Positions 1-64,000 of a DNA stretch of 64,000 bases are shown piece after piece (the stretch's first letter is position 1; the number at the start of each line of letters is the position of its first letter). Both the position numbers and the translations under genes were made by a program. The notes beneath the pieces are model-generated. The model saw nothing but the letters and a program-made list of their open reading frames with translations, was not told the origin of the DNA and ran no database searches. Source of the DNA: an uncultured Clostridia bacterium (GTDB taxonomy: Bacteria; Bacillota; Clostridia; Oscillospirales; CAG-272); assembly GCA_944381075.1 (NCBI GenBank), contig CALWJT010000005.1:65253-129252 (forward strand). The letters run 5' to 3'.

Positions 1-1155
1 CGCGTGCTGCTTGTCAGACGAAGCTATCCGGAGCTTCGGGAGAATCATATCCGTCCTCTGTGCGGGATGGTCTGCGGTTCACCTCCGCTTGCCGTGTACC
101 GTGAGCGTGACAAATGCTTTGAATTTTTCTGTGGGTCGAGACTGATGCTCGGTTATCTTTCGGGACATGGAGATCTTCTCCGATACCAGGGGCAGGAATA
201 CGATGTTATCGCCATCGATGAGGCAACACAGATCGACGAGGAAATGTTTCTTGTGCTGGCGGCGTCTCTGCGCGGCGCGAACGCCTTTCCCAAGCGTATG
301 TATCTGACCTGCAATCCGGGAGGGATCGGTCATGGCTGGGTCAAGCGGCTGTTTATTGACCGTTCTTATCGGAGAGGGGAGATGCCGGAGGATTATCGGT
401 TTATCCCCGCGCTTGTGTATGACAACGAGGCGCTGATGCGAAATGACCCGGAGTATATCAAGCGGCTGGAGGCTCTCCCCGAATCACTGCGCGCCGCGTG
501 GCTCTACGGAAGCTGGGATGTTTTCTCCGGACAGTTCTTTCCGGAGTTCGACGAGACGCTTCATGTCTGCGAGCCGTTCCCGCTGCCGCGGGATGCCGCC
601 TATTACTGCGCGGTCGACTACGGACTCGATATGCTGGCGGCTCTTTTTATCGCGGTGGGCTCCGACGGCCGCGCTTATGTCTATGATGAGGTCTATGAAA
701 GCGATCTCATTGTCAGTGCGGCAGCGGCAAAGATCCGCGGGAAGCTGTCGGAGGGCGCCGTCGTCATCGCGCCGGCGGATCTATGGAGCAGAGGTCGTGA
801 CAGCGGCCGCTCTGCCGCGGAGCTGTTCGCCGAGAACGGCGTTTATTTTACAAGGATCGTACCGGACCGCGTGGACGGCTGGCTTGCGCTGAAGGAGTGG
901 CTTGCCGCGCCGAACGGAACGCCGCGTCTTATGATCTTTCGGGGATGCCGCAATCTGATTCGGTGTCTGCCACAGCTTCTGCATGACGCTCATCGTCCCG
1001 GCGACGCCGCGACGGAGCCGCACGAGATCACGCATGCACCGGATGCCCTGCGGTATTTCGCCTCCTTCCGCGGGGCGGCAGCGCGCGAGGAGAGGGGGCT
1101 TCTGCGCGGCAGAGGCTCATTTCAAAAAGGAGAAAGGAAACGATATGGGGTTTAA
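1..1155 (+). CDS. terL: Phage terminase large subunit (5' end outside window)
   Basis: Reading frame is open to the window edge. It has the Walker-B-like YDVIAIDEATQ and LTCNPGGIGHGW ATPase core plus a C-terminal nuclease-like half, and lies immediately upstream of the portal gene. Confidence 0.85.
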   Translation, partial: RVLLVRRSYPELRENHIRPLCGMVCGSPPLAVYRERDKCFEFFCGSRLMLGYLSGHGDLLRYQGQEYDVIAIDEATQIDEEMFLVLAASLRGANAFPKRMYLTCNPGGIGHGWVKRLFIDRSYRRGEMPEDYRFIPALVYDNEALMRNDPEYIKRLEALPESLRAAWLYGSWDVFSGQFFPEFDETLHVCEPFPLPRDAAYYCAVDYGLDMLAALFIAVGSDGRAYVYDEVYESDLIVSAAAAKIRGKLSEGAVVIAPADLWSRGRDSGRSAAELFAENGVYFTRIVPDRVDGWLALKEWLAAPNGTPRLMIFRGCRNLIRCLPQLLHDAHRPGDAATEPHEITHAPDALRYFASFRGAAAREERGLLRGRGSFQKGERKRYGV

Positions 1156-2845
1156 AATTTGGAAGCGTCCGGATAAGGAGCCGGCGCCGCCGTTCTCAGG
1201 GGATACCGCCTTTCGGGAGAAAAGCATTGCCGCACGGCTTTCGCAGGCAAAGGCGGCGAGGAGCGGTACGGACGCATATTGGCGCCGGATGCGCGCCTAT
1301 TATGACGGGACGCATGACACGGCAAAGCAAACCGGGGAATTTTGTGCGTCGCTCGATCTGCCGTGGAGGCCGGCGTCCGTGCCGGACGGCTATCTCCACG
1401 TGGAAAGCCAAATCGAGGCGACGCCGCCGGATTTTGAGTTTTCCGCCAGAGGAGACAGGGATGAAGCAAAGGCGGAGATAAGAGAAAGGGTAGTGCGGTA
1501 CGCTGTGCAGAATGCGGATTTCACGGCGAAAAATGCCGTCAATGAAAGGCGGCTCGGCATCTGCGGCAGCGCCGTATGGAAGCTGGCTGTCGGGCGGGGA
1601 GAGCGGGGAGGCCCGGAAATCGCCATAGAAAATCCGCCGCCGGAAACGATCTATCCGGATCCGGCAGCTGCCAGCATAGACGAATGCGAATATGTCGCCT
1701 GCGTATACCGGATGAGCGCCGCTCGTGCTGCGCGCATCTTTGCGGCGGATCTTCAAAGACTCGGACTTTCCATGGAGGATATTTTGCGGCGGAGCGTATC
1801 CGGTAAGCGGGAGGGAAGGTCTGTCATGGCGGGTGCCCTGCCCGCCGACGAGACGGTGGAGGTCACGGAGTGGTGGTTTCGTCAGCCGGAGGCGGGAGAG
1901 GCCGTCTGCGGACTTTGCGGCGACAACGGAGAGGAGACGGTGACGTACCGGTATGAACCCGGGGATATCGCGCTTTCCCTTTTGCTCGAGGGAACGGAGA
2001 TCCGGTATATCCCGAAATTTTGGACCAAGACGTCCTGCCATCAATATCCGATTGTCATATACGGAAAGATCCCGCAGGATGGTACGATCTGGGGGAAAAG
2101 CGAGCTGGAAGCGATCATTCCGCTTATCGATGCCGCCGACAGGCAGCTTGCCTTTGCTCAGCTCAATACGGCCTTTTTGTCGAACGATATTCTTGTCTAT
2201 GAGGAACATGCGTTTTCTCCGGACAGCTATCCGGAAAACCGTCCGGGCGCGATCTGGAAGCTTCGCCCCGGCATGATGGATAAGGTGAAGCGTCTCGGTG
2301 GCCTTGCCGGGGAGAACATTTCTCATTATGAGATCGCTGACCGGTACCGTGCGATGATGAAGGAGGCGCTGGGCAATTATGATTTTATGCAGGGCGACAG
2401 CTCCACGCAGGTGACGACGGCGACAGGGCTTGCGCTTCTTGGGGATTATGCGTCGCGCCGGATGCAGGCGAAGAATATCTGCAAGCGAACGGGCTTTGAG
2501 CGGCTGTACCGTCTTGTCGACCTGATGGCGCTGGAGCTTTTCGATTCGGAAAAGGTCCGTGCCATTACCGACGGGGCGGACGGGTATTCCTATGAGGGGT
2601 ATCTCGGCACGCTTGGATATGTTCCTGCCCTGGACATTGCGGTACATGTCGGGGAGGGCGTCGAAAATTCGCGTTCCTTTACGCTTTCCGCCTTGTCGGA
2701 GCTTTCGGGGCTTGCGCTTGCTCCCGAAAACTATCCGGTCGTGCGCGCATATATCAATGCGCTCGGCATTCCGGAGCGCGCCTCCTTGATCGCGGCTCTG
2801 GATGCAAAATTTTTGACGGGATCGGAGGAAACGGCACATGAATGA
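1145..2845 (+). CDS. Phage portal protein
   Basis: 566 aa. ATG at 1145 follows AAAGGAGAAAGG and overlaps the terL stop. Its size and position between terL and scaffold/capsid fit a portal. The track start at 983 lies inside terL and was rejected. Confidence 0.75.
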   Translation: MGFKIWKRPDKEPAPPFSGDTAFREKSIAARLSQAKAARSGTDAYWRRMRAYYDGTHDTAKQTGEFCASLDLPWRPASVPDGYLHVESQIEATPPDFEFSARGDRDEAKAEIRERVVRYAVQNADFTAKNAVNERRLGICGSAVWKLAVGRGERGGPEIAIENPPPETIYPDPAAASIDECEYVACVYRMSAARAARIFAADLQRLGLSMEDILRRSVSGKREGRSVMAGALPADETVEVTEWWFRQPEAGEAVCGLCGDNGEETVTYRYEPGDIALSLLLEGTEIRYIPKFWTKTSCHQYPIVIYGKIPQDGTIWGKSELEAIIPLIDAADRQLAFAQLNTAFLSNDILVYEEHAFSPDSYPENRPGAIWKLRPGMMDKVKRLGGLAGENISHYEIADRYRAMMKEALGNYDFMQGDSSTQVTTATGLALLGDYASRRMQAKNICKRTGFERLYRLVDLMALELFDSEKVRAITDGADGYSYEGYLGTLGYVPALDIAVHVGEGVENSRSFTLSALSELSGLALAPENYPVVRAYINALGIPERASLIAALDAKFLTGSEETAHE

Positions 2846-3434
2846 AGAACAAAAGGACACATTCGTTCGGGAGCAGGGGCAAAACTTCGAGGCTTCTTTG
2901 GAAAACATTTTGGAAGAGAAAAAAGAAGAGGCGCCGCCAATGCGAACGCAAACGGAAGGGAGGGAAAATCCTCCGACAGAGCCTGCAAACGACGCCGAAG
3001 CGCCGAACGGCCAGCCGGCTGGCGGGCGAGAGGCGGCCAATACAGCGGGGGGAGAAATGACAACGGATCCGCTGGTGTCCGACAGTGCTGCGGCGCCGGA
3101 CGGACAGGCGGCGAGCCTATCCGATGCGCGTCGGGCGGAGCTTGTAGCGAACCCCATGTTTATACACTTTGCGCGTGGAAGAGCCGACAGCTTGGACACC
3201 CTTCTGCAGGATTTTGAGCAAATGCTTGCTGCGGGCAGACAGGCGCAGCTCTCACGCATGGCAGCCTCTGACGCGGCGCGAGTGACGCCATGCGTCCATA
3301 CGGCAACGGCGGATATCGCACTGAGCGAACGCCAGCGTGCGCTTGCGCGCGCGGCGGGAATGAGTTACCGGGAATATTATGAGCTTGTACGCACGGTTCC
3401 CGGTTCCAATTTATTTGATCGAAAAGGAGAATAA
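2838..3434 (+). CDS. Scaffold-like acidic phage protein
   Basis: 198 aa, E/A/P-rich and low complexity. ATGAATGA overlap with the portal stop. It occupies the slot between portal and capsid. Confidence 0.5.
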   Translation: MNEEQKDTFVREQGQNFEASLENILEEKKEEAPPMRTQTEGRENPPTEPANDAEAPNGQPAGGREAANTAGGEMTTDPLVSDSAAAPDGQAASLSDARRAELVANPMFIHFARGRADSLDTLLQDFEQMLAAGRQAQLSRMAASDAARVTPCVHTATADIALSERQRALARAAGMSYREYYELVRTVPGSNLFDRKGE

Positions 3435-3437
3435 AAA

Positions 3438-4337
3438 ATGAGCAGTGATCTTTATACATGGTCGGGAGATATGTATCCTCTGGTAAAAAAGCGTTTTGAT
3501 GACCGATATGCCTCCAGGATCAATCTTATCGGCAATCTTTGCGGGATCGTAAAGCAGAACGAGCTTTCCTATGAGCTGCCCGGACTTGGCGGCTACGGGG
3601 AGCTTCCGGTCTATACCGGAGGGGAGCTTTCCTATGCGGACGGCAGCAAAAGCTTTCTTACGACGGTGACGCCGACGGAGCGGGCGCTCGCGCTCCCTGT
3701 ATCTTATAAAAGAGCGAAAATTGATATGGTAGGCGAAGCGGAAAAGGTTGGCACGAGACTTGCGGATTCCGCCTACATGACGGTACTCAGCGAATTCTAC
3801 CGCATGTTCGGCAATGCCTACACGACAAAGGGGGCGGACGGCGTTACCTGGGCGTCTGCTTCCCATCCGGTCGATACGAGTGAGGAAAGCGAAACGTTTT
3901 CCAATCTGATTACGACAGAGCTGTCCGTCGCCGCGATTTGCTCGGCGCAGTCGGCTGCCGCCGATTTCGTAACGTCGGACGGACTCCCCTTTGCCGCCAA
4001 CCTCGATCTGCTTCTGGTGTCTCCGGATTTGGAGGGGACCGCGCGGGAAATCTGCGGTGAGGATTCGCTTCTGACCCCTGTCGGCGGTGTCGGCGGGAGC
4101 GAATACGGTATGAAATATATGGTCGTCGGCGGCGGAGGCCTTGGTTTTTCCGGGAAAAAATGGGCGATTGCGGACAGCATGCTGCTGCCGGAGGTGCTGA
4201 AGCTTGTTTACATCACGGAACCGACGGTGGTTGTTTCCCCAAGAGACAATCCGCTGATGACGGATTATATCTCTTATGTGGATTTTGCATTCGGCTTCGG
4301 CGACGCAAGACCTATCATCTTTTCCAATCCTGCATAA
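3438..4337 (+). CDS. Major capsid protein candidate (Mu gpT-like style)
   Basis: 299 aa, 3 nt after the scaffold-like gene with an RBS AAAGGAGAA. The LPGLGGYGELPVY...VSYKRAKIDMVGE pattern resembles Mu-type head subunits. It is followed by a hairpin. Confidence 0.65.
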   Translation: MSSDLYTWSGDMYPLVKKRFDDRYASRINLIGNLCGIVKQNELSYELPGLGGYGELPVYTGGELSYADGSKSFLTTVTPTERALALPVSYKRAKIDMVGEAEKVGTRLADSAYMTVLSEFYRMFGNAYTTKGADGVTWASASHPVDTSEESETFSNLITTELSVAAICSAQSAAADFVTSDGLPFAANLDLLLVSPDLEGTAREICGEDSLLTPVGGVGGSEYGMKYMVVGGGGLGFSGKKWAIADSMLLPEVLKLVYITEPTVVVSPRDNPLMTDYISYVDFAFGFGDARPIIFSNPA

Positions 4338-4362
4338 CGGAACGAAGGGAGAAGCTTCTGAG

Positions 4363-4381
4363 AGGGGGAGAAAATCCCCCT
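4363..4381 (+). terminator. Short hairpin after the capsid gene (possible leaky terminator)
   Basis: AGGGGGA-gaaaa-TCCCCCT followed by only TT. Confidence 0.3.
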
Positions 4382-4400
4382 TTCGGAGAAAGGAGGGAAT

Positions 4401-4994
4401 ATGACTTATGGAGCGCTGAAAAAACGGATCGCGGCACTTCTGGACTTAGACGATGAGGCCGTGGAAACCGAGGGAAGTCTGGTTGGGATACTGAACGCGC
4501 GGATATCGCCCGCCGTTCAGGCGGTAGCGAGAAAGGTCGCCGTATATCTCGGAGGGATAGAAAAGCAGGCGACGCTTCATTTTGTCCGCGATGGGGATGC
4601 GGCGGCAGCGCCGCTGCCCTCGGACTGCGTATCTGTGATCCGCCTGCGGCGCCTCGGCAAGACCTATGGAAGAGGATCCTTTGTGACAGAGGGCAGAAGC
4701 ATAAGGCTCGTTTCCGGCAGAGCAGGCGACTATGAGCTCACCTATTATGCCTATCCGGTATTTGCCGATATGGAAGCGGATGCGGATACGGAGACCGGCC
4801 TTGACGATTTTGCGTCGGATACGATCGCCTATGGCGCGGCGGCGGAGCTTTGCTGCAGCATCTATCCCGGAGATATGACGCGGTATATGCGCCTTATCAC
4901 GGAATTTGAGGAACGCCTTGCCAATGTCCTCCCGCAGTTTGCGGAGACGGGGATAGCCGACAGTATGTTCGGCAAAGGGAGGGGGATTCTATGA
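4401..4994 (+). CDS. Head-tail adaptor/connector candidate
   Basis: 197 aa with an RBS AAAGGAGGGAAT. It is in the position of P22 gp4 or T7 gp11. No motif recognised. Confidence 0.4.
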   Translation: MTYGALKKRIAALLDLDDEAVETEGSLVGILNARISPAVQAVARKVAVYLGGIEKQATLHFVRDGDAAAAPLPSDCVSVIRLRRLGKTYGRGSFVTEGRSIRLVSGRAGDYELTYYAYPVFADMEADADTETGLDDFASDTIAYGAAAELCCSIYPGDMTRYMRLITEFEERLANVLPQFAETGIADSMFGKGRGIL

Positions 4995-6802
4995 GCTTTC
5001 GCAGCGTCCGGGAAAAGAACGGCCTTTCTGCTTCCTATTCGGAATTTTCAAAATACGATACCCCCTTTGCGTATGCCGCTTTGGAGGATTTTTCGGGCGG
5101 TATGATGATGGGGGAGATACAAGAGGGGAAAAACGCTTCGGAAATTTTCAATATGGAGCCGGTCGGAGGAGCGCTTTTTTCTACCTGCGCGCCGGCTGCG
5201 GCTTTTTCTCCGCCGCTTGCACAAGGGCCGGTCAGATTTTCCTGCTGCTTGGATGGGATCTGGCTTTTCCGCAAGGGAAACACGCTGTACGCCATGCGGG
5301 ACGGCAGCCTATCGGTCGTCGGGACTGCCGGCCAGTTCACGTCGGAGAAGACGACGGCTTATCCATATGCCGGCGGCTTTTATATCGTCGACGGCGACAT
5401 GCTGTATTTCTTGGATCGGGAATGGAATCTGACGCCGGTCGAACCGTATATCCCGACCTGCTATACGGACGTATCGGCGGATGGGTCTGTAAAAACGGAG
5501 TCCGAGAAGCCGAATTTGTTCTGCCAGTACATTGAGATCGTTCTTGCGGCAGAGGGATCCTCGACGCGGAAGATCCCGCCTGAGATCGCCTTTGATCCGT
5601 CCTATATCCGGATATGGGACCTTGCGGGCGCTGAGCTTGGGGATCCGGATTTCAATTTTGAAAACGGAGAGATCCTGTTTTTCGGCGTATACTCGAAGCA
5701 ATTCCGCATTCGGCTGAAGCTTGCGGCATCCGACGATCCGGAAAAGCTCTCCGATACCTCGCTCGGCATTTTGCGGGATGCGGTCGCATGTCCCGAAAAA
5801 ATGTATCCGCTCCGGTCCTTTGCGGGCGGCGGCTTTCTCACCTATGGCGGGGAAAACGGAATGTGGATTTCGCTGCTGATGCCGGATCCCGTGAATGGCT
5901 TTCGATATTTGACCGAGGACAATATAATAAGGATGAATTATGGGGAGACAATCACGTCGATTGCCGAATACTCCGACGGGTATCTCGTGTTTTCCGCCGG
6001 CACCGTTAAAAATATGACAGTATCCACAGGGGAAGGAGAAACGCCGGTATTCGAATTCCGGCAGTTCAAAAACGACTTTGGCTCGGATATGCCGGGCAGC
6101 GTCTGCGGATTTGATGACAAGATCCTGTTTGCCAATTCGGAGGGCGGCGTTTTTTATATCAATAAATTCGGAATAGAGGAACGGGATGTCAGCCGTCATA
6201 TTTCCGCGGGAATCGAAAAGGGAGTGCACGGCTTTTTTTCTCACACGGCCGAAGAATACGCCGCCGCATCGGCGGTATGCGCATTCGGCAAGTATATGCT
6301 GACCGTAGGCGATATCACCTATATTTGGGATTATACGGCGAAGCTGCCTGCCAGCACGCAGAGTCATGAGGATGAACGCAAAATGGTGTGGACGCTCTGC
6401 GATTCCATAAAACCTTCCTCCTATCTTGTGCAGCGGATGCGCAAGCTGTATTATGTAGACCGGACAACGGATGAGATCTGGTATCTTTCCGGCGGGACTT
6501 CCGATTCCGATGCGGCCCATCCCCGCGTTTCGACGGCAGAGAGCGATTTTGGCTTTGGCGCGGAAAAGACCATTCTCGGACTGTCGGTACGGTATCGGTC
6601 CTCGGACACGGTGACGCTGAAATTGTCCTTTGACGGTGTGCTGTCACCCTATGAATATCATTTGCCTGCCGCCGGAGCCTTTTGTACGGTATGGCTGAGG
6701 ACGCACTCCCATCGGTTTGTCAAATGTGCCGCGGTCCTTTGCTCGGAGCATTCTTTTGCGCTGGAGAGGCTTTGCTTTCGCTATTTGCCAGCAAAAACAT
6801 GA
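4991..6802 (+). CDS. Orphan 603-aa phage protein (tail hub/nozzle candidate by position only)
   Basis: ATGA overlap with the upstream gene. Long uninterrupted ORF that looks beta-strand-rich, followed by a strong terminator. No motif recognised. Confidence 0.6.
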   Translation: MSFRSVREKNGLSASYSEFSKYDTPFAYAALEDFSGGMMMGEIQEGKNASEIFNMEPVGGALFSTCAPAAAFSPPLAQGPVRFSCCLDGIWLFRKGNTLYAMRDGSLSVVGTAGQFTSEKTTAYPYAGGFYIVDGDMLYFLDREWNLTPVEPYIPTCYTDVSADGSVKTESEKPNLFCQYIEIVLAAEGSSTRKIPPEIAFDPSYIRIWDLAGAELGDPDFNFENGEILFFGVYSKQFRIRLKLAASDDPEKLSDTSLGILRDAVACPEKMYPLRSFAGGGFLTYGGENGMWISLLMPDPVNGFRYLTEDNIIRMNYGETITSIAEYSDGYLVFSAGTVKNMTVSTGEGETPVFEFRQFKNDFGSDMPGSVCGFDDKILFANSEGGVFYINKFGIEERDVSRHISAGIEKGVHGFFSHTAEEYAAASAVCAFGKYMLTVGDITYIWDYTAKLPASTQSHEDERKMVWTLCDSIKPSSYLVQRMRKLYYVDRTTDEIWYLSGGTSDSDAAHPRVSTAESDFGFGAEKTILGLSVRYRSSDTVTLKLSFDGVLSPYEYHLPAAGAFCTVWLRTHSHRFVKCAAVLCSEHSFALERLCFRYLPAKT

Positions 6803-6805
6803 AAA

Positions 6806-6840
6806 AACAGCCGGAAATCTCGTTTTCCGGCTGTTTTTTT
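6806..6840 (+). terminator. Rho-independent terminator
   Basis: AACAGCCGGAAA-tctcgt-TTTCCGGCTGTT (12-bp perfect stem) followed by a T-run. Confidence 0.9.
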
Positions 6841-6850
6841 CTTATATATG

Positions 6851-6859
6851 TGGTATAAT
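6851..6859 (+). promoter_or_regulatory. Extended -10 element (TGgTATAAT)
   Basis: TGGTATAAT read directly, about 170 nt upstream of the sigma gene. The -35 is weak. Confidence 0.35.
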
Positions 6860-7026
6860 AACCCCGAAACGTTTTATTTTTTCGACTGCGGTATCCGATA
6901 CCTCCCTTTTCCGATATGGGAGAAATCGGGGCCTCTGCGGCAAAAAACGAAGCTTCAAAAAATTTTTGATAAAAAAATGTGACCGAAGCGCAGGTCCATG
7001 CGTTTTACATACAGGAGGACAAAAAA

Positions 7027-7524
7027 GTGATCTTATCCAGGGACAGCAAAACGCTTCTCGAGGCGGCATATGACAAATATGCCAATATGCTGTATCGACT
7101 GGCATTCTCCCACCTGCAAAGACGGGAAGATGCGGAAGATGCGGTTCAGGATGTTTTCACCAAATATATGAATACATCCCCCCGGTTTACCGATGACGAG
7201 CACGAGCGCGCATGGCTTGTCAGGGTGACCGTGAATCGCTGCCACGATATGCTGCGCCGCGGAAAAATCCGCGAGCATGATTCCCTTGATGATATTTCCG
7301 ACTTGCCTGAACAGGCGGATGGAACGGCAAACAGCGTGCTGCGCGCGGTGTTTGCGCTTCCGGAGAAATATAAGACGGCGATCACCCTTCACTATTTAGA
7401 AGGATTTTCCGTCGAGGAAATCTCATCGATGCTTGGAATATCATTGTCCGCAGTAAAAATGCGTCTGTCCCGGGGAAGGGAACTCTTGAAAGACTTGCTT
7501 GATAAGGAGGAGAATTATGTTTGA
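7027..7524 (+). CDS. ECF-type sigma-70 family RNA polymerase sigma factor
   Basis: Region-2-like EDAEDAVQDVFTKY..RAWLVRVTVNRCHDMLRR and region-4 HTH GFSVEEISSMLGISLSAVKMRLSRGR. GTG at 7027 lies 8 nt after AGGAGG. The track start at 6979 is less likely. Confidence 0.85.
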   Translation: MILSRDSKTLLEAAYDKYANMLYRLAFSHLQRREDAEDAVQDVFTKYMNTSPRFTDDEHERAWLVRVTVNRCHDMLRRGKIREHDSLDDISDLPEQADGTANSVLRAVFALPEKYKTAITLHYLEGFSVEEISSMLGISLSAVKMRLSRGRELLKDLLDKEENYV

Positions 7525-8110
7525 CAAAAAAGTCGTCGACGCCTATCAGAATATCAAGGCGCCGGATGAATTGAAAGAAAAAGTTTTGTCATCGTGCGCA
7601 GCTTCCAAGGCGCGGGAGAGAAAAAGCCTTATGAAGAACATGAAGCTTCTTTCCTCTCTTGCGGCATGCCTGATTCTTGCCGTTGCGTTCTCTGTCTTTG
7701 CCATGCGTAGCTCCGGTGGAGTTTCCGTGTCCGTCAGAGGAAGGGCACTTGCGTCCGAGCCTGTAGAATTGTCCGAACTCAACATCAGCCCCGCGCTGTA
7801 TTCCGCAGAGCCGAGAGCTTTTTATGAAGCGGATGTTCCGGTGGAAGTCAGGGTGACCGGAAATACGCGGATTTCCGTATCGGACGGCACGATGCAGATC
7901 AGTGACGCCGATACGGGCGAGGTGCTCTTTACCGGATCGGAGTTTACGACAGAAAAGGATGTTTTGATCCACTGGATTGTAAACAACGTTGCGCAGACGG
8001 AGCAGTTTGAAATGCTCATCGAAAGCCATAAGGAGGATTTTGTCCTTATACTGAGCTACGATGAGAACACGGGGCGATGGACAATCTGCGAAGAAACCAT
8101 AACGGATTGA
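7517..8110 (+). CDS. Single-pass membrane protein, putative anti-sigma factor
   Basis: ATG at 7517 overlaps the sigma stop. One TM helix (LLSSLAACLILAVAFSVFA). No zinc-finger motif. Confidence 0.5.
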   Translation: MFDKKVVDAYQNIKAPDELKEKVLSSCAASKARERKSLMKNMKLLSSLAACLILAVAFSVFAMRSSGGVSVSVRGRALASEPVELSELNISPALYSAEPRAFYEADVPVEVRVTGNTRISVSDGTMQISDADTGEVLFTGSEFTTEKDVLIHWIVNNVAQTEQFEMLIESHKEDFVLILSYDENTGRWTICEETITD

Positions 8111-8127
8111 CAGGGAGGAATAGGGGA

Positions 8128-8766
8128 ATGACCAAACTCTTTGCGCTCATACTTGCTGCAGCCTTGATGCTTGTTTTTGTATCCTGCGGCAATACGGGAA
8201 ATGAGCAGACGACGGGCGGACCGGCAAAGACGGAAGGTACGGAAAGTACGACGGCGTCCGAAGCTACGTCTGAAGAGGCGGAGTCCACAGGTGAGACGCC
8301 GGCGCCGGAGCAGACGACGGGACCTGCGGATACCGAGGAGGAGCCGGACGAGCTTTCCGGCTTGATCGAGGACATTTACGAGATCCAGCCGACGGGATTC
8401 ATGGTAATCACCGAGGAGCTGAGCCTTGACGACCCGGAGATGCTGAAAATGCAGACAGGGATTTCGGACGGTTCGAAGGTCGACAAGATCTATATGTCGG
8501 AGGGGATGCGGGCCACGGCATATTCGCTTATCTTAGTCCGTGTGAAGGACGAGGCGGATGCCGAGGATATTGCAAACGAAATGCTGGACGGCGTGGATCC
8601 GAACAAATGGATCTGCGTGGGTGCGGACGATATCCGCGTCGGCGTTTCGGGAGATATCGTGATGCTTGTGATGGCGAAATCCTCTTATGACGTGACGGCG
8701 GACGATATTTTGGATGCGTTCCGCACGGTCTGCGGCGGCAAGCTCGACCTTGAGCTGGAGAACTGA
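8128..8766 (+). CDS. Lipoprotein paralog 1
   Basis: Signal peptide with lipobox FVSCG, a T/E/P-rich linker, and a conserved C-terminal domain (VRVKDEADAEDIANEM..KWICV). Confidence 0.8.
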   Translation: MTKLFALILAAALMLVFVSCGNTGNEQTTGGPAKTEGTESTTASEATSEEAESTGETPAPEQTTGPADTEEEPDELSGLIEDIYEIQPTGFMVITEELSLDDPEMLKMQTGISDGSKVDKIYMSEGMRATAYSLILVRVKDEADAEDIANEMLDGVDPNKWICVGADDIRVGVSGDIVMLVMAKSSYDVTADDILDAFRTVCGGKLDLELEN

Positions 8767-8794
8767 TCAACCAAACAAAAAGGAGTTTTGAGAA

Positions 8795-9430
8795 ATGAAA
8801 AAGATACTTGCCCTCATTCTTGCAGGGATGATGATTTTTGCGCTTGCCTCCTGCGGCAATACGGAAAACAATGAAACGACAAAGGCGCCTGAGAAAACAG
8901 AGAACACGACGGGAACGACCGCGACGACGGGCGGGACGGAAGAGCCGGAGGACACGACGGCTCCTGAGAATACGACCACCGGTACGCCGGAGGAGCCGGA
9001 AGATCCGGAAGGGCTTGCCGATACGCTGACGGGGATCATCGATCAGATTTACGAAAAGCATCCTGTCACAGGCATGATGAGCTCGGAGGTGGATCTTTCC
9101 GACGCGGAAATGCTGAAGCATCAGACCGGCATTGAAAGCGGCTCTTTGGTGGAGGAAGCGTATGTTTCCGGGCCTATGATGACTTCTGTTGCCTATGAGA
9201 TGGTTATCGTTCGTGTGAAGGATGCGGCGGACGCGGAAACCATTGCCAATGAGATGCAGAAAAATGCCGATCCCGGAAAATGGATCTGCGTGCGTGCAGA
9301 GGCCGTTCAGATCGGAGTGTCCGGCGATATCATCGTGATGGTGATGACCTCGGAGGAGGAGGCGACGGCTCTTATCACGGCTTTCACTGAACTGTGCGGC
9401 GGAGAGTTGGATCTGTTTCTCGAGCAATAA
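8795..9430 (+). CDS. Lipoprotein paralog 2
   Basis: Lipobox LASCG, a T/E/P-rich linker, and VRVKDAADAETIANEM..KWICV. Confidence 0.85.
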   Translation: MKKILALILAGMMIFALASCGNTENNETTKAPEKTENTTGTTATTGGTEEPEDTTAPENTTTGTPEEPEDPEGLADTLTGIIDQIYEKHPVTGMMSSEVDLSDAEMLKHQTGIESGSLVEEAYVSGPMMTSVAYEMVIVRVKDAADAETIANEMQKNADPGKWICVRAEAVQIGVSGDIIVMVMTSEEEATALITAFTELCGGELDLFLEQ

Positions 9431-9469
9431 AAACAATGAATTTATCACTGTATAAGGAGATTTGAAACC

Positions 9470-10108
9470 ATGAAGAAATTTTTTGCACTGATTCTGGCAG
9501 GACTGATGATTTTTGCGCTTGCTTCCTGCGGCAATACGGAAAATAACGAGACGACTAAGGCTCCTGAGAAGACGGAGAGCACGACGGGTGCTACGGAAAC
9601 GACGGCCGATACGGAAAAGCCGGAGGACACGACGGCTCCCGAAAACACGACCAGCGGCACGCCGGAGGAGCCGGAAGAGCCCGCTTCTCTCGAAGAGCTC
9701 ATTGAAAAGATCTATGAAAACAATCCGGTGGAATTGATGCTGGGTACGTCACCAGTAGATCTTTCTAATGCAGATGCGCTGAAGGGCGCGACGGGAATTT
9801 CGACGAGCGCGGATAAGGTAGCGGAAGCTTACCTTTCGGAGGCGAAGATCGGCTCTCAGGCGTATTCGATGGCAGTCGTTCGCGTGAAGGATGCGGCGGA
9901 TGCGGAGACAGTCGCCAATGAAATGCTGAACGGCATCGACCAGAGCAAATGGATCTGTGTGACAGCCGACGAGCTGCGTGTCGCTGCCTGCGGCGATGTG
10001 ATTATGCTTATCATGTTCGATTCTGCATTTGAGATGGATATCGATGCCTTTGTCGACGCATTCGGCGAGGCTTGCGGCGCAGAGCCGGATCTTGTCTTAA
10101 AGAAATAA
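9470..10108 (+). CDS. Lipoprotein paralog 3
   Basis: Lipobox LASCG, a T/E/P-rich linker, and VRVKDAADAETVANEM..KWICV. Confidence 0.85.
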   Translation: MKKFFALILAGLMIFALASCGNTENNETTKAPEKTESTTGATETTADTEKPEDTTAPENTTSGTPEEPEEPASLEELIEKIYENNPVELMLGTSPVDLSNADALKGATGISTSADKVAEAYLSEAKIGSQAYSMAVVRVKDAADAETVANEMLNGIDQSKWICVTADELRVAACGDVIMLIMFDSAFEMDIDAFVDAFGEACGAEPDLVLKK

Positions 10109-10202
10109 GGCTCGGTTGTTGCAGAAGAGCGGGCAGTCGTCCTTTTTGACGGCGGGATGGCCCGACCGGATGACCGAACGGTCAAGAGAAATCAAACATC
10201 AT

Positions 10203-10234
10203 CACAGGGAGGCCGAATCAAGCGCCTCCCTGTG
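10203..10234 (+). terminator. 11-bp perfect hairpin without U-tract (terminator-like or regulatory)
   Basis: CACAGGGAGGC-10 nt-GCCTCCCTGTG, between lipoprotein 3 and the MBOAT gene. Confidence 0.35.
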
Positions 10235-10260
10235 AAATAAAATACACACGGGTAAAAAAC

Positions 10261-11661
10261 ATGTTATTTTCCAGTATACCGTTTCTTTACTATTTTCTGC
10301 CGTGCGTTCTGATTTTGTATTTTATTGCGCCGAGATGTCTGAAAAACTCTGTTCTGCTTTTGGCAAGCTTGTTTTTCTATGCGTGGGGCGAACCGAAATA
10401 CGTCGTTCTCATGGCGATATCCATTGTGCTTGGATATGTATTCGGGCTTTTGATCGAGGCTTGGCGCGGAACGAAACTTTCAAAATTCTTTTTGATTTTG
10501 TCGCTTGTGACAAGCCTTGGGATGCTCGGGTACTTTAAATACGCCGATTTCTTTATTTCCAACTTCAATGCGGTGACGGGACTGTCTGTGCCGCTTCTGA
10601 AGATCGCGCTTCCCATTGGCATCAGCTTCTATACATTCCAGATCTTGAGCTATACAGTCGACGTTTACCGCGGCGAGGTGAAGGCACAGAGAAACTTTAT
10701 CAGCCTTGCGACCTATGTCGCGCTGTTCCCGCAGCTCATCGCCGGTCCTATCGTAAGATATTCCGACGTTGCTGTTCAGCTTGAATCGAGGACCCACAGC
10801 ATATCCAATCTTGCGCTCGGTATGCGCCGGTTCATCTTTGGCCTTGGCAAGAAGATCCTGATTGCCAACGCGCTCGGTGAGCTCTGCGATATTTTCAAGG
10901 AATCGGGCGACAAGTCCGTGCTTTTCTTCTGGCTTTACGCGATTGCGTTTACGCTGCACATCTATTTCGACTTCTCGGGCTACAGCGATATGGCCATCGG
11001 CCTTGGCAAAATGTTCGGATTTGATTTTCTCGAAAACTTCGATTACCCTTACATTTCGGGAAGCATTACGGAATTTTGGCGCCGCTGGCATATGTCGCTT
11101 GGCTCGTGGTTCCGGGATTATGTGTATATTCCGCTCGGCGGAAACCGTGTATCCAAGGCCCGTTGGTTTCTCAATATTTTCATCGTCTGGTTACTGACGG
11201 GCTTCTGGCACGGCTCCGCGTGGAACTTCATTGTCTGGGGACTTTTCTTCGCTGTCCTGCTTGTCATTGAAAAGCTGTGGCTGCTGAAGCTTCTGAAAAA
11301 GTCCAAGGTTTGGAGCCATATCTATGTGCTGTTCTTTGTCGTTATCAGCTTTGTGATATTCAATGCGGCGGATATGAAGGAAGCGTTCCAGTATATCGGC
11401 GGCATGTTCGGCGCCGGCGGAATTCCGTTTATTTCGGATGAATGGTCCTATTATCTGCGCAGCTATGCTGTGGTGCTGATCGTTGCGATCATCGGAGCAA
11501 CGCCGCTTCTCAAAAAGCTGGTTCTTTCCATCAAGAAAAAACCTGCTGGCGAAAAGGTCATGAACGTTTTGGAGCCGGTTGTCATGGTCGTGCTCCTGCT
11601 CATGATGACCGCTTTCCTTGTGGACGGCTCGTTCAATCCGTTCCTCTACTTCAGATTCTAA
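10261..11661 (+). CDS. MBOAT family O-acyltransferase (AlgI/PatA/DltB-like)
   Basis: Polytopic, 466 aa. Signatures FWRRWHMSLGSWFRDYVYIPLGGNR and LLTGFWHG. Confidence 0.9.
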   Translation: MLFSSIPFLYYFLPCVLILYFIAPRCLKNSVLLLASLFFYAWGEPKYVVLMAISIVLGYVFGLLIEAWRGTKLSKFFLILSLVTSLGMLGYFKYADFFISNFNAVTGLSVPLLKIALPIGISFYTFQILSYTVDVYRGEVKAQRNFISLATYVALFPQLIAGPIVRYSDVAVQLESRTHSISNLALGMRRFIFGLGKKILIANALGELCDIFKESGDKSVLFFWLYAIAFTLHIYFDFSGYSDMAIGLGKMFGFDFLENFDYPYISGSITEFWRRWHMSLGSWFRDYVYIPLGGNRVSKARWFLNIFIVWLLTGFWHGSAWNFIVWGLFFAVLLVIEKLWLLKLLKKSKVWSHIYVLFFVVISFVIFNAADMKEAFQYIGGMFGAGGIPFISDEWSYYLRSYAVVLIVAIIGATPLLKKLVLSIKKKPAGEKVMNVLEPVVMVVLLLMMTAFLVDGSFNPFLYFRF

Positions 11662-11676
11662 GGAGGTGACCTTTCG

Positions 11677-12783
11677 ATGCCGACAAAAGTAAAAAATATT
11701 GTGTCCGTTTGTATCATGGCGGTTCTGCTGTTTGGACTTTCCTTTTACTGCTGGGCCAAACCGGCGGATGAATTTTCAGACAGCGAAAGACGTAAGCTCG
11801 ATCAATTCCCTGAGCTGACGTGGGATTCTATCCTGTCGGGGGATTTCATGAAGGACTTTGAGGATTATACGCTCGACCAATTCCCCATGCGCGACGATTT
11901 CCGTACGCTGAAGGCCTTTTCGAGATTCTATCTGTTCTGGCAAAAGGACAACAACGATATTTATATCGAAGACGGATATGCGTCGAAGATTGAGTATCCG
12001 ATGAGCGAAAGCTCCATGAATCATGCGGCAGAGCGTTTTCAGTATCTGTACGACAAATATATGGCGGATAAAGCGTGCAATGTATATTTTTCCATCGTTC
12101 CGGACAAGAGCTATTTCCTTGCCGAACAGAATGGCTACCTTTCCATGGATTATGACAAATTCTTTGAACTGATGCAGGAAAAAACCGATTTCATGGAATA
12201 TATCGACATCACGGGACTTCTTGACATCACGGATTATTATAAGACGGATACGCACTGGAGACAGGAGAAGATCATGGACGTCGCGCAGAAACTGGCAGAG
12301 AGCATGGGCGTCACGCTCTCCGGCAACTATACGCAGCAGACGCTTGACAATCCCTTCTATGGCGTGTACTACGGACAGTCCGCGCTTCCGCTTTCTCCGG
12401 AAACCATCTATTATATGACGAGCGATATTCTGGAGGACTGCAAGGTCTACAATTATGAGACGGGAAGTCCCGTGGAAATGTCCATCTATGATATGGAAAA
12501 GGCATACGGCAAGGATCCGTATGAGATGTTCCTTTCCGGTTCGCTTCCGCTTATCACAATCGAGAATCCGAACGCGACTACCGATAAGGAGCTTGTGATT
12601 TTCCGCGATTCCTTCGGGAGCAGCATTACGCCGCTTTTGGTCGAAGGCTACGCGAAGATCACGCTTGTCGATATACGCTATATCACAAGCGATCTTGTCG
12701 GCATGTTCGTCGATTTTGAAGATCAGGATGTCCTTTTCCTTTACAGCACGCTTGTACTCAACAGCAGTACGACGTTGAGATAA
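11677..12783 (+). CDS. DHHW/AlgX-AlgJ-like SGNH-type partner of the MBOAT
   Basis: N-terminal TM anchor, YYKTDTHWRQE (D-x-H-W motif), and adjacency to the MBOAT gene. Confidence 0.75.
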   Translation: MPTKVKNIVSVCIMAVLLFGLSFYCWAKPADEFSDSERRKLDQFPELTWDSILSGDFMKDFEDYTLDQFPMRDDFRTLKAFSRFYLFWQKDNNDIYIEDGYASKIEYPMSESSMNHAAERFQYLYDKYMADKACNVYFSIVPDKSYFLAEQNGYLSMDYDKFFELMQEKTDFMEYIDITGLLDITDYYKTDTHWRQEKIMDVAQKLAESMGVTLSGNYTQQTLDNPFYGVYYGQSALPLSPETIYYMTSDILEDCKVYNYETGSPVEMSIYDMEKAYGKDPYEMFLSGSLPLITIENPNATTDKELVIFRDSFGSSITPLLVEGYAKITLVDIRYITSDLVGMFVDFEDQDVLFLYSTLVLNSSTTLR

Positions 12784-12790
12784 AAAAGAA

Positions 12791-12820
12791 AAAAGCCGGC
12801 GGGTACGCCGGCTTTTTTCT
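12791..12820 (+). terminator. Rho-independent terminator
   Basis: AAAAGCCGGCG-ggta-CGCCGGCTTTT followed by a T-run. Confidence 0.9.
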
Positions 12821-12985
12821 TTGAGCGGCAAGCGTGTCTCCGATCCAAAGAAAGAAGCGGGAGGGCAGAGACCATTGTCCGGAACCATAACGCTAAAGCA
12901 ATCGGTTTTAGAAAGCTGCTGTGGATTGTGGCCTCAACCCGGCCGTTATCCGCGGTAAAATCAAAGAAATCCTCAGAAAATAGCT

Positions 12986-13432
12986 TTGGCGCGCTGTGAA
13001 TTTGTAGGACACAGCACCGCTCTTGCGCTGTGTGAAAAGGAAACGGTGGATGCCGTTTGGGGGATCGACAAGCGGTGTGATTTGCTGAGGCAAAACAAAG
13101 CGCTCTTCTACGAGCCGGGGATAAATGAAAAGCTGGAGGAGCATCGGGATCATAAGTCCTTTGTGGCAGGGTCCTATGAGGAAATCCGGCATCATGCCAT
13201 CGATGTCGTGTTTTTCTGCGTCGGGACCCCGCAGGCCCCGTCGGGTGCCTGCGATTATTCGGTCCTTGAGGACGCGGTCCGTGAATGCGTCGCGAGGCTC
13301 GGCAGGCAGATGTACCGCACCTATCAGGAGGACCGCGACGCAAAAAGAGCCGCTGCGATCCGCCGCGATAGGGAAACCATCCGGATGCTTGAGATTCCGG
13401 TTCTGGAGGCGATGCTGCACTGCCTGAAATAG
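12986..13432 (+). pseudogene. N-terminal stub of a UDP-glucose/GDP-mannose dehydrogenase family gene
   Basis: FYEPGINEKLEE...AIDVVFFCVGTPQAPSGACDYSVLEDAV matches the N-terminal NAD domain. The Rossmann GxGxxG start is missing and the ORF ends after about 145 aa, versus roughly 400 expected. Confidence 0.6.
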
Positions 13433-13448
13433 AAGGGGAGCGTGCCGA

Positions 13449-13972
13449 ATGAAAATATCCGTCGTTTTGTATTGTGATCCGGATACGGAAAATCGGATCC
13501 GAGAGCTTCAGCTCCAAATCGAGGCCGGCCGGCGGCACCATGGGCTGTCCCTGCTGGAATTGCGTCCTCACATCACGGTCGGCGCCTTTGATGTTCCGGA
13601 GGGGGCAAAGGCGGTCTCTCAAATCGACCGGGCGGCTTGTTCGTTTTCGCCGGGAGCGCTTCGTCTATCGGCGGTCGGTATTTTCTCGACGAGGGCGCTG
13701 TTTTTGGCTCTGACGCCGAATGCCTACCTGCTCCGGATGTGCGATGCAATTCATGCCTGTCTTTCTCCGGTGGGGACGTCCGGGAAGGCGGGCGCTATTC
13801 TCCTGGCGGCTGGATGCCGCATGTGACGCTTGCCATGAATCTGAACAGGCGGGAGCAGATGGAGGCGTTTGAGCAGGCGGCCTCGCGGTTTGCTCCGTGG
13901 ACCGGAACGGCGGCGTCGATTGCGGTTGTGAGTTATGAGCCGCTTCGGGAACAAGGGTGGTGGAGCCTGTAG
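13449..13972 (+). pseudogene. 2H phosphoesterase (LigT/2'-5' RNA ligase-like), frameshifted
   Basis: The first H-x-T motif (PHITVGAF) is in frame 13449. The second (PHVTLAMN) is in the -1 frame ending at 13972. The switch is near the GGGG run at 13772-13775. Confidence 0.65.
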
Positions 13973-14008
13973 ATTTGCCTTTGCCAAAGAGAACGACCGC
14001 AGAGCATA

Positions 14009-14052
14009 CAAAAGCGGCAGCCGCCGATTCCGGAACGGCTGCTGCTTTTGTA
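14009..14052 (+). terminator. Rho-independent terminator
   Basis: CAAAAGCgGCAGCCG...CGGCTGCtGCTTTTG followed by a T-run. Confidence 0.7.
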
Positions 14053-14074
14053 TCCGGTACGGAAAAAGCGAATA

Positions 14075-14102
14075 TTGACAAAAAAAACACAGCTGATAAA
14101 AT
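14075..14102 (+). promoter_or_regulatory. SigA-type promoter TTGACA-16-TAAAAT with TGa extension
   Basis: Read directly, about 60 nt upstream of the ATG at 14166. Confidence 0.6.
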
Positions 14103-14165
14103 AAAAGAGTATCCAATGTGTTTGCAGTGGCAATACAAAATGGGCGAAGGGGGAACAAGGCGAAG

Positions 14166-14792
14166 ATGAAAAGGTGTCCATGGTGCGGAAAGCCCGTCAA
14201 TTATCGGAAGGAAGGCCGGCGCGTCAGGCAGAAAAAGACGCCGCAATATTTTAAGTTTGCGAGATGCAGCCATTGTGACCATTATTACGGCCAGCATGTA
14301 TATTCCTCGAAAATCGGGCGGGGCCTGTTTTTCTCCTCTCTTCCGGTCATCATTCTCGGCTTTGCGCTTCAGTGGTATCTGCTTGTAGTCGTCTATATGT
14401 TTGTATTGGTAGCGATAGGGATAGCGGGCGTCTTTTTCCTGCCGTATCGGCGGATGGATGAAAATGAGGATCTTGACGAGACAGAGGAAGGCCCGTCTTT
14501 TCGGGCGGCGTGGTCGGAGGAGCAGAAGAAAATCAAGCGGCATAAGCTGTATTTTCTGACGGATAAATTCGATGAATATCCGGCGTTTGCGGCTGTGTCT
14601 CCGATCTGCTTCGATACCGTCGACAGAAAAAACGGGAGCGGCGCCGGACATTTTCTCTATGCGCATCCTGAAAACGTCAAATATCGGGAGCGGACCTTTG
14701 CGGACCTCTATGATTCCGATATGCGGCGTGTGGGGAGCATTCGATGGCTCGATAGGGAAGCGCCGCGTCCCGAAGCGTCCGAAAACCGGTGA
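14166..14792 (+). CDS. Zn-ribbon membrane protein, function unknown
   Basis: CPWCG...CSHCD followed by two TM helices. ATG at 14166. The track start at 14118 is less likely. Confidence 0.6.
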   Translation: MKRCPWCGKPVNYRKEGRRVRQKKTPQYFKFARCSHCDHYYGQHVYSSKIGRGLFFSSLPVIILGFALQWYLLVVVYMFVLVAIGIAGVFFLPYRRMDENEDLDETEEGPSFRAAWSEEQKKIKRHKLYFLTDKFDEYPAFAAVSPICFDTVDRKNGSGAGHFLYAHPENVKYRERTFADLYDSDMRRVGSIRWLDREAPRPEASENR

Positions 14793-14920
14793 TATCGCAG
14801 TCCCGGCGGCTCTCGGACGCTTTCCCGATACCCCCATTCGGCGGGATGGATGCGGGAACAAAGACAAAAAGAAGAGGCTCCAAGGAGGGGCTTCCTTTTT
14901 TTGCCGTTTCCCTTTGGGAT

Positions 14921-14949
14921 TTGACAAATGCGGGAGCTTATGATAAAAT
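14921..14949 (+). promoter_or_regulatory. SigA-type promoter TTGACA-17-TAAAAT (TGATAAAATG)
   Basis: Read directly upstream of the gene at 14995. Confidence 0.65.
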
Positions 14950-14994
14950 GACAGGAAACAAAAGCCTCGTGCGGGGGAGGATGGGAGCGGAACG

Positions 14995-15783
14995 ATGAAT
15001 CTATTCTTGACGCTTGCGTTTTTATTCTTTATCGGCTCGGTGACGGGATGGGTCATAGAGCTTTTGTTCCGGCGGTTTTTTTCTTCTTCCAATCCGGAAC
15101 GCAGGTGGATCAATCCCGGCTTCTGCACAGGACCGTATCTGCCCTTGTACGGCTGCGGGCTTTGTCTGTTGTACCTGATTGCGCGCTTGGAGGAATTTTC
15201 CCTGATCCGGGATCCGGTTTGGAACCGGATCGCACTTTTTGCCGTGATGGCGCTTTGCATGACCGTGATCGAATATATTGCCGGTATCGCGAGCCTGAAG
15301 ATCGCCAAGGTCCGACTGTGGGACTATACCAAGGAATGGGGCAATATCCAGGGTATTATCTGTCCTAAATTTTCGCTCGTATGGGCGGGGCTCGGCGCGC
15401 TTTATTATTTTTTCGTACACCCGCATATTCTCGACGCGCTCGACTGGCTTTCCCAAAATCTGGCTTTTTCCTTCGTCGTCGGCTTGTTCTTTGGTTTTTT
15501 TATCGTAGACGTCGTACATTCCTCGCAGATTGTCGTAAAGCTGAAGCGGTATGCCGAGGAAAACCGCGTCGTCGTTCGCTATGAAGCCGTCAAAGCGGAT
15601 ATCCGGCGAAGATATGACAAAACCAAAGCGCGATATCCTTTTTTTCGGCCGTTCCGTTCGGATAAGCCGCTCGCCGAGCATTTGAAGGACAGAAAAAGCG
15701 TTGCGGAAGAGATCAAAAAAGAAAATACGGAAGTAAAGGTTTCGACAGGGCTTGACAAAGGCGAGGGCCGTATGATAAAATAA
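14995..15783 (+). CDS. Polytopic membrane protein (CmpB/DUF1113-like 'putative ABC transporter type IV')
   Basis: FFIGSVTGWVIELLFRRF...NPGFCTGPYLPLYG N-terminus, typical of that family as I remember it. Confidence 0.6.
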   Translation: MNLFLTLAFLFFIGSVTGWVIELLFRRFFSSSNPERRWINPGFCTGPYLPLYGCGLCLLYLIARLEEFSLIRDPVWNRIALFAVMALCMTVIEYIAGIASLKIAKVRLWDYTKEWGNIQGIICPKFSLVWAGLGALYYFFVHPHILDALDWLSQNLAFSFVVGLFFGFFIVDVVHSSQIVVKLKRYAEENRVVVRYEAVKADIRRRYDKTKARYPFFRPFRSDKPLAEHLKDRKSVAEEIKKENTEVKVSTGLDKGEGRMIK

Positions 15784-15852
15784 ATCAGGCGAATTGCTTG
15801 CGGCAATTCGGATTCTTCTGCCCGCTTCTGCGGGCGGAAGAATCCCTCACGG

Positions 15853-15885
15853 GGTACCCCCTCACGGGGGTACCTTTTCTTTTTG
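15853..15885 (+). terminator. Rho-independent terminator (second of two tandem hairpins)
   Basis: GGTACCCCC-tcac-GGGGGTACC followed by TTTTCTTTTT. It is preceded by the hairpin at 15810-15846. Confidence 0.85.
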
Positions 15886-15902
15886 CCATTTTGATTTTCC
15901 AT

Positions 15903-15931
15903 TTGACAAGCACCGGCTTCTATGATAAAAT
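15903..15931 (+). promoter_or_regulatory. SigA-type promoter TTGACA-17-TAAAAT (TGATAAAATG)
   Basis: Same architecture as the 14921 promoter. Confidence 0.65.
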
Positions 15932-15979
15932 GGCAGAGAAAAATGCGGATTTTTCATCATAAAAATCAAGGAGGCAATC

Positions 15980-16756
15980 ATGGGAGAAATTCTGACGGTA
16001 CGGGACCTGACCAAGACGTTCCGGCTGTCTGCAAGGCAGCAGAGGCGGGAGGGGTCCCGCGAAAAGTACAAAACTGCCGTCGACCGCCTGTCCTTTTCCG
16101 TGCGGGAAGGGGAGATTTTCGGGCTGCTCGGTCCGAACGGAGCGGGCAAGACGACGACGCTGCGGATGCTGGCGACGCTGATTCGTCCGGATTCGGGAAC
16201 CGCGCTGGTATTGGGTCATGACATCGTTCGGGAACCGGATGCCGTTCGCAGGAGTATCGGTTTTTTGACGGGGGAGCTGAAGCTCGAGGACTATTTTACG
16301 CCGAATTATCTGTATGATTTCTTCTCGGAGCTGCACGGCGTGCCCGGCGAGGTCCGCGGTGCGCGCAAAAAAATGCTTTTTGAACGGTTCGGGATCGATG
16401 AATTTGCCGATGTCAAGGTAGGAAACCTTTCGACCGGCATGAAGCAGAAGGCGTCTATTGTCATTTCGATCGTACACGATCCCTCGATCATTATTTTCGA
16501 CGAGCCGACGAACGGACTCGATGTGCTGACGGCGAAGGTCGTGACGGACTATCTGATTTCCCTGCGGAGGCAGGGAAAGACCGTGATTCTCTCGACGCAC
16601 ATTTTCAGTCTTGTCGAAAAGGTGTGCGACAGAGCGGGCGTCGTCATCGACGGAACGATGGCGGCGTGCGGCACGCTGCCGGAGCTTTGCAGGGGAAAAT
16701 CCCTGGAGGATGCTTTCTTTGATCTCTATACGGAAAGGACGGGCGTGCGCGTATGA
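15980..16756 (+). CDS. ABC transporter ATP-binding protein (NatA-like)
   Basis: Walker A GPNGAGKTT, signature LSTGMKQK, Walker B IIIFDEPTNGLD. Confidence 0.9.
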   Translation: MGEILTVRDLTKTFRLSARQQRREGSREKYKTAVDRLSFSVREGEIFGLLGPNGAGKTTTLRMLATLIRPDSGTALVLGHDIVREPDAVRRSIGFLTGELKLEDYFTPNYLYDFFSELHGVPGEVRGARKKMLFERFGIDEFADVKVGNLSTGMKQKASIVISIVHDPSIIIFDEPTNGLDVLTAKVVTDYLISLRRQGKTVILSTHIFSLVEKVCDRAGVVIDGTMAACGTLPELCRGKSLEDAFFDLYTERTGVRV

Positions 16757-17922
16757 AAAACGGGATCTGGACCATCATGAAAAAGGAGCTTACCCGTTTT
16801 TTCACGGACCGGCGCCTGATTTTTACGACCATACTGATGCCTGGGGTTCTGATCTATCTCTTGTATTCGCTGATGGGCTCGGCGATTGCCGGCATGTATA
16901 CACCGGAGGCGGGCGTATCCGAGGCGCTCGTCGCGAATCTGCCGGCATCGATTGCCGGCAGGGGAGGGGAGCATTCACTTTCCTTTGTCGAGATCGAGGG
17001 GGCGGATGCCAAGCAGTATAAACAGGAGGTCGCGGAGGGCGGCAGAACTTTGCTTGTCGTTTTTCCCGAGGATTTTGACGAGCGGGTGGCGGATTACACA
17101 GCGGGCAGCGGCTCCGCGCCCAACGTGGAGATTTATTATAATTCGTCAAACTCAGGCTCCGCGCAGGCGTATCAGAATATGGTAAATCTGCTTTCCGCCT
17201 ATGAAAATTCGATCGCCAACAAATTTGACGTCAATGCGGGAGGCGGGACCTATGACCTTGCGTCGGCAAGGGATACCTCGGCGACCTTTTTTGCCACGCT
17301 TTTGCCGATGCTGCTCATGATCTTCCTCTTTTCCGGCTGTATGGCGGTAGCGCCCGAATCCATCGCGGGGGAAAAGGAACGCGGGACCATCACGACCATC
17401 CTTGTGACGCCGATCCGGCGCCATGACCTCGCGATCGGCAAGATCGCGGCCCTTTCCATCGTTGCACTGCTTTCGGGCGTATCGAGCGGACTCGGCACCA
17501 TTCTTTCGTTCCCGAAGCTGATGGGCGGGGCGGACCTCGTCGATGCGGGCGTATACGGTCCCAGAGAATATTCGCTCCTGCTGCTGTTGATTTTATCGAC
17601 GGTCCTGCTGATCGTCACCGCTATTTCCATCATTTCCGCATTTGCAAAGACGGTCAAGGAGGCGCAGACCTATGTCTCACCTTTGATGGTGCTGGTCGTT
17701 GCCATCGGGATCACGGCAATGTTCGGCGCCGCGGCGGAAAGCCCCGTGCTGTATCTGATCCCATTCTACAACAGTGTTCAGTGCATGGCAGCGATCTTCT
17801 CGTTTGAGGTGGTGCCGGTCAACTTCATTATTGGGATTGCCGCCAATGTCGTTTATACGGGACTCGGCGTGCTGGCGCTTTCCAAAATGTTCCAAAGCGA
17901 AAGGATCCTTTTTTCGCGGTAA
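16753..17922 (+). CDS. ABC-2 type permease (NatB-like)
   Basis: ATGA overlap with the ATPase gene. An N-terminal TM helix, a large extracytoplasmic loop, then 5 TM helices. Confidence 0.8.
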   Translation: MKNGIWTIMKKELTRFFTDRRLIFTTILMPGVLIYLLYSLMGSAIAGMYTPEAGVSEALVANLPASIAGRGGEHSLSFVEIEGADAKQYKQEVAEGGRTLLVVFPEDFDERVADYTAGSGSAPNVEIYYNSSNSGSAQAYQNMVNLLSAYENSIANKFDVNAGGGTYDLASARDTSATFFATLLPMLLMIFLFSGCMAVAPESIAGEKERGTITTILVTPIRRHDLAIGKIAALSIVALLSGVSSGLGTILSFPKLMGGADLVDAGVYGPREYSLLLLLILSTVLLIVTAISIISAFAKTVKEAQTYVSPLMVLVVAIGITAMFGAAAESPVLYLIPFYNSVQCMAAIFSFEVVPVNFIIGIAANVVYTGLGVLALSKMFQSERILFSR

Positions 17923-18226
17923 GAAAATAGGATGAAAGAAAGGAGGCGTCAGGGCGGCAGCGCCGTCCTGACGCCCTCAAATCGTCCTGCGGACGGGTCC
18001 GCTGTGAACCGCAGGCGTCTCTGGCGTCCCCGCATGCGGGGGACGGACATGGGCCTCCCTGCTTTTGCGCTTTCTGCGGGGACGCCGGGCCGCTTTCTGC
18101 TCGCAGGGAGAAAGTCCGCGGCGACGGCACTTTTTCCCGAAAGATGACTGCGGTTTTTGAGATTTTTGCCAATCCAAGAAACCGATACGGCTTTTTCTGG
18201 AGAAAGACCTGTTTCTATGGAAAATA

Positions 18227-18264
18227 AAGGGTGCCTCCCTTTTTAAAAGGGAGGCACCCTTTCT
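18227..18264 (-). terminator. Terminator of the rhamnosidase gene (palindromic, could act bidirectionally)
   Basis: GGGTGCCTCCCTTTT/AAAAGGGAGGCACCC, with a T-rich tract on the minus strand. Confidence 0.8.
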
Positions 18265-18276
18265 CATGGCACGGTC

Positions 18277-20820
18277 TTAAGCTTGGATCCGGTATTTCCC
18301 CGTATTCAGCACGCACGGCGGTGCTTCCGGCAGGAGCAGCGTCGCCTCACAGCCGACGGGAATTTCGATTTCCAAGTGGGTTTTGCCGTTTTCCTTCCGA
18401 AATTCACAGCGCAGCAGCCCGCGTGGTGTATCCAGCGCCGCCCGAACCGATTCCAGTCCGCAGTTTATCGCGGGGCGCAGCAAAACGGTGCGGTAGCCGG
18501 GGGCCGCGGGGGTGATGCCGGCGATATACTTGTAAAAGAACGCCGAAACGTCGGAAAACATATGATGGTTGCGCGAGCCGCCGCCGTTCCAGCATTCCCA
18601 GAGGGTGTTCGCGCCGAGCGTCAGCCAGTGGGCATAGCTTGGATAGGTAGGATTTGTGATCATCCGGAGGGCAAGCTCGGCTTTTCCATACATGCCGAGA
18701 ACGTTTAAGACCGCCTTCATGCCGAGCACGCCGAAATCGAGGTGTCCGCCGCAGGCGGCGATCTGCTGCTCCAGCTTTTCGAGCAGCGCCGGGATCTCTC
18801 TTTGCTCTGCGAGTCCGTGATAGATCATCACGGCGGTCGCGGTCTGGCAGTCGCCCATGACGGTGTGCGTCTCTGCGTCGTAAAAGTGCGAGCGGAAGGC
18901 GGCTTTGATGGCGGCTGCCTGCTGCCTGTATTTTGCGGCATCTTCGGGGAATCCGAGCAGGACCGCCGATTTTTCCGCCATCCTGACGGCGCTGTAATAA
19001 TAAGCGGTATCCGTAACGGGGACGGGACATTGGAAGGATTCCATATTGACGCTGACAGCGGGACCGTCAAACGGCGCGCACCAGTCTCCGAGCCCGCCGT
19101 AGGCGATGCCGTCCTCGGACATGCCGGCAAGCCATGCGACAAAACGGCAGAGCGCGTCGTAATTGTCGCGCAGAACGGAAAGGTCGCCGGACGCCATATA
19201 GATCTGCCATGGGACCTCCCACATCGGCGCCGACCAGTCGGGACCGTTCAGATTGCCGTTGTAGCCCCAGCCCGGCGAGGGAACGATGCAGGGGACGCTC
19301 CCGCCCGGACGCTCGGCGTCCCGCAGGTCCTGCTGCCATTTTTTCATCAGGGAATCCGCCGAAAAATTGAGAAGGAGCTGCTCTGCGGACAGCCCTGTGT
19401 CGCCGGTCCAGGAGCTTTTTTCCCGCACGGCGTCGGAAACGAGCGTATTCATGCAGCAGGAGGTCGTCGCGGCAAGGCACATATCCTGGATTTTGTTGAC
19501 CGTCTCGGAGGAGGTAACAAAGGTGCCGCGTGTTTCAAGATCGTTACAGAGCGCGAGCGCCGTCACGTCGGAAAGCTCCGGTTCCTCGCGGCTGCCGGAG
19601 ATCTCGACCCATTGGTAGCCGTAGTAGGAAAAGCGCGCGTGCCATGTTTCCGGCTCGTCTGTGCGCTTGATATAGGTGTCGGTCTGGAAGCAGTAGTTCT
19701 TGATGAAGCCGGCGAGCGGCGCCTGGTCCAGCCTGCCGTCGTCCGTGAGTCTGTCGCAGTAGCGCACGGTGATCTTGTCCCCGCGCTTCCCGCGGAGGGT
19801 CAGAAGGCAGACGCCCGCCTGATTTTGTCCGATATCGAACAGCCAGCCCTCCGGCACCTTTTTCTTGGACACCGCGGGATAGCGGCGCCGGATGCGGATC
19901 GGCTCCATTTCCATCGCGGCGAGCACGGCGCCGGGGTCCTTGACACGGCGCGGCGGCTGCCAGCCGGAATCGTCGAAGCCCGGCGCATCCCAGCCGTCCA
20001 TCTCAAGACGCGCGTCGTAGGTTTCTCCGTGGCGGATGCCGTTGAACGTGATGGGGCCCTTGTGCGAGCGCCACTTGTCATCGCTTGAAACGGTGATTGA
20101 GGTGCCGTTTGCGTATTCGATGACAAGATCGCAGAGAAGCTTCGGAACGTCCCGCCACGGCGCCGTGGCGGACTGCCACGGGTCCTCGGTAAAGCAGTTG
20201 TAAAAGCCGTTGCCGAGGATCACGCCGAGCGCGTTTTCACCTGACGCGAGCATCCCCGTGACGTCGAACGCGCGGTAGAGGATCCGCTTGTCGTAGGCGG
20301 TGTACGCTGTGGAGAGAAAATCGTCCCCGACCTTTTCCCCGTTGATGCGCGCCTCGAAATAGCCGAGTCCGGCAATGTAGAGCATGGCGCGGCGGACTTC
20401 CGGCTCCGCATGGAATGTGCGGCGCAGGTAAGGGGCGGCGAGCGCATCGTCGCGGCGCAGGCAGTCGTGTCCGGTGATCCAGATGCCGGAAAAGGGAACG
20501 CCTCTCTTTCCTGTGTCGAAATATTCCGTTTTGCTGACAAGAGAATCCTCTCCTGCGCGGATCTCAAGCGAGAGGTGATATCGGGTCATCGGGGAGAGCG
20601 CCGCGCCTTCATACCGAATGTTGGAATTTTCCTCGGAGGGAACAAAGCCCGTGTCCCAGACGGGATCTTTAAAATCAGGCGAGGCGGAGACAAGGAGCCG
20701 GTAGGCGCTTTGGCGTTCCCCGTTTTTGTCAGCGATGAGCTTCCAAGAAAACGTGGGTAAGGTATCGACGACCGGACGGGAAAGTCCGTTTATTTTGACC
20801 GAATGTTCGCGTAATTTCAT
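18277..20820 (-). CDS. Alpha-L-rhamnosidase (GH78)
   Basis: 847 aa. N-terminus MKLREHSVKINGL..PTFSWKL..QSAYRLLV is typical of GH78. ATG at 20820 follows GGAAGCTAAG. Confidence 0.8.
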   Translation of the reverse strand: MKLREHSVKINGLSRPVVDTLPTFSWKLIADKNGERQSAYRLLVSASPDFKDPVWDTGFVPSEENSNIRYEGAALSPMTRYHLSLEIRAGEDSLVSKTEYFDTGKRGVPFSGIWITGHDCLRRDDALAAPYLRRTFHAEPEVRRAMLYIAGLGYFEARINGEKVGDDFLSTAYTAYDKRILYRAFDVTGMLASGENALGVILGNGFYNCFTEDPWQSATAPWRDVPKLLCDLVIEYANGTSITVSSDDKWRSHKGPITFNGIRHGETYDARLEMDGWDAPGFDDSGWQPPRRVKDPGAVLAAMEMEPIRIRRRYPAVSKKKVPEGWLFDIGQNQAGVCLLTLRGKRGDKITVRYCDRLTDDGRLDQAPLAGFIKNYCFQTDTYIKRTDEPETWHARFSYYGYQWVEISGSREEPELSDVTALALCNDLETRGTFVTSSETVNKIQDMCLAATTSCCMNTLVSDAVREKSSWTGDTGLSAEQLLLNFSADSLMKKWQQDLRDAERPGGSVPCIVPSPGWGYNGNLNGPDWSAPMWEVPWQIYMASGDLSVLRDNYDALCRFVAWLAGMSEDGIAYGGLGDWCAPFDGPAVSVNMESFQCPVPVTDTAYYYSAVRMAEKSAVLLGFPEDAAKYRQQAAAIKAAFRSHFYDAETHTVMGDCQTATAVMIYHGLAEQREIPALLEKLEQQIAACGGHLDFGVLGMKAVLNVLGMYGKAELALRMITNPTYPSYAHWLTLGANTLWECWNGGGSRNHHMFSDVSAFFYKYIAGITPAAPGYRTVLLRPAINCGLESVRAALDTPRGLLRCEFRKENGKTHLEIEIPVGCEATLLLPEAPPCVLNTGKYRIQA

Positions 20821-20958
20821 CTTAGCTTCCTTTTTATTCTCGAAAAATGATGGTTTCTCTGCCATTATGACATGCTTTGCTTGGACTGTCAACCTTTTTT
20901 TCGCGTCCCGCTGTCTTTTTACAAAAAATATCGGATATTTACCGCCACGTTCCTGCGG

Positions 20959-20987
20959 TTGACAAAAAATTCCCCGTATATTATAAT
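20959..20987 (+). promoter_or_regulatory. Perfect consensus promoter TTGACA-17-TATAAT
   Basis: TTGACA at 20959-20964 and TATAAT at 20982-20987, about 30 nt upstream of the ATG at 21018. Confidence 0.75.
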
Positions 20988-21017
20988 GGAAGCATTCAGG
21001 GAAGGAGAACGGGACCT

Positions 21018-21692
21018 ATGTTTTCCATCGAGGATTATCTTTCGGGATTTTCGGCGGCGCTGAGGGGTGCGTTCGCAGAGCGGCTCCTTTATATCGGGCT
21101 TCAGGGCAGCTATTCGCGCGGGGAGGCCGACGAGAAAAGCGATATCGACGTCATGGTCGTTTTGGATACGCTCTCGGTATCCGATTTGGACCGCTACCGG
21201 TCGATCGTGGAGCAGACGGGAGAGGCCGCGCGGTCGTGCGGCTTTCTCTGCGGCAGGGAGGAGCTTTCCAAATGGAATCCCTGCGAGATCTGTCATCTCC
21301 TCCATACGACCGAGGACTGGTACGGAAGCCTTTCGGCGCTCGTGCCGTCCTATACGGACGAGGACGTCCGGATTTTTGTCAAAATCAGCCTTGGAAATTT
21401 GTATCACGCGCTTTGTCATGGGTATGTCCATGCACAGAGAGAGGCATTTTGCGCTGCTCTTCCGGACGCCTATAAGAACGTATTTTTTATCCTGCAAAAC
21501 GTGTACTATAGGAAGACAGGCGTCTTTTTCCGGACGAAGGAGGAGCTTCTTATGGAGCTGTCCGCTTCGGACAGAAAAGTCATGGAGCAGGCGCAGGCGA
21601 TGCGGCGCGGAGAACCGTGGGATTTTCCGTCATCGTTTTCGCTGCTGCTGCAATGGTGCCGGAATATCCTATGCGAGATAGGAGAATCCTAA
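21018..21692 (+). CDS. Nucleotidyltransferase-domain protein (KNTase/MNT/ANT-like)
   Basis: GSYSRGEADEKSDIDVMVV (G-S-x10-D-x-D) followed by a helical C-terminal domain. ATG at 21018 follows GGAAGGAGAA. Confidence 0.75.
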   Translation: MFSIEDYLSGFSAALRGAFAERLLYIGLQGSYSRGEADEKSDIDVMVVLDTLSVSDLDRYRSIVEQTGEAARSCGFLCGREELSKWNPCEICHLLHTTEDWYGSLSALVPSYTDEDVRIFVKISLGNLYHALCHGYVHAQREAFCAALPDAYKNVFFILQNVYYRKTGVFFRTKEELLMELSASDRKVMEQAQAMRRGEPWDFPSSFSLLLQWCRNILCEIGES

Positions 21693-21727
21693 GGCAGGAT
21701 ATTTTGCGTCCAAAGGGAGAAAGAAAA

Positions 21728-23119
21728 ATGAAATATCAAAAGATTCGTTTCCTGTCGGCAGAGCTTTGGAATTTTAAAAATGTCGCGCACGGCAGAGTCG
21801 AGATGCCGTGTGCGCGCCGGCGGGATTTTTCGTGTGAAAAATCGGAGATCCTTGGCATCTATGGGCAGAACGGCTCCGGAAAAACGACGGTGATCGACGC
21901 ATTGTTTTTTGCCAAGCAGCTTTTGCAGGGACGGCCGCTGCCGTCCGATGCGGCAGGCTATATTGCCCAAAATGCCGAGAAAGCTGCATGCTCTCTTGCC
22001 TTCTATCTGGAGAAGGACGAGGTGGGGAGCGTCGTTTCCTATGATTTTACGATGCGCCGCGCGGAGTCGGGCGCTTGTATATCGCTGGAAAAGCTTGCGG
22101 TGCGGATGCTCAGGGAGGGAAGACTCTCGCCGGCAAGAGTGCTGTTTTCCTATGACGCGGAGGCGTCGGCGCGTTTTTTGGGGCCAAAGCGCCTTTGGGA
22201 TTCACTCGTATCCGCCGCGCCGGAGGCTGTCGTTGATCTTGCCGTGGCAAGACGGCTTGCGCTTGGGAATGCCGCTTCGTTCCTTTTTTCATCGGATTTC
22301 GGCGCTGCTCTGGCTTCTCCCTCTGACGCGCAGGAGGGACCGGCAGAGCTTTTGTCGTTGCGCGCCGCGCTTTCCGCCTATGCCGGCGAGGGACTTTTTG
22401 TCGTAAGCTCCGACCATTCCGGCGTGATCGCGCTGTCGGCTGTGCTCCCGATCGCGCTGCATTTCGACGGCGACGAAAGAACGCCGGATGAAATGCAGCT
22501 TTCCCTCACGGAGCCGTCCGTGCAGCCGCTCGATACGTACCGAGTGGTCAAAGCCTCGGTGGCGGCCCTGAATTGTGTGCTGGGCGTGCTGATCCCAGGC
22601 ATGGCGCTGGAGATCCGGGAATACGGAGGCCAAATGACGCCGGACGGCAGGGACGGCATGCGCTTTGAGATCCTTTCCGTGCGCGGGGAGAGCCGGATCC
22701 CTCTCAAATATGAATCCGAGGGCATCAAGAAGCTGATCTCCATCCTCAGCATCCTTATCGCCATGTACAACAATGCTTCGGTGTTTGTGGCCGTCGATGA
22801 ATTCGACGCGGGCGTCTATGAATATCTGCTCGGGGAAATCCTCGGGATCCTGGAGGAGAGCGGCAGGGGACAGCTGCTTTTTACCTCGCATAATCTGCGC
22901 CCGCTGGAAATGATCGACAAGCAGGACATCGTATTTACAACGACCAATCCGGAAAACCGGTATATCCGCGCTTCCGGCACAGGCGGGAATCTGCGCGACC
23001 GGTATATCCGCAGCATCAGCCTCGGCGGACAGAAGGAAGAGCTGTATGATTACCGGAATCCGATGGAGATCGCGCGGGCGTTCCGGCTGGCAGGGAGGTG
23101 CGGCGATGAATCCCGCTGA
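21728..23119 (+). CDS. ABC/SMC-type ATPase (AAA_21/AAA_15-like)
   Basis: Walker A GQNGSGKT (21863-21886), signature-like YESEGIKKL, Walker B VFVAVDEFD, H-loop FTSHN. Confidence 0.8.
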   Translation: MKYQKIRFLSAELWNFKNVAHGRVEMPCARRRDFSCEKSEILGIYGQNGSGKTTVIDALFFAKQLLQGRPLPSDAAGYIAQNAEKAACSLAFYLEKDEVGSVVSYDFTMRRAESGACISLEKLAVRMLREGRLSPARVLFSYDAEASARFLGPKRLWDSLVSAAPEAVVDLAVARRLALGNAASFLFSSDFGAALASPSDAQEGPAELLSLRAALSAYAGEGLFVVSSDHSGVIALSAVLPIALHFDGDERTPDEMQLSLTEPSVQPLDTYRVVKASVAALNCVLGVLIPGMALEIREYGGQMTPDGRDGMRFEILSVRGESRIPLKYESEGIKKLISILSILIAMYNNASVFVAVDEFDAGVYEYLLGEILGILEESGRGQLLFTSHNLRPLEMIDKQDIVFTTTNPENRYIRASGTGGNLRDRYIRSISLGGQKEELYDYRNPMEIARAFRLAGRCGDESR

Positions 23120-23804
23120 AAAAAAGGTGCTTCTGTTTTTGGTCGAAGGGACGACGGACAGCACCTCGCTTGGCCTTGTTCTCTCCCGTATCGTCGAATC
23201 GGAGGACGTTCGCTTCCATGTACTCGGCGGCGACCTCTGCTACCGGTATCGGATCAACAGGCAAAACGCGGCCAGAACCATCATGCGTCCGGTGAACAGC
23301 TTTTTGCAGCGGTATCGCCTGCGCAGGAAGGATATTCTCAAAATCGTGCATATCATCGATACGGACGGCGCCTTTATTCCGCCCACGCGCGTATTCCACG
23401 GCGGAAACGAGCATGCCTATTACGGAAGCGATAAAATCGTGACGCTTTCCGACGATTCCATGCGGGCGCGCAACGAACATAAAACGAATGCGGCGATGGC
23501 GCTCTCGGAGCTCGATACGGTAGAGCAGATCCCATATGCGCTCTACTATTTTTCACGCAACATCGAGCATGTCCTGCATGATCGCACGGACACGCTCTCC
23601 AGTGCGGAAAAGCGAGAGCTTTCCGAACGGTTTGAGAATGAATACGCGGAAGATCCCGAAGCTTTCGTTTCCTTTATTTGCTCGCGCGCCGTCGCGGTGC
23701 GCGGCAGCTACGAGCAGACATGGGACTATATTTTCCGGGGGACGAATTCCCTCAAAAGAGGGACGAATCTCGGACTGTTTTTTTCATCCATGAAAAAGAA
23801 ATAA
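23106..23804 (+). CDS. Toprim/OLD-nuclease-like protein (DUF4435/RloB/DUF4276-style)
   Basis: LFLVEGTTD (E14) and IVHIIDTDG (D85, D87; GAT at 23358). 14-nt overlap with the ATPase gene. Confidence 0.6.
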   Translation: MNPAEKKVLLFLVEGTTDSTSLGLVLSRIVESEDVRFHVLGGDLCYRYRINRQNAARTIMRPVNSFLQRYRLRRKDILKIVHIIDTDGAFIPPTRVFHGGNEHAYYGSDKIVTLSDDSMRARNEHKTNAAMALSELDTVEQIPYALYYFSRNIEHVLHDRTDTLSSAEKRELSERFENEYAEDPEAFVSFICSRAVAVRGSYEQTWDYIFRGTNSLKRGTNLGLFFSSMKKK

Positions 23805-23877
23805 AGATCGGGCCGGAACGGACGCTGCCTTTTCCCCTCGCGGCCGCGCACGGTCCGTTTTTTGGAAAGGATATCGA

Positions 23878-25227
23878 ATGAAACAGAAATCCTCGCCGGC
23901 GCGTACCGCGTATGCGGTGTCCATGGCGCTTGCCGCGGGCGTTTGCGCCAATTCGTATTTTCTGATTCGGGATATGCCGGTGCTTATCCCTGTTTTTCTT
24001 TTTCTCTTCCTTCTTACTGCGATTTTTCCCGTTTGGCCGTCCCGCAGCCCCGCTCGCCGCAGGCTGAGGCATTGCCGGTACGGCGCTGCCTGTCTCAGGA
24101 TTTTTCTCTTCTCGTGCGTCGTTTCGGCCATCTTTCACGCGGCTGCGGCAGTCCTGCTTTTTCCGGAGGAATGGCGGCTTTGGACGGAAAGCGCCGTCTT
24201 TTGCCTTTGCGTGCTCGCCGTGCTCTTCTGGGACGGGATGCTCCGTGTTTATCTTTCTTCCATTCAGCTCGGCGTCCGGCACCGCGCGGCCGGCCTTCTC
24301 TGCGGCTGGGTTCCGGTTTTGAATCTTGTCATGCTCCGAAAGATCCTTCGCATCGTGTCGGATGAGGTCGTATTCGAGACGGAAAAGGAAGCTCTGAATG
24401 CAGCGCGTGCCGGAGAACAGGTGTGCCGCACCCGATATCCGGTGCTCCTTGTGCACGGCGTTTTCTTCCGCGATCGGAAATTTCCGAATTACTGGGGCAG
24501 GATTCCGGAGGAGCTAATCCGAAACGGGGCTGAGATCTATTATGGAAACCACGAGTCTGCGGCCTCCGTACCGGACGCAGGGCGTGAGCTTGCCGCACGG
24601 ATTCGGGAGATCGCGGTGAGCACCGGCTGCGGAAAGGTAAACGTCATCGCCCACTCCAAGGGCGGGCTGGACTGCCGCTTTGCGGTCAGTCAGCTGTCCG
24701 CGGCGCCGTACGTGGCATCCCTTACGACCATCAATACGCCGCACCACGGATGCGAGTTCGCCGATTATCTTTTGAATCGGATCCCGGATACAGTTCAGAA
24801 AAAAATCGCACATACCTATAACACCGCGATGAAAAAGCTGGGCGATCAGGCTCCGGATTTCATGGCGGCGGTGAGGGACCTTACCGCCGAGCGGTGCAGG
24901 CGGCTGAACGCACAGACGGCCGCCTCGGAGGCGGAGGACGGCATCGTCTGTCTCAGCGTCGGCTCGAAGCTAAGCCGCGCGTCCGGAGGCAGGTTCCCGC
25001 TGAATTTTACCTATCCTCTTGTGAAGTATTTCGACGGTCCGAACGACGGGCTGGTTTCCGAGCGGTCGTTCCATTGGGGCGGGGAATACCGGCTGCTGAC
25101 GGCAAAGGGGAGGCGCGGCATTTCTCATGGCGATGTGATCGATCTGAATCGGGAAAATATCCCAGGCTTCGATGTGCGTGAGTTCTATGTGTCGCTTCTT
25201 TCCGACTTAAAAAAGAAAGGATTATAA
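23878..25227 (+). CDS. Membrane-anchored alpha/beta-hydrolase (lipase/esterase)
   Basis: N-terminal ~170 aa contains several TM helices. Then VLLVHGVFF and the nucleophile elbow AHSKGG. Confidence 0.75.
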   Translation: MKQKSSPARTAYAVSMALAAGVCANSYFLIRDMPVLIPVFLFLFLLTAIFPVWPSRSPARRRLRHCRYGAACLRIFLFSCVVSAIFHAAAAVLLFPEEWRLWTESAVFCLCVLAVLFWDGMLRVYLSSIQLGVRHRAAGLLCGWVPVLNLVMLRKILRIVSDEVVFETEKEALNAARAGEQVCRTRYPVLLVHGVFFRDRKFPNYWGRIPEELIRNGAEIYYGNHESAASVPDAGRELAARIREIAVSTGCGKVNVIAHSKGGLDCRFAVSQLSAAPYVASLTTINTPHHGCEFADYLLNRIPDTVQKKIAHTYNTAMKKLGDQAPDFMAAVRDLTAERCRRLNAQTAASEAEDGIVCLSVGSKLSRASGGRFPLNFTYPLVKYFDGPNDGLVSERSFHWGGEYRLLTAKGRRGISHGDVIDLNRENIPGFDVREFYVSLLSDLKKKGL

Positions 25228-25249
25228 AGCCCGTTTTCAGGATAAGATA

Positions 25250-25279
25250 AAAAGGAGCAGGGAATCTGCTCTTTTTTTC
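25250..25279 (+). terminator. Rho-independent terminator
   Basis: GAGCAG-ggaat-CTGCTC followed by T7. Confidence 0.7.
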
Positions 25280-25283
25280 CGGA

Positions 25284-25307
25284 AATTATCAGGAATATTT
25301 GATAATT
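25284..25307. promoter_or_regulatory. 8-bp perfect inverted repeat AATTATCA-N8-TGATAATT (operator candidate)
   Basis: Read directly, 35 bp upstream of the -35 of the RHH/clpB promoter. Confidence 0.4.
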
Positions 25308-25341
25308 TTAAAAAACTCGTAAATAAATTTATATAAAATGC

Positions 25342-25370
25342 TTGACAAATTATAGATGACATGCTATAAT
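25342..25370 (+). promoter_or_regulatory. Perfect consensus promoter TTGACA-17-TATAAT
   Basis: TTGACA at 25342-25347 and TATAAT at 25365-25370, in an AT-rich tract. Confidence 0.8.
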
Positions 25371-25407
25371 AGTACCATCCAAACAGAAAGCGGGGGAAAA
25401 ATCAAAA

Positions 25408-26049
25408 ATGAAGAATGTATATTCCATAGTGCTTTCCAGTGATGTCGTCGACAAAATCGACCGGCTCGCATATGAACGGGGGACCAACCGCTCCAACATG
25501 ATCAACCAGATTTTGGCGGAATACGTTTCCTATACGACGCCGGAAAAGCGGTTTCAGGAGATTTTCCGTCATATGCAGGATATGTTCGAGGGCAGTGCCT
25601 TTAAGACGCTGGAGCCGTCGGATACGATGTTCTCTCTGCGCTCCGCACTGGCCTATAAATATAATCCGACGGTCCGATACAGTGTAGAGCTGTATCGGAC
25701 AGACGGCGAAGAGATCGGCGAGCTGCGCGTGTCTCTGCGCACGCAGAATGCCGGACTTGTGCTGTATATGACGCAGTTCTACCGTTTGTGGAACAAGATC
25801 GAGCAGAGCTATCGGGGGGACGTTGCTTGCAGGGTAGCCGACGGCAAATATTCGAGAAAGCTAATTTTGAAGGGAGCGGATATCGAGAGCTGCGGGGCTG
25901 ACGTAGGACAGGTGATCGCCGCCTATATCGACGCCTTTGACCGGGCACTGAAAACCTTCTTTTATCATCTGGAAACGCCGTCAAAAGCGGCGGCCGGCGT
26001 GGAGGAGGTCTACCGGCGCTACATTTTTGAAAATCAAGTCTTAATTTAA
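25408..26049 (+). CDS. Ribbon-helix-helix (CopG-like) N-terminal domain protein, function unknown
   Basis: YSIVLSSDVVDKIDRLAYERGTNRSNMINQILAEY fits the beta-alpha-alpha RHH pattern, followed by a 170-aa unknown domain. Confidence 0.6.
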   Translation: MKNVYSIVLSSDVVDKIDRLAYERGTNRSNMINQILAEYVSYTTPEKRFQEIFRHMQDMFEGSAFKTLEPSDTMFSLRSALAYKYNPTVRYSVELYRTDGEEIGELRVSLRTQNAGLVLYMTQFYRLWNKIEQSYRGDVACRVADGKYSRKLILKGADIESCGADVGQVIAAYIDAFDRALKTFFYHLETPSKAAAGVEEVYRRYIFENQVLI

Positions 26050-26079
26050 TCTAAGCGTTTCACATATGGGGGTGAGGAT

Positions 26080-28671
26080 ATGAATCTTCAGAAGTTTACA
26101 CAAAAAAGCATAGAAGCTCTGCAAAATGCGCAGACGCTGATGGCGTCGAAAGGGAACAGCCAGATCACCGAGGAGCATCTGCTGCTTGCGCTGATTGACG
26201 ACGAAGGGGGGATCGCCTCCGACCTGATTCGCCGTGCAGGCGCTTCGGTCGAGGTCATGCGCGCGGAGCTGCAGTCTGCGGTGGATGCGATGCCGGGAAT
26301 GCGGGGCGGCTCGGTGGAGGCGGATAAGATCTACATTTCAAGGGAGCTGGAGGCGGCGCTTGCCGCGGCGGAATCCATCGCTTCAAAAATGAAGGACGAG
26401 TACGTTTCCGTCGAGCATCTCATTCTCGGCATGCTGGAGAAGCCCTCCGACGGCATGCGGAAGATCTTCAAAAACGCGGGACTCGAACGCAGCGCGTTCG
26501 AGAAGGCTGTGAAGGAGATTCGCGGGAACCAGAGAGTGACAAGCGACAATCCGGAGGATACGTACGACGTGCTGGGCAAGTACGGACAGGACCTGACAGA
26601 GCTTGCCAGAAATCAGAAGCTGGATCCTGTGATCGGGCGTGACGAGGAGATCCGGCACGTCATCCGGATCCTTTCGAGAAAAACGAAGAACAATCCGTGT
26701 CTGATCGGCGAGCCGGGCGTCGGCAAGACCGCGATCGCCGAGGGACTCGCGATTCGTATCGTGCGCGGCGACGTACCGGAGAATCTGCGCGACCGCACGA
26801 TCTTTTCCCTTGATATGGGCGCGCTTGTTGCCGGCGCGAAATTCCGCGGCGAATTTGAGGAGCGGCTCAAAGCGGTTCTAAACGAGGTGAAGGAAAGCGA
26901 CGGAAAGATCATTCTGTTCATCGACGAGCTCCACACCATTGTCGGAGCGGGCAAGACGGACGGCGCCATGGATGCCGGCAATCTCTTAAAGCCGATGCTG
27001 GCGCGCGGCGAGCTGCACTGCATCGGCGCGACGACGCTCAATGAATACCGCAAATATATCGAAAAGGATCCGGCGCTGGAAAGACGGTTCCAGCCGGTCC
27101 TTGTGGCGGAGCCGACGGTGGAGGATACCATTTCCATCCTGCGCGGACTGAAGGAGCGCTATGAAGTATACCACGGCGTCAAAATTCAGGATCAGGCGCT
27201 CATCGCCGCGGCCGTTCTCTCCAATCGATATATTTCCGACCGTTTCCTGCCGGATAAGGCGATCGACCTTGTGGACGAGGCGTGCGCGCTGATTAAAACG
27301 GAGATGGAATCCATGCCGACGGAGATGGACGAGATTTCGCATAAGATCATGCAGCTTGAAATCGAGGAGGCGGCTCTTACCAAGGAGACGGATAAGCTCG
27401 CGGCGGAGCATCTTTCCGAGATCCGCGCCGAGCTTGCGGAGCTGCGCGAGAAATTCTCCGGCATGAAGGCAAAATGGGAAAACGAAAAGCAGTCCATCGG
27501 GAAGGTCCAGAAGATCCGCGAGGAGATCGAGAAGACCAACGCGGAGATCGAGCGGGCCCAGTCCGCCTATGACCTTGCCAAGGCGGCGGAGCTGAAATAC
27601 GGGAAGCTTCCGGAATTGCAAAAAGAGCTTGCCGAAGAGGAAAAGAAGGCGGAAACGCAGAAGAATACACTGCTGCGTGACCGTGTGACAGAAGAAGAGA
27701 TCGCAAGGATCGTTTCCCGCTGGACGGGGATTCCGGTATCCAAGCTCATGGAGGGCGAGCGCGATAAGCTGTTAGGCTTGGATAAGATCCTGCACCGTCG
27801 TGTGATTGGACAGGACGAGGCGGTGGAAAAGGTGTGCGATGCGATCCTGCGTTCGCGTGCAGGCATTCAGGACCCGAAGCGTCCGATCGGCTCCTTCCTG
27901 TTTCTCGGTCCCACCGGCGTCGGCAAAACGGAGCTTGCCAAGGCGCTGGCCGAGGCTCTCTTCGACGATGAGCACAATATGATCCGGATCGATATGAGCG
28001 AATATATGGAGAAATATTCCGTTTCGAGACTCATTGGCGCGCCTCCCGGCTATGTCGGCTACGATGAGGGAGGACAGCTCACAGAGGCGGTCCGCCGCCG
28101 CCCGTATTCTGTCGTACTGTTCGATGAGATCGAAAAGGCGCATCCCGACGTGTTCAACGTGCTTTTGCAGGTGCTCGACGACGGGCGCATCACGGACAGC
28201 CAGGGCAGGACAGTGGATTTTAAGAATACGATCATCATCATGACCTCCAACCTCGGTTCCGACATCATTCTGGAGGGGATCGGCAAAGACGGCGCTATCA
28301 GCGGGGAAGCGCGGGAGTCTGTGACGGCGCTTCTTCGCCGTTCGTTCCGTCCGGAATTCCTCAACCGAATCGACGAGATCGTCTTCTACCGTCCGCTTAC
28401 GAAGGAGAATATTTACGGTATCGTAGATCTTCTTGTTGCCGACCTTGCCGCCCGCCTTGCCGACAAGCGCGTCGGATTGAAGATCACGGATGCGGCCAAG
28501 GACTATATCATCGCGTCTGCTTATGATCCGACCTATGGCGCCCGTCCGCTCAAGAGGTTCATTCAGTCTAAGGTGGAGACGCTCATCGCCCGCAAGATCA
28601 TCGCGGAGGACATTGCGCCCGATACGGTCATCACCATCGATGTGGAAAACGGAGCCCTTGTAGCGAAATAA
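26080..28671 (+). CDS. clpB: ATP-dependent chaperone ClpB
   Basis: 863 aa with Clp_N repeats, Walker A motifs [10 protein letters not shown] and [10 protein letters not shown], and a long coiled-coil middle domain. Confidence 0.95.
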
Positions 28672-28765
28672 AAAGGGAATTTCCGCTTGAAAAAATCAAA
28701 GCAGCCGCCAAAGCGATATACGGCGGCACGGAGGCGGAGCAGAGAAGGCTTTTCACTGCTCCGCC

Positions 28766-28813
28766 AAAAAAGAGGAGACGCACCGGCTTTGCCGGTGCGT
28801 CTCCCCTTTTTTC
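28766..28813. terminator. Bidirectional rho-independent terminator
   Basis: GGAGACGCACCGGC-ttt-GCCGGTGCGTCTCC (14 bp), flanked by an A-run and a T-run, between convergent clpB and the uvrA-like gene. Confidence 0.9.
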
Positions 28814-28816
28814 TCT

Positions 28817-31294
28817 TTACAGATATTTCCCTGTGACACTGTTTGGATTGTTTTTCATTTCCTGCGGTGTTCCCACGGCAATGATCTCTCCGCCCTCTTC
28901 TCCTCCTCCCGGTCCCATATCGATCATATAGTCCGCGTTGCGGATGATATCCAAGTCATGCTCGATCACCAGTACGGTCGCGCCGTTGTCGATCAGGGTT
29001 TGAAATACGTGTAGCAAGACACGGACATCCAGCGGGTGCAGGCCGATGCTTGGCTCATCGAACACAAAGACGGAATCCGTCTGTGTTTTCCCGATTTCGC
29101 TGGCAAGCTTGAGTCTTTGCGCTTCTCCGCCGGAGAGACTGGGCGTTTCTTCGCCGAGCGTCAAATATCCAAGACCGAGCTGATGAAGTATCTGCAGCTT
29201 TTGCTCCACGGTTTTCATTTCTCTGCAAAATTCGATAGCGGAATCGACGTCCATTTCCATGAGCTCAGGCAAAGAGCAGGACATGCCCGCGCCGTTGGTC
29301 AGCCGAATGCCGTATGCCGTCTTTTCATATCGCGAGCCGCGGCAGTCCGGGCAGGGAACCTGGACATCCGGCAGAAACTGGATATCCAGGCTGACGATGC
29401 CGGTACCGTCGCAGCCGGGACAGCGCAGGCTGCCGGTGTTATAGGAAAAATCGCCTGCGCCAAGCCCTTTTTCCTTGGCGTCTGCCGATCTTGCATATAG
29501 CTTTCTCAGCTCATCGTGTATGCCTGCGTAGGTCGCGACGGTGGAGCGCACATTGATGCCGATCGGCGTTGCATCGATCAATTTGACGTGCTGTATCCCG
29601 TCGGCCCTTATCTTACGGATATGGTCCGGCATCCGGCCGCCGTTTATCATGGCTTCCAACGCAGGCACCAGGCTTTCCAGAACCATTGTTGTTTTCCCGG
29701 ATCCGGATACGCCGGTCACAACAGTGAGCCGGCCTTTGGGGATATCGACCTCCAAGGGCTTTACGGTGTGGAGCCGGCTTGTGGACAGATGAAGCGTTCC
29801 GTTTGCGAAGATCTTTTCGGGGGCGGGAAAATGCCGCAGAACGGTCTCCGCCTTTCCCGACAGAAAGGCTCCGATCTGCGAGCAGGTATTCTTTTGGATG
29901 GAGGCGACGGTTCCCTCGGCGATCACATATCCGCCCTTTGCGCCTGCCTGTGGACCCATTTCGATGATCCAGTCGGCCTGCTTCAAGATTTGAGTATCAT
30001 GATCGACCAGAATGACGGAATTCCCATCCGCCGTAAGATCACGCATGACGCCGGTAAGTCCGACGATATTGGACGGATGCAGGCCGATGGACGGCTCATC
30101 CAGCACATATAGAACGCCGGTCGTGCGGTTGCGGACCGCGCGCGCAAGCTGCATCCGCTGCCGTTCCCCTGTGGAAAGGGTAGAGGACGCGCGGTCGAGC
30201 GAAAGATAGCCAAGGCCCAGGTCGATCAGCCTGCGGGCGGTATCCGCAAAGGACTCGCAAATGCTCTCTGCCATCGGACGCATTTCCTCGACTAAGGATG
30301 CGGGCACATCCTGCACCCAGCGGACCAGCTCGGAGAGCGTCATCGTGCAGACCTCGTCAAGAGCGATCCCGCGCAGCTTAGGATAGCGGGCCGCCTCGGA
30401 AAGGCGCGTCCCGCCGCACGCCGGACAGATGTCCTCCTTCAGGAATTTTTCTACCCGCTTCATCCCTTTTTCATCCTTGACCTTGGCAAGCGCATTTTCT
30501 ACCGTATAAACGGCGTTGTAATAGGTGAAATCCAGCTCTCCCGCCTGATTGGAGTTTTTGGCTTTGTAAAGGATATGCTTTTTGACTGCCGGACCGTGAT
30601 ATACGATCTCCTTTTCCCGTTCGGTCAGCTCACGGAACGGAATGTTGGTGCGGACCCCCATTTCCCGGCAGACATCGGTCATCAGCGACCACATCAGGCT
30701 GTTCCAGGGGGCGACGGCGCCCTCGTCGATCGTGAGCGAGTCGTCCGGCACAAGGGAATCCATATCGACCGTGCGGATGCTCCCTGTCCCGCCGCATTTC
30801 GGACAGGCTCCCTGCGAATTGAACGCCAGCTCCTCTGCCGACGGAGCATAAAAATGGACGCCGCATTCGGGGCAGATGAGCTCCTTGCCGGCTGCAACTG
30901 CCAGCGACGGCTTCAGATAGTGCCCGTTCGGGCAGCGATGGCTGGCCAGACGCGAATACATCAGGCGCAGGCCGTTCAGCAGCTCCGTCCCGGTGCCGAA
31001 GGTGCTGCGGATGCCGGGCACGGCGGGCCTTTGATGCAGTGCCAGCGCCGCCGGTACATACAGGACCTCCTCTGCCGCCGCCTTGGATGCCTGCGTCATC
31101 CTTCTTCGCGTGTAGGTGGACAGCGCCTCCAAATATCGTCTCGAGCCCTCCGCATACAGAACGCCCAGTGCCAGCGAGGATTTTCCGGAGCCGGAAACGC
31201 CGGCGATCCCCACGATCCGATGGAGGGGGATGTCGACGTCTATGTTTTTCAGATTATGGACCTTTGCGCCTCTGATGAGCATTTTATCGATCAT
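28817..31294 (-). CDS. UvrA-family ABC ATPase paralog (short, class II-like)
   Basis: 825 aa with GVSGSGKSS and GVSGSGKTT Walker A motifs and CxxC zinc modules. ATG at 31294. The track start at 31453 was rejected. Confidence 0.8.
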
Positions 31295-31459
31295 TGTACT
31301 TAACCTTATCCGTTCAATATTTTGAATATGTCGGGCCGTTTTGTAAAATGGGAAGAAGCGGTCCCCGTCGAGAGAAAGGGCATCCCGCGCGCATAGGGGC
31401 CCGGCAAGATGGCCTGCGCCGCGTCGGCCGATTCCGCAGCGCGGATATCGCATCCGGCG

Positions 31460-31614
31460 GGCAAGGCTGCGGCGTCAAGGAAGTCCGATGCAAGCCGGAT
31501 TTTGGGGAAGCTTTCGTCCTTTCCCGAAGCGGCTTTGGCAGCGGTCCCCCCGGGCGGATTTGCACGGGTCACCGGTGCTTCGGTATAGCGCCGGAGGACG
31601 GCCGCAGCCTTGCC
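31460..31614 (-). promoter_or_regulatory. Structured intergenic element: three nested perfect helices
   Basis: P1 31460-73/31601-14 (14 bp), P2 31515-20/31595-600 (6 bp), P3 31524-30/31577-83 (7 bp). It starts 1 nt after the dnaE stop codon. Confidence 0.35.
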
Positions 31615-31615
31615 G

Positions 31616-34600
31616 CTATTTGAGCACGACCGAATCTTCTCCGAGGAGAGCTTTTAGAAGCTTCATCATATTGGGCTGAATATCGGCGAGCCTGTTGACG
31701 GCGCGTACATATTTTTTTTCGTCCATCATATAAAAAACGACGGGAACGGTGCCCTGGAAGATGTCGAGCAGACTCTGTACGCGGCGGAAAAGCGCGCACT
31801 GCTGGTTTTCTACGCGCAGGTAAAGCGTTTTGGGCTTCTGCGGCATCTCTGCGGACGCGGCGTGCATTGCCGCTCGCGGAAGGTCCCGCTTGTCGCGCAG
31901 AGGGGTGACAGGCTCGTCGCCGATATCGGCAAGGAGCATCTCCAGCCTGGATACCAAAAGCTTCGGCGCCGCGTCCTCCGACGCGGAGATCTCGCCGAAT
32001 GCGGCGATGGCGGCGTTGGGTGCCAGGAAATATGAATATTTTTCAAGGACCTTCGGAAATACGACAAGCTCCATTTCTCCGAACCGGTCCTCGATGCGCA
32101 GGAATGCCATAGGCGCGCCCTGCCGCGTCTGCTTGTTGGTGCGCGAGGTGAGAAGCCCTGCAACGGTGACGGATTCCTTATCATGATAGATCTGCTCCTC
32201 TCCTTCCTCGAAGGAGGTGAGGATGTCAGAGATCGGCACGGCGCCGAGAAGCGACGCATGCCGCTCGTATTCGTCGAACGGATGGCCGGAAAAGTACATG
32301 CCCATGCTCTCCTTTTCCTGATACAGGCGCTCCTTGACGGAAAGCTCCGGAATGTCGGGATAGGCGTAATCGAGAGTCGGGGCATCGTCCGGCGCGGCGT
32401 TCCCGATGGTGAAAAGGTCGAACTGTCCTTCCAGACGCGAGCGGCTTTTCTTCATATAAATATCGATGATTTTTTCGTATTCGGAGAGGAGCGCCGCGCG
32501 GGAGGTCCCCAGCGAATCAAACGCGCCGCTTTTGATTAGACTTTCGACCTGTCTCTTGTTGAGCTCGCGTCCGCTCATGCGGGAGATAAAATTTTCAAAG
32601 GAGGTGAATTTTCCCGTGCTGCGTTCCCGTGTCACCTCGGCAAGGAAGCTGCGGCCGACGTTTTTGATGCCGAGAAGTCCGAATCGGATCGCCTTTTTCC
32701 CGTTTTGCGCGACCACGCTGTAGGTATCCAAACTTTCGTTGATGTCGGGCCCTAAGACGGCGATCTTCATTTTCTGCGCCTGATCCACATAGACGGCGGT
32801 CTTGGTCATGTTGCCGAGCACGGAGGTGAGCAGGGAGGCGAGGTATTCGCACGGATAATGCGCCTTGAGGTAGGCGGTCCGGAACGAAATATAGGCGTAA
32901 GCCGTGGCGTGGCTTTTGTTGAAGGCATATTCCGCAAAGGCAGACATGGTGTCGAAGATTTCGCTTGCGACTTCCTCGGAAAGGCCTGCGGCGAGCGCGC
33001 CGTGACAGATTTCATTCCCGTTTTCATCCTTTTCGCCGTAGATGAACGCATGGCGCTCCGCCTCCATTTCCTTCGCTTTTTTCTTGGACATGGCGCGGCG
33101 GATGATATCCGCGCGCCCGTAGGAAAAGCCGGCGATCTCACGGCAGATGGTCATGACCTGCTCCTGATAGAGGATGCAGCCGGAGGTCTCGTCGAGGATC
33201 TTTTTCAGCTGCGGACAAGAATACTGGATCTTTTCCGGATGCTGCCGGTATTCGAGAAATTTCGGGATGGATTCCATCGGTCCCGGCCGGTAAAGCGAGA
33301 TGGCGAGGATGATGTCCTCGATGCAGGCGGGCTGCATCTGGACAAGCAATTTTCGCATGCCGCCGGATTCCAGCTGAAAGACGCCGTCGGTCCTGCCGGA
33401 GGAGATGAGCTCATAGGTTTTTTTGTCGTCAAAGGGGACGCTCCGAAGCTCGAAGGAAGGCTCGCTCCTTCGGATCTGCTTTTCCGTATCCGAGAGGATG
33501 GTGAGATACCGCAGCCCTAAAAAGTCGAACTTGAGCAGTCCGAGACTGGCGATGGTGTCCATCGGGAACTGCGTCAGCGTCATTTCGTCGTTGACGGCGA
33601 CGGGGACATAGTCATAGACAGGCTTGTCCGTGATGACGATGCCGGCGGCATGCGCCGAGGCATGGCGCGGCATGCCCTCGAGCGCCTTGGAAAGCTCGAT
33701 GAGCCGGCGGACCTCGTCGCTGCTTTGGACCATCTGTCCGAGCGGGCCTTTCAGCGCTTCGTCAATGGTGATATGCAGGTCGTTCGGGACCGCCTTTGCC
33801 ACGACATCTACGTCGGCATAGCTCATGCCGAGCACGCGCCCGACGTCGCGTATGACGGCTTTGGCGGCGAGCGTTCCGAACGTGGTGATGCCGCAGACGT
33901 GGTCGTGCCCGTATTTGTCTGCCACATATTCGATGACCTCGCCGCGTCTGTCATAGCAGAAGTCCGTGTCGAAATCGGGCATGCTGACGCGCTCCGGATT
34001 GAGGAAGCGCTCGAACATCAGATGATACCGGATGGAGTCCACATCGGTGATGCCGACGAGATATGCGACAAGGCTTCCGGCGCCGGAGCCGCGTCCCGGC
34101 CCCACCGGAATCCCGCGGGATTTGGCATGGCGGATAAAATCCGCCACGATGAGATAGTACTCTGCGTATCCCATTTGGATGATGACGGACAGCTCATAGC
34201 GGGTCCGCTCACGGTAGACCGCCTCCGTATGTTCTTCCGTGAAGGCGATCTCCCCCGCCTTGACCTTCGCCGCGAAGCCCTCCTCAGCGAGCCTGCGCAG
34301 GTAAGCCTCCGGTGTTTCTCCGGTATCGGGCTGGAAGCGCGGCAGATAGATATGAGAAAAATCGAAGTCAAATTGACACATGTCGGCGATTTTTACGGTA
34401 TTTTGGATGGCGCCCTCGTAATCGGCGAACAGCGCCTCCATTTCCTCGGTGCTTTTCATGTAAAACTCGTCCGTTTCAAAGCCGAACGGACGGCCGTCCG
34501 CGATTTTGCTGTTCGTCTGGATGCACATGAGTACCGCCTGCGTATCCGCATCTCCGCGGCGCAGATAGTGCGCATCATTGGTGGCGACCATCGGAATCCC

Positions 34601-35188
34601 GGTTTCGCGGGAAAGGCGGAGGATCCCGGCATTGACTTCCTTCTGCGTTTCTATGCCGTGGTCCTGAAGCTCAAGATAATAGTTTTCCTCGCCGAAAAGC
34701 CGTCGCATGGCAAGCGCATGCTCCTTCGCCTTGTCGTATTCGCCGGCGGCAAGCATGCGCGGGATGTATCCCGCAAGGCATGCGGAAAGGCAGATAAGTC
34801 CCTCGCTGTGCTCCGAGAGCAGGTCAAGGTCGATGCGCGGCTTGGTATAGAAGCCCTCTGTAAAGGCTTTCGACACCATATAGCTGAGGTTTTTGTATCC
34901 GGTCTCGTTTTTGACGAGCAGGACGAGATGATAGCGGGTGCCGTCCGTTTCGTGGCGCTTGTCGAAGCGGGAGCCCGCCGCGACATAGACCTCGCAGCCG
35001 ATGATGGGCTGGATGCCGGCATCCTTGCAGGCGCGGTAAAAATCGACAACGCCGTACATCACGCCATGGTCGGTGATGGCGACGGCGGTCTGTCCCAGCT
35101 CCGCCGCCCGCTTGGGAATATCCCGGATCCGGCAGGCGCCGTCAAGCAGGCTGTATTCGCTGTGCAGATGAAGATGAACGAACGGCAT
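31616..35188 (-). CDS. dnaE: DNA polymerase III alpha subunit
   Basis: 1190 aa. PHP domain start MPFVHLHLHSEYSLLDG. ATG at 35188 with an AAGGAGG RBS inside the whiA 3' end. Confidence 0.95.
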   Translation of the reverse strand: MPFVHLHLHSEYSLLDGACRIRDIPKRAAELGQTAVAITDHGVMYGVVDFYRACKDAGIQPIIGCEVYVAAGSRFDKRHETDGTRYHLVLLVKNETGYKNLSYMVSKAFTEGFYTKPRIDLDLLSEHSEGLICLSACLAGYIPRMLAAGEYDKAKEHALAMRRLFGEENYYLELQDHGIETQKEVNAGILRLSRETGIPMVATNDAHYLRRGDADTQAVLMCIQTNSKIADGRPFGFETDEFYMKSTEEMEALFADYEGAIQNTVKIADMCQFDFDFSHIYLPRFQPDTGETPEAYLRRLAEEGFAAKVKAGEIAFTEEHTEAVYRERTRYELSVIIQMGYAEYYLIVADFIRHAKSRGIPVGPGRGSGAGSLVAYLVGITDVDSIRYHLMFERFLNPERVSMPDFDTDFCYDRRGEVIEYVADKYGHDHVCGITTFGTLAAKAVIRDVGRVLGMSYADVDVVAKAVPNDLHITIDEALKGPLGQMVQSSDEVRRLIELSKALEGMPRHASAHAAGIVITDKPVYDYVPVAVNDEMTLTQFPMDTIASLGLLKFDFLGLRYLTILSDTEKQIRRSEPSFELRSVPFDDKKTYELISSGRTDGVFQLESGGMRKLLVQMQPACIEDIILAISLYRPGPMESIPKFLEYRQHPEKIQYSCPQLKKILDETSGCILYQEQVMTICREIAGFSYGRADIIRRAMSKKKAKEMEAERHAFIYGEKDENGNEICHGALAAGLSEEVASEIFDTMSAFAEYAFNKSHATAYAYISFRTAYLKAHYPCEYLASLLTSVLGNMTKTAVYVDQAQKMKIAVLGPDINESLDTYSVVAQNGKKAIRFGLLGIKNVGRSFLAEVTRERSTGKFTSFENFISRMSGRELNKRQVESLIKSGAFDSLGTSRAALLSEYEKIIDIYMKKSRSRLEGQFDLFTIGNAAPDDAPTLDYAYPDIPELSVKERLYQEKESMGMYFSGHPFDEYERHASLLGAVPISDILTSFEEGEEQIYHDKESVTVAGLLTSRTNKQTRQGAPMAFLRIEDRFGEMELVVFPKVLEKYSYFLAPNAAIAAFGEISASEDAAPKLLVSRLEMLLADIGDEPVTPLRDKRDLPRAAMHAASAEMPQKPKTLYLRVENQQCALFRRVQSLLDIFQGTVPVVFYMMDEKKYVRAVNRLADIQPNMMKLLKALLGEDSVVLK

Positions 35189-35189
35189 G

Positions 35190-36080
35190 TCAGGATCCTC
35201 CTTTCCGGTTCTGCTTGCAGGATTCTTCATAATAAGCATGGATTTTTTGCAGGCGCTTGCTGATCTGGGACTTGGACACCGGTGGGTCCTCCAGCGCCGC
35301 AAGCTCGGTAAGCGTCGCCGTATCGTTTTCCAGCCGGAGCTTCGCGGTATGGCGCAGCTCCGGCGGGAGCTTTTCAAAATCGCCGGATTTTATCAGCGCA
35401 CGGATCGCTTCCGTATGAGCGGCAGCGGCGCTTACGGTTTTGGTAAGGTTGGCAATTTCAAAATTGGCCTTCCGGTTGATTTCACTTCGTTTTTCCTTGA
35501 ACATTTGGGCGTTGATCATGTCGAACGCCGCCTTGTTCGCGCCGATATAGGAGAGAAAATATTCGACGCTTTCCGCATCGCGGTAATATAAAATTTGTTT
35601 TCCGCGCCGCACGGAAAGCTTTGGCAGCCGGAAATGGCTTGTAAGCGCCGCCGCAGCATCACACGCAAGGTCGGCGTCAGGCGTGGAGAGTTCGAGCCTT
35701 GCCGGTTTTTCCGGCGGATTTACAAAGCCTGAAGCGAGAAAGGCGCCGCGGAAAAAGGCCGCGCCGCAGCCGGCGCAGGCAAAAAGCGTCCGGATGCTTT
35801 TTCCGGAGAAAAGCGCCGGCATGCGTTCTCGGACCGCTTGGGCGGAGAGCCGCGTCTTGTAAAGACCGCCGGATTTCCGGATGCAGACCTCCGTTTCTGT
35901 ACAGCGGGCGAGAAGCGCCTCCCAGGCGCCGGCGACCTGCCGCACCTCTGTTTGCAGCAGGAGCGTTCCGTCCTTTTCCGCGGAAAAGAGCAGCATGCCT
36001 GACAGCATGGAAAGGCGGCAGCAGCCGCGCTCCGGGATTTCCCGCGCGAGCGCGATTTTGGTTTCACTCGAAAACGACAT
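35190..36080 (-). CDS. whiA: Sporulation/cell-division regulator WhiA
   Basis: MSFSSETKIALAREI..RGCC start, LAGLIDADG-like middle, and a C-terminal HTH (SKSQISKRLQKI). Confidence 0.9.
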   Translation of the reverse strand: MSFSSETKIALAREIPERGCCRLSMLSGMLLFSAEKDGTLLLQTEVRQVAGAWEALLARCTETEVCIRKSGGLYKTRLSAQAVRERMPALFSGKSIRTLFACAGCGAAFFRGAFLASGFVNPPEKPARLELSTPDADLACDAAAALTSHFRLPKLSVRRGKQILYYRDAESVEYFLSYIGANKAAFDMINAQMFKEKRSEINRKANFEIANLTKTVSAAAAHTEAIRALIKSGDFEKLPPELRHTAKLRLENDTATLTELAALEDPPVSKSQISKRLQKIHAYYEESCKQNRKGGS

Positions 36081-36101
36081 AAAAAAACTTCCTTTGCTTG
36101 C

Positions 36102-36986
36102 TTAATAGGGGATGCGGATGACCTCCGGCTCGAGCAGGATGCCGGTCTTTCTGAATACGTCCTCGCGCACGAGCTCGATGAGCCGCAGAATGTCCTCCGT
36201 CGTGGCGCCGCCGCGGTTGACGATGAAGCCTGCGTGCTTTTCGGAGACTTCCGCGCCGCCGACCCGCTTGCCCTTGAGTCCCGCCTGCTCGATCAGGGCG
36301 CCGGCATATGCGCAGGGGGGACGCTTGAAGATGCTGCCTGCGTTCGGATATTCAAGCGGCTGGCTCTCTCTGCGGGAGCTCATATGCTTTTTGGAGCGCG
36401 CGCGGATCTCCGAAGGGTCGCCGGGAACAAGGGAAAAGACCGCGCGCAGGATCACCTCTCCCGTTTTTCGATAGATGCTCGAACGGTAGGCAAAGGCGTG
36501 GGCGCAGTATCCGCGCGTAAATACATCGCATCCCCGCAGATAGTCGCTGGAAACGAGAACGTCTGCGATTTCCGAGCCGTAAGCGCCCGCATTCATATAA
36601 ACGGCGCCCCCGACGGTGCCGGGGATGCCGTATGCGAATTCCAGTCCGGAGAGTCCGCGCGCGGCAGCCTCTCTGGCAAGAGCGGTGACGGAGACCCCGC
36701 ATTCCGCTGTGACGGTATTCGCGTTCCAGAGCACGCCGCGCAGTCCGCCGGTAAAAATGATAAGCCCGTCGAAGCCGCGGTCATCGAAAAGAAGGTTGGT
36801 GGCGTTTCCGACGATGAGATATCGGATATTTTGCTCGTTTGCCGTCCGGACAAGCTCCGTCAGAGAGGGAATGGTTTTGGGAAAGGCGGCCGCTGCGGCA
36901 GGACCGCCCGTTCTCATCGAACAGTGACGGGAAAGCGGTTCATTTTTCAGGATCTTTATGTTTTCCGGTATCCAAAAGTCTTGCAT
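36102..36986 (-). CDS. murB: UDP-N-acetylenolpyruvoylglucosamine reductase
   Basis: 294 aa with SMRTGGPA, GNATNLL and the C-terminal SEKHAGFIVN motif. ATG at 36986. The track start at 37241 was rejected. Confidence 0.9.
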   Translation of the reverse strand: MQDFWIPENIKILKNEPLSRHCSMRTGGPAAAAAFPKTIPSLTELVRTANEQNIRYLIVGNATNLLFDDRGFDGLIIFTGGLRGVLWNANTVTAECGVSVTALAREAAARGLSGLEFAYGIPGTVGGAVYMNAGAYGSEIADVLVSSDYLRGCDVFTRGYCAHAFAYRSSIYRKTGEVILRAVFSLVPGDPSEIRARSKKHMSSRRESQPLEYPNAGSIFKRPPCAYAGALIEQAGLKGKRVGGAEVSEKHAGFIVNRGGATTEDILRLIELVREDVFRKTGILLEPEVIRIPY

Positions 36987-37154
36987 GGCGCCCTCCCGTG
37001 AGCAGAAAATTTTACTTACTCTTATTATAGCAGAAAAATATGAAAAAAGATATAGATTTTCCTCTTTTTTCCGAAATCTTTCTTGACTTTCGGCGACGGG
37101 TATGCTACAATCAAAAATGTTCCAAACGGAACACTTTTGAAAGGACGTGGTTGT

Positions 37155-37823
37155 ATGGCGGAGAGACCTTCTTCGCAGGAGGTCATAGAGGTCCTGCGCG
37201 GCTGCCGTATCTTTTCCGGAATGTCGGAGCAGACGGCGCATACGCTTGGCGGACTTCCGACAGCGTCGTTTGGCGCAGGAGATATCCTTGCGGGCGGCGA
37301 GGCGTTTTCGCCGCGGCTCGGCGTGCTGCTTTCCGGAAAGGCGAATATTTACGGACGCGGCAGCGGACGCCGCGTGCTTCTCAACCGGATCGGCAGGGGC
37401 GATGTGTTCGGCGCGGCGTGTGTGTTTTTTGCAGAGCCGAAAAATGTCAGCACCGTCACCGCGGTGTCGAAGGGCCGGATCCTTTTCATAGAGCGCGGCT
37501 GTTTGGAAACAATAATGAAAAGCGACTTTTCCGTCGCTGCGGCCTACATCGAGTTCTTATCCGGAAAGATCTGCTTCCTGAATCAGAAGATCATCGCGTT
37601 CACCGCGAAAAGCGCCGAATCGGCGCTCGCCGGCTTCCTCTTGGAGCAGGCGGAGCGCGCCGATGTCCTGCATGTCGCCATGACGCGGCTTGCCAGCATC
37701 CTTGGGATCGGGCGAACGACGCTTTACCGCGCGCTGGATACGCTGGAGCGGGACGGCTGTATCGCCTGCGAGGGAAAAGAAATCCGCATTTTAGACAAAA
37801 ATCGATTGGAAACGAGGTATTGA
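37155..37823 (+). CDS. Crp/Fnr family transcriptional regulator
   Basis: cNMP-binding-like N-terminus and a C-terminal HTH LASILGIGRTTLYRALDTLERDG. Confidence 0.8.
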   Translation: MAERPSSQEVIEVLRGCRIFSGMSEQTAHTLGGLPTASFGAGDILAGGEAFSPRLGVLLSGKANIYGRGSGRRVLLNRIGRGDVFGAACVFFAEPKNVSTVTAVSKGRILFIERGCLETIMKSDFSVAAAYIEFLSGKICFLNQKIIAFTAKSAESALAGFLLEQAERADVLHVAMTRLASILGIGRTTLYRALDTLERDGCIACEGKEIRILDKNRLETRY

Positions 37824-37826
37824 AAC

Positions 37827-38798
37827 ATGAAAAGAATCATTGCGATCCTGCTTGCGCTGTGCCTTTGCGCTATGCTTTTCGCCTGTGGGAAGACGGAGGG
37901 CGAGGACGTTACCGTCCGTGTCGTCGCGCTGAAGGGGCCGACCGGAATGGGAATGGTACAGCTGATGAGCAAGGATGCGGACGGTACCGCCGCGAACGAT
38001 TATGAGTTCACGCTTGCCTCCTCTCCCGAGGAAGCGCAGGCAGCGATTGCGAATGTCGATATCGCAGCCCTGCCCGTCAATCTTGCGGCGGCGCTCTACA
38101 ACAAGGGCGAGGATATCAGCTTTGCTGCGATCAACACGCTCGGCGTGCTCTCCATTCTGGAAAACGGGAATACGATAGAGAGCATCGCCGACCTGAAGGG
38201 CAAAACGATTTATGCGACAGGACAGGGCTCCACGCCGGAATATATCCTCAATTACCTGCTGGAAAAGAACGGGATCGATCCCGAGACGGACGTCACCATC
38301 GAGTATCTGACGGAGCATACGGAGCTTGCGACAAAGCTGGCGTCCGGCGATGCGGCGATCGGCCTTCTGCCGGAGCCGAACGTCACAGTGGCGCTGACAA
38401 GCGCCGCTGCGAACGGCAATACGGACCTTCGCATCGCGCTGGATGTGACGGAGGAATGGTCGAAGCTCGGTGAGGGAGAGCTTGTACAGGGCTGCATTGT
38501 GGTATCCAATAAATTCAAGACCGAGCATCCCGAACAGTACGAGGCGTTTCTGGAGGAATACAAGGCGTCGGTAGAGTATGTCAATACCGACATCGAGGCG
38601 GCCGCCGCGGATATCGCGGAGTTTGGCATCGTGCCGAAGGCGGAGGTAGCGAAAAAGGCGATCCCGAACTGCAACATCTGCTGTTATGACGGGAAAGAGG
38701 GGACCGACTACATGAAGGCGATGCTGACGGTCCTCTATGAGGCGAATCCGAAGTCCGTCGGCGGCAAGATGCCCGACGATGCGTTCTATGGGGAATAA
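37827..38798 (+). CDS. ABC transporter substrate-binding lipoprotein (NitT/TauT/NMT1-like)
   Basis: Lipobox LFACG. The periplasmic-binding-fold pattern and the adjacent permease and ATPase genes support the call. Confidence 0.75.
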   Translation: MKRIIAILLALCLCAMLFACGKTEGEDVTVRVVALKGPTGMGMVQLMSKDADGTAANDYEFTLASSPEEAQAAIANVDIAALPVNLAAALYNKGEDISFAAINTLGVLSILENGNTIESIADLKGKTIYATGQGSTPEYILNYLLEKNGIDPETDVTIEYLTEHTELATKLASGDAAIGLLPEPNVTVALTSAAANGNTDLRIALDVTEEWSKLGEGELVQGCIVVSNKFKTEHPEQYEAFLEEYKASVEYVNTDIEAAAADIAEFGIVPKAEVAKKAIPNCNICCYDGKEGTDYMKAMLTVLYEANPKSVGGKMPDDAFYGE

Positions 38799-39561
38799 GC
38801 TGCCGGCTCGGATCCTCAGAGGCATCCTTTGCCTTGCATTTTGGATTTTTGTGTGGCAGCTTCTGGCGCTCGCCGTAAGACGGGCGCTGGTCCTGCCGAC
38901 GCCGCTCGCCGTGGCGAAGACGCTCCTTGCGCTGCTGGGGGAGGGCGAGTTTTATCTCGTTTGCCTTTGGTCGCTCGGACGCATTTTCGCGGGACTTCTG
39001 ATCGGCCTGCTTGCCGGCGTCCTGCTTGCGGCGTGCTGCGCGGCAAGCAGACTGGCGGACGCCTTGGTATCGCCTGTGATTTCCGTGATCAAAGCGACCC
39101 CCATCGCTTCCGTGATCATCCTGATGCTGTACGTCATCGGGAAAAGCGCGGTGCCGATGGTCGCCACGCTTCTCATGGTGATCCCTATCGTATTTATGAA
39201 CGTGCGCCGCGGCATCGGGGCGGTTCCGGAGTCCATGCGCGAGGTCGCCGCGGTCTACGGCTTCGGGCGGGGCAGGCGCATGCGTTATCTGATTCTGCCG
39301 TCCGTGCTTCCGTATTTTGCCGCGGCCTGCCGTTCGGCGCTGGGCCTTGCATGGAAGGCGGGCATCGCCGCGGAGGTCATCTGCACGCCGGCGCTTTCTA
39401 TCGGAAATGCGCTTCATGACGCGAAGATCTATTTGGAGTCCGAGGCGCTCTACGCATGGACCATCGTGGTGGTGCTGCTCAGCGTGCTGATCGAAAAGGG
39501 CGTCGTTCTGCTGCTGTCCCACCTGTCGGAAAAGGGAGGTGTCAGCGTTGCTGAAGCTTGA
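38788..39561 (+). CDS. ABC transporter permease (NitT/TauT family)
   Basis: 6 TM helices. ATG at 38788 overlaps the binding-protein stop. Confidence 0.8.
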   Translation: MGNKLPARILRGILCLAFWIFVWQLLALAVRRALVLPTPLAVAKTLLALLGEGEFYLVCLWSLGRIFAGLLIGLLAGVLLAACCAASRLADALVSPVISVIKATPIASVIILMLYVIGKSAVPMVATLLMVIPIVFMNVRRGIGAVPESMREVAAVYGFGRGRRMRYLILPSVLPYFAAACRSALGLAWKAGIAAEVICTPALSIGNALHDAKIYLESEALYAWTIVVVLLSVLIEKGVVLLLSHLSEKGGVSVAEA

Positions 39562-40144
39562 GCATATTGAAAAATCCTTCGGGGAAAAGCGCGTCCTCTC
39601 GGATGTTTCGCTTTGGGTCCCGGATGGGACGGCGGCGTCTCTTTCCGGCATGTCCGGCAGCGGCAAGACCACGCTTCTGCGTATCGCGGCGGGCCTTGCG
39701 CGTCCGGATGCCGGCTCGGTGCGGGCGGACGGCCGGACGGCCGTCGTCTTCGCGGAGCCGCGCCTTTTCGACGGCGTGAGCGTTTTGGAAAATGTGACCT
39801 GCGTGATGTCCGGCACGAAAAAGGAGAACGAAAAACGGGCGGAAGCGCTGCTGGACGCCCTGGAGCTTGCGGGCACGGCGCGTCTTCGCCCGCGGGAGCT
39901 TTCCACCGGAATGGCGGCGAGGGTTTCTCTTGCGAGGGCCCTTGCCTATGAGGCGGACCTCTATCTGCTGGACGAGCCGTTCAAAAGCCTGGACGAGACG
40001 CTCAAAAGGCGGGTCATGGCATATCTTTCATCCTGTTTTCAAGGAAAAACGGTGCTGTTCATCACGCATGAAGCATCGGAGCAGGCGTTTCTCTCTGCCC
40101 GCCGGTTCCATCTCTCGGACGGCGTGCTCTCGGAGCTTTCCTGA
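39548..40144 (+). CDS. ABC transporter ATP-binding protein
   Basis: Walker A GMSGSGKTT, signature LSTGMAAR, Walker B LYLLDEPF. TTG at 39548 lies 8 nt after AAAGGGAGG. The alternative is GTG at 39539. Confidence 0.85.
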   Translation: MLKLEHIEKSFGEKRVLSDVSLWVPDGTAASLSGMSGSGKTTLLRIAAGLARPDAGSVRADGRTAVVFAEPRLFDGVSVLENVTCVMSGTKKENEKRAEALLDALELAGTARLRPRELSTGMAARVSLARALAYEADLYLLDEPFKSLDETLKRRVMAYLSSCFQGKTVLFITHEASEQAFLSARRFHLSDGVLSELS

Positions 40145-40159
40145 AAAAAGAAAATGGGG

Positions 40160-40188
40160 AAAACCGCATGTTCTATGCGGTTTTTTTG
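40160..40188 (+). terminator. Rho-independent terminator
   Basis: AAACCGCAT-gttct-ATGCGGTTT followed by a T-run. Confidence 0.85.
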
Positions 40189-40251
40189 CGCCTTTTCGAC
40201 CGAAACATATTTGTCCGGGACAGTGAATATACTAAAGGCGGAGGTGATCGT

Positions 40252-40722
40252 ATGAAAATCCAATGGAAGACGCTTCTTATCTGCATCGCTGTTCCGCTTG
40301 CCGTGGGCGGACTGGCAGCGCTTTTCACGGGAGGCAGCATGTCTGTGTTTTCCGAGCTGGAAAAGCCTCCGCTCTCACCGCCGGGCTGGCTGTTTCCCGT
40401 GGTTTGGAGCATTCTGTATATCCTGATGGGCATCGCTTCCTATCTAATCCTGACCTCCGGCGCAGACAAGAGCAGGATAAGCGGCGCGCTTTGGGTGTAC
40501 GGCTTTCAGCTTTTTGTCAATTTCTTCTGGCCGATTCTGTTTTTCCGGCTTGGGATGTATGGCGTATCCTTCGTATGGCTGCTTTTCCTTTGGGTCTTGA
40601 TCCTTGTGACGTTTGTCCGCTTCTGGCGGATATCCGTTCCGGCTGCGTACCTTCTCATCCCCTATCTTGCCTGGGTCACGTTTGCCGGCTATTTAAATCT
40701 CGGCGTGGCGCTGTTAAACTAA
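40252..40722 (+). CDS. tspO: TspO/MBR family tryptophan-rich sensory protein
   Basis: 156 aa, 5 TM helices, with PPGWLFPVVWSILY and NFFWPILFF. Confidence 0.85.
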   Translation: MKIQWKTLLICIAVPLAVGGLAALFTGGSMSVFSELEKPPLSPPGWLFPVVWSILYILMGIASYLILTSGADKSRISGALWVYGFQLFVNFFWPILFFRLGMYGVSFVWLLFLWVLILVTFVRFWRISVPAAYLLIPYLAWVTFAGYLNLGVALLN

Positions 40723-40738
40723 GGCACAGGGACGCTTC

Positions 40739-40776
40739 GGGACATTTTCTTGGGATTTCAGAAAATGTCCCGTTTT
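40739..40776 (+). terminator. Rho-independent terminator
   Basis: GGGACATTTTC-11 nt-GAAAATGTCCC followed by GTTTT. Confidence 0.8.
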
Positions 40777-40829
40777 GACCTGCGGCCGAAAAGATTTTCC
40801 GGAAATACCGGATTTTCCATCGATTTTAC

Positions 40830-40858
40830 TTGCGTTTTGAAAAATTCTATTATATAAT
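40830..40858 (+). promoter_or_regulatory. Promoter TTGCGT-17-TATAAT of the glg operon
   Basis: Read directly, about 65 nt upstream of the GTG at 40922. Confidence 0.55.
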
Positions 40859-40921
40859 GAAAATAACAAAGCGAATTCAGACGGTTCCGGCGGATTTTGA
40901 TAGGAAACGGGGGCTTCGGCT

Positions 40922-42880
40922 GTGAAAAAACACGGATGCGGCGACGATTATGCGGCGTACCTCTTCTGCGAGGGCACCAACTTTTATGCGTATGACCTGC
41001 TCGGCGCGCACCTGACACGGCAGGGAGGCTCCTTTCTTTATACCTTCCGCGTATGGGCACCGAACGCCGCGGCGGTTTTCGTATGCGGCGATTTCAACGG
41101 CTGGGACGAAAGCCTTCCGATGGAAAAGGACGCGCAGTCCGGCATCTGGCGGGCGGTCCTTGACTCCCCTGTCTCTCTTTCCGGCGCGCGGTATAAATAT
41201 AAGGTGGTTTCCGCGAAGGGCGCGGTGCTCAAGGCGGACCCGTATGCAAGGGCCTCCGAGACGCGCTCGCATACGGCGTCCATCCTCACGGATGGGGAGG
41301 ATTTTCACTGGACGGATGAGGCATGGCAGGCAAAAAAGCGGTCTTTCTTTGCCGCAAAGGACCCGCGCCGTCCGCATTTCTACAGCGCGCCGATGAATAT
41401 CTATGAAGTGCATCTCGGCTCTTGGCGGACAAAAGAGGGCGCAGGTACGGCGGACGGGGCGCACGATATGAATTACAGGGAGCTTGCCGACGAACTCTCC
41501 CGCTATCTTTCGGACATGCACTATACGCATGTGGAGCTGCTGCCCATCATGGAGCATCCGTACGACGGCTCGTGGGGCTATCAGGTGTGCGGCTATTTCG
41601 CGCCGACCTCGCGCTTCGGCGCGCCGGAGGATTTCAAATATTTCGTCAACAAAATGCACGAGCTGGGGCTCGGTGTGATCCTCGACTGGGTGCCGGCGCA
41701 CTTTCCGAAGGACGAGCATGGTCTTTATGAATTTGACGGCTCCCTGCTTTATGAATATCAGGGACGCGACCGTATGGAAAGCCGCGGCTGGGGCACGCGC
41801 TATTTCGATGTGGGACGCCCGGAGGTGCAGTCGTTCCTCATCTCCTGCGCGCTCTTCTGGATGCGTGAATACCATGCGGACGGCCTGCGCACGGATGCGG
41901 TAGCGTCGATGCTGTACCTCGACTACGACAGGGAACCGGGGGAATGGATCCCCAACCAATATGGCGGCAATCAGAATCTGGAGGCCATTGCCTTTTTCAA
42001 GAAACTCAATACGGCGGTGTTCGCGGAATTCCCCGACGCGCTCATGATCGCGGAGGAATCGACGGCATGGCCGATGATCACAAAGCCGGTATGCGACGGC
42101 GGGCTCGGCTTCAACTTCAAATGGAACATGGGCTTTGCCAATGATATGTTTGAATATATGGCGGTCGACCCGATTTACCGGCAGTACTGCCACGGGAAGC
42201 TGACCTTCCCGATGATGTACGCGTTTTCCGAAAATTACATTCTTCCCGTGTCGCACGACGAGGTGGTGCACGGGAAAAAATCGCTTGTGGACAAGATGTT
42301 CGGGGACTATGACGAGAAGTTCGCCGCCATGCGCGTTTTTCTCACGTTTATGATGACGCATCCCGGAAAGAAGCTGCTTTTTATGGGGACGGAATTCGCG
42401 CAGTTCCGGGAATGGGACTATGAAAACGAATTAGAATGGTTTATGCTGAAGTATCCGCGCCATGTGGAGATGCAGCGGTGCGTGCGGCGTCTCAATGAGC
42501 TTTATCTTACCGAGCCGGCGCTTCATGAGATCGACGACGGCTGGGACGGCTTTGCCTGGATCGAGCCGAACGACAAGGCGCACAATGCGCTTTCCTACCG
42601 ACGGCGGTCGATTTCCGGCGAGGAGCTTGTCGTCGTGCTGAATTTTTCTCCTGTGAGATGGGAGAGCTATCCTGTTCGTGTGCCGATGCGAGGGGAATAC
42701 GAGGAGATTTTTACAACGGACGTTTACGAATTCGGCGGCTCCGGCCTTCAAAACGGCGTCCTCAAAACAAAGGAGCATAAGGAACAGGGGAAAATGAAAA
42801 GCGAGCTTGCCGTGACGCTGCCCTCCTATGGGGGGCTGATCTTCCGGCGTCGCGGGATAAAAAAGAGGAATCCAACATAG
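40922..42880 (+). CDS. glgB: 1,4-alpha-glucan branching enzyme
   Basis: GH13 motifs [15 protein letters not shown] and MIAEEST, plus an N-terminal CBM48-like region. Confidence 0.95.
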
Positions 42881-42914
42881 GTATTTTATAGAACCGAAAG
42901 GCAGGGAATCTCTT

Positions 42915-44129
42915 ATGTTCAGGAAAAAGGAATGTATCGCCATGCTTCTTGCCGGCGGACAGGGCAGCCGCCTCTATACCCTTACCGAAAGGACGGCGAA
43001 GCCCGCCGTTCCGTTCGGCGGCAAGTACCGGATCATCGATTTCCCGATGTCGAACTGCGTCAACTCCGGCATCGATACCGTCGGGGTGCTGACCCAGTAT
43101 CAGCCGCTTGTGCTCAACGAATACATCGGCAACGGCGAGCCGTGGGATCTCGACCGCACGCACGGCGGCGTGACGGTGCTGCCTCCGTATCAGGGCAAGC
43201 GCGGCGCCGCATGGTACAAGGGGACCGCCAACGCGATCTATCAGAATTTGACCTTCATCGAGCGGTATGATCCGGACTATACCCTGATCCTTTCCGGCGA
43301 CCATATCTATAAGATGGATTACAGCCGCATGCTTGCCGAGCATAAGAAAAACGAGGCGGACTGTACGATCGCCGTCTTAGAGGTTCCCCTGAGTCAGGCG
43401 AGCCGCTTCGGCATTCTGAATACGGATGCGGACGGACGCATCACGGAATTTGAGGAAAAGCCGAAAAATCCGAAGAGCAACAAGGCCTCTATGGGGATCT
43501 ACATATTTACGACTTCAAAACTGAAGGAATTTTTGGAGGCGGACAACGAAGACCCCGAATCCTCCAACGATTTCGGCAAGAACGTCATCCCCGCGATGCT
43601 CGCGGCGGGCTGCCGCATGTATGCCTATACCTTTGAGGGCTATTGGAAGGACGTCGGGACGCTCACGAGCCTTTGGGAGGCAAACATGGACCTGCTCGGC
43701 AATCCTCCGAAATTTGACCTTTACGACAGGAAGTGGCGGATCTTCTATCGCCACAACGCCTATCCGCCCCATCGGATCGGCGCTTCGGCGCGCCTTTCCA
43801 ATTCGATGGTGACGGAGGGCTGCGTCATCGACGGGACGGTGGAAAATTCCATTCTTTCCAACGATGTGCATGTGGAGGCCGGCGCCGTCGTGCGCGACAG
43901 CGTCATCATGAGCGGCGTCACAATAAGGGCGGGCGCGCAGATTTCCTATTCCATCATCGACAGCGATACCGTCGTCGGGGAAAACGCCAGTCTCGGCGAC
44001 GCGCGCGAGGGCGGGAGCCTGCTTGTCCTCGCGTCGGGACTGTCGCTTCCGGCAGGAGCTGTGATTCATGGCGGCGAGCTTGTGGACAAAGACAATCTTG
44101 CGCGGTTTATCGGGAAGGAGGACACCTGA
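42915..44129 (+). CDS. glgC: Glucose-1-phosphate adenylyltransferase
   Basis: [35 protein letters not shown]. Confidence 0.95.
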
Positions 44130-44130
44130 C

Positions 44131-45264
44131 ATGTCGGTAGAAGGCATCATTTTCTCCAATATTCATGACAGCGACATTTCAGAGCTGACAAGGCAGCGCA
44201 CGCTGGCGTCGGTCCCGTTCGGATGTCGGTACAGGCTCATCGATTTTCCGCTGTCCAACATGGTAAACTCCAATATTTACAACATCAGCGTCATCACCCA
44301 TTACAATTATCATTCCCTCATGGACCATATCGGCTCCGGCAAGGACTGGGACCTCGCGCGCCGCTCGGGCGGCGTCAAGATCCTGCCGCCGTATATCACG
44401 GCATACGCCAACAATGCGAACAGCCTCTATCGCTCGCGGCTGGAGGCGCTCAAGAGCGTCAATTATTCTCTCGCGCAGATGAGCTCGGATTACGTCGTCA
44501 TGTCGGACTGCAACGTCATCTGCAATATCGATCTCAACGATATGATAAGCGATCATATTGAAAGCGGCGCGGACATTACCATCGCTGTCAAGTATATGCG
44601 CCTTTCCAGGACGGCAGCGAAAAATAACACGCTCGTATTTTCCGACGAGACAGGCAGGATCACCGATCTGCTTCCGTATCCGACCAATTTCGAGGGCTAT
44701 GCGGACGTCAATCTCAATATCCTTGTCATCGGACGAAAATATTTGCAGCAGCTGGTGCTGGACGCCATCGCGCACGGATACGGAAGCTTAACCCGCGACG
44801 TGCTGCTCCGTTCGCTCGGCTACCGCAACTTCCGCGTCTATCAGTACGACGGATATTTCGCCTGTATTTCTTCGTTCGAGGATTATTTTGCGAACAATAT
44901 GCAGCTGATCGAAAACACGGAGATGTTCGACTCGCTCTTCGGTGTGGAATCGAGGCCGATTTATACGAAGGTCCGCAATTCCGCGCCGACCTATTACAGC
45001 GACAGCTCAAGGGTGGAGAATTCTCTGATTGCGGACGGCTGCGTCATCGAGGGAACGGTGGAAAACAGCATCCTCTTCCGCGGCGTCAAGGTGGGACGCG
45101 GCTCGGTGGTGAAAAACAGCATCCTGTTCCAGGACACGTTCGTCGGAGAAAATGCGGCGCTCGGATACACGGTGTCCGACAAGAACGTCGTCATTCGTGA
45201 CGGCGTCGTCCTGTCCGGACATTCCACCCTCCCGCTCTATATCGAAAAGGGCCGCATGGTATAG
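44131..45264 (+). CDS. glgD: Glucose-1-phosphate adenylyltransferase, GlgD subunit
   Basis: GlgC paralog lacking the GGxGxRL loop (GIIFSNIHDSD..ASVPFGCRYRLIDF), immediately after glgC. Confidence 0.9.
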   Translation: MSVEGIIFSNIHDSDISELTRQRTLASVPFGCRYRLIDFPLSNMVNSNIYNISVITHYNYHSLMDHIGSGKDWDLARRSGGVKILPPYITAYANNANSLYRSRLEALKSVNYSLAQMSSDYVVMSDCNVICNIDLNDMISDHIESGADITIAVKYMRLSRTAAKNNTLVFSDETGRITDLLPYPTNFEGYADVNLNILVIGRKYLQQLVLDAIAHGYGSLTRDVLLRSLGYRNFRVYQYDGYFACISSFEDYFANNMQLIENTEMFDSLFGVESRPIYTKVRNSAPTYYSDSSRVENSLIADGCVIEGTVENSILFRGVKVGRGSVVKNSILFQDTFVGENAALGYTVSDKNVVIRDGVVLSGHSTLPLYIEKGRMV

Positions 45265-45770
45265 GCGCCCGCTCGGGAAAGGTCGATGCGGGACGAAAAA
45301 GAGCGGGTCCGCGGGCGGGCGGCGGGCCTGCCGTTTTGTCTGCTGCGGGACTGGGACCTGCGGCGGCTCTTTTCTTTGCTTTCCGGGGTCCGTGCCCGAA
45401 GAAATAGGCTTCGGTGCAGCTTTTGGCCCTGCCTTTGTATCCCCGCGCCGGTGCGGTCGCTGCAAGATGCTCCTTTGTTCGCCGCGGCGGAGCCTCTCAT
45501 TGCTGCCTTTGGCCTTTCCGCCGCGCGGACCTGCTGTCTTGGCGCTGGCGGTCGAGCGGGATATATTCCTTCTCCTGCCGGATGCGTCCCCGCTCCTTGG
45601 CGGGGAAAAGGGAAGACAGGCGGCGGATTTTCTCTTGTGCGCGGACTTTTTGCGCGCGTGCTTTGATGTTTGTGTTTGTCCCGGCTGTGTATCCGAGGGC
45701 GGATGCCGCAGACCGGCGCTCTTTGCCGATCGATAAGGCGGAGAAAATAAATCTGTAGGGAGGGTTGCCT

Positions 45771-47198
45771 GTGAAAAAGATTTTGTATGCCGGAAGCGAG
45801 ATCATGCCGTTCGCCGCGACAGGCGGGCTCGGCGATGTGATGGGCTCGCTGCCCGCGGCGGTAAAACGCAGAAATCCCGAGGACGATATCCGTGCGGTCA
45901 TGCCGCTTTATAGCAGGATACCGGAAAAATATCGGGAAAGGATGACCTTTCTCGGTCAGATGACGGTGCCGCTCGCGTGGCGGCGGCAGTACTGCGGGAT
46001 CTTCTCCTTAGAAAAGGACGGCGTGACGTACTATTTTCTCGACAATGAATATTATTTCAAGCGTGGGGCGCTTTACGGGGAATATGACGACGCCGAACGG
46101 TTCGCCTTTTTCTCCGTCGCGGTGCTGGAGCTGATGCGGGCGCAGAATTTCTATCCGGATATCCTGCATGCCAACGACTGGCAGACGGCGCTCTGCGTCA
46201 TCAAGCTGAAGCGCAGCTATGCGGGGATCCCGGAATATGCCGGGATCCGCGCGGTATATACCATCCACAATATCGAATATCAGGGTGTTTACGGAAAAGA
46301 GATCCTCGGCGACGTTTTCTCGCTTGAGGGAGAGGATGGCGAAATTGTCGATTACGGCGGCGCTATTAATCTGACTAAGGGCGCCGTCGTCTGCGCGGAC
46401 TTTATAACGACGGTCAGTCCGACCTACGCGAAGGAGATCCAGTCCGAGGAATATTCATGCGGGCTTCACTATATTTTGCGGCAGTACAGCTATAAGCTCG
46501 ACGGCATTGTCAACGGCATCGATACGGACTACTATGATCCGCAGACGGACGAGGAGCTGCCGTATCATTACAGCGCGAGGGGACTGCTCGGCAAGAAAAA
46601 AAACAAGGATGAGCTGCAAACCCGCTTCGGGCTTGCGCTTCGGCCTGATACGCCTATCATCGCTATGGTCTCCCGCCTCGCCTCTCACAAGGGCTTTGAT
46701 CTTGTGACGGCCGTATTCGACGAAATGATGCGGGACGATATCCAGTTCGTTCTGCTGGGAACAGGGGAGCGCGGCTTTGAGGATTTCTTCCGCCAGGCGG
46801 CGGCGCGGTATCCCGGCAGAGTCTGCGCCAACATCACCTATGACCGTGCGCTCTCCAAGCTCATATATGCCGGCGCGGATCTTTTCCTGATGCCGTCGAG
46901 AAGCGAGGCGTGCGGGCTTTCCCAAATGATCGCTTCGCGCTATGGAACGGTTCCGGTTGTGCGCGAAACGGGCGGGCTTTATGATACCATCAAGCCCTAC
47001 GGCCCGGACAGAAGCGGCAACGGCTTCACGTTTGCTTCCTATAATGCTCACGATATGCTGCATGTTATAAGAGAAGCGGAGGGGCTTTACCGCGATACGG
47101 AAAACTTTCGGGCGCTAGTGAAGAAAATCATGAAGATCGATTTTTCATGGAACGCTTCGGCGGAGAAATACGACGCGCTCTACCGGCGTCTTATCTGA
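45771..47198 (+). CDS. glgA: Glycogen synthase
   Basis: KKILYAGSEIMPFAATGGLGDV. GTG at 45771 follows GGGAGGG. The track start is TTG at 45765. Confidence 0.95.
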   Translation: MKKILYAGSEIMPFAATGGLGDVMGSLPAAVKRRNPEDDIRAVMPLYSRIPEKYRERMTFLGQMTVPLAWRRQYCGIFSLEKDGVTYYFLDNEYYFKRGALYGEYDDAERFAFFSVAVLELMRAQNFYPDILHANDWQTALCVIKLKRSYAGIPEYAGIRAVYTIHNIEYQGVYGKEILGDVFSLEGEDGEIVDYGGAINLTKGAVVCADFITTVSPTYAKEIQSEEYSCGLHYILRQYSYKLDGIVNGIDTDYYDPQTDEELPYHYSARGLLGKKKNKDELQTRFGLALRPDTPIIAMVSRLASHKGFDLVTAVFDEMMRDDIQFVLLGTGERGFEDFFRQAAARYPGRVCANITYDRALSKLIYAGADLFLMPSRSEACGLSQMIASRYGTVPVVRETGGLYDTIKPYGPDRSGNGFTFASYNAHDMLHVIREAEGLYRDTENFRALVKKIMKIDFSWNASAEKYDALYRRLI

Positions 47199-47239
47199 GG
47201 CTGCCGGTCCAAATCCAAAACCAAAGGAATGAAAGCAAT

Positions 47240-49669
47240 ATGGAATCCATGATCAACGAAAAAACCATAAAGGAAGCGCTGGAAAGCAAGATTTCACGCT
47301 ATTTCGGCGTGCGCGCAGAGGACGCGAACAAAACGCAGGTATACAAGGCCGTCATCCTGACGGTAAAAGATATCCTGACCGATAAACGGTCCGCCTTCCG
47401 GCGCGTGGTCAAGCAGAAAAAGGCAAAACGGGTCTATTATCTCTGCATGGAATTTTTGATTGGCCCGTCGCTGAAAAACAACCTGCGCAATCTCGGACTG
47501 GAGTCCGAATATGCCGCCGCTGTGAAGTCTCTCGGCTTTGAGCTGAACGACCTTTATGAAGCGGAGCCGGATCCGGGACTTGGAAACGGCGGCCTCGGCA
47601 GGCTCGCCGCCTGCTTTATGGATTCGCTGACGACGCTCGACTATCCTGCAACGGGCTTTTCGCTGTTATATGAATATGGACTGTTCAAGCAGAAGATCGT
47701 CGACGGCAATCAGGTCGAGCTGCCCGACATCTGGATGCCGGGCGCCGAGGGCTGGTTCGTCGCCAGAACGGACAAAACCTTTCCGGTGCGCTTCGGCGGA
47801 AAAGTGACGGAGACATGGGAAAACGGACACCTGCGGGTGACCTATACGGATTATGACGAGGTACAGGCGGTGCCGTATGATATGATGATCTCCGGCTACC
47901 GCAGCTTCGCCGCAAACAATCTGCGTCTGTGGCGGGCACAGGACATCCAGAATTTCAACATGAAGCTGTTCACGCAGGGACAGTACATGCAGGCGGTGGA
48001 GCAGAACACGACCGCCGAAATGCTGACCAAGGTTTTGTATCCCGCTGATGATCATCCGGAGGGAAAAATCCTGCGGCTTTCCCAGCAGTATTTCCTTGTT
48101 TCCGCGTCTTTGCAGAATATCGTCGCCGATCATCTGCGCCAATACGGGACGCTGTCGAATTTTGCGGAGAAAAATGCGATCCATATCAACGATACCCATC
48201 CGGCGCTCTGCATCCCGGAGCTGATGCGGATTTTGATGGACACGTACTCGTTCTCATGGGAAACGGCGTGGGATACGGTAGTAAAGTCGGTTTCCTATAC
48301 CAATCATACCGTGATGCCGGAGGCGCTCGAGCGCTGGAACGAGGATCAGTTCCGGATCCGCCTGCCGCGGATCCATTCCATCGTATGTGAAATCAACCGG
48401 CGTCTTTGCGCGGACCTTTGGAACCTGTATCCCGGCGACTGGGAGCGGATCTCCCGCATGGCCGTCGTGGCGTATTCCGAGGTCCGCATGGCGAACCTCA
48501 GCGTGGTCGGCTCCCACACCGTCAACGGCGTGTCCAAGCTGCATTCCCAGATTTTGAAGGATTCGGTCTTCCATGATTTTTACAAGGTCTCGCCGGAGAA
48601 ATTCACCAATGTGACGAATGGGATCGCGCACCGCCGCTGGCTCTGCTATTCCAATCCGAAGCTTGCGTCGCTGCTCGACCATACCATCGGTCCGGATTAT
48701 CGGACGAATCCTGAAGCCTTGTCGGACTTTAAGCGATACGCAGGGGACAAATACGTCATCGAGGCAGTGCGGGATATCAAGCACCGCAACAAGGAGTCCT
48801 TCGCGGCATGGTATCACCGCAGAACGGGCGGGACGCTCGATACGCATTCGGTTTTCGACGTTCAGGCGAAGCGCATCCACGAATACAAGAGACAGCTTTT
48901 GAATGTGCTGAAGATCGTGGCGCTGTATGACGAGATCAAGACAAGTCCGAACGTCGATATCGTGCCGCAGACGTTTTTCTTCGGCGGAAAGGCGGCGCCG
49001 GGCTATTATATGGCAAAGGACATCATACGGCTGATTTGGTGTCTTGGAAAAGAGATCGACGCCGATCCTAAGGCGAGGGAACACATCCGCGTGGTGTATC
49101 TGGAGGACTACAATGTCAGCATGGCGGAGGTCCTGATGCCCGCAACAGATATTTCAGAGCAGATCTCTCTTGCGGGAAAGGAAGCGAGCGGCACGGGCTG
49201 CATGAAATTTATGATCAACGGCGCGATGACGGTCGGTACGCTCGACGGCGCCAACGTCGAGATGGCGGATGCCGTCGGACGCGGCAATATCTATATCTTC
49301 GGGCTTACGGCAAAGGAGGTCGACGAGCTTTGGAGGAGCGGATATTCCGCGATGAACTATTATTCCGCGAGTGAAAGGCTCAAAGCGGCGGTAGACCGAA
49401 TTTCGGCCGGCTTTGCCGGCGAGGATTTCTCCGGGATCGCAAGTTATTTTCTGACGGGAAACCACAATGTGGCGGACCCGTATCTTTGCCTTGCCGATTT
49501 TGAATCCTATTTCCGGACGTACGGCGCCGCTCTTTCAGATTATGCGGACCGCGAGGCCTGGACGTCGAAAGCGATCTGCAACATTGCGGCGGCGGGATAT
49601 TTTGCCGCGGACAGGAGCATTTCAGAATATGCGGCCGGTATTTGGCATATTGGCCGGGTAACGGAGTAG
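47240..49669 (+). CDS. glgP: Glycogen/maltodextrin phosphorylase
   Basis: PLP-site EASGTGCMKFMINGA. 809 aa from the ATG at 47240. Confidence 0.95.
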   Translation: MESMINEKTIKEALESKISRYFGVRAEDANKTQVYKAVILTVKDILTDKRSAFRRVVKQKKAKRVYYLCMEFLIGPSLKNNLRNLGLESEYAAAVKSLGFELNDLYEAEPDPGLGNGGLGRLAACFMDSLTTLDYPATGFSLLYEYGLFKQKIVDGNQVELPDIWMPGAEGWFVARTDKTFPVRFGGKVTETWENGHLRVTYTDYDEVQAVPYDMMISGYRSFAANNLRLWRAQDIQNFNMKLFTQGQYMQAVEQNTTAEMLTKVLYPADDHPEGKILRLSQQYFLVSASLQNIVADHLRQYGTLSNFAEKNAIHINDTHPALCIPELMRILMDTYSFSWETAWDTVVKSVSYTNHTVMPEALERWNEDQFRIRLPRIHSIVCEINRRLCADLWNLYPGDWERISRMAVVAYSEVRMANLSVVGSHTVNGVSKLHSQILKDSVFHDFYKVSPEKFTNVTNGIAHRRWLCYSNPKLASLLDHTIGPDYRTNPEALSDFKRYAGDKYVIEAVRDIKHRNKESFAAWYHRRTGGTLDTHSVFDVQAKRIHEYKRQLLNVLKIVALYDEIKTSPNVDIVPQTFFFGGKAAPGYYMAKDIIRLIWCLGKEIDADPKAREHIRVVYLEDYNVSMAEVLMPATDISEQISLAGKEASGTGCMKFMINGAMTVGTLDGANVEMADAVGRGNIYIFGLTAKEVDELWRSGYSAMNYYSASERLKAAVDRISAGFAGEDFSGIASYFLTGNHNVADPYLCLADFESYFRTYGAALSDYADREAWTSKAICNIAAAGYFAADRSISEYAAGIWHIGRVTE

Positions 49670-49672
49670 GCG

Positions 49673-51601
49673 ATGGCTGGATTTTCACGTTCAGGCTCCG
49701 TCGCGCGGCAGCTGGAATCGAAGCTTTTGAATGGAAAGCCGGTGGGGATACGCGGCGCATTCGAGGTGTCGGATACGGTCGAATTCCGGATATCGGTCCC
49801 GGAATCGACGGTGGGCGCGGAGATGCTCCTTCTTTCGGACGACAGCGGCGAGCGGTTCCGCTTTCCGCTTTCCGAAACGGCGCAGGCGTATTCCGTTTCG
49901 GTACCCATGAAGAAGCTTTGCAAAGGGCGCAGCGGGCTTTTCTATTATAAATACCGTGTATATACCTCGTTCGGCACCTTTGATATGATGCGCCGCGAGC
50001 ATGATTTTTCCGAATGCTATGTCGGCGCCGATACCAAACGCGGCGATTTTCAGCTTTTGGTATACGAAAAGCGCGCCTATCCTCCCGAATGGCTGTACGG
50101 GGGCGTCATGTATCAGATATTTCCCGACCGCTTTTTTTCTGCGGGGGACCATCCGCCGAAGAAGGGCGCCGTCCTGTGCCGCGACGGGAAGGCATTTCCC
50201 GCTCTCTTTCAGAATCGGATGGAGAATGAGAAAAACAACGTCTTTTTCGGCGGGGACCTTGAGGGGATTGCCGCGAAGCTGGATTATCTTGTCTCTCTCG
50301 GCGTGACCTGCCTTTATCTCAATCCGATCTTCGAGGCGGCGTCCAATCACCGGTACGATACGGCGGACTATCGGCATGTCGATCCGATGCTCGGCGGAGA
50401 TGCGGCGCTGGATATGCTGATTGCGGAGGCGGGAAAGCGAGGGATCTCCATTCTGCTCGACGGAGTATTCAACCATACGGGCTCGGACAGCATTTATTTC
50501 AACGCGAAGGGCACCTATGCTTCCGTGGGCGCCGCACAGTCGAAGAATTCGCCGTACTATCCCTGGTATACCTTTGAGCGGTATCCCGACCGCTATGACG
50601 CCTGGTGGGGCGTGCCGACGCTGCCGCGCGTCAATTCGGACATCCCCTCCTATCGGGAGTTCCTGTTTGGCGAGGACGGCATCGTGCGCCGGTATATGAA
50701 AGCGGGAATCGCCGGATGGCGGATCGACGTTGCCGACGAGCTGTCCGATGATTTTTTAGCGGAGCTTACCCGTACTGTGACGTCGGAGAAAGCGGACGCG
50801 GCGGTCATCGGCGAGGTTTGGGAGGATGCGACGGACAAGGTCGCCTATGGCGTGCGCAAGAAGTACCTGCGCGGCGGAGAGCTGGATTCCGTGATGAACT
50901 ATCCTGTGCGCCGCGCGGTGATCGAATACCTGACGGGCGGGGATTATCTGTCGATGCGCGGTACGCTGCAGACGATATACGGGCATTATCCGCCGGAAGC
51001 GGCAAACGCGCTCATGAATATCCTTGGGACGCACGATACGGAGCGGATATTGACGGCGCTCGGCGATAAGCGGATAGGAGAGCTGCCGTATGCCGCGCTT
51101 GCCGGTCATCGGATGACGGAAGAGGAGCGCGGCTGTGCAAAGACGCTTTTGCGGCTCGCGGTCTGCATCCAAATGACGGTGCCGGGCGTACCGTGCATTT
51201 ATTATGGAGACGAAGCGGGGATGGAGGGCTATATCGACCCGTTCTGCCGGTGTCCGTTCCCGTGGGGGGAAGAGGATGCCGAAATCACGGCGGTATATCG
51301 CGCGTTCGGCGAGCTGCGCCGGCGCGAGCGGATCCTTTGGCGCGGGAGCTTTGACTTTATCTATGCCGATGCGGAAATCCTCTGTTATGAACGCGCGGGA
51401 GAGACGGATAAGATCTCCATTGTCGTCAACCGCTCGGAGAGGACCTATGAGTTCCGTTCAGAGTGCGCGGCAGGAAGGCTTATGACGGAGCAGACAGGGG
51501 AGACGTTCACGGTTGCGCCGATGTCCTTTGCTCTTTTCAAGCTGCCGGCGTGCGCCGATTACAGCGTGTTTGTCAAGATCGAAAAGGAGGAGAACGAATG
51601 A
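49673..51601 (+). CDS. GH13 alpha-glycosidase (neopullulanase/amylase-type)
   Basis: Conserved regions DGVFNHTG, GWRIDVADE, IGEVWE and LGTHDTER. Confidence 0.85.
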   Translation: MAGFSRSGSVARQLESKLLNGKPVGIRGAFEVSDTVEFRISVPESTVGAEMLLLSDDSGERFRFPLSETAQAYSVSVPMKKLCKGRSGLFYYKYRVYTSFGTFDMMRREHDFSECYVGADTKRGDFQLLVYEKRAYPPEWLYGGVMYQIFPDRFFSAGDHPPKKGAVLCRDGKAFPALFQNRMENEKNNVFFGGDLEGIAAKLDYLVSLGVTCLYLNPIFEAASNHRYDTADYRHVDPMLGGDAALDMLIAEAGKRGISILLDGVFNHTGSDSIYFNAKGTYASVGAAQSKNSPYYPWYTFERYPDRYDAWWGVPTLPRVNSDIPSYREFLFGEDGIVRRYMKAGIAGWRIDVADELSDDFLAELTRTVTSEKADAAVIGEVWEDATDKVAYGVRKKYLRGGELDSVMNYPVRRAVIEYLTGGDYLSMRGTLQTIYGHYPPEAANALMNILGTHDTERILTALGDKRIGELPYAALAGHRMTEEERGCAKTLLRLAVCIQMTVPGVPCIYYGDEAGMEGYIDPFCRCPFPWGEEDAEITAVYRAFGELRRRERILWRGSFDFIYADAEILCYERAGETDKISIVVNRSERTYEFRSECAAGRLMTEQTGETFTVAPMSFALFKLPACADYSVFVKIEKEENE

Positions 51602-51954
51602 AAAAGCGGTGGATCCCCATTGTTCTTCTTCTCGCGGCTGTCATGCTGGTCTCCTGCGGGAACACGGAGGAGATCGTCATCCATACCGGCTCGTCTCTGC
51701 CGTATCCGACGCAGGAGAGTACGGAAGCGGAGAGTACGGCAGCGTCCGCGGCGGACGGAGACGGACTGACGGTCCTGATCAACAAGAATTCCAAGGTCTT
51801 TCATCTTGCGTTCGACTGCATCTATGCGTCGCGTATGTCGGAGGAAAACCGCTTGGAGATCGAAGTGGAAAGCATCGAATATCTTCTGGAGCACGGATAT
51901 ACGCCCTGCGGCAGATGCTCCGGCGAATATAAACAAAACGATTCGGAGGAATAA
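51598..51954 (+). CDS. Small lipoprotein with a C-terminal Cys/His motif
   Basis: Lipobox LVSCG. ATGA overlap with the GH13 gene. FHLAFDC...GYTPCGRC. Confidence 0.7.
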   Translation: MKKRWIPIVLLLAAVMLVSCGNTEEIVIHTGSSLPYPTQESTEAESTAASAADGDGLTVLINKNSKVFHLAFDCIYASRMSEENRLEIEVESIEYLLEHGYTPCGRCSGEYKQNDSEE

Positions 51955-51957
51955 AAA

Positions 51958-54177
51958 ATGGAAAAAACGATTGCCTTTGAAAATAAGCAGGTCCGCCTGA
52001 CGGCATACGGCGACCGCATCATCCGCATCCGGATAAGCGAGACGCCCGACAGCGAATCGCTGTTCGACCGCTACGGTCTGTACCGCAAGCCGGACGAGGC
52101 GGCGGGCACGCTCCTTGCCGACGGCATTTCGGCAGGCGGGCTTGCGGTCACGTTTTCCAATGGGATCTTTACGCTTTCCGGCGACCGCTTTACGCGGAAG
52201 CTGGATGTCAGATGCGCGCAGACGGAAGCGGTTAAGGCATATTTCAACGACGTGCTGGACGGCATGCGTCCGCCGCAGAAATTCATCATCGGGGAGGACG
52301 GCAAGCGCGGCTTCGGTGCGGTAGATTTTCAAAAGAAGCCCAAATATGCGGCGCTGTCCGGCGTCGGCGGCGAGCGCTTTTACGGACTCGGCGCCGCCAA
52401 TACGGACCGGATCGTGCTCAACGGGAAAACCTATCTCGAGCGTGTCGTCTATCAGAGCAATGAAATGCCGGTGCCTTTCCTTATGACTAAGGCGGGCTAT
52501 GGGATCCTTTGCAATTCGACGTGGTGGCACGGCATCGACGTCTGCGCGCGCGACCCGCACGAAATCCTCTGGTATCTGCCGGACGGCGATATGGACTTCA
52601 CCGTTTTTGCAGGCGAGAGCCTTGCAGACATCCTGGAACGGTATACCTTTTTCACGGGACGTCCGGCGCTGCTGCCGAAGTGGGCTTACGGACTTGCCTT
52701 CATCGATCAATATACGGCGGACCAGTATGAAATCATGCGCAACGCTTCGACCTTCCGCGAGAAAAAGCTGCCGTGCGATTCCATCAGCCTTGAACCGGGC
52801 TGGATGGAAAAGCGGTACGATTTCTCCGTAAACAAGAAATGGAACCGCGGCCGTTTTCTCATCGAGGAATGGGCACGCTCAAAGGAGCCGGGCCATGTCA
52901 ATCCGAATTTCTTTTCTGCGGCGCTCGCGCGCTATGGCTTCAAGCTGCATCTCTGGCTTTGCTGCGAGCATGACTTCACTGCCGAGGAGGAGCGCCGCAT
53001 CGGCAACGAGGTCGCGCCGGAGATCCCCGACTGGTTCGATCACTTAAAGCAGTTTATCTGCGACGGCGCCTCCTCGTTCAAGCTTGACCCCTGCCATACC
53101 GTCGACAATGCGGACGAGCGCCGCATGTATGCCAATGGCAGGGGAGAGCCGGAAATGCACAATCTTATCCAGACGCTTTACGTGCGGGACATGTACCGCG
53201 GCGCCGCGGAATATACGGGACGGCGTCCGATGCACCATTACTGCGGCGGCTACACCGGGACCGGCGCTTATACGGCGTCCAATACGGGCGACAACGGCGG
53301 CAGCCTGCAAACGATGGTATGGGTGCTGAGCTGCGGCATGTCCGGCATCTCCAATCTGACCTGCGACATGGCGATTTTCCGCAAGGAGGGCTTACATTAC
53401 TGCTTCTTTACGGCGTGGTGCCAGCTCAACAGCTGGTACGGCTTCGCTCACCCGTGGTGGGCAGGCGAGGAGATCGAGCCGATCTTTGCTTTTTATGACA
53501 GGCTGCGCTATCGTCTGCTGCCCTATATCTATTCGACGGCGATCAAAGCGAATCTCAGCGGCATGCCTGTGTGCCGCGCCATGCCGCTGATGTTTGAAGA
53601 CGAGGCGCTGCAAAATGCCGTCTGCGAGTATATGTTCGGAGAAAATCTGCTTGTCGGTGCGTTCTCTGATGAGATCTATCTGCCGGCGGACGGTATCTGG
53701 ATCGATTACTGGAGCGGAAAGGTCTATGAAGGCGGACAGCGGATAAAGCCGGAGATCCCTGAGGACCGCGGCGGCTTCCTCTTTGTGCGCGGCGGCGCGA
53801 TCCTGCCGACGGACAAGCCTCGCCAGCATACGGAGCCGGGCGATACGGAAGCCATCATCCTCGAGCTTTACCCGCATGGCGTTTCAGAGTATGATTTTTA
53901 TGAGGACGACGGCATTTCCCTCGAATACGAAACCGGCAAGCGTGCGCTCACGCAGATTTCCATGGCGCAGGAGGGAGACCGCTGCGAGATCCGCATTGGG
54001 GAACGCAAAGGGGATTTTGCCGGGATCGGCAAGCGGACCTACAGCGTGCGCCTGTTTGCGCCAAATGCGCCCAAGACCGTAACGGTGGATGGGAATCCGA
54101 CGGCTTTTGATTATGACGGACGCTATGCCTCCTTTGAAATGGGAAGCGCAGCCGAGGCTTCTGTCATCCTCGGCTGA
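51958..54177 (+). CDS. GH31 family glycoside hydrolase (alpha-glucosidase/xylosidase-like)
   Basis: GRPALLPKWAYGL...KLPCDSISLEPGW...SSFKLDPCH pattern. Confidence 0.6.
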   Translation: MEKTIAFENKQVRLTAYGDRIIRIRISETPDSESLFDRYGLYRKPDEAAGTLLADGISAGGLAVTFSNGIFTLSGDRFTRKLDVRCAQTEAVKAYFNDVLDGMRPPQKFIIGEDGKRGFGAVDFQKKPKYAALSGVGGERFYGLGAANTDRIVLNGKTYLERVVYQSNEMPVPFLMTKAGYGILCNSTWWHGIDVCARDPHEILWYLPDGDMDFTVFAGESLADILERYTFFTGRPALLPKWAYGLAFIDQYTADQYEIMRNASTFREKKLPCDSISLEPGWMEKRYDFSVNKKWNRGRFLIEEWARSKEPGHVNPNFFSAALARYGFKLHLWLCCEHDFTAEEERRIGNEVAPEIPDWFDHLKQFICDGASSFKLDPCHTVDNADERRMYANGRGEPEMHNLIQTLYVRDMYRGAAEYTGRRPMHHYCGGYTGTGAYTASNTGDNGGSLQTMVWVLSCGMSGISNLTCDMAIFRKEGLHYCFFTAWCQLNSWYGFAHPWWAGEEIEPIFAFYDRLRYRLLPYIYSTAIKANLSGMPVCRAMPLMFEDEALQNAVCEYMFGENLLVGAFSDEIYLPADGIWIDYWSGKVYEGGQRIKPEIPEDRGGFLFVRGGAILPTDKPRQHTEPGDTEAIILELYPHGVSEYDFYEDDGISLEYETGKRALTQISMAQEGDRCEIRIGERKGDFAGIGKRTYSVRLFAPNAPKTVTVDGNPTAFDYDGRYASFEMGSAAEASVILG

Positions 54178-54209
54178 TCGGACAAAGAACAAAGGGAAGG
54201 GAGACGGCT

Positions 54210-54881
54210 ATGATTCAAATCGACAGGACCTGCGTCATGAATTTGGAAAATGCGATTCGCGGCGCGCGCAATCCCCTGAACAGCTGGGGGAAAAGCGACA
54301 GCTATTACGACGAAAACGGGAATTATGTTCTCGGGGAAAACGATATCGGGCTCGGCATGCGGCTTTGCCGCGCCGGGTCCGACCACCGGAAATTTATCCG
54401 TCAGATTCTTGTTTCGGCGGATATTACGGCGCCGATGTATTGGTGGAAGGAATTCGATACCTATAAGGTGGGGACGGTCGCCAATTCCACGAGCACGATG
54501 CATAAGATCCAGGCAAAGGCGTTTTGCCGCGGGGATTTTTCCCATGATCATATGAGCGAGACGGCACTTGCGTGTCTGGATTCCGTGATTGCCTGCCTGG
54601 AGGAGCGGCGGCTGCGTTTTCTTGAAACGGGGGACAAGGCCTATTGGTATGATATGATCCAGCTCCTTCCGTCGAGCTATAACCAGCTTCGCACGGTGAC
54701 GCTCAATTATGAGGTGCTGGTCAATATCTACTATGCGAGACGCTCGCATAAGCTCGCGGAATGGCATGAGGTGTGCCGCTGGATCGAATCGCTCCCATAT
54801 GCAAGGGAATTCATTCTTTCCATCGGGAAAAAGGAGGATACGGAAGGCAGCTCCGCAGAACGTGCGGGGCAGAAGGGATAA
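54210..54881 (+). CDS. ThyX-fold-like protein lacking the RHR signature
   Basis: ITAPMYWWKEFDTYKVGTVANSTSTMH and YARRSHKLAEWHEV parallel the ThyX core as I remember it, but RHR is replaced by DTY. Confidence 0.45.
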   Translation: MIQIDRTCVMNLENAIRGARNPLNSWGKSDSYYDENGNYVLGENDIGLGMRLCRAGSDHRKFIRQILVSADITAPMYWWKEFDTYKVGTVANSTSTMHKIQAKAFCRGDFSHDHMSETALACLDSVIACLEERRLRFLETGDKAYWYDMIQLLPSSYNQLRTVTLNYEVLVNIYYARRSHKLAEWHEVCRWIESLPYAREFILSIGKKEDTEGSSAERAGQKG

Positions 54882-54885
54882 AGAT

Positions 54886-56202
54886 ATGGAACATTCAATT
54901 TCAAGTGAAGCGTATGCGGCGTTCTGTGCCGAAACCAAGGAGCAAAGGATCGCATGGTTCCGCGAGGCGCGTTTCGGCATGTTTATCCATTACGGACTGT
55001 TTTCCTCTCACGGTATGGGAGAATGGGCGCAGGTATGGGAGAACATCAAGATTTCCGACTATGAGAAGCTCGCCTCCGCGTTCTGCCCGAAGGAGGGCTG
55101 CGCGGAGGAATGGTGCCGGCTCGCAAAGGAGGCGGGCGCAAGGTATGCGGTGCTGACGACGCGCCATCACGAGGGCTTTTCGCTCTGGGACTCGAAGGTC
55201 AATCCCTTCAATTCGGTCAATTACGGTCCGCACCGCGACATCGTCCGCGAGTTCGTCGACGCCTGCCGGAAATACGGCCTCAGGATAGGGCTTTATTCCT
55301 CGCTGATGGACTGGCGCCATCCCGACGCATGGCGCTGCATGACCGATGCGGGCGCGCGCGCGCGGTTTACAAAGTATATCGAGGATCTGAATACGGAGCT
55401 TTTCTCGAATTACGGCAAGATCGACATCCTTTGGTATGACATGCCGTGGCCGCGCATGAGCACCAAGGACTGGGATTCCGTGAACCGGAATTATAAAATC
55501 CGGCAGCTCCAGCCGGATATCCTCATCAACAACCGCAGCCGGATGCCGGAGGACTTTTTTACGCCGGAGGACGCCATCAAGGCGCAGGACGGCAGCGATT
55601 GGGAGGCCTGCATGACCTTCAACGGCCTCTCGTGGGGCTATGTGGATGAAAACCAGGTTGCCCCTTATTCCTATTCGGGCAACCAGATCGTCCGGATGCT
55701 CCAGCGGTGCTCGGCCGCGGGCGGCAATCTGCTGCTCAACATCGGCCCTCATGCGGACGGCTCGGTCCCAGCGGAAGCGGTGGAGCCGATGAAAAAGGTC
55801 GGCGCATGGCTGCGTGAAAACGGGGAGGCGGCATACGGACGGAAAAAAGCCTTTTCCGGATGGGAGTGCGGCGCGAACAACGTTTCCAATTGTACGATTT
55901 CTCCGGACGCGAAAACCGTTTATGTATGGAACTATATCTGGCCGGTCACGGGCGAGATGACGTTCGGCGGCTATCGAAAGGCGCCGCGCCGCATCTCGCT
56001 GCTTTCTACGGGGGAAAGCATCGATTTTGAAATGGACGGACATCGTATCCTGCTAAAGAACCTGCCGAAAGCATCCCCGGACCGGCAGCTTGGAATTGCC
56101 GTTTTGAAAATGGAATTTGACGAGCCGTTCGATTATTGCTACGGCAGCTATTATCCTCAGGTACATGAAGGCGAGGATCTTTCCGAGGGGCTTGGAAACT
56201 GA
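54886..56202 (+). CDS. Alpha-L-fucosidase (GH29)
   Basis: WFREARFGMFIHYGLFS...YAVLTTRHHEGFSLWDS. Confidence 0.85.
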   Translation: MEHSISSEAYAAFCAETKEQRIAWFREARFGMFIHYGLFSSHGMGEWAQVWENIKISDYEKLASAFCPKEGCAEEWCRLAKEAGARYAVLTTRHHEGFSLWDSKVNPFNSVNYGPHRDIVREFVDACRKYGLRIGLYSSLMDWRHPDAWRCMTDAGARARFTKYIEDLNTELFSNYGKIDILWYDMPWPRMSTKDWDSVNRNYKIRQLQPDILINNRSRMPEDFFTPEDAIKAQDGSDWEACMTFNGLSWGYVDENQVAPYSYSGNQIVRMLQRCSAAGGNLLLNIGPHADGSVPAEAVEPMKKVGAWLRENGEAAYGRKKAFSGWECGANNVSNCTISPDAKTVYVWNYIWPVTGEMTFGGYRKAPRRISLLSTGESIDFEMDGHRILLKNLPKASPDRQLGIAVLKMEFDEPFDYCYGSYYPQVHEGEDLSEGLGN

Positions 56203-56213
56203 GGAGGGAAGCG

Positions 56214-57398
56214 ATGAAATATGATTTTGAAACGCTGATCCCGCGTTATGGCGTAGGCTCCGAAAAATGGGATGAAATGCGGGAGGCGGTTCCGGATTTG
56301 CCGGAGGATATTGTGCCGCTTTCCGTCGAGGACATGGAATTCAAAAATGCGCCGGAGATTGTGGAGGGGCTGAAGGAATATCTGGATACGTCGATCCTCG
56401 GCTATACGCATGCGACAGACGCCTATTATGAGGCCGTCATCCGCTGGATGGAGCGGCGCCACGGCTTTTCGCCGAAGCGGGAATGGTTCGTCGAATACGC
56501 AGGCGTGGTTCCCGCGCTTCGGCATATGGTCGGCGTATTTGCAAAGCCTGGCGACAGCGTGATGATTACGACGCCCGTTTATTATCCATTTCGCAGCTCC
56601 ATCGAATTCAATCGGTGTCAGGTTGTGGAAAGCGAGCTTGTCGAAACGGACGGGCGGTATGAGATCGATTTCGACGATTTCGAGAAAAAGGCGAGCCGAG
56701 AGGACGTCAAGCTTTATATTCTGTGCAGTCCTCACAATCCGGTGGGCCGCGTCTGGACGGAGGCAGAGCTCCGCCGGATCGCGGAGATCTGTCTTGCGCA
56801 CGGCGTTTTTATTCTTTCCGATGAAATCCATTTTGATCTGATCATGCCCGGATACCGTCATTTTTCGATGATGAATCTGGAGGGGGAGTACCGGGCGAAC
56901 TGCGCGGTCTGCACATCGCCGGGCAAGACGTTCAATCTGGCGGGACTTCAGGCGTCCAACATTTTGATTCCCGACAAGGAACGCAGAGAGGCCGTCGTCA
57001 AATCTCGCGGCTGGTTTTCGCTGAACGCGCTCAGCTATCGGGCGGTGGAGCTTGCCTATGACAGAGCGGAGGACTGGATGCTTGAGATGCTTCGGTATAT
57101 CGACGGCAACAAGAAATTTGTCGTGGCATTCCTGCGGGAGCATCTTCCGTTTGTCCGGGCGGCGGAGCTGGAGGGGACCTATCTTCTTTGGCTGGATTTC
57201 CGCGCGCTGGGACTTCCGGCGCGGGAGCTGGAAGCCTTCATGCGGGAAAAAGCTTATCTTTTCTTCGACGAGGGCTATATTTTCGGAAAGGGCGGAGAGG
57301 GCTTCGAGCGACTGAATCTCGCGTGTCCGCGCCATGTCCTTGCCGCGGCGATGGAGCGGCTGGAGCAGGCGGTAAAAATGGCGTATCCGGCAAAATAA
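56214..57398 (+). CDS. PatB/MalY-type PLP-dependent C-S lyase (aminotransferase class I/II)
   Basis: YDFETLIPRYGVGSEKWD N-terminus, LCSPHNPVGRVW, and TSPGKTFNLAGL (PLP lysine). Confidence 0.85.
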   Translation: MKYDFETLIPRYGVGSEKWDEMREAVPDLPEDIVPLSVEDMEFKNAPEIVEGLKEYLDTSILGYTHATDAYYEAVIRWMERRHGFSPKREWFVEYAGVVPALRHMVGVFAKPGDSVMITTPVYYPFRSSIEFNRCQVVESELVETDGRYEIDFDDFEKKASREDVKLYILCSPHNPVGRVWTEAELRRIAEICLAHGVFILSDEIHFDLIMPGYRHFSMMNLEGEYRANCAVCTSPGKTFNLAGLQASNILIPDKERREAVVKSRGWFSLNALSYRAVELAYDRAEDWMLEMLRYIDGNKKFVVAFLREHLPFVRAAELEGTYLLWLDFRALGLPARELEAFMREKAYLFFDEGYIFGKGGEGFERLNLACPRHVLAAAMERLEQAVKMAYPAK

Positions 57399-57469
57399 TT
57401 GCCTGTAGACTTTATAAAAAACGATGAATATCATGTGCATAGGCTGCTTTTGACAGCTGGGAGGGTGTT

Positions 57470-58132
57470 ATGAAAAGAATAAGCAAAGCGATTCTCTTAC
57501 TTACGATAGCTGCCATCTTGATGGCAGGGCTTGCTTCCTGCTCTCTGACAGATACACTGCAAAGGCTATTTGTCGGGGCAATGGATGACGGTACGGAAAA
57601 TTTTGACATGGGCGTCATCGAGTCCGGCGTATATACAAGCGATTTCGCCGGAATGCAGTTTACGCTTCCTCAAGGCTGGGTATTTTATGACAGGGAAGAG
57701 CTGCTGGCGCTTTCCGGCCTTGACGAAAATGACGACGCGGACGCGCTGAAAAAGGAGATCCTTGAAAAAACCACGGTGTATGATATGTATGCGGTGAATC
57801 CCAGCACCGGCTCCAATATCATAATTATGTTTGAAAACATTAGGGTACAAGGGCTGGACCCGGAAGCATTCGACGTTCAGGACTATTCTGAGGCGCTGAC
57901 CAAAAATTTAAGCGGCCAAACGGAAATCGCATATGAAAAAACGAAGGAGAGGACCGTTGTACTTGGCGGGTATGAGTTTTTGTCAATTGAATTTAACGCG
58001 AATGCGGCTGCGTATTCCTATTCTATCTGTCAAAAGTATTTTATCCGACAGATAGGAGACTTTATGATGAGCATCATCGTGACAGGAAACGTGTCGCCGG
58101 AATCCTATTTTTCGGCTTTGGATGCGGCATAA
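57470..58132 (+). CDS. Lipoprotein, function unknown
   Basis: Signal peptide with lipobox LASCS. Confidence 0.7.
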   Translation: MKRISKAILLLTIAAILMAGLASCSLTDTLQRLFVGAMDDGTENFDMGVIESGVYTSDFAGMQFTLPQGWVFYDREELLALSGLDENDDADALKKEILEKTTVYDMYAVNPSTGSNIIIMFENIRVQGLDPEAFDVQDYSEALTKNLSGQTEIAYEKTKERTVVLGGYEFLSIEFNANAAAYSYSICQKYFIRQIGDFMMSIIVTGNVSPESYFSALDAA

Positions 58133-58170
58133 AGAGAAGCGCTCCCATCAAGGGAGCGCTTCTCTTTATG
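58131..58170. terminator. Bidirectional terminator
   Basis: AAAGAGAAGCGCTCCC-atcaa-GGGAGCGCTTCTCTTT (16 bp), between convergent genes. Confidence 0.9.
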
Positions 58171-58242
58171 CCAATATAGCCTGTGGATTGCCGTAATGGA
58201 AAATATTTTGCCTTTTTTATGAGCTGTGCCCTGTACAGATCC

Positions 58243-58560
58243 TTACGGCGCGCCTTCATCAAAAAATTTGCCTTTAAAAAAATTTTCATTGCCGAGCTTT
58301 TTTGCTGTGAGCCGAAACATCACACAGCCGTCGGGACATACGATATCCTTGCTGTATTGGCTGCTGCCTCCGATATTCGTGAGATCTCCGCCGCTTCTGA
58401 CGGCTTCCATAATAGGGAAGAGCACCATCATAAGCTTCGAGCAGATGCCGTGTCCGTCCTGATTGACAGGGCAGCCGTAGGTGCAGATGTACTTGTCCCC
58501 GATTTCCTCGCCGTTGCGGCAGTAGCGTTCCGTATGGGTGCCGCGGAGAAAGCCTGTCAC
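58243..58560 (-). CDS. TIGR04076-like small Cys-rich protein, apparently 5'-clipped
   Basis: CRNGEEIGDKY..GICSKL..SGG..IVCPDGCVMFRL pattern. The first canonical start is GTG at 58560. The family-like N-terminus (FTIEV) continues upstream without a start codon. Confidence 0.6.
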   Translation of the reverse strand: MTGFLRGTHTERYCRNGEEIGDKYICTYGCPVNQDGHGICSKLMMVLFPIMEAVRSGGDLTNIGGSSQYSKDIVCPDGCVMFRLTAKKLGNENFFKGKFFDEGAP

Positions 58561-58599
58561 TTCGATTGTGAAATATAGTGGGCTATACCTAATTAATTT

Positions 58600-59349
58600 T
58601 TAATCTTCATTAGGTAAAGGTTCTCCAACTTGTATCTTTAATTTATAACATCTACGTCTATATTCGTTATAAATTTGATCAAATAGGTGGGCTAAACGAT
58701 ATTCTCTGTCATTTTTTGTTTTTGCATCACGGAATAATGATAAGTATTTTTTGTTTTGCTCTAATTTAATGAAGTCTCTCATATAAATTCTTCGTATTTC
58801 TTTGTTAGTGCAAAGTCTGAAGTCTTTATCAGCGAGAAGTCTTTCTTCCAATTCATCATATGGATTTACAAAGGAATCATCTTCTTCGAAGTCATAAAAC
58901 TCAATTAATTCTTTCTCGTGTGTTTCTTGAAATTCTATCAAAGCAGAGATAGCATCTTTGAAGTCTTCGCCTAACCACACATCCTCAATAGTAGAGGCAA
59001 TAATAAAATTTTCAAAAGTAGCTACAAGAAATAAGCCTAACGGACGTAAAAAGTCGAATGCCTGCATTTTAGCATTATATGTATTCGCCCATTGTTTGCA
59101 GAAACAATATGCTTTTTCATTTTCAGTGTTTTCTTTAAGCATATCATCTGTAATTAAATATTCTTCTTTTTCATAAAATTTGTAGGAATAAAATATAGTT
59201 GAAATTTTATGCTGTTGACAAAATTCAACAAATTCTTCAACGGTGCAATCTAAAATCGCGTAATTGTTTGAAATGTTTAATTTTGCTTTGACAAAGTTAA
59301 TAGAATCGCAAATTTTCAATAACTCCTTATCTCTAATAATACCTTCCAT
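58600..59349 (-). CDS. Orphan acidic 249-aa protein encoded in AT-rich DNA
   Basis: Uninterrupted ORF with its own consensus promoter and a TAGGAG RBS. No motif recognised. Confidence 0.8.
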   Translation of the reverse strand: MEGIIRDKELLKICDSINFVKAKLNISNNYAILDCTVEEFVEFCQQHKISTIFYSYKFYEKEEYLITDDMLKENTENEKAYCFCKQWANTYNAKMQAFDFLRPLGLFLVATFENFIIASTIEDVWLGEDFKDAISALIEFQETHEKELIEFYDFEEDDSFVNPYDELEERLLADKDFRLCTNKEIRRIYMRDFIKLEQNKKYLSLFRDAKTKNDREYRLAHLFDQIYNEYRRRCYKLKIQVGEPLPNED

Positions 59350-59380
59350 AATTTTTAACTCCTATCTTACATTTATATTT

Positions 59381-59409
59381 ATTATATCACAATCATATGA
59401 GGTTAACAA
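59381..59409 (-). promoter_or_regulatory. Promoter TTGTTA-17-TATAAT for the orphan gene
   Basis: Minus-strand TTGTTA (59404-59409) and TATAAT (59381-59386). Confidence 0.65.
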
Positions 59410-59424
59410 GTGGATAAATCATAA

Positions 59425-59479
59425 AAAACAAATAATCCGAACGCTCCGCCGACTAAAGTCGGTTTGAGGTTCGGATTAT
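59425..59479 (-). terminator. Terminator of tRNA-Arg
   Basis: Minus strand AATCCGAAC...GTTCGGATT, with an inner CCGACT/AGTCGG hairpin, then ATTTGTTTTTT. Confidence 0.75.
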
Positions 59480-59486
59480 ACTCGTT

Positions 59487-59563
59487 TGGCGCGCCGGACA
59501 GGATTCGAACCCGCGACCCCCAGAATCGGAATCTGATGCTCTATCCAGCTGAGCTACCAGCGC
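59487..59563 (-). tRNA. tRNA-Arg (anticodon CCG), CCA encoded
   Basis: Hand-folded cloverleaf: acceptor GCGCTGG/CCGGCGC, D-arm GCTC/GAGC, anticodon loop TTCCGAT, T-loop TTCGAAT. The G-U pairs only work on the minus strand. Confidence 0.9.
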
Positions 59564-59588
59564 GTATACACGGAAGGGACCGTGCTCT

Positions 59589-60386
59589 TTACATAGAAAT
59601 AAAACGAAGGGCATTCTCGCCGTAAATCAGGCGTTTCTGCTCGTCGGAAAGGGAAAGCTGCTCTAAAAACCGCTTCGTTTCCGAAGGAGCCTCCCATGGC
59701 ATGTCGCTGCCGAACATGATCTTATGAATGTCGTGGTTTGCGATGATCTTCTGTACGCCGGAGACAGACATCCCAAGCGCCGAAAAACCGGTATCAAACC
59801 AGATGTTTTTGCCGCACAGACGGTGCAGCACGCCTTCCCAATCGCAGGCATCGCCGAAGTGCGCAGCACACAGCCGCAAGGAGGGAAAGCGCTCCAGAAT
59901 CCTTGCGACGTCCTCCGGCTTCGCATGGATGTGACTGCGTGAGGTGGGATCGATTCCCGCGTGAATGACGACCGGAAGCGCATATTCGCAGCAAGCGGCG
60001 AATATCGGCGTGAACTTGTCGTCGCCAATGTCATATCCCATAAAATCCGGATGCAGCTTGACGCCGTATAGACCGGCCTCCTTGATTTGTTTTGCCGCCC
60101 CGCGGATATCCGGATAGTCGGGATGGATCGAACCGAACGAATAGATCCGATTCTGATAGCGGTTGATCTGTGTTGCAAATTCATTGACCTTATCCTGCTG
60201 ATGGGCGTTTGTAGCGATGTTCAAAACAAAGCATTGGTCGACGCCGTCGCGGTCGAGTACGGCAAGCAGCCCGTCACGGGTACCGTCGCACCTTGGGGTC
60301 AATGCCTCATTGGATTCCAGCTTGGAAAGCGCACGGGGCGCGAGCGCGTCGGGGAAGCAGTGAGTATGGGAATCAATTACGGTCAT
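59589..60386 (-). CDS. Amidohydrolase-2 (TIM-barrel metal-dependent hydrolase) family protein
   Basis: VIDSHTHCFP start, with conserved H/D ligands later (HAGI, AAHFG, FGSDMPW). Confidence 0.8.
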   Translation of the reverse strand: MTVIDSHTHCFPDALAPRALSKLESNEALTPRCDGTRDGLLAVLDRDGVDQCFVLNIATNAHQQDKVNEFATQINRYQNRIYSFGSIHPDYPDIRGAAKQIKEAGLYGVKLHPDFMGYDIGDDKFTPIFAACCEYALPVVIHAGIDPTSRSHIHAKPEDVARILERFPSLRLCAAHFGDACDWEGVLHRLCGKNIWFDTGFSALGMSVSGVQKIIANHDIHKIMFGSDMPWEAPSETKRFLEQLSLSDEQKRLIYGENALRFISM

Positions 60387-60639
60387 CGGTCTTTATCGCC
60401 TCTTCGATGGCGCGTGCCAGTTGGTCGGGACAGGAGGTCCCGCGTCCGCCGCAGTCTGTTCCTTTCAAGCGCTTCACGACCTCTTCTGCTTTCATGCCGC
60501 GGACGAGCGCCGAAATTCCCTTCGTATTGCCGTTGCAGCCCCCGACAAATTGCACGGACTGAATGATCCCGTCTTCGATCTGAACTTGGATCTGTCGGGA
60601 ACAGGTGCCGTGTGTCGTATAAACAATGCTTTTTGTCAT
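60373..60639 (-). CDS. TSCPD-domain small protein (TIGR03905-like)
   Basis: HGTCSRQIQVQIEDGII..FVGGCNGN..CGGRGTSCPDQLA. ATG at 60639. 14-nt overlap with the amidohydrolase gene. Confidence 0.8.
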   Translation of the reverse strand: MTKSIVYTTHGTCSRQIQVQIEDGIIQSVQFVGGCNGNTKGISALVRGMKAEEVVKRLKGTDCGGRGTSCPDQLARAIEEAIKTDDRN

Positions 60640-60887
60640 GGCTGTTTCCCCTCTGCTCTCCGAAGATTTGCCGCTTGGATTATTGCCGCTGAAAGAGCAG
60701 TCCTGCGGCATAGGCGCGTTTTAAAATTTCCGCCGCTTTTTTTATGCCGTGATGATATTATAGCATAGAAACGGGAAAAAAGCGCTGTTTTTTGAAAAAA
60801 AGATGAAATTTGTGAATATTATACAAAAAACAGGGGAAAATTTCTCTAAAGTTTTCTGCGGATATTTTGAAAAAGTTTGAAAAAATC

Positions 60888-60916
60888 TTGATTTTATCGC
60901 GAAAATACGATAAAAT
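60888..60916 (+). promoter_or_regulatory. Promoter TTGATT-17-TAAAAT of the S10 operon
   Basis: Read directly in an AT-rich tract. Confidence 0.6.
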
Positions 60917-61245
60917 AGAAAAGCTTGATATGCGAGGAAGCGGGAGGTTGCCGTAAAACGGGGAATTTCCGCAGAGTATGTCCGATAAACGGGCGACGGT
61001 TTCGTTCTGTGAACAGTGGCGTTCTGGATATTGCGCCGCGTGCGGCGTCAATCCGAAAAAGGGAATGCGACAGCCGGATCTTTCCGGTTTTTTCTTAGGG
61101 GCTTTGGAAACGCCCGGGATGGTGTTCACATCGAAACATGCGCTGTGAGCAGATTTCTCCGTCAAGATTTTAAATCTTATCTGTTGGAAGAATCCTCATG
61201 GCGCCGCCGACACTAAAAAAATTATATTCAAGGAGGCAAAATCAA
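60917..61245 (+). promoter_or_regulatory. Long (~330 nt) S10-operon leader with an internal terminator-like hairpin (61072-61094)
   Basis: AGCCGGA-tctt-TCCGGTT followed by TTTTCTT, about 150 nt upstream of rpsJ. Further hairpins, for example 61034-61047. Confidence 0.45.
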
Positions 61246-61557
61246 GTGGCAGTCAGCGAAAAAATCAGAATCAGACTGAAAAGCTACGACCATACGCTGG
61301 TCGATGCGGCAGCGGAAAAAATTGTAGAAACCGCCAAAAGAAACGGCGCGGCCGTTTCCGGTCCTATCCCGCTTCCCACGGAAAAGGAGATCATCACGAT
61401 CCTCCGCGCGGTCCACAAATATAAGGACAGCCGTGAGCAGTTTGAGTACAGAACCCACAAGAGACTGATTGATGTCGTCAAACCGTCTCAGAAAGCCATC
61501 GAGGCTCTCACATCCCTCGAACTTCCGGCCGGCGTTGAAATTGAAATCAAGCTTTGA
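61246..61557 (+). CDS. rpsJ: 30S ribosomal protein S10
   Basis: [15 protein letters not shown]...IPLPT. GTG at 61246 follows AAGGAGG. Confidence 0.95.
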
Positions 61558-61682
61558 GAGAAAAGGCGTGATTGGAATTTCCGGAGGGGCGTGCGCAAAG
61601 TTTTGCGCATGATCCGGTTGGTCAAGTTGACCCGCCCGCAGGGCTGCGGTGGTCAACCAATAACCTTATAAGGAGGAAAAAC

Positions 61683-62315
61683 ATGAAAAAGGGCATTATC
61701 GGAAAGAAGATCGGCATGACACAGGTTTTCGACGAGATTGGAAACGTCATTCCGGTCACCATCATTGAGGCCGGTCCTTGCGTCGTCGCGCAGAAGAAAA
61801 CGGTAGAAAAGGACGGCTACTCCAGCGTTCAGCTTGGCTTCGAGGATATTGCGGAGAGAAAACTGAACAAGGCAGAAAAAGGTCACTTTACAAAAGCAGG
61901 CGTGGCGATGAAAAAGCATCTGAAGGAGTTTAAGCTCGACGATGCGGCCAATATGAACGTGGGCGACATTGTCGCCGCTGACGTGTTCGCGGCGGGTGAC
62001 AGAGTGGATGTCACGGGCATCACCAAGGGCCGCGGATATTCCGGCGTTATCAAAAGATGGGGCTGCCACAAGCTTCGTATGACGCACGGCGTCGGACCGG
62101 TCCATCGTCAGCCGGGCTCTATGGGCGCGAATTCGACTCCGTCCAGAATCTTTAAAAACAAAAAGATGGCGGGACAGTACGGGAACGAACAGGTGACCGT
62201 CCTCAATCTCGATGTCGTCCGCGTCGATGCCGATAAAAATCTGATCGCCGTAAAGGGCGCCGTTCCCGGTGCCAAGGGCGGTATCGTGTTCATTCGCAAC
62301 ACAGTCAAAGCGTGA
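61683..62315 (+). CDS. rplC: 50S ribosomal protein L3
   Basis: [18 protein letters not shown]. Confidence 0.95.
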
Positions 62316-62331
62316 GAAGGAGGAAGAAACG

Positions 62332-62955
62332 ATGCCTAACATGAAAGTTTTGGACATGACCGGCAAAGAGGTCGGAGCCGTCGAGCTTGCGGATTCCGTT
62401 TTTGCCGCTGCGGTCAACGCGGCAGTACTTCACGCCGCTGTCAGGGCGTACCTTCTCAACCAGAGACAGGGCACGCAGTCGACGCTTACAAGAACCGAAG
62501 TTTCCGGCGGCGGGAAAAAGCCGTGGAGACAAAAGGGCACGGGCCGGGCAAGACAGGGCTCCACACGCGCTCCCCAGTGGACGCACGGCGGCGTAGCGCT
62601 CGGGCCGAAGCCCAGATCCTATCGTGTGGATCTCAATAAAAAGGTAAAGAGGATCGCGATGAAGAGCGCATTCTCAAGCAAGGTGGCCGATGAAGCGCTT
62701 GTTGTGGTGGACGCCATCACGGCGGCCGAATACAAGACCCGTGTGATGGTGAACATGCTCTCTGCGGTCGGCGCGACGGGAAAAGCGCTTGTCGTTCTTC
62801 CTGCGAAGGATGAGAAGGTCACAAAGAGCTTTGCCAACATCCCGGGCGTAAAAACCGCCTATGTCAATACGCTCAACGTTTACGACATCTTAAACTGCGA
62901 TAAGCTGGTCGTGGCGCTGGATGCGGTGAAGAAAATCGAGGAGGTGTACGCATGA
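62332..62955 (+). CDS. rplD: 50S ribosomal protein L4
   Basis: SGGGKKPWRQKGTGRARQGS. Confidence 0.95.
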   Translation: MPNMKVLDMTGKEVGAVELADSVFAAAVNAAVLHAAVRAYLLNQRQGTQSTLTRTEVSGGGKKPWRQKGTGRARQGSTRAPQWTHGGVALGPKPRSYRVDLNKKVKRIAMKSAFSSKVADEALVVVDAITAAEYKTRVMVNMLSAVGATGKALVVLPAKDEKVTKSFANIPGVKTAYVNTLNVYDILNCDKLVVALDAVKKIEEVYA

Positions 62956-63245
62956 AATTTGCTCACGATATTATCGTAAGACCGGTTGTGACGGAAAAGA
63001 GCCTTGAGGCGACGAAATCCAAACGCTACACCTTTGAGGTCCAGAAGGATGCGACCAAGCCTGAGATCGCACATGCGGTCGAGGAAGCGTTCGGCGTTAC
63101 GGTAGCAAAGGTCAATACGATCAACATGAAGAAAAAACCGAAGAGACTCGGCGTCCATGCCGGCTATACGAAGGCTTGGAAAAAAGCCATCGTCACGCTG
63201 AAGGCGGATTCGAAATCCATCGAGTTCTTCGACGGCATGATTTGA
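62952..63245 (+). CDS. rplW: 50S ribosomal protein L23
   Basis: ATGA overlap with rplD. DIIVRPVVTEKS. Confidence 0.95.
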   Translation: MKFAHDIIVRPVVTEKSLEATKSKRYTFEVQKDATKPEIAHAVEEAFGVTVAKVNTINMKKKPKRLGVHAGYTKAWKKAIVTLKADSKSIEFFDGMI

Positions 63246-63260
63246 TGAGGAGGCAAGAGA

Positions 63261-64000
63261 ATGGCTACGATCAAGTATAAACCGACAACCCCCGCAAGAC
63301 GCAATATGTCGGTGCCGGATTTCGCGGAAATCACGAAATTCTCTCCCGAAAAAAGTCTTGTTGTGATCAAGAAAAAGCATGCCGGCAGAAACAGCTACGG
63401 CAGAATCACCGTTCGCCATAAGGGCGGCGGCAATAAGCAGAAATACAGAATCATCGACTTCAAGCGCGCCTATACGGAGGAAGCGGCGACGGTCATCGGC
63501 ATCGAATACGATCCGAACAGAACCGCTTACATCGCGCTTTTGCAGTATGAAAACGGGACTAAAAAATATATGATCGCGCCGGTCGGCCTTACCGACGGCG
63601 ACAAGGTGTATTCCGGCGCGAATGCCGATATCAAGCCCGGCAATACGCTTCCGATCGCAAATATCCCGGTCGGCACGTTTATCTACAATATCGAGCTGTA
63701 TCCCGGCAAGGGCGGTCAGCTTGTCCGTTCGGCAGGCTCGGCAGCGCAGCTGATGGCCAAAGAAAACGGCATGGCGCAGGTCAGACTCCCTTCCGGCGAG
63801 GTAAGGCTCATCCGCCTCGACTGCCGCGCTCAGATCGGTCAGGTTTCCAACATCGACCATGAGAACGTCAAGATCGGCAAGGCGGGCAAGACGCGCCATC
63901 GCGGCATCCGCCCGACGGTCCGCGGCTCCGTCATGAATCCCTGCGATCACCCGCACGGCGGCGGCGAGGGCCGTTCACCGATCGGACGCCCCTCTCCTGT
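63261..64000 (+). CDS. rplB: 50S ribosomal protein L2 (3' end outside window)
   Basis: My own translation gives [26 protein letters not shown]...[23 protein letters not shown]. It is absent from the ORF track because there is no stop codon in the window. Confidence 0.95.

What the first reader, a model, noticed from the sequence alone, without database searches (positions are those of the whole stretch)
58578..59425. ~850-bp AT-rich islet with a single orphan gene inserted next to tRNA-Arg(CCG)
Composition drops from ~60% GC (line 58441-58500, counted) to 23-33% GC (lines 58681-58740 and 59101-59160, counted). It recovers at the tRNA terminator.

The islet carries one 249-aa acidic protein with no motif I recognise. 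The gene brings its own low-GC-style signals: TTGTTA-17-TATAAT and a TAGGAG RBS.

It lies immediately 3' of a tRNA gene, the classic integration hotspot, and its other edge appears to have removed the start of the neighbouring gene. No integrase or other mobility gene accompanies it.

Single, self-promoted orphan genes in such spots are often immunity, anti-defence or abortive-infection factors.
Basis: partly seen in the sequence, partly recalled or inferred. Interest (0 to 1): 0.65.

Follow-up and report, generated by a model that had tools for sequence, protein, structure and literature searches.

The report
Strain-variable AT-rich single-gene islet beside tRNA-Arg
A 0.9-kb AT-rich cassette carrying one self-promoted gene lies directly after a tRNA-Arg gene in some strains of an uncultured gut Clostridia species and is missing from others. 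The gene is not an orphan: it belongs to an uncharacterised protein family found on plasmids, a plasmid-prophage and next to restriction or nuclease genes, so it is a plausible but unproven conflict (defence-type) gene.

Summary
**Observation: confirmed.** Window 58578-59425 is 28.9% GC against 55.1% for the whole window. It is the lowest 848-bp stretch of all 64 kb (about 5.9 SD below the mean). It holds one 249-aa acidic ORF (58600-59349, minus strand) with a TTGTTA-17-TGnTATAAT promoter and an AGGAG ribosome-binding site, directly 3' of tRNA-Arg(CCG).

**Acquired, not ancient.** Contigs with 99.4-99.5% identical flanks lack the islet. There, 44 bp of native terminator sit where the window has about 912 bp. 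A third haplotype carries the islet plus an intact neighbouring TIGR04076 gene. The window's loss of that gene's start is a 485-bp deletion at a 22-nt imperfect repeat, not the insertion edge itself. There is no integrase, no att repeat and no target duplication. Recombination anchored on the tRNA side is the likeliest route.

**Not an orphan.** 174 clusters (50% identity) match at E<=1e-3. All identifiable hosts are Bacillota. Contexts include a B. thuringiensis plasmid-prophage, an Exiguobacterium plasmid next to RadC, conjugative-element (ICE)-like contigs, and positions directly after an MmeI-type restriction enzyme and a CoiA-like nuclease.

**Function untested.** No Pfam, PHROG, PADLOC, NCBIfam or PDB match was found. 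A confident AlphaFold model (pLDDT 89) has no Foldseek match in PDB or BFVD.

The parts
59487..59563 (-). tRNA-Arg(CCG), 100% identical in all three alleles; the left (upstream) anchor of the islet
   Evidence: ARAGORN; Rfam tRNA 59.5 bits; marker BLAST across 26 contigs
58573..59484 (-). Strain-specific segment of the window (about 912 bp, 29.8% GC). It is absent from empty-site contigs, which carry 44 bp of native tRNA terminator instead.
   Evidence: Alignments to L099 and L100 stop at window 59485 and resume at 58572; three-way alignment A3; GC
59421..59479 (-). Islet-borne hairpin (ATAATCCGAAC...GTTCGGATTAT) plus T-run. It replaces the native terminator of the tRNA.
   Evidence: 11-nt perfect inverted repeat I4 in L001; sequence. 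It was not picked up by the simple terminator scan because the loop is long.
59381..59409 (-). Sigma-70-type promoter TTGTTA-17-TATAAT with extended -10 TG
   Evidence: 10 of 12 matches, TG present. This is a consensus match only; expression was not measured.
59360..59365 (-). Shine-Dalgarno TAGGAG, 9 nt before the ATG
   Evidence: Sequence
58600..59349 (-). 249-aa acidic two-domain protein, member of an uncharacterised Bacillota family. N-terminal alpha/beta domain 1-150, acidic linker 151-162, basic helical domain 163-236.
58551..58572 (-). 22-nt repeat TTCACAATCGAAGTGACAGGCT (copy 2 type). It is the junction of the 485-bp deletion relative to haplotype B.
   Evidence: Repeat family D2 in L001 (10778-10799 and 11263-11284, 82% identical); overlapping BLAST segments; alignment
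58243..58578 (-). 5'-truncated TIGR04076-family gene lacking its promoter, start and about 10 codons. It is in frame with the islet ORF, separated by one TAA.
   Evidence: NCBIfam TIGR04076 44.8 bits against cut-off 33, profile positions 6-89 of 91; full-length 119-120-aa versions in L001 and L099; frame check

Best explanation
**What it is.** The islet is a horizontally acquired, strain-variable, single-gene cassette: a replacement tRNA terminator, a strong promoter, a ribosome-binding site and one ORF. It sits immediately 3' of tRNA-Arg(CCG) in an uncultured human-gut Clostridia species.

**How it got there (inferred).**
- It was not placed by an integrase. It replaced 44 bp of native sequence.
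- It most likely entered and then spread within the species by recombination. The conserved tRNA/Amidohydro_2 side gave the homologous anchor, and the other junction formed at short or imperfect homology (homology-facilitated illegitimate recombination).
- In the window's haplotype this right-hand junction lies at a 22-nt imperfect repeat inside the neighbouring TIGR04076 gene. That removed 485 bp, including the gene's promoter and first 10 codons.

**What it encodes.**
- Shown: the 249-aa protein belongs to an uncharacterised family of two-domain, acidic, cytoplasmic proteins of about 230-260 aa. All hosts that can be identified are Bacillota.
- Shown: the family travels as a stand-alone gene with no conserved partner. 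It occurs on plasmids, on a plasmid-prophage, in conjugative-element (ICE)-like regions and beside restriction or nuclease genes.
- Shown: in four high-GC hosts it appears as an AT-rich islet.
- Inferred, weak: it acts by binding a partner rather than by catalysis, in a host-versus-mobile-element conflict. The most likely role is a constitutively expressed single-gene phage-exclusion or defence factor.

**Sub-confidences.**
- Acquired and strain-variable: 0.95
- Integrase-free recombination route: 0.6
- Conflict-related function of any kind: 0.6
- Specifically host defence: 0.35
For: **Composition.** 28.9% against 55.1% GC, the lowest stretch of the window. GC3 is 0.244 against about 0.65 in the flanks.

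**Presence/absence polymorphism.** Three alleles occur in conspecific metagenome contigs:
- Allele A, empty: L099, L100, L102-104, L106-108.
- Allele B, islet plus intact TIGR04076 gene: L001-L006, L110, L113, L117.
- Allele C, the window type: L101, L109, L111, L112, L115, L116, L118.

The window's flanks are 99.4-99.5% identical to empty-site contigs, right up to the tRNA end.

**Junctions.** The exact junctions show a 44-bp to 1048-bp replacement in B, with no target duplication and no repeat of the tRNA 3' end.

**Evidence for transfer within the species.**
- The window backbone is closer to empty strains (99.5%) than to haplotype B (98.2-98.6%), yet the two islet ORFs are 98.9% identical.
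- B's spacer is only 90-96% identical to the empty alleles, consistent with an imported recombination tract.

**Related species.** They keep Amidohydro_2 followed by tRNA-Arg, but what follows varies and none has the gene.

**Family.**
- 174 representatives; alignment A1 has conserved F53, Y54, N92, D99, W125, D174, F177, R186 and Y189.
- hhalign probability 99.5 and 99.1 to the Bacillus and Exiguobacterium plasmid proteins.

**Neighbourhoods.**
- MmeI-type restriction-modification enzyme 32 bp upstream.
- CoiA-like nuclease with a Zn ribbon, overlapping the start.
- DUF6094, ThiF, JAB and BrnT/BrnA.
- Resolvase and sortase.
- Opposite-strand insert beside ArpU, RecU and terS in pBGN_2.
- RadC and HNH on a MOBP plasmid.
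- IS3 transposase.
- No neighbour is shared between independent contexts.

**Composition in other hosts.** AT-rich relative to the host in L007 (30% against 52%), L013 (41% against 57%) and L123 (32% against 50%).

**Substitution pattern.** Between the two islet haplotypes there are 7 nonsynonymous and 1 synonymous substitutions, against 13 and 20 in three flanking genes (Fisher p=0.02).

**Promoter.**
Against: - No functional evidence of any kind exists.
- None of 54 members gives a consistent hit in PADLOC, Pfam, PHROGs or NCBIfam.
- No relative was found in 50,697 phage records or in IMG/VR.
- The protein has no recognisable effector or catalytic domain, which is unusual for single-gene defence proteins.
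- The neighbourhood sample is small (about 12 independent contexts) and was not compared with a background rate.
- The 7:1 substitution pattern is equally what relaxed constraint would give.
- The recombination route is inferred from junctions only. The order of events between haplotypes B and C cannot be resolved: deletion in situ, or transfer into an empty-type backbone.
Confidence: 0.55

Rival explanations
1. Orphan immunity or nuclease-inhibitor protein. The family neutralises a toxic nuclease (a polymorphic toxin or a restriction-type enzyme) by tight binding. The lone copy in this genome would protect against toxins delivered by competitors.
For: - The protein is small, acidic, cytoplasmic and non-enzymatic in appearance. 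Its conserved residues are mostly aromatic or hydrophobic.
- In the only two operon-like contexts the upstream gene encodes a nuclease-type protein: an MmeI-type enzyme with a 32-bp gap, and a CoiA-like nuclease whose stop overlaps the start.
- The distribution is patchy and strain-variable, and the nonsynonymous-to-synonymous ratio is elevated.
Against: - No match to SUKH, Imm or any Pfam immunity family.
- No LXG, RHS or other toxin gene next to it in the window or in most contexts.
- MmeI-type enzymes protect the host by their own methylase and are not known to need an inhibitor (established knowledge).
Confidence: 0.2
2. Anti-defence (for example anti-restriction) protein of mobile elements. 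The chromosomal copy would be a stranded remnant of a plasmid, conjugative element or phage accessory region.
For: - The N-terminal domain is acidic (pI 4.56) and the linker is acidic.
- It lies next to RadC on a MOBP plasmid.
- It lies beside DUF6094, ThiF and JAB genes of a conjugative-element-like contig.
- It lies on a plasmid-prophage.
- XRE-type helix-turn-helix genes lie adjacent in two independent contexts.
Against: - A lone chromosomal copy has kept an intact ORF and a strong promoter in two haplotypes across many samples, which argues for a benefit to the host rather than to an absent element.
- No ArdA, Ocr or other anti-restriction family match.
- No hit in phage collections.
- The helix-turn-helix genes are divergent or convergent, not in an Aca-style operon.
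Confidence: 0.15
3. Functionless passenger. The cassette is a neutral or decaying leftover of horizontal transfer with no current role in this host.
For: - pN/pS is 1.56 between the two haplotypes (7 nonsynonymous, 1 synonymous), against clearly purifying patterns in the flanking genes.
- The gene is dispensable, because empty-site strains exist.
- The event that fixed the window's haplotype also destroyed a neighbouring gene.
Against: - The ORF is intact in every contig that covers it in full; only two sequence types were seen, across contigs from more than ten different samples.
- The promoter and ribosome-binding site are intact.
- The family is conserved over its full length down to about 22% identity, with invariant residues.
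- Eight substitutions are too few to show loss of constraint.
Confidence: 0.1

Closest known systems
tRNA-linked genomic islands and islets mobilised by tyrosine integrases
   Same: It lies immediately 3' of a tRNA gene, has atypical low GC, is polymorphic for presence among strains, and carries accessory cargo. tRNA loci are frequent hotspots for defence-carrying elements in E. coli (PMC10121019).
   Different: There is no integrase, no direct repeat of the tRNA 3' end, no target duplication, and only 0.9-1.05 kb with one gene. Native sequence (44 bp) is replaced rather than displaced.
Phage morons (independent transcription units added to a genome; PMC3594210)
   Same: It is a self-contained unit with its own promoter and ribosome-binding site and a composition unlike its surroundings. 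A family member sits as an opposite-strand insert beside ArpU, RecU and terS in the B. thuringiensis plasmid-prophage pBGN_2.
   Different: In the window there is no prophage at all. No convincing terminator follows the ORF, only an 11-nt AT-rich inverted repeat.
Homology-facilitated illegitimate recombination (PMC3240628)
   Same: One end lies in highly conserved sequence (the tRNA and Amidohydro_2 side). The other junction is at a short imperfect repeat, with loss of recipient DNA. The backbone matches empty-site strains while the cargo matches another haplotype.
   Different: This is inferred from sequence comparison only. Neither competence nor the donor is known. A simple in-situ deletion in haplotype B followed by flank homogenisation would give the same structure.
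Single-gene abortive-infection or superinfection-exclusion genes of low-GC Gram-positive plasmids and prophages
   Same: It is a lone AT-rich gene with its own promoter, plasmid- or prophage-borne in relatives, lying next to restriction-modification genes in some contexts.
   Different: No sequence match to any Abi or other PADLOC model, no recognisable effector domain, and no phenotype data.

Membership tests
Integrase-mobilised tRNA-linked genomic island | Insertion at the 3' end of a tRNA gene, with presence/absence polymorphism and atypical composition | tested here: met
Integrase-mobilised tRNA-linked genomic island | Site-specific recombinase (integrase) gene within the element | tested here: not met
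   The 912-bp segment holds one ORF with no recombinase similarity. The flanking genes are ribosomal and metabolic.
Integrase-mobilised tRNA-linked genomic island | Flanking direct repeats (attL/attR) that duplicate the tRNA 3' end | tested here: not met
   The repeat search in L001 9700-11400 finds no copy of the tRNA 3' end. The junctions show replacement of 44 bp.
Moron (autonomous transcription unit in a prophage) | Own promoter and own terminator around a single gene | tested here: inconclusive
   The promoter consensus match is strong. No canonical terminator follows the ORF. Transcription was not measured.
Moron (autonomous transcription unit in a prophage) | Located between genes of a prophage | tested here: not met
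   There are no phage genes in the window flanks. The feature is met only for the distant homologue in pBGN_2.
Known anti-phage defence families (PADLOC-DB 2.0) | Significant match to a defence-protein HMM | tested here: not met
   0 families for the query. There is no family shared among the 54 members.
Curated protein families (Pfam-A, NCBIfam, PHROGs) | Match above the curated threshold | tested here: not met
   The best is phrog_13343 at E=0.02, hit by the query only (no other member of A1).
Polymorphic-toxin immunity proteins (SUKH, Imm families) | Sequence or fold match to a known immunity family, and position directly downstream of a toxin gene | tested here: not met
   No Pfam match. 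No Foldseek match in the PDB at E<=1e-3. No toxin gene upstream in the window. Two relatives follow nuclease-type genes, which is suggestive only.
DNA-mimic anti-restriction proteins (ArdA, Ocr) | Sequence or fold match; extreme negative charge along the whole protein | tested here: not met
   No Pfam or PDB match. The pI is 4.82 overall, but the C-terminal domain is basic at pI 8.94.
TIGR04076 family (the neighbouring gene, not the islet gene) | NCBIfam TIGR04076 score above cut-off | tested here: met
   44.8 bits against 33, profile positions 6-89 of 91. The gene is N-terminally truncated compared with the 119-120-aa versions in L001 and L099.

The most novel reading that the evidence does not exclude
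The 249-aa protein represents a new protein family whose confidently predicted two-domain structure has no counterpart in the PDB or in predicted viral structures. This family would be a previously unrecognised single-protein phage-defence (or counter-defence) module of Bacillota. It would spread as a bare promoter-plus-gene cassette without any mobility gene of its own, by recombination at conserved anchors such as tRNA genes.
Probability: 0.3. Interest if true: 0.65.

Novelty: new member of a known kind. Interest (0 to 1): 0.4.

Why it matters
- **A clean natural example of integrase-free gain.** Empty, filled and filled-plus-deleted alleles all occur in one uncultured gut species. They show how a single accessory gene can be gained at a tRNA locus without an integrase, and how that gain can inactivate a neighbouring gene.
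- **A candidate family to test.** The work defines a compact, uncharacterised Bacillota protein family of at least 174 clusters. It has a confident structural model, no known fold relative in the libraries searched, and neighbourhoods typical of conflict genes.
- **A ready test system.** The homologue on B. thuringiensis HD682 plasmid pBGN_2 offers a culturable system for defence or anti-defence screens.
- **If no conflict role is found,** the finding is an ordinary strain-variable islet.

Tried and rejected
**Family and structure searches that found nothing**
- Pfam, PADLOC, PHROGs and NCBIfam on the query and on all 54 aligned members: no consistent family.
- PDB by profile: nothing below E=0.3.
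- Foldseek of the pLDDT-89 model against PDB and BFVD: no hit at E<=1e-3.
- Pfam on the longer family members with an N-terminal extension of about 115-135 aa (P0051, P0111, P0114, P0141): no domain.

**Collection searches**
- tblastn of the query against phage and plasmid records: nothing.
- tblastn with distant members against phages: nothing. Against plasmids, the distant members did find the Bacillus and Exiguobacterium homologues.
- IMG/VR scan with alignment A2: 45 pattern matches, none a relative.
With the narrower alignment A4, the metagenome scan gave only 7 loci.

**Ideas tested and dropped**
- A conserved partner gene: all-against-all BLASTP of 20 neighbouring proteins found only one pair, the helix-turn-helix proteins of L013 and L124, which come from the same element. 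The two 365-aa neighbours in L120 and L132 are unrelated.
- A donor for the islet flanks: no DNA similarity outside the ORF to any other locus.
- 'Ancient resident AT-rich gene': rejected because of the empty-site alleles.
- 'ORF is a chance reading frame in AT-rich DNA': rejected because of full-length homologues down to E=2.6e-65.
Full report
**1.

Composition:
- The window is 55.1% GC. Positions 58578-59425 are 28.9% GC.
- This is the lowest of all 848-bp windows (mean 0.551, sd 0.045, so about 5.9 sd below the mean).

Content:
- The stretch contains one ORF, 58600..59349 on the minus strand, of 249 aa.
- The protein is acidic: pI 4.82, with 50 D+E against 35 K+R.
- GC3 is 0.244, against 0.64-0.67 in the flanking genes.
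- Upstream lie TTGTTA-17-TATAAT with an extended -10 TG (10 of 12 matches) and TAGGAG 9 nt before the ATG.
- tRNA-Arg(CCG) is at 59487..59563 on the minus strand.
- Nothing resembling a mobility gene lies within about 10 kb. One side carries the S10 ribosomal operon (with its Rfam leader at 60926-60996), a TSCPD gene and an Amidohydro_2 gene. The other side carries a TIGR04076-family gene, a 220-aa putative lipoprotein (inferred from its N-terminal sequence only), an aminotransferase and glycoside hydrolases.

**2. The islet is strain-variable: three alleles in one species.**

I looked up the islet protein and the exact flanking proteins in public assemblies. This returned 26 loci from metagenome contigs of the same species, three pairs of which re-sample the same contig. 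Marker BLAST sorts them into three alleles:
- **Allele A (empty):** L099, L100, L102-104 and L106-108. The order is Amidohydro_2, tRNA-Arg, a 44-bp native terminator (AAAAGGGCCAACGTTTTAGTTGGCCTTTTTCATCCTTTATGCGT), a spacer of about 310 bp, and a full-length 119-aa TIGR04076 gene.
- **Allele B:** L001-L006, L110, L113 and L117. The 44 bp are replaced by 1048 bp: a different, longer hairpin terminator, the promoter, the ORF, and about 160 bp of ordinary-GC sequence. The same spacer and an intact 120-aa TIGR04076 gene follow.
- **Allele C (the window):** L101, L109, L111, L112, L115, L116 and L118. It has the islet, but the 485 bp corresponding to L001 10778-11262 are missing. The ORF is therefore followed directly by codon 11 onward of TIGR04076.

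The deletion end-points are the two copies of a 22-nt imperfect direct repeat, TTC(G/A)CAATCGAAG...CGGGCT, 82% identical.

The window's flanks are 99.4-99.5% identical to the empty-site contigs, right up to the base after the tRNA. The polymorphism is therefore within one species.

At genus level, the nearest genomes in the GTDB species set are only 74-76% identical in Amidohydro_2. All keep Amidohydro_2 followed by tRNA-Arg(CCG), and each has a short hairpin terminator, as allele A does. What comes next differs and none has the islet gene:
- L020: the putative lipoprotein gene follows directly.
- L019 and L022: a Cys-rich 160-aa ORF follows (ORFs listed for L019 only; L022 is placed with it from its similar sequence downstream of the tRNA).
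- L021: the fucosidase gene follows.

The empty state is therefore most parsimoniously ancestral, and the 'ancient resident' alternative is rejected.

**3. How it got there (inference).**

What the junctions show:
- There is no integrase.
- There is no repeat of the tRNA 3' end and no target-site duplication.
- Native sequence is replaced rather than split.

Two further facts point to recombination rather than site-specific integration:
- Allele B's spacer is only 90-96% identical to the empty alleles, although the surrounding genes are 98-99% identical. This is what an imported tract would look like.
- The window's backbone resembles the empty strains (99.5%) more than allele B strains (98.2-98.6%), while its islet ORF is 98.9% identical to B's.

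The simplest account is that the cassette moved from a B-type donor into an A-type backbone. The homologous exchange would lie on the tRNA/Amidohydro_2 side, and the illegitimate junction at the 22-nt repeat. This is homology-facilitated illegitimate recombination as defined in PMC3240628.

An in-situ deletion in a B-type genome, followed by homogenisation of the flanks, cannot be excluded.

It was not, however, a property of the original insertion.

**4. The gene is not an orphan.**

Size of the family:
- The word-indexed search found only three relatives (97%, 54% and 42% identity).
- The exhaustive HMMER search of 1.84 billion cluster representatives found 174 at E<=1e-3, 31 at E<=1e-10 and 15 at E<=1e-30. 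Nearly all are 225-260 aa and aligned end to end.

Sequence features:
- A 54-member alignment has F177 and R186 invariant.
- F53, Y54, N92, D99, W125, D174 and Y189 are at least 90% conserved.
- The motifs are FYxYxYYD, DFxxP and DxxFxxCTNxxxRxxY.

Predicted structure:
- AlphaFold2 with this alignment gives pLDDT 89 and pTM 0.61.
- The N-terminal alpha/beta domain covers residues 1-150 (pI 4.56).
- A disordered acidic linker covers residues 151-162.
- A basic helical domain covers residues 163-236 (pI 8.94).

Searches without a match:
- Foldseek finds nothing at E<=1e-3 in the PDB or in BFVD.
- A PDB profile search finds nothing.
- No member gives a consistent hit in Pfam, PHROGs, PADLOC or NCBIfam.
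- AlphaFold DB was not available, so 'new fold' is not established.

**5. Where the family lives.**

| Context (about 12 independent) | Locus |
|---|---|
| AT-rich 1.5-kb islet with a divergent XRE-type helix-turn-helix gene, between housekeeping genes | L007-012 (gene 30% GC, host 52%) |
| Conjugative-element (ICE)-like contig with DUF6094, ThiF, a JAB-like gene, a convergent helix-turn-helix gene and BrnT/BrnA | L013-018, L124 (41% against 57%) |
| 32 bp downstream of an MmeI-type restriction-modification enzyme | L120, L121 |
| Overlapping the stop codon of a CoiA-like nuclease with a topoisomerase-type Zn ribbon | L127 |
| Beside a resolvase and a sortase | L122 |
| Lone AT-rich gene near a glycosyltransferase family 28 (murG-like) gene | L123 (32% against 50%) |
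| Opposite-strand insert beside ArpU, RecU and terS on B. thuringiensis HD682 plasmid-prophage pBGN_2 (WP_042510724.1) | L130 |
| Between RadC and an HNH gene on an Exiguobacterium MOBP plasmid | L131 |
| Next to an IS3 transposase in a Peribacillus chromosome | L132 |
| Downstream of a gene whose translation looks like an OmpR-type response regulator (read from the sequence, not tested by any search) | L125, L126 |
| Beside unknown small ORFs | L119, L134 |

Patterns across contexts:
- No neighbour recurs between independent contexts, so the protein looks like a stand-alone module.
- In low-GC hosts its GC is equal to the host's or only modestly lower (0-7 points). In the four high-GC hosts it stands out as AT-rich. 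This fits repeated import from low-GC Bacillota.
- It was not found in 50,697 phage records or in IMG/VR.

**6. What it probably does.**

Nothing here is a functional test. Several features place the gene among host-versus-mobile-element conflict genes:
- It is strain-variable.
- It carries a strong constitutive-type promoter.
- It is carried on plasmids, a plasmid-prophage and conjugative-element (ICE)-like DNA.
- It lies next to restriction or nuclease genes.
- It lacks catalytic-looking conserved residues.
- The two islet haplotypes differ by 7 nonsynonymous and 1 synonymous substitutions. Three flanking genes show 13 and 20 (Fisher p=0.02).

A lone chromosomal copy has stayed intact in two haplotypes across many samples. 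I therefore rank the readings as follows:

| Reading | Probability |
|---|---|
| Host-beneficial exclusion or defence factor | about 0.35 |
| Orphan immunity or nuclease inhibitor (suggested by the two nuclease-adjacent operon-like contexts) | about 0.2 |
| Anti-defence remnant | about 0.15 |
| Functionless passenger | about 0.1 |
| Other | remainder |

The 7:1 substitution pattern is equally compatible with relaxed constraint.

**7. Comparison with known things.**

- The locus behaves like a tRNA-linked genomic islet but fails two defining tests: integrase and att repeats.
- It looks like a moron (PMC3594210) but is not in a prophage and lacks a clear terminator.
- tRNA loci are common hotspots for defence-carrying elements in E. 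coli. Some highly variable hotspots show no identifiable means of mobilisation (PMC10121019), which is the nearest described parallel.

**8. Verdict.**

'Orphan' is wrong. The truncation of the neighbour is a secondary or concomitant deletion. The function is open. As a kind of thing it is familiar: a small strain-variable accessory islet at a tRNA gene. The uncharacterised family with a confident model and no known relatives is the part worth following up.

Noticed in passing
window 58243-59349 (-): In the window's haplotype the truncated TIGR04076 reading frame is in frame with the islet ORF, separated only by the TAA stop (...PNED*KLIRYSPLYFTIEVTGFLRG...). Stop-codon read-through would give a fusion protein. 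The chance expectation for being in frame is 1 in 3.
   Followed up: partly
L001 10778-10799 and 11263-11284: Copy 1 of the 22-nt repeat, at the right edge of the AT-rich part, translates in frame as FAIEAAGY. The TIGR04076 codons at copy 2 give FTIEVTGF. Copy 1 may be a relic of a TIGR04076-like gene from the donor locus, or a chance match.
   Followed up: partly
L001 10912-11232 compared with L099 4945-5254 and L100 4491-4800: The spacer between the islet and the TIGR04076 gene in haplotype B is only 90.4% (L099) or 95.8% (L100) identical to the empty alleles, although surrounding genes are 98-99% identical. This is a local divergence peak next to the insert.
   Followed up: partly
L019 and L022 (after the tRNA at 6892/6893), L020, L021: The position after tRNA-Arg(CCG) is variable between related species. 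L019 and L022 carry a Cys-rich 160-aa ORF (ORFs listed for L019 only; L022 is placed with it from its similar sequence downstream of the tRNA), L020 carries nothing, and L021 runs straight into the fucosidase gene. The TIGR04076 gene itself is absent from these relatives.
   Followed up: partly
window 60926-60996 (+): Rfam S10-Clostridia ribosomal-protein leader (37.6 bits, gathering score 35.1) upstream of the S10 operon. The low-GC dip at about 60700-60900 is this intergenic region.
   Followed up: no
window 58123-58174: A perfect GC-rich hairpin (AAAGAGAAGCGCTCCC...GGGAGCGCTTCTCTTT) lies between the convergent 220-aa putative lipoprotein gene and the TIGR04076 gene. It is probably a bidirectional terminator. 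It gives spurious sub-threshold hits to microRNA families in Rfam.
   Followed up: no
proteins P0051, P0111, P0114, P0141: A subfamily of about 345 aa carries an extra N-terminal domain of about 115-135 aa, conserved among these four, with no Pfam match.
   Followed up: partly
L120 3458-5398 (-): Next to the pair formed by the MmeI-type enzyme and the family member lie a radical-SAM protein and a 365-aa protein with a weak GMT-like winged-helix hit. This may be a further defence-island component.
   Followed up: no
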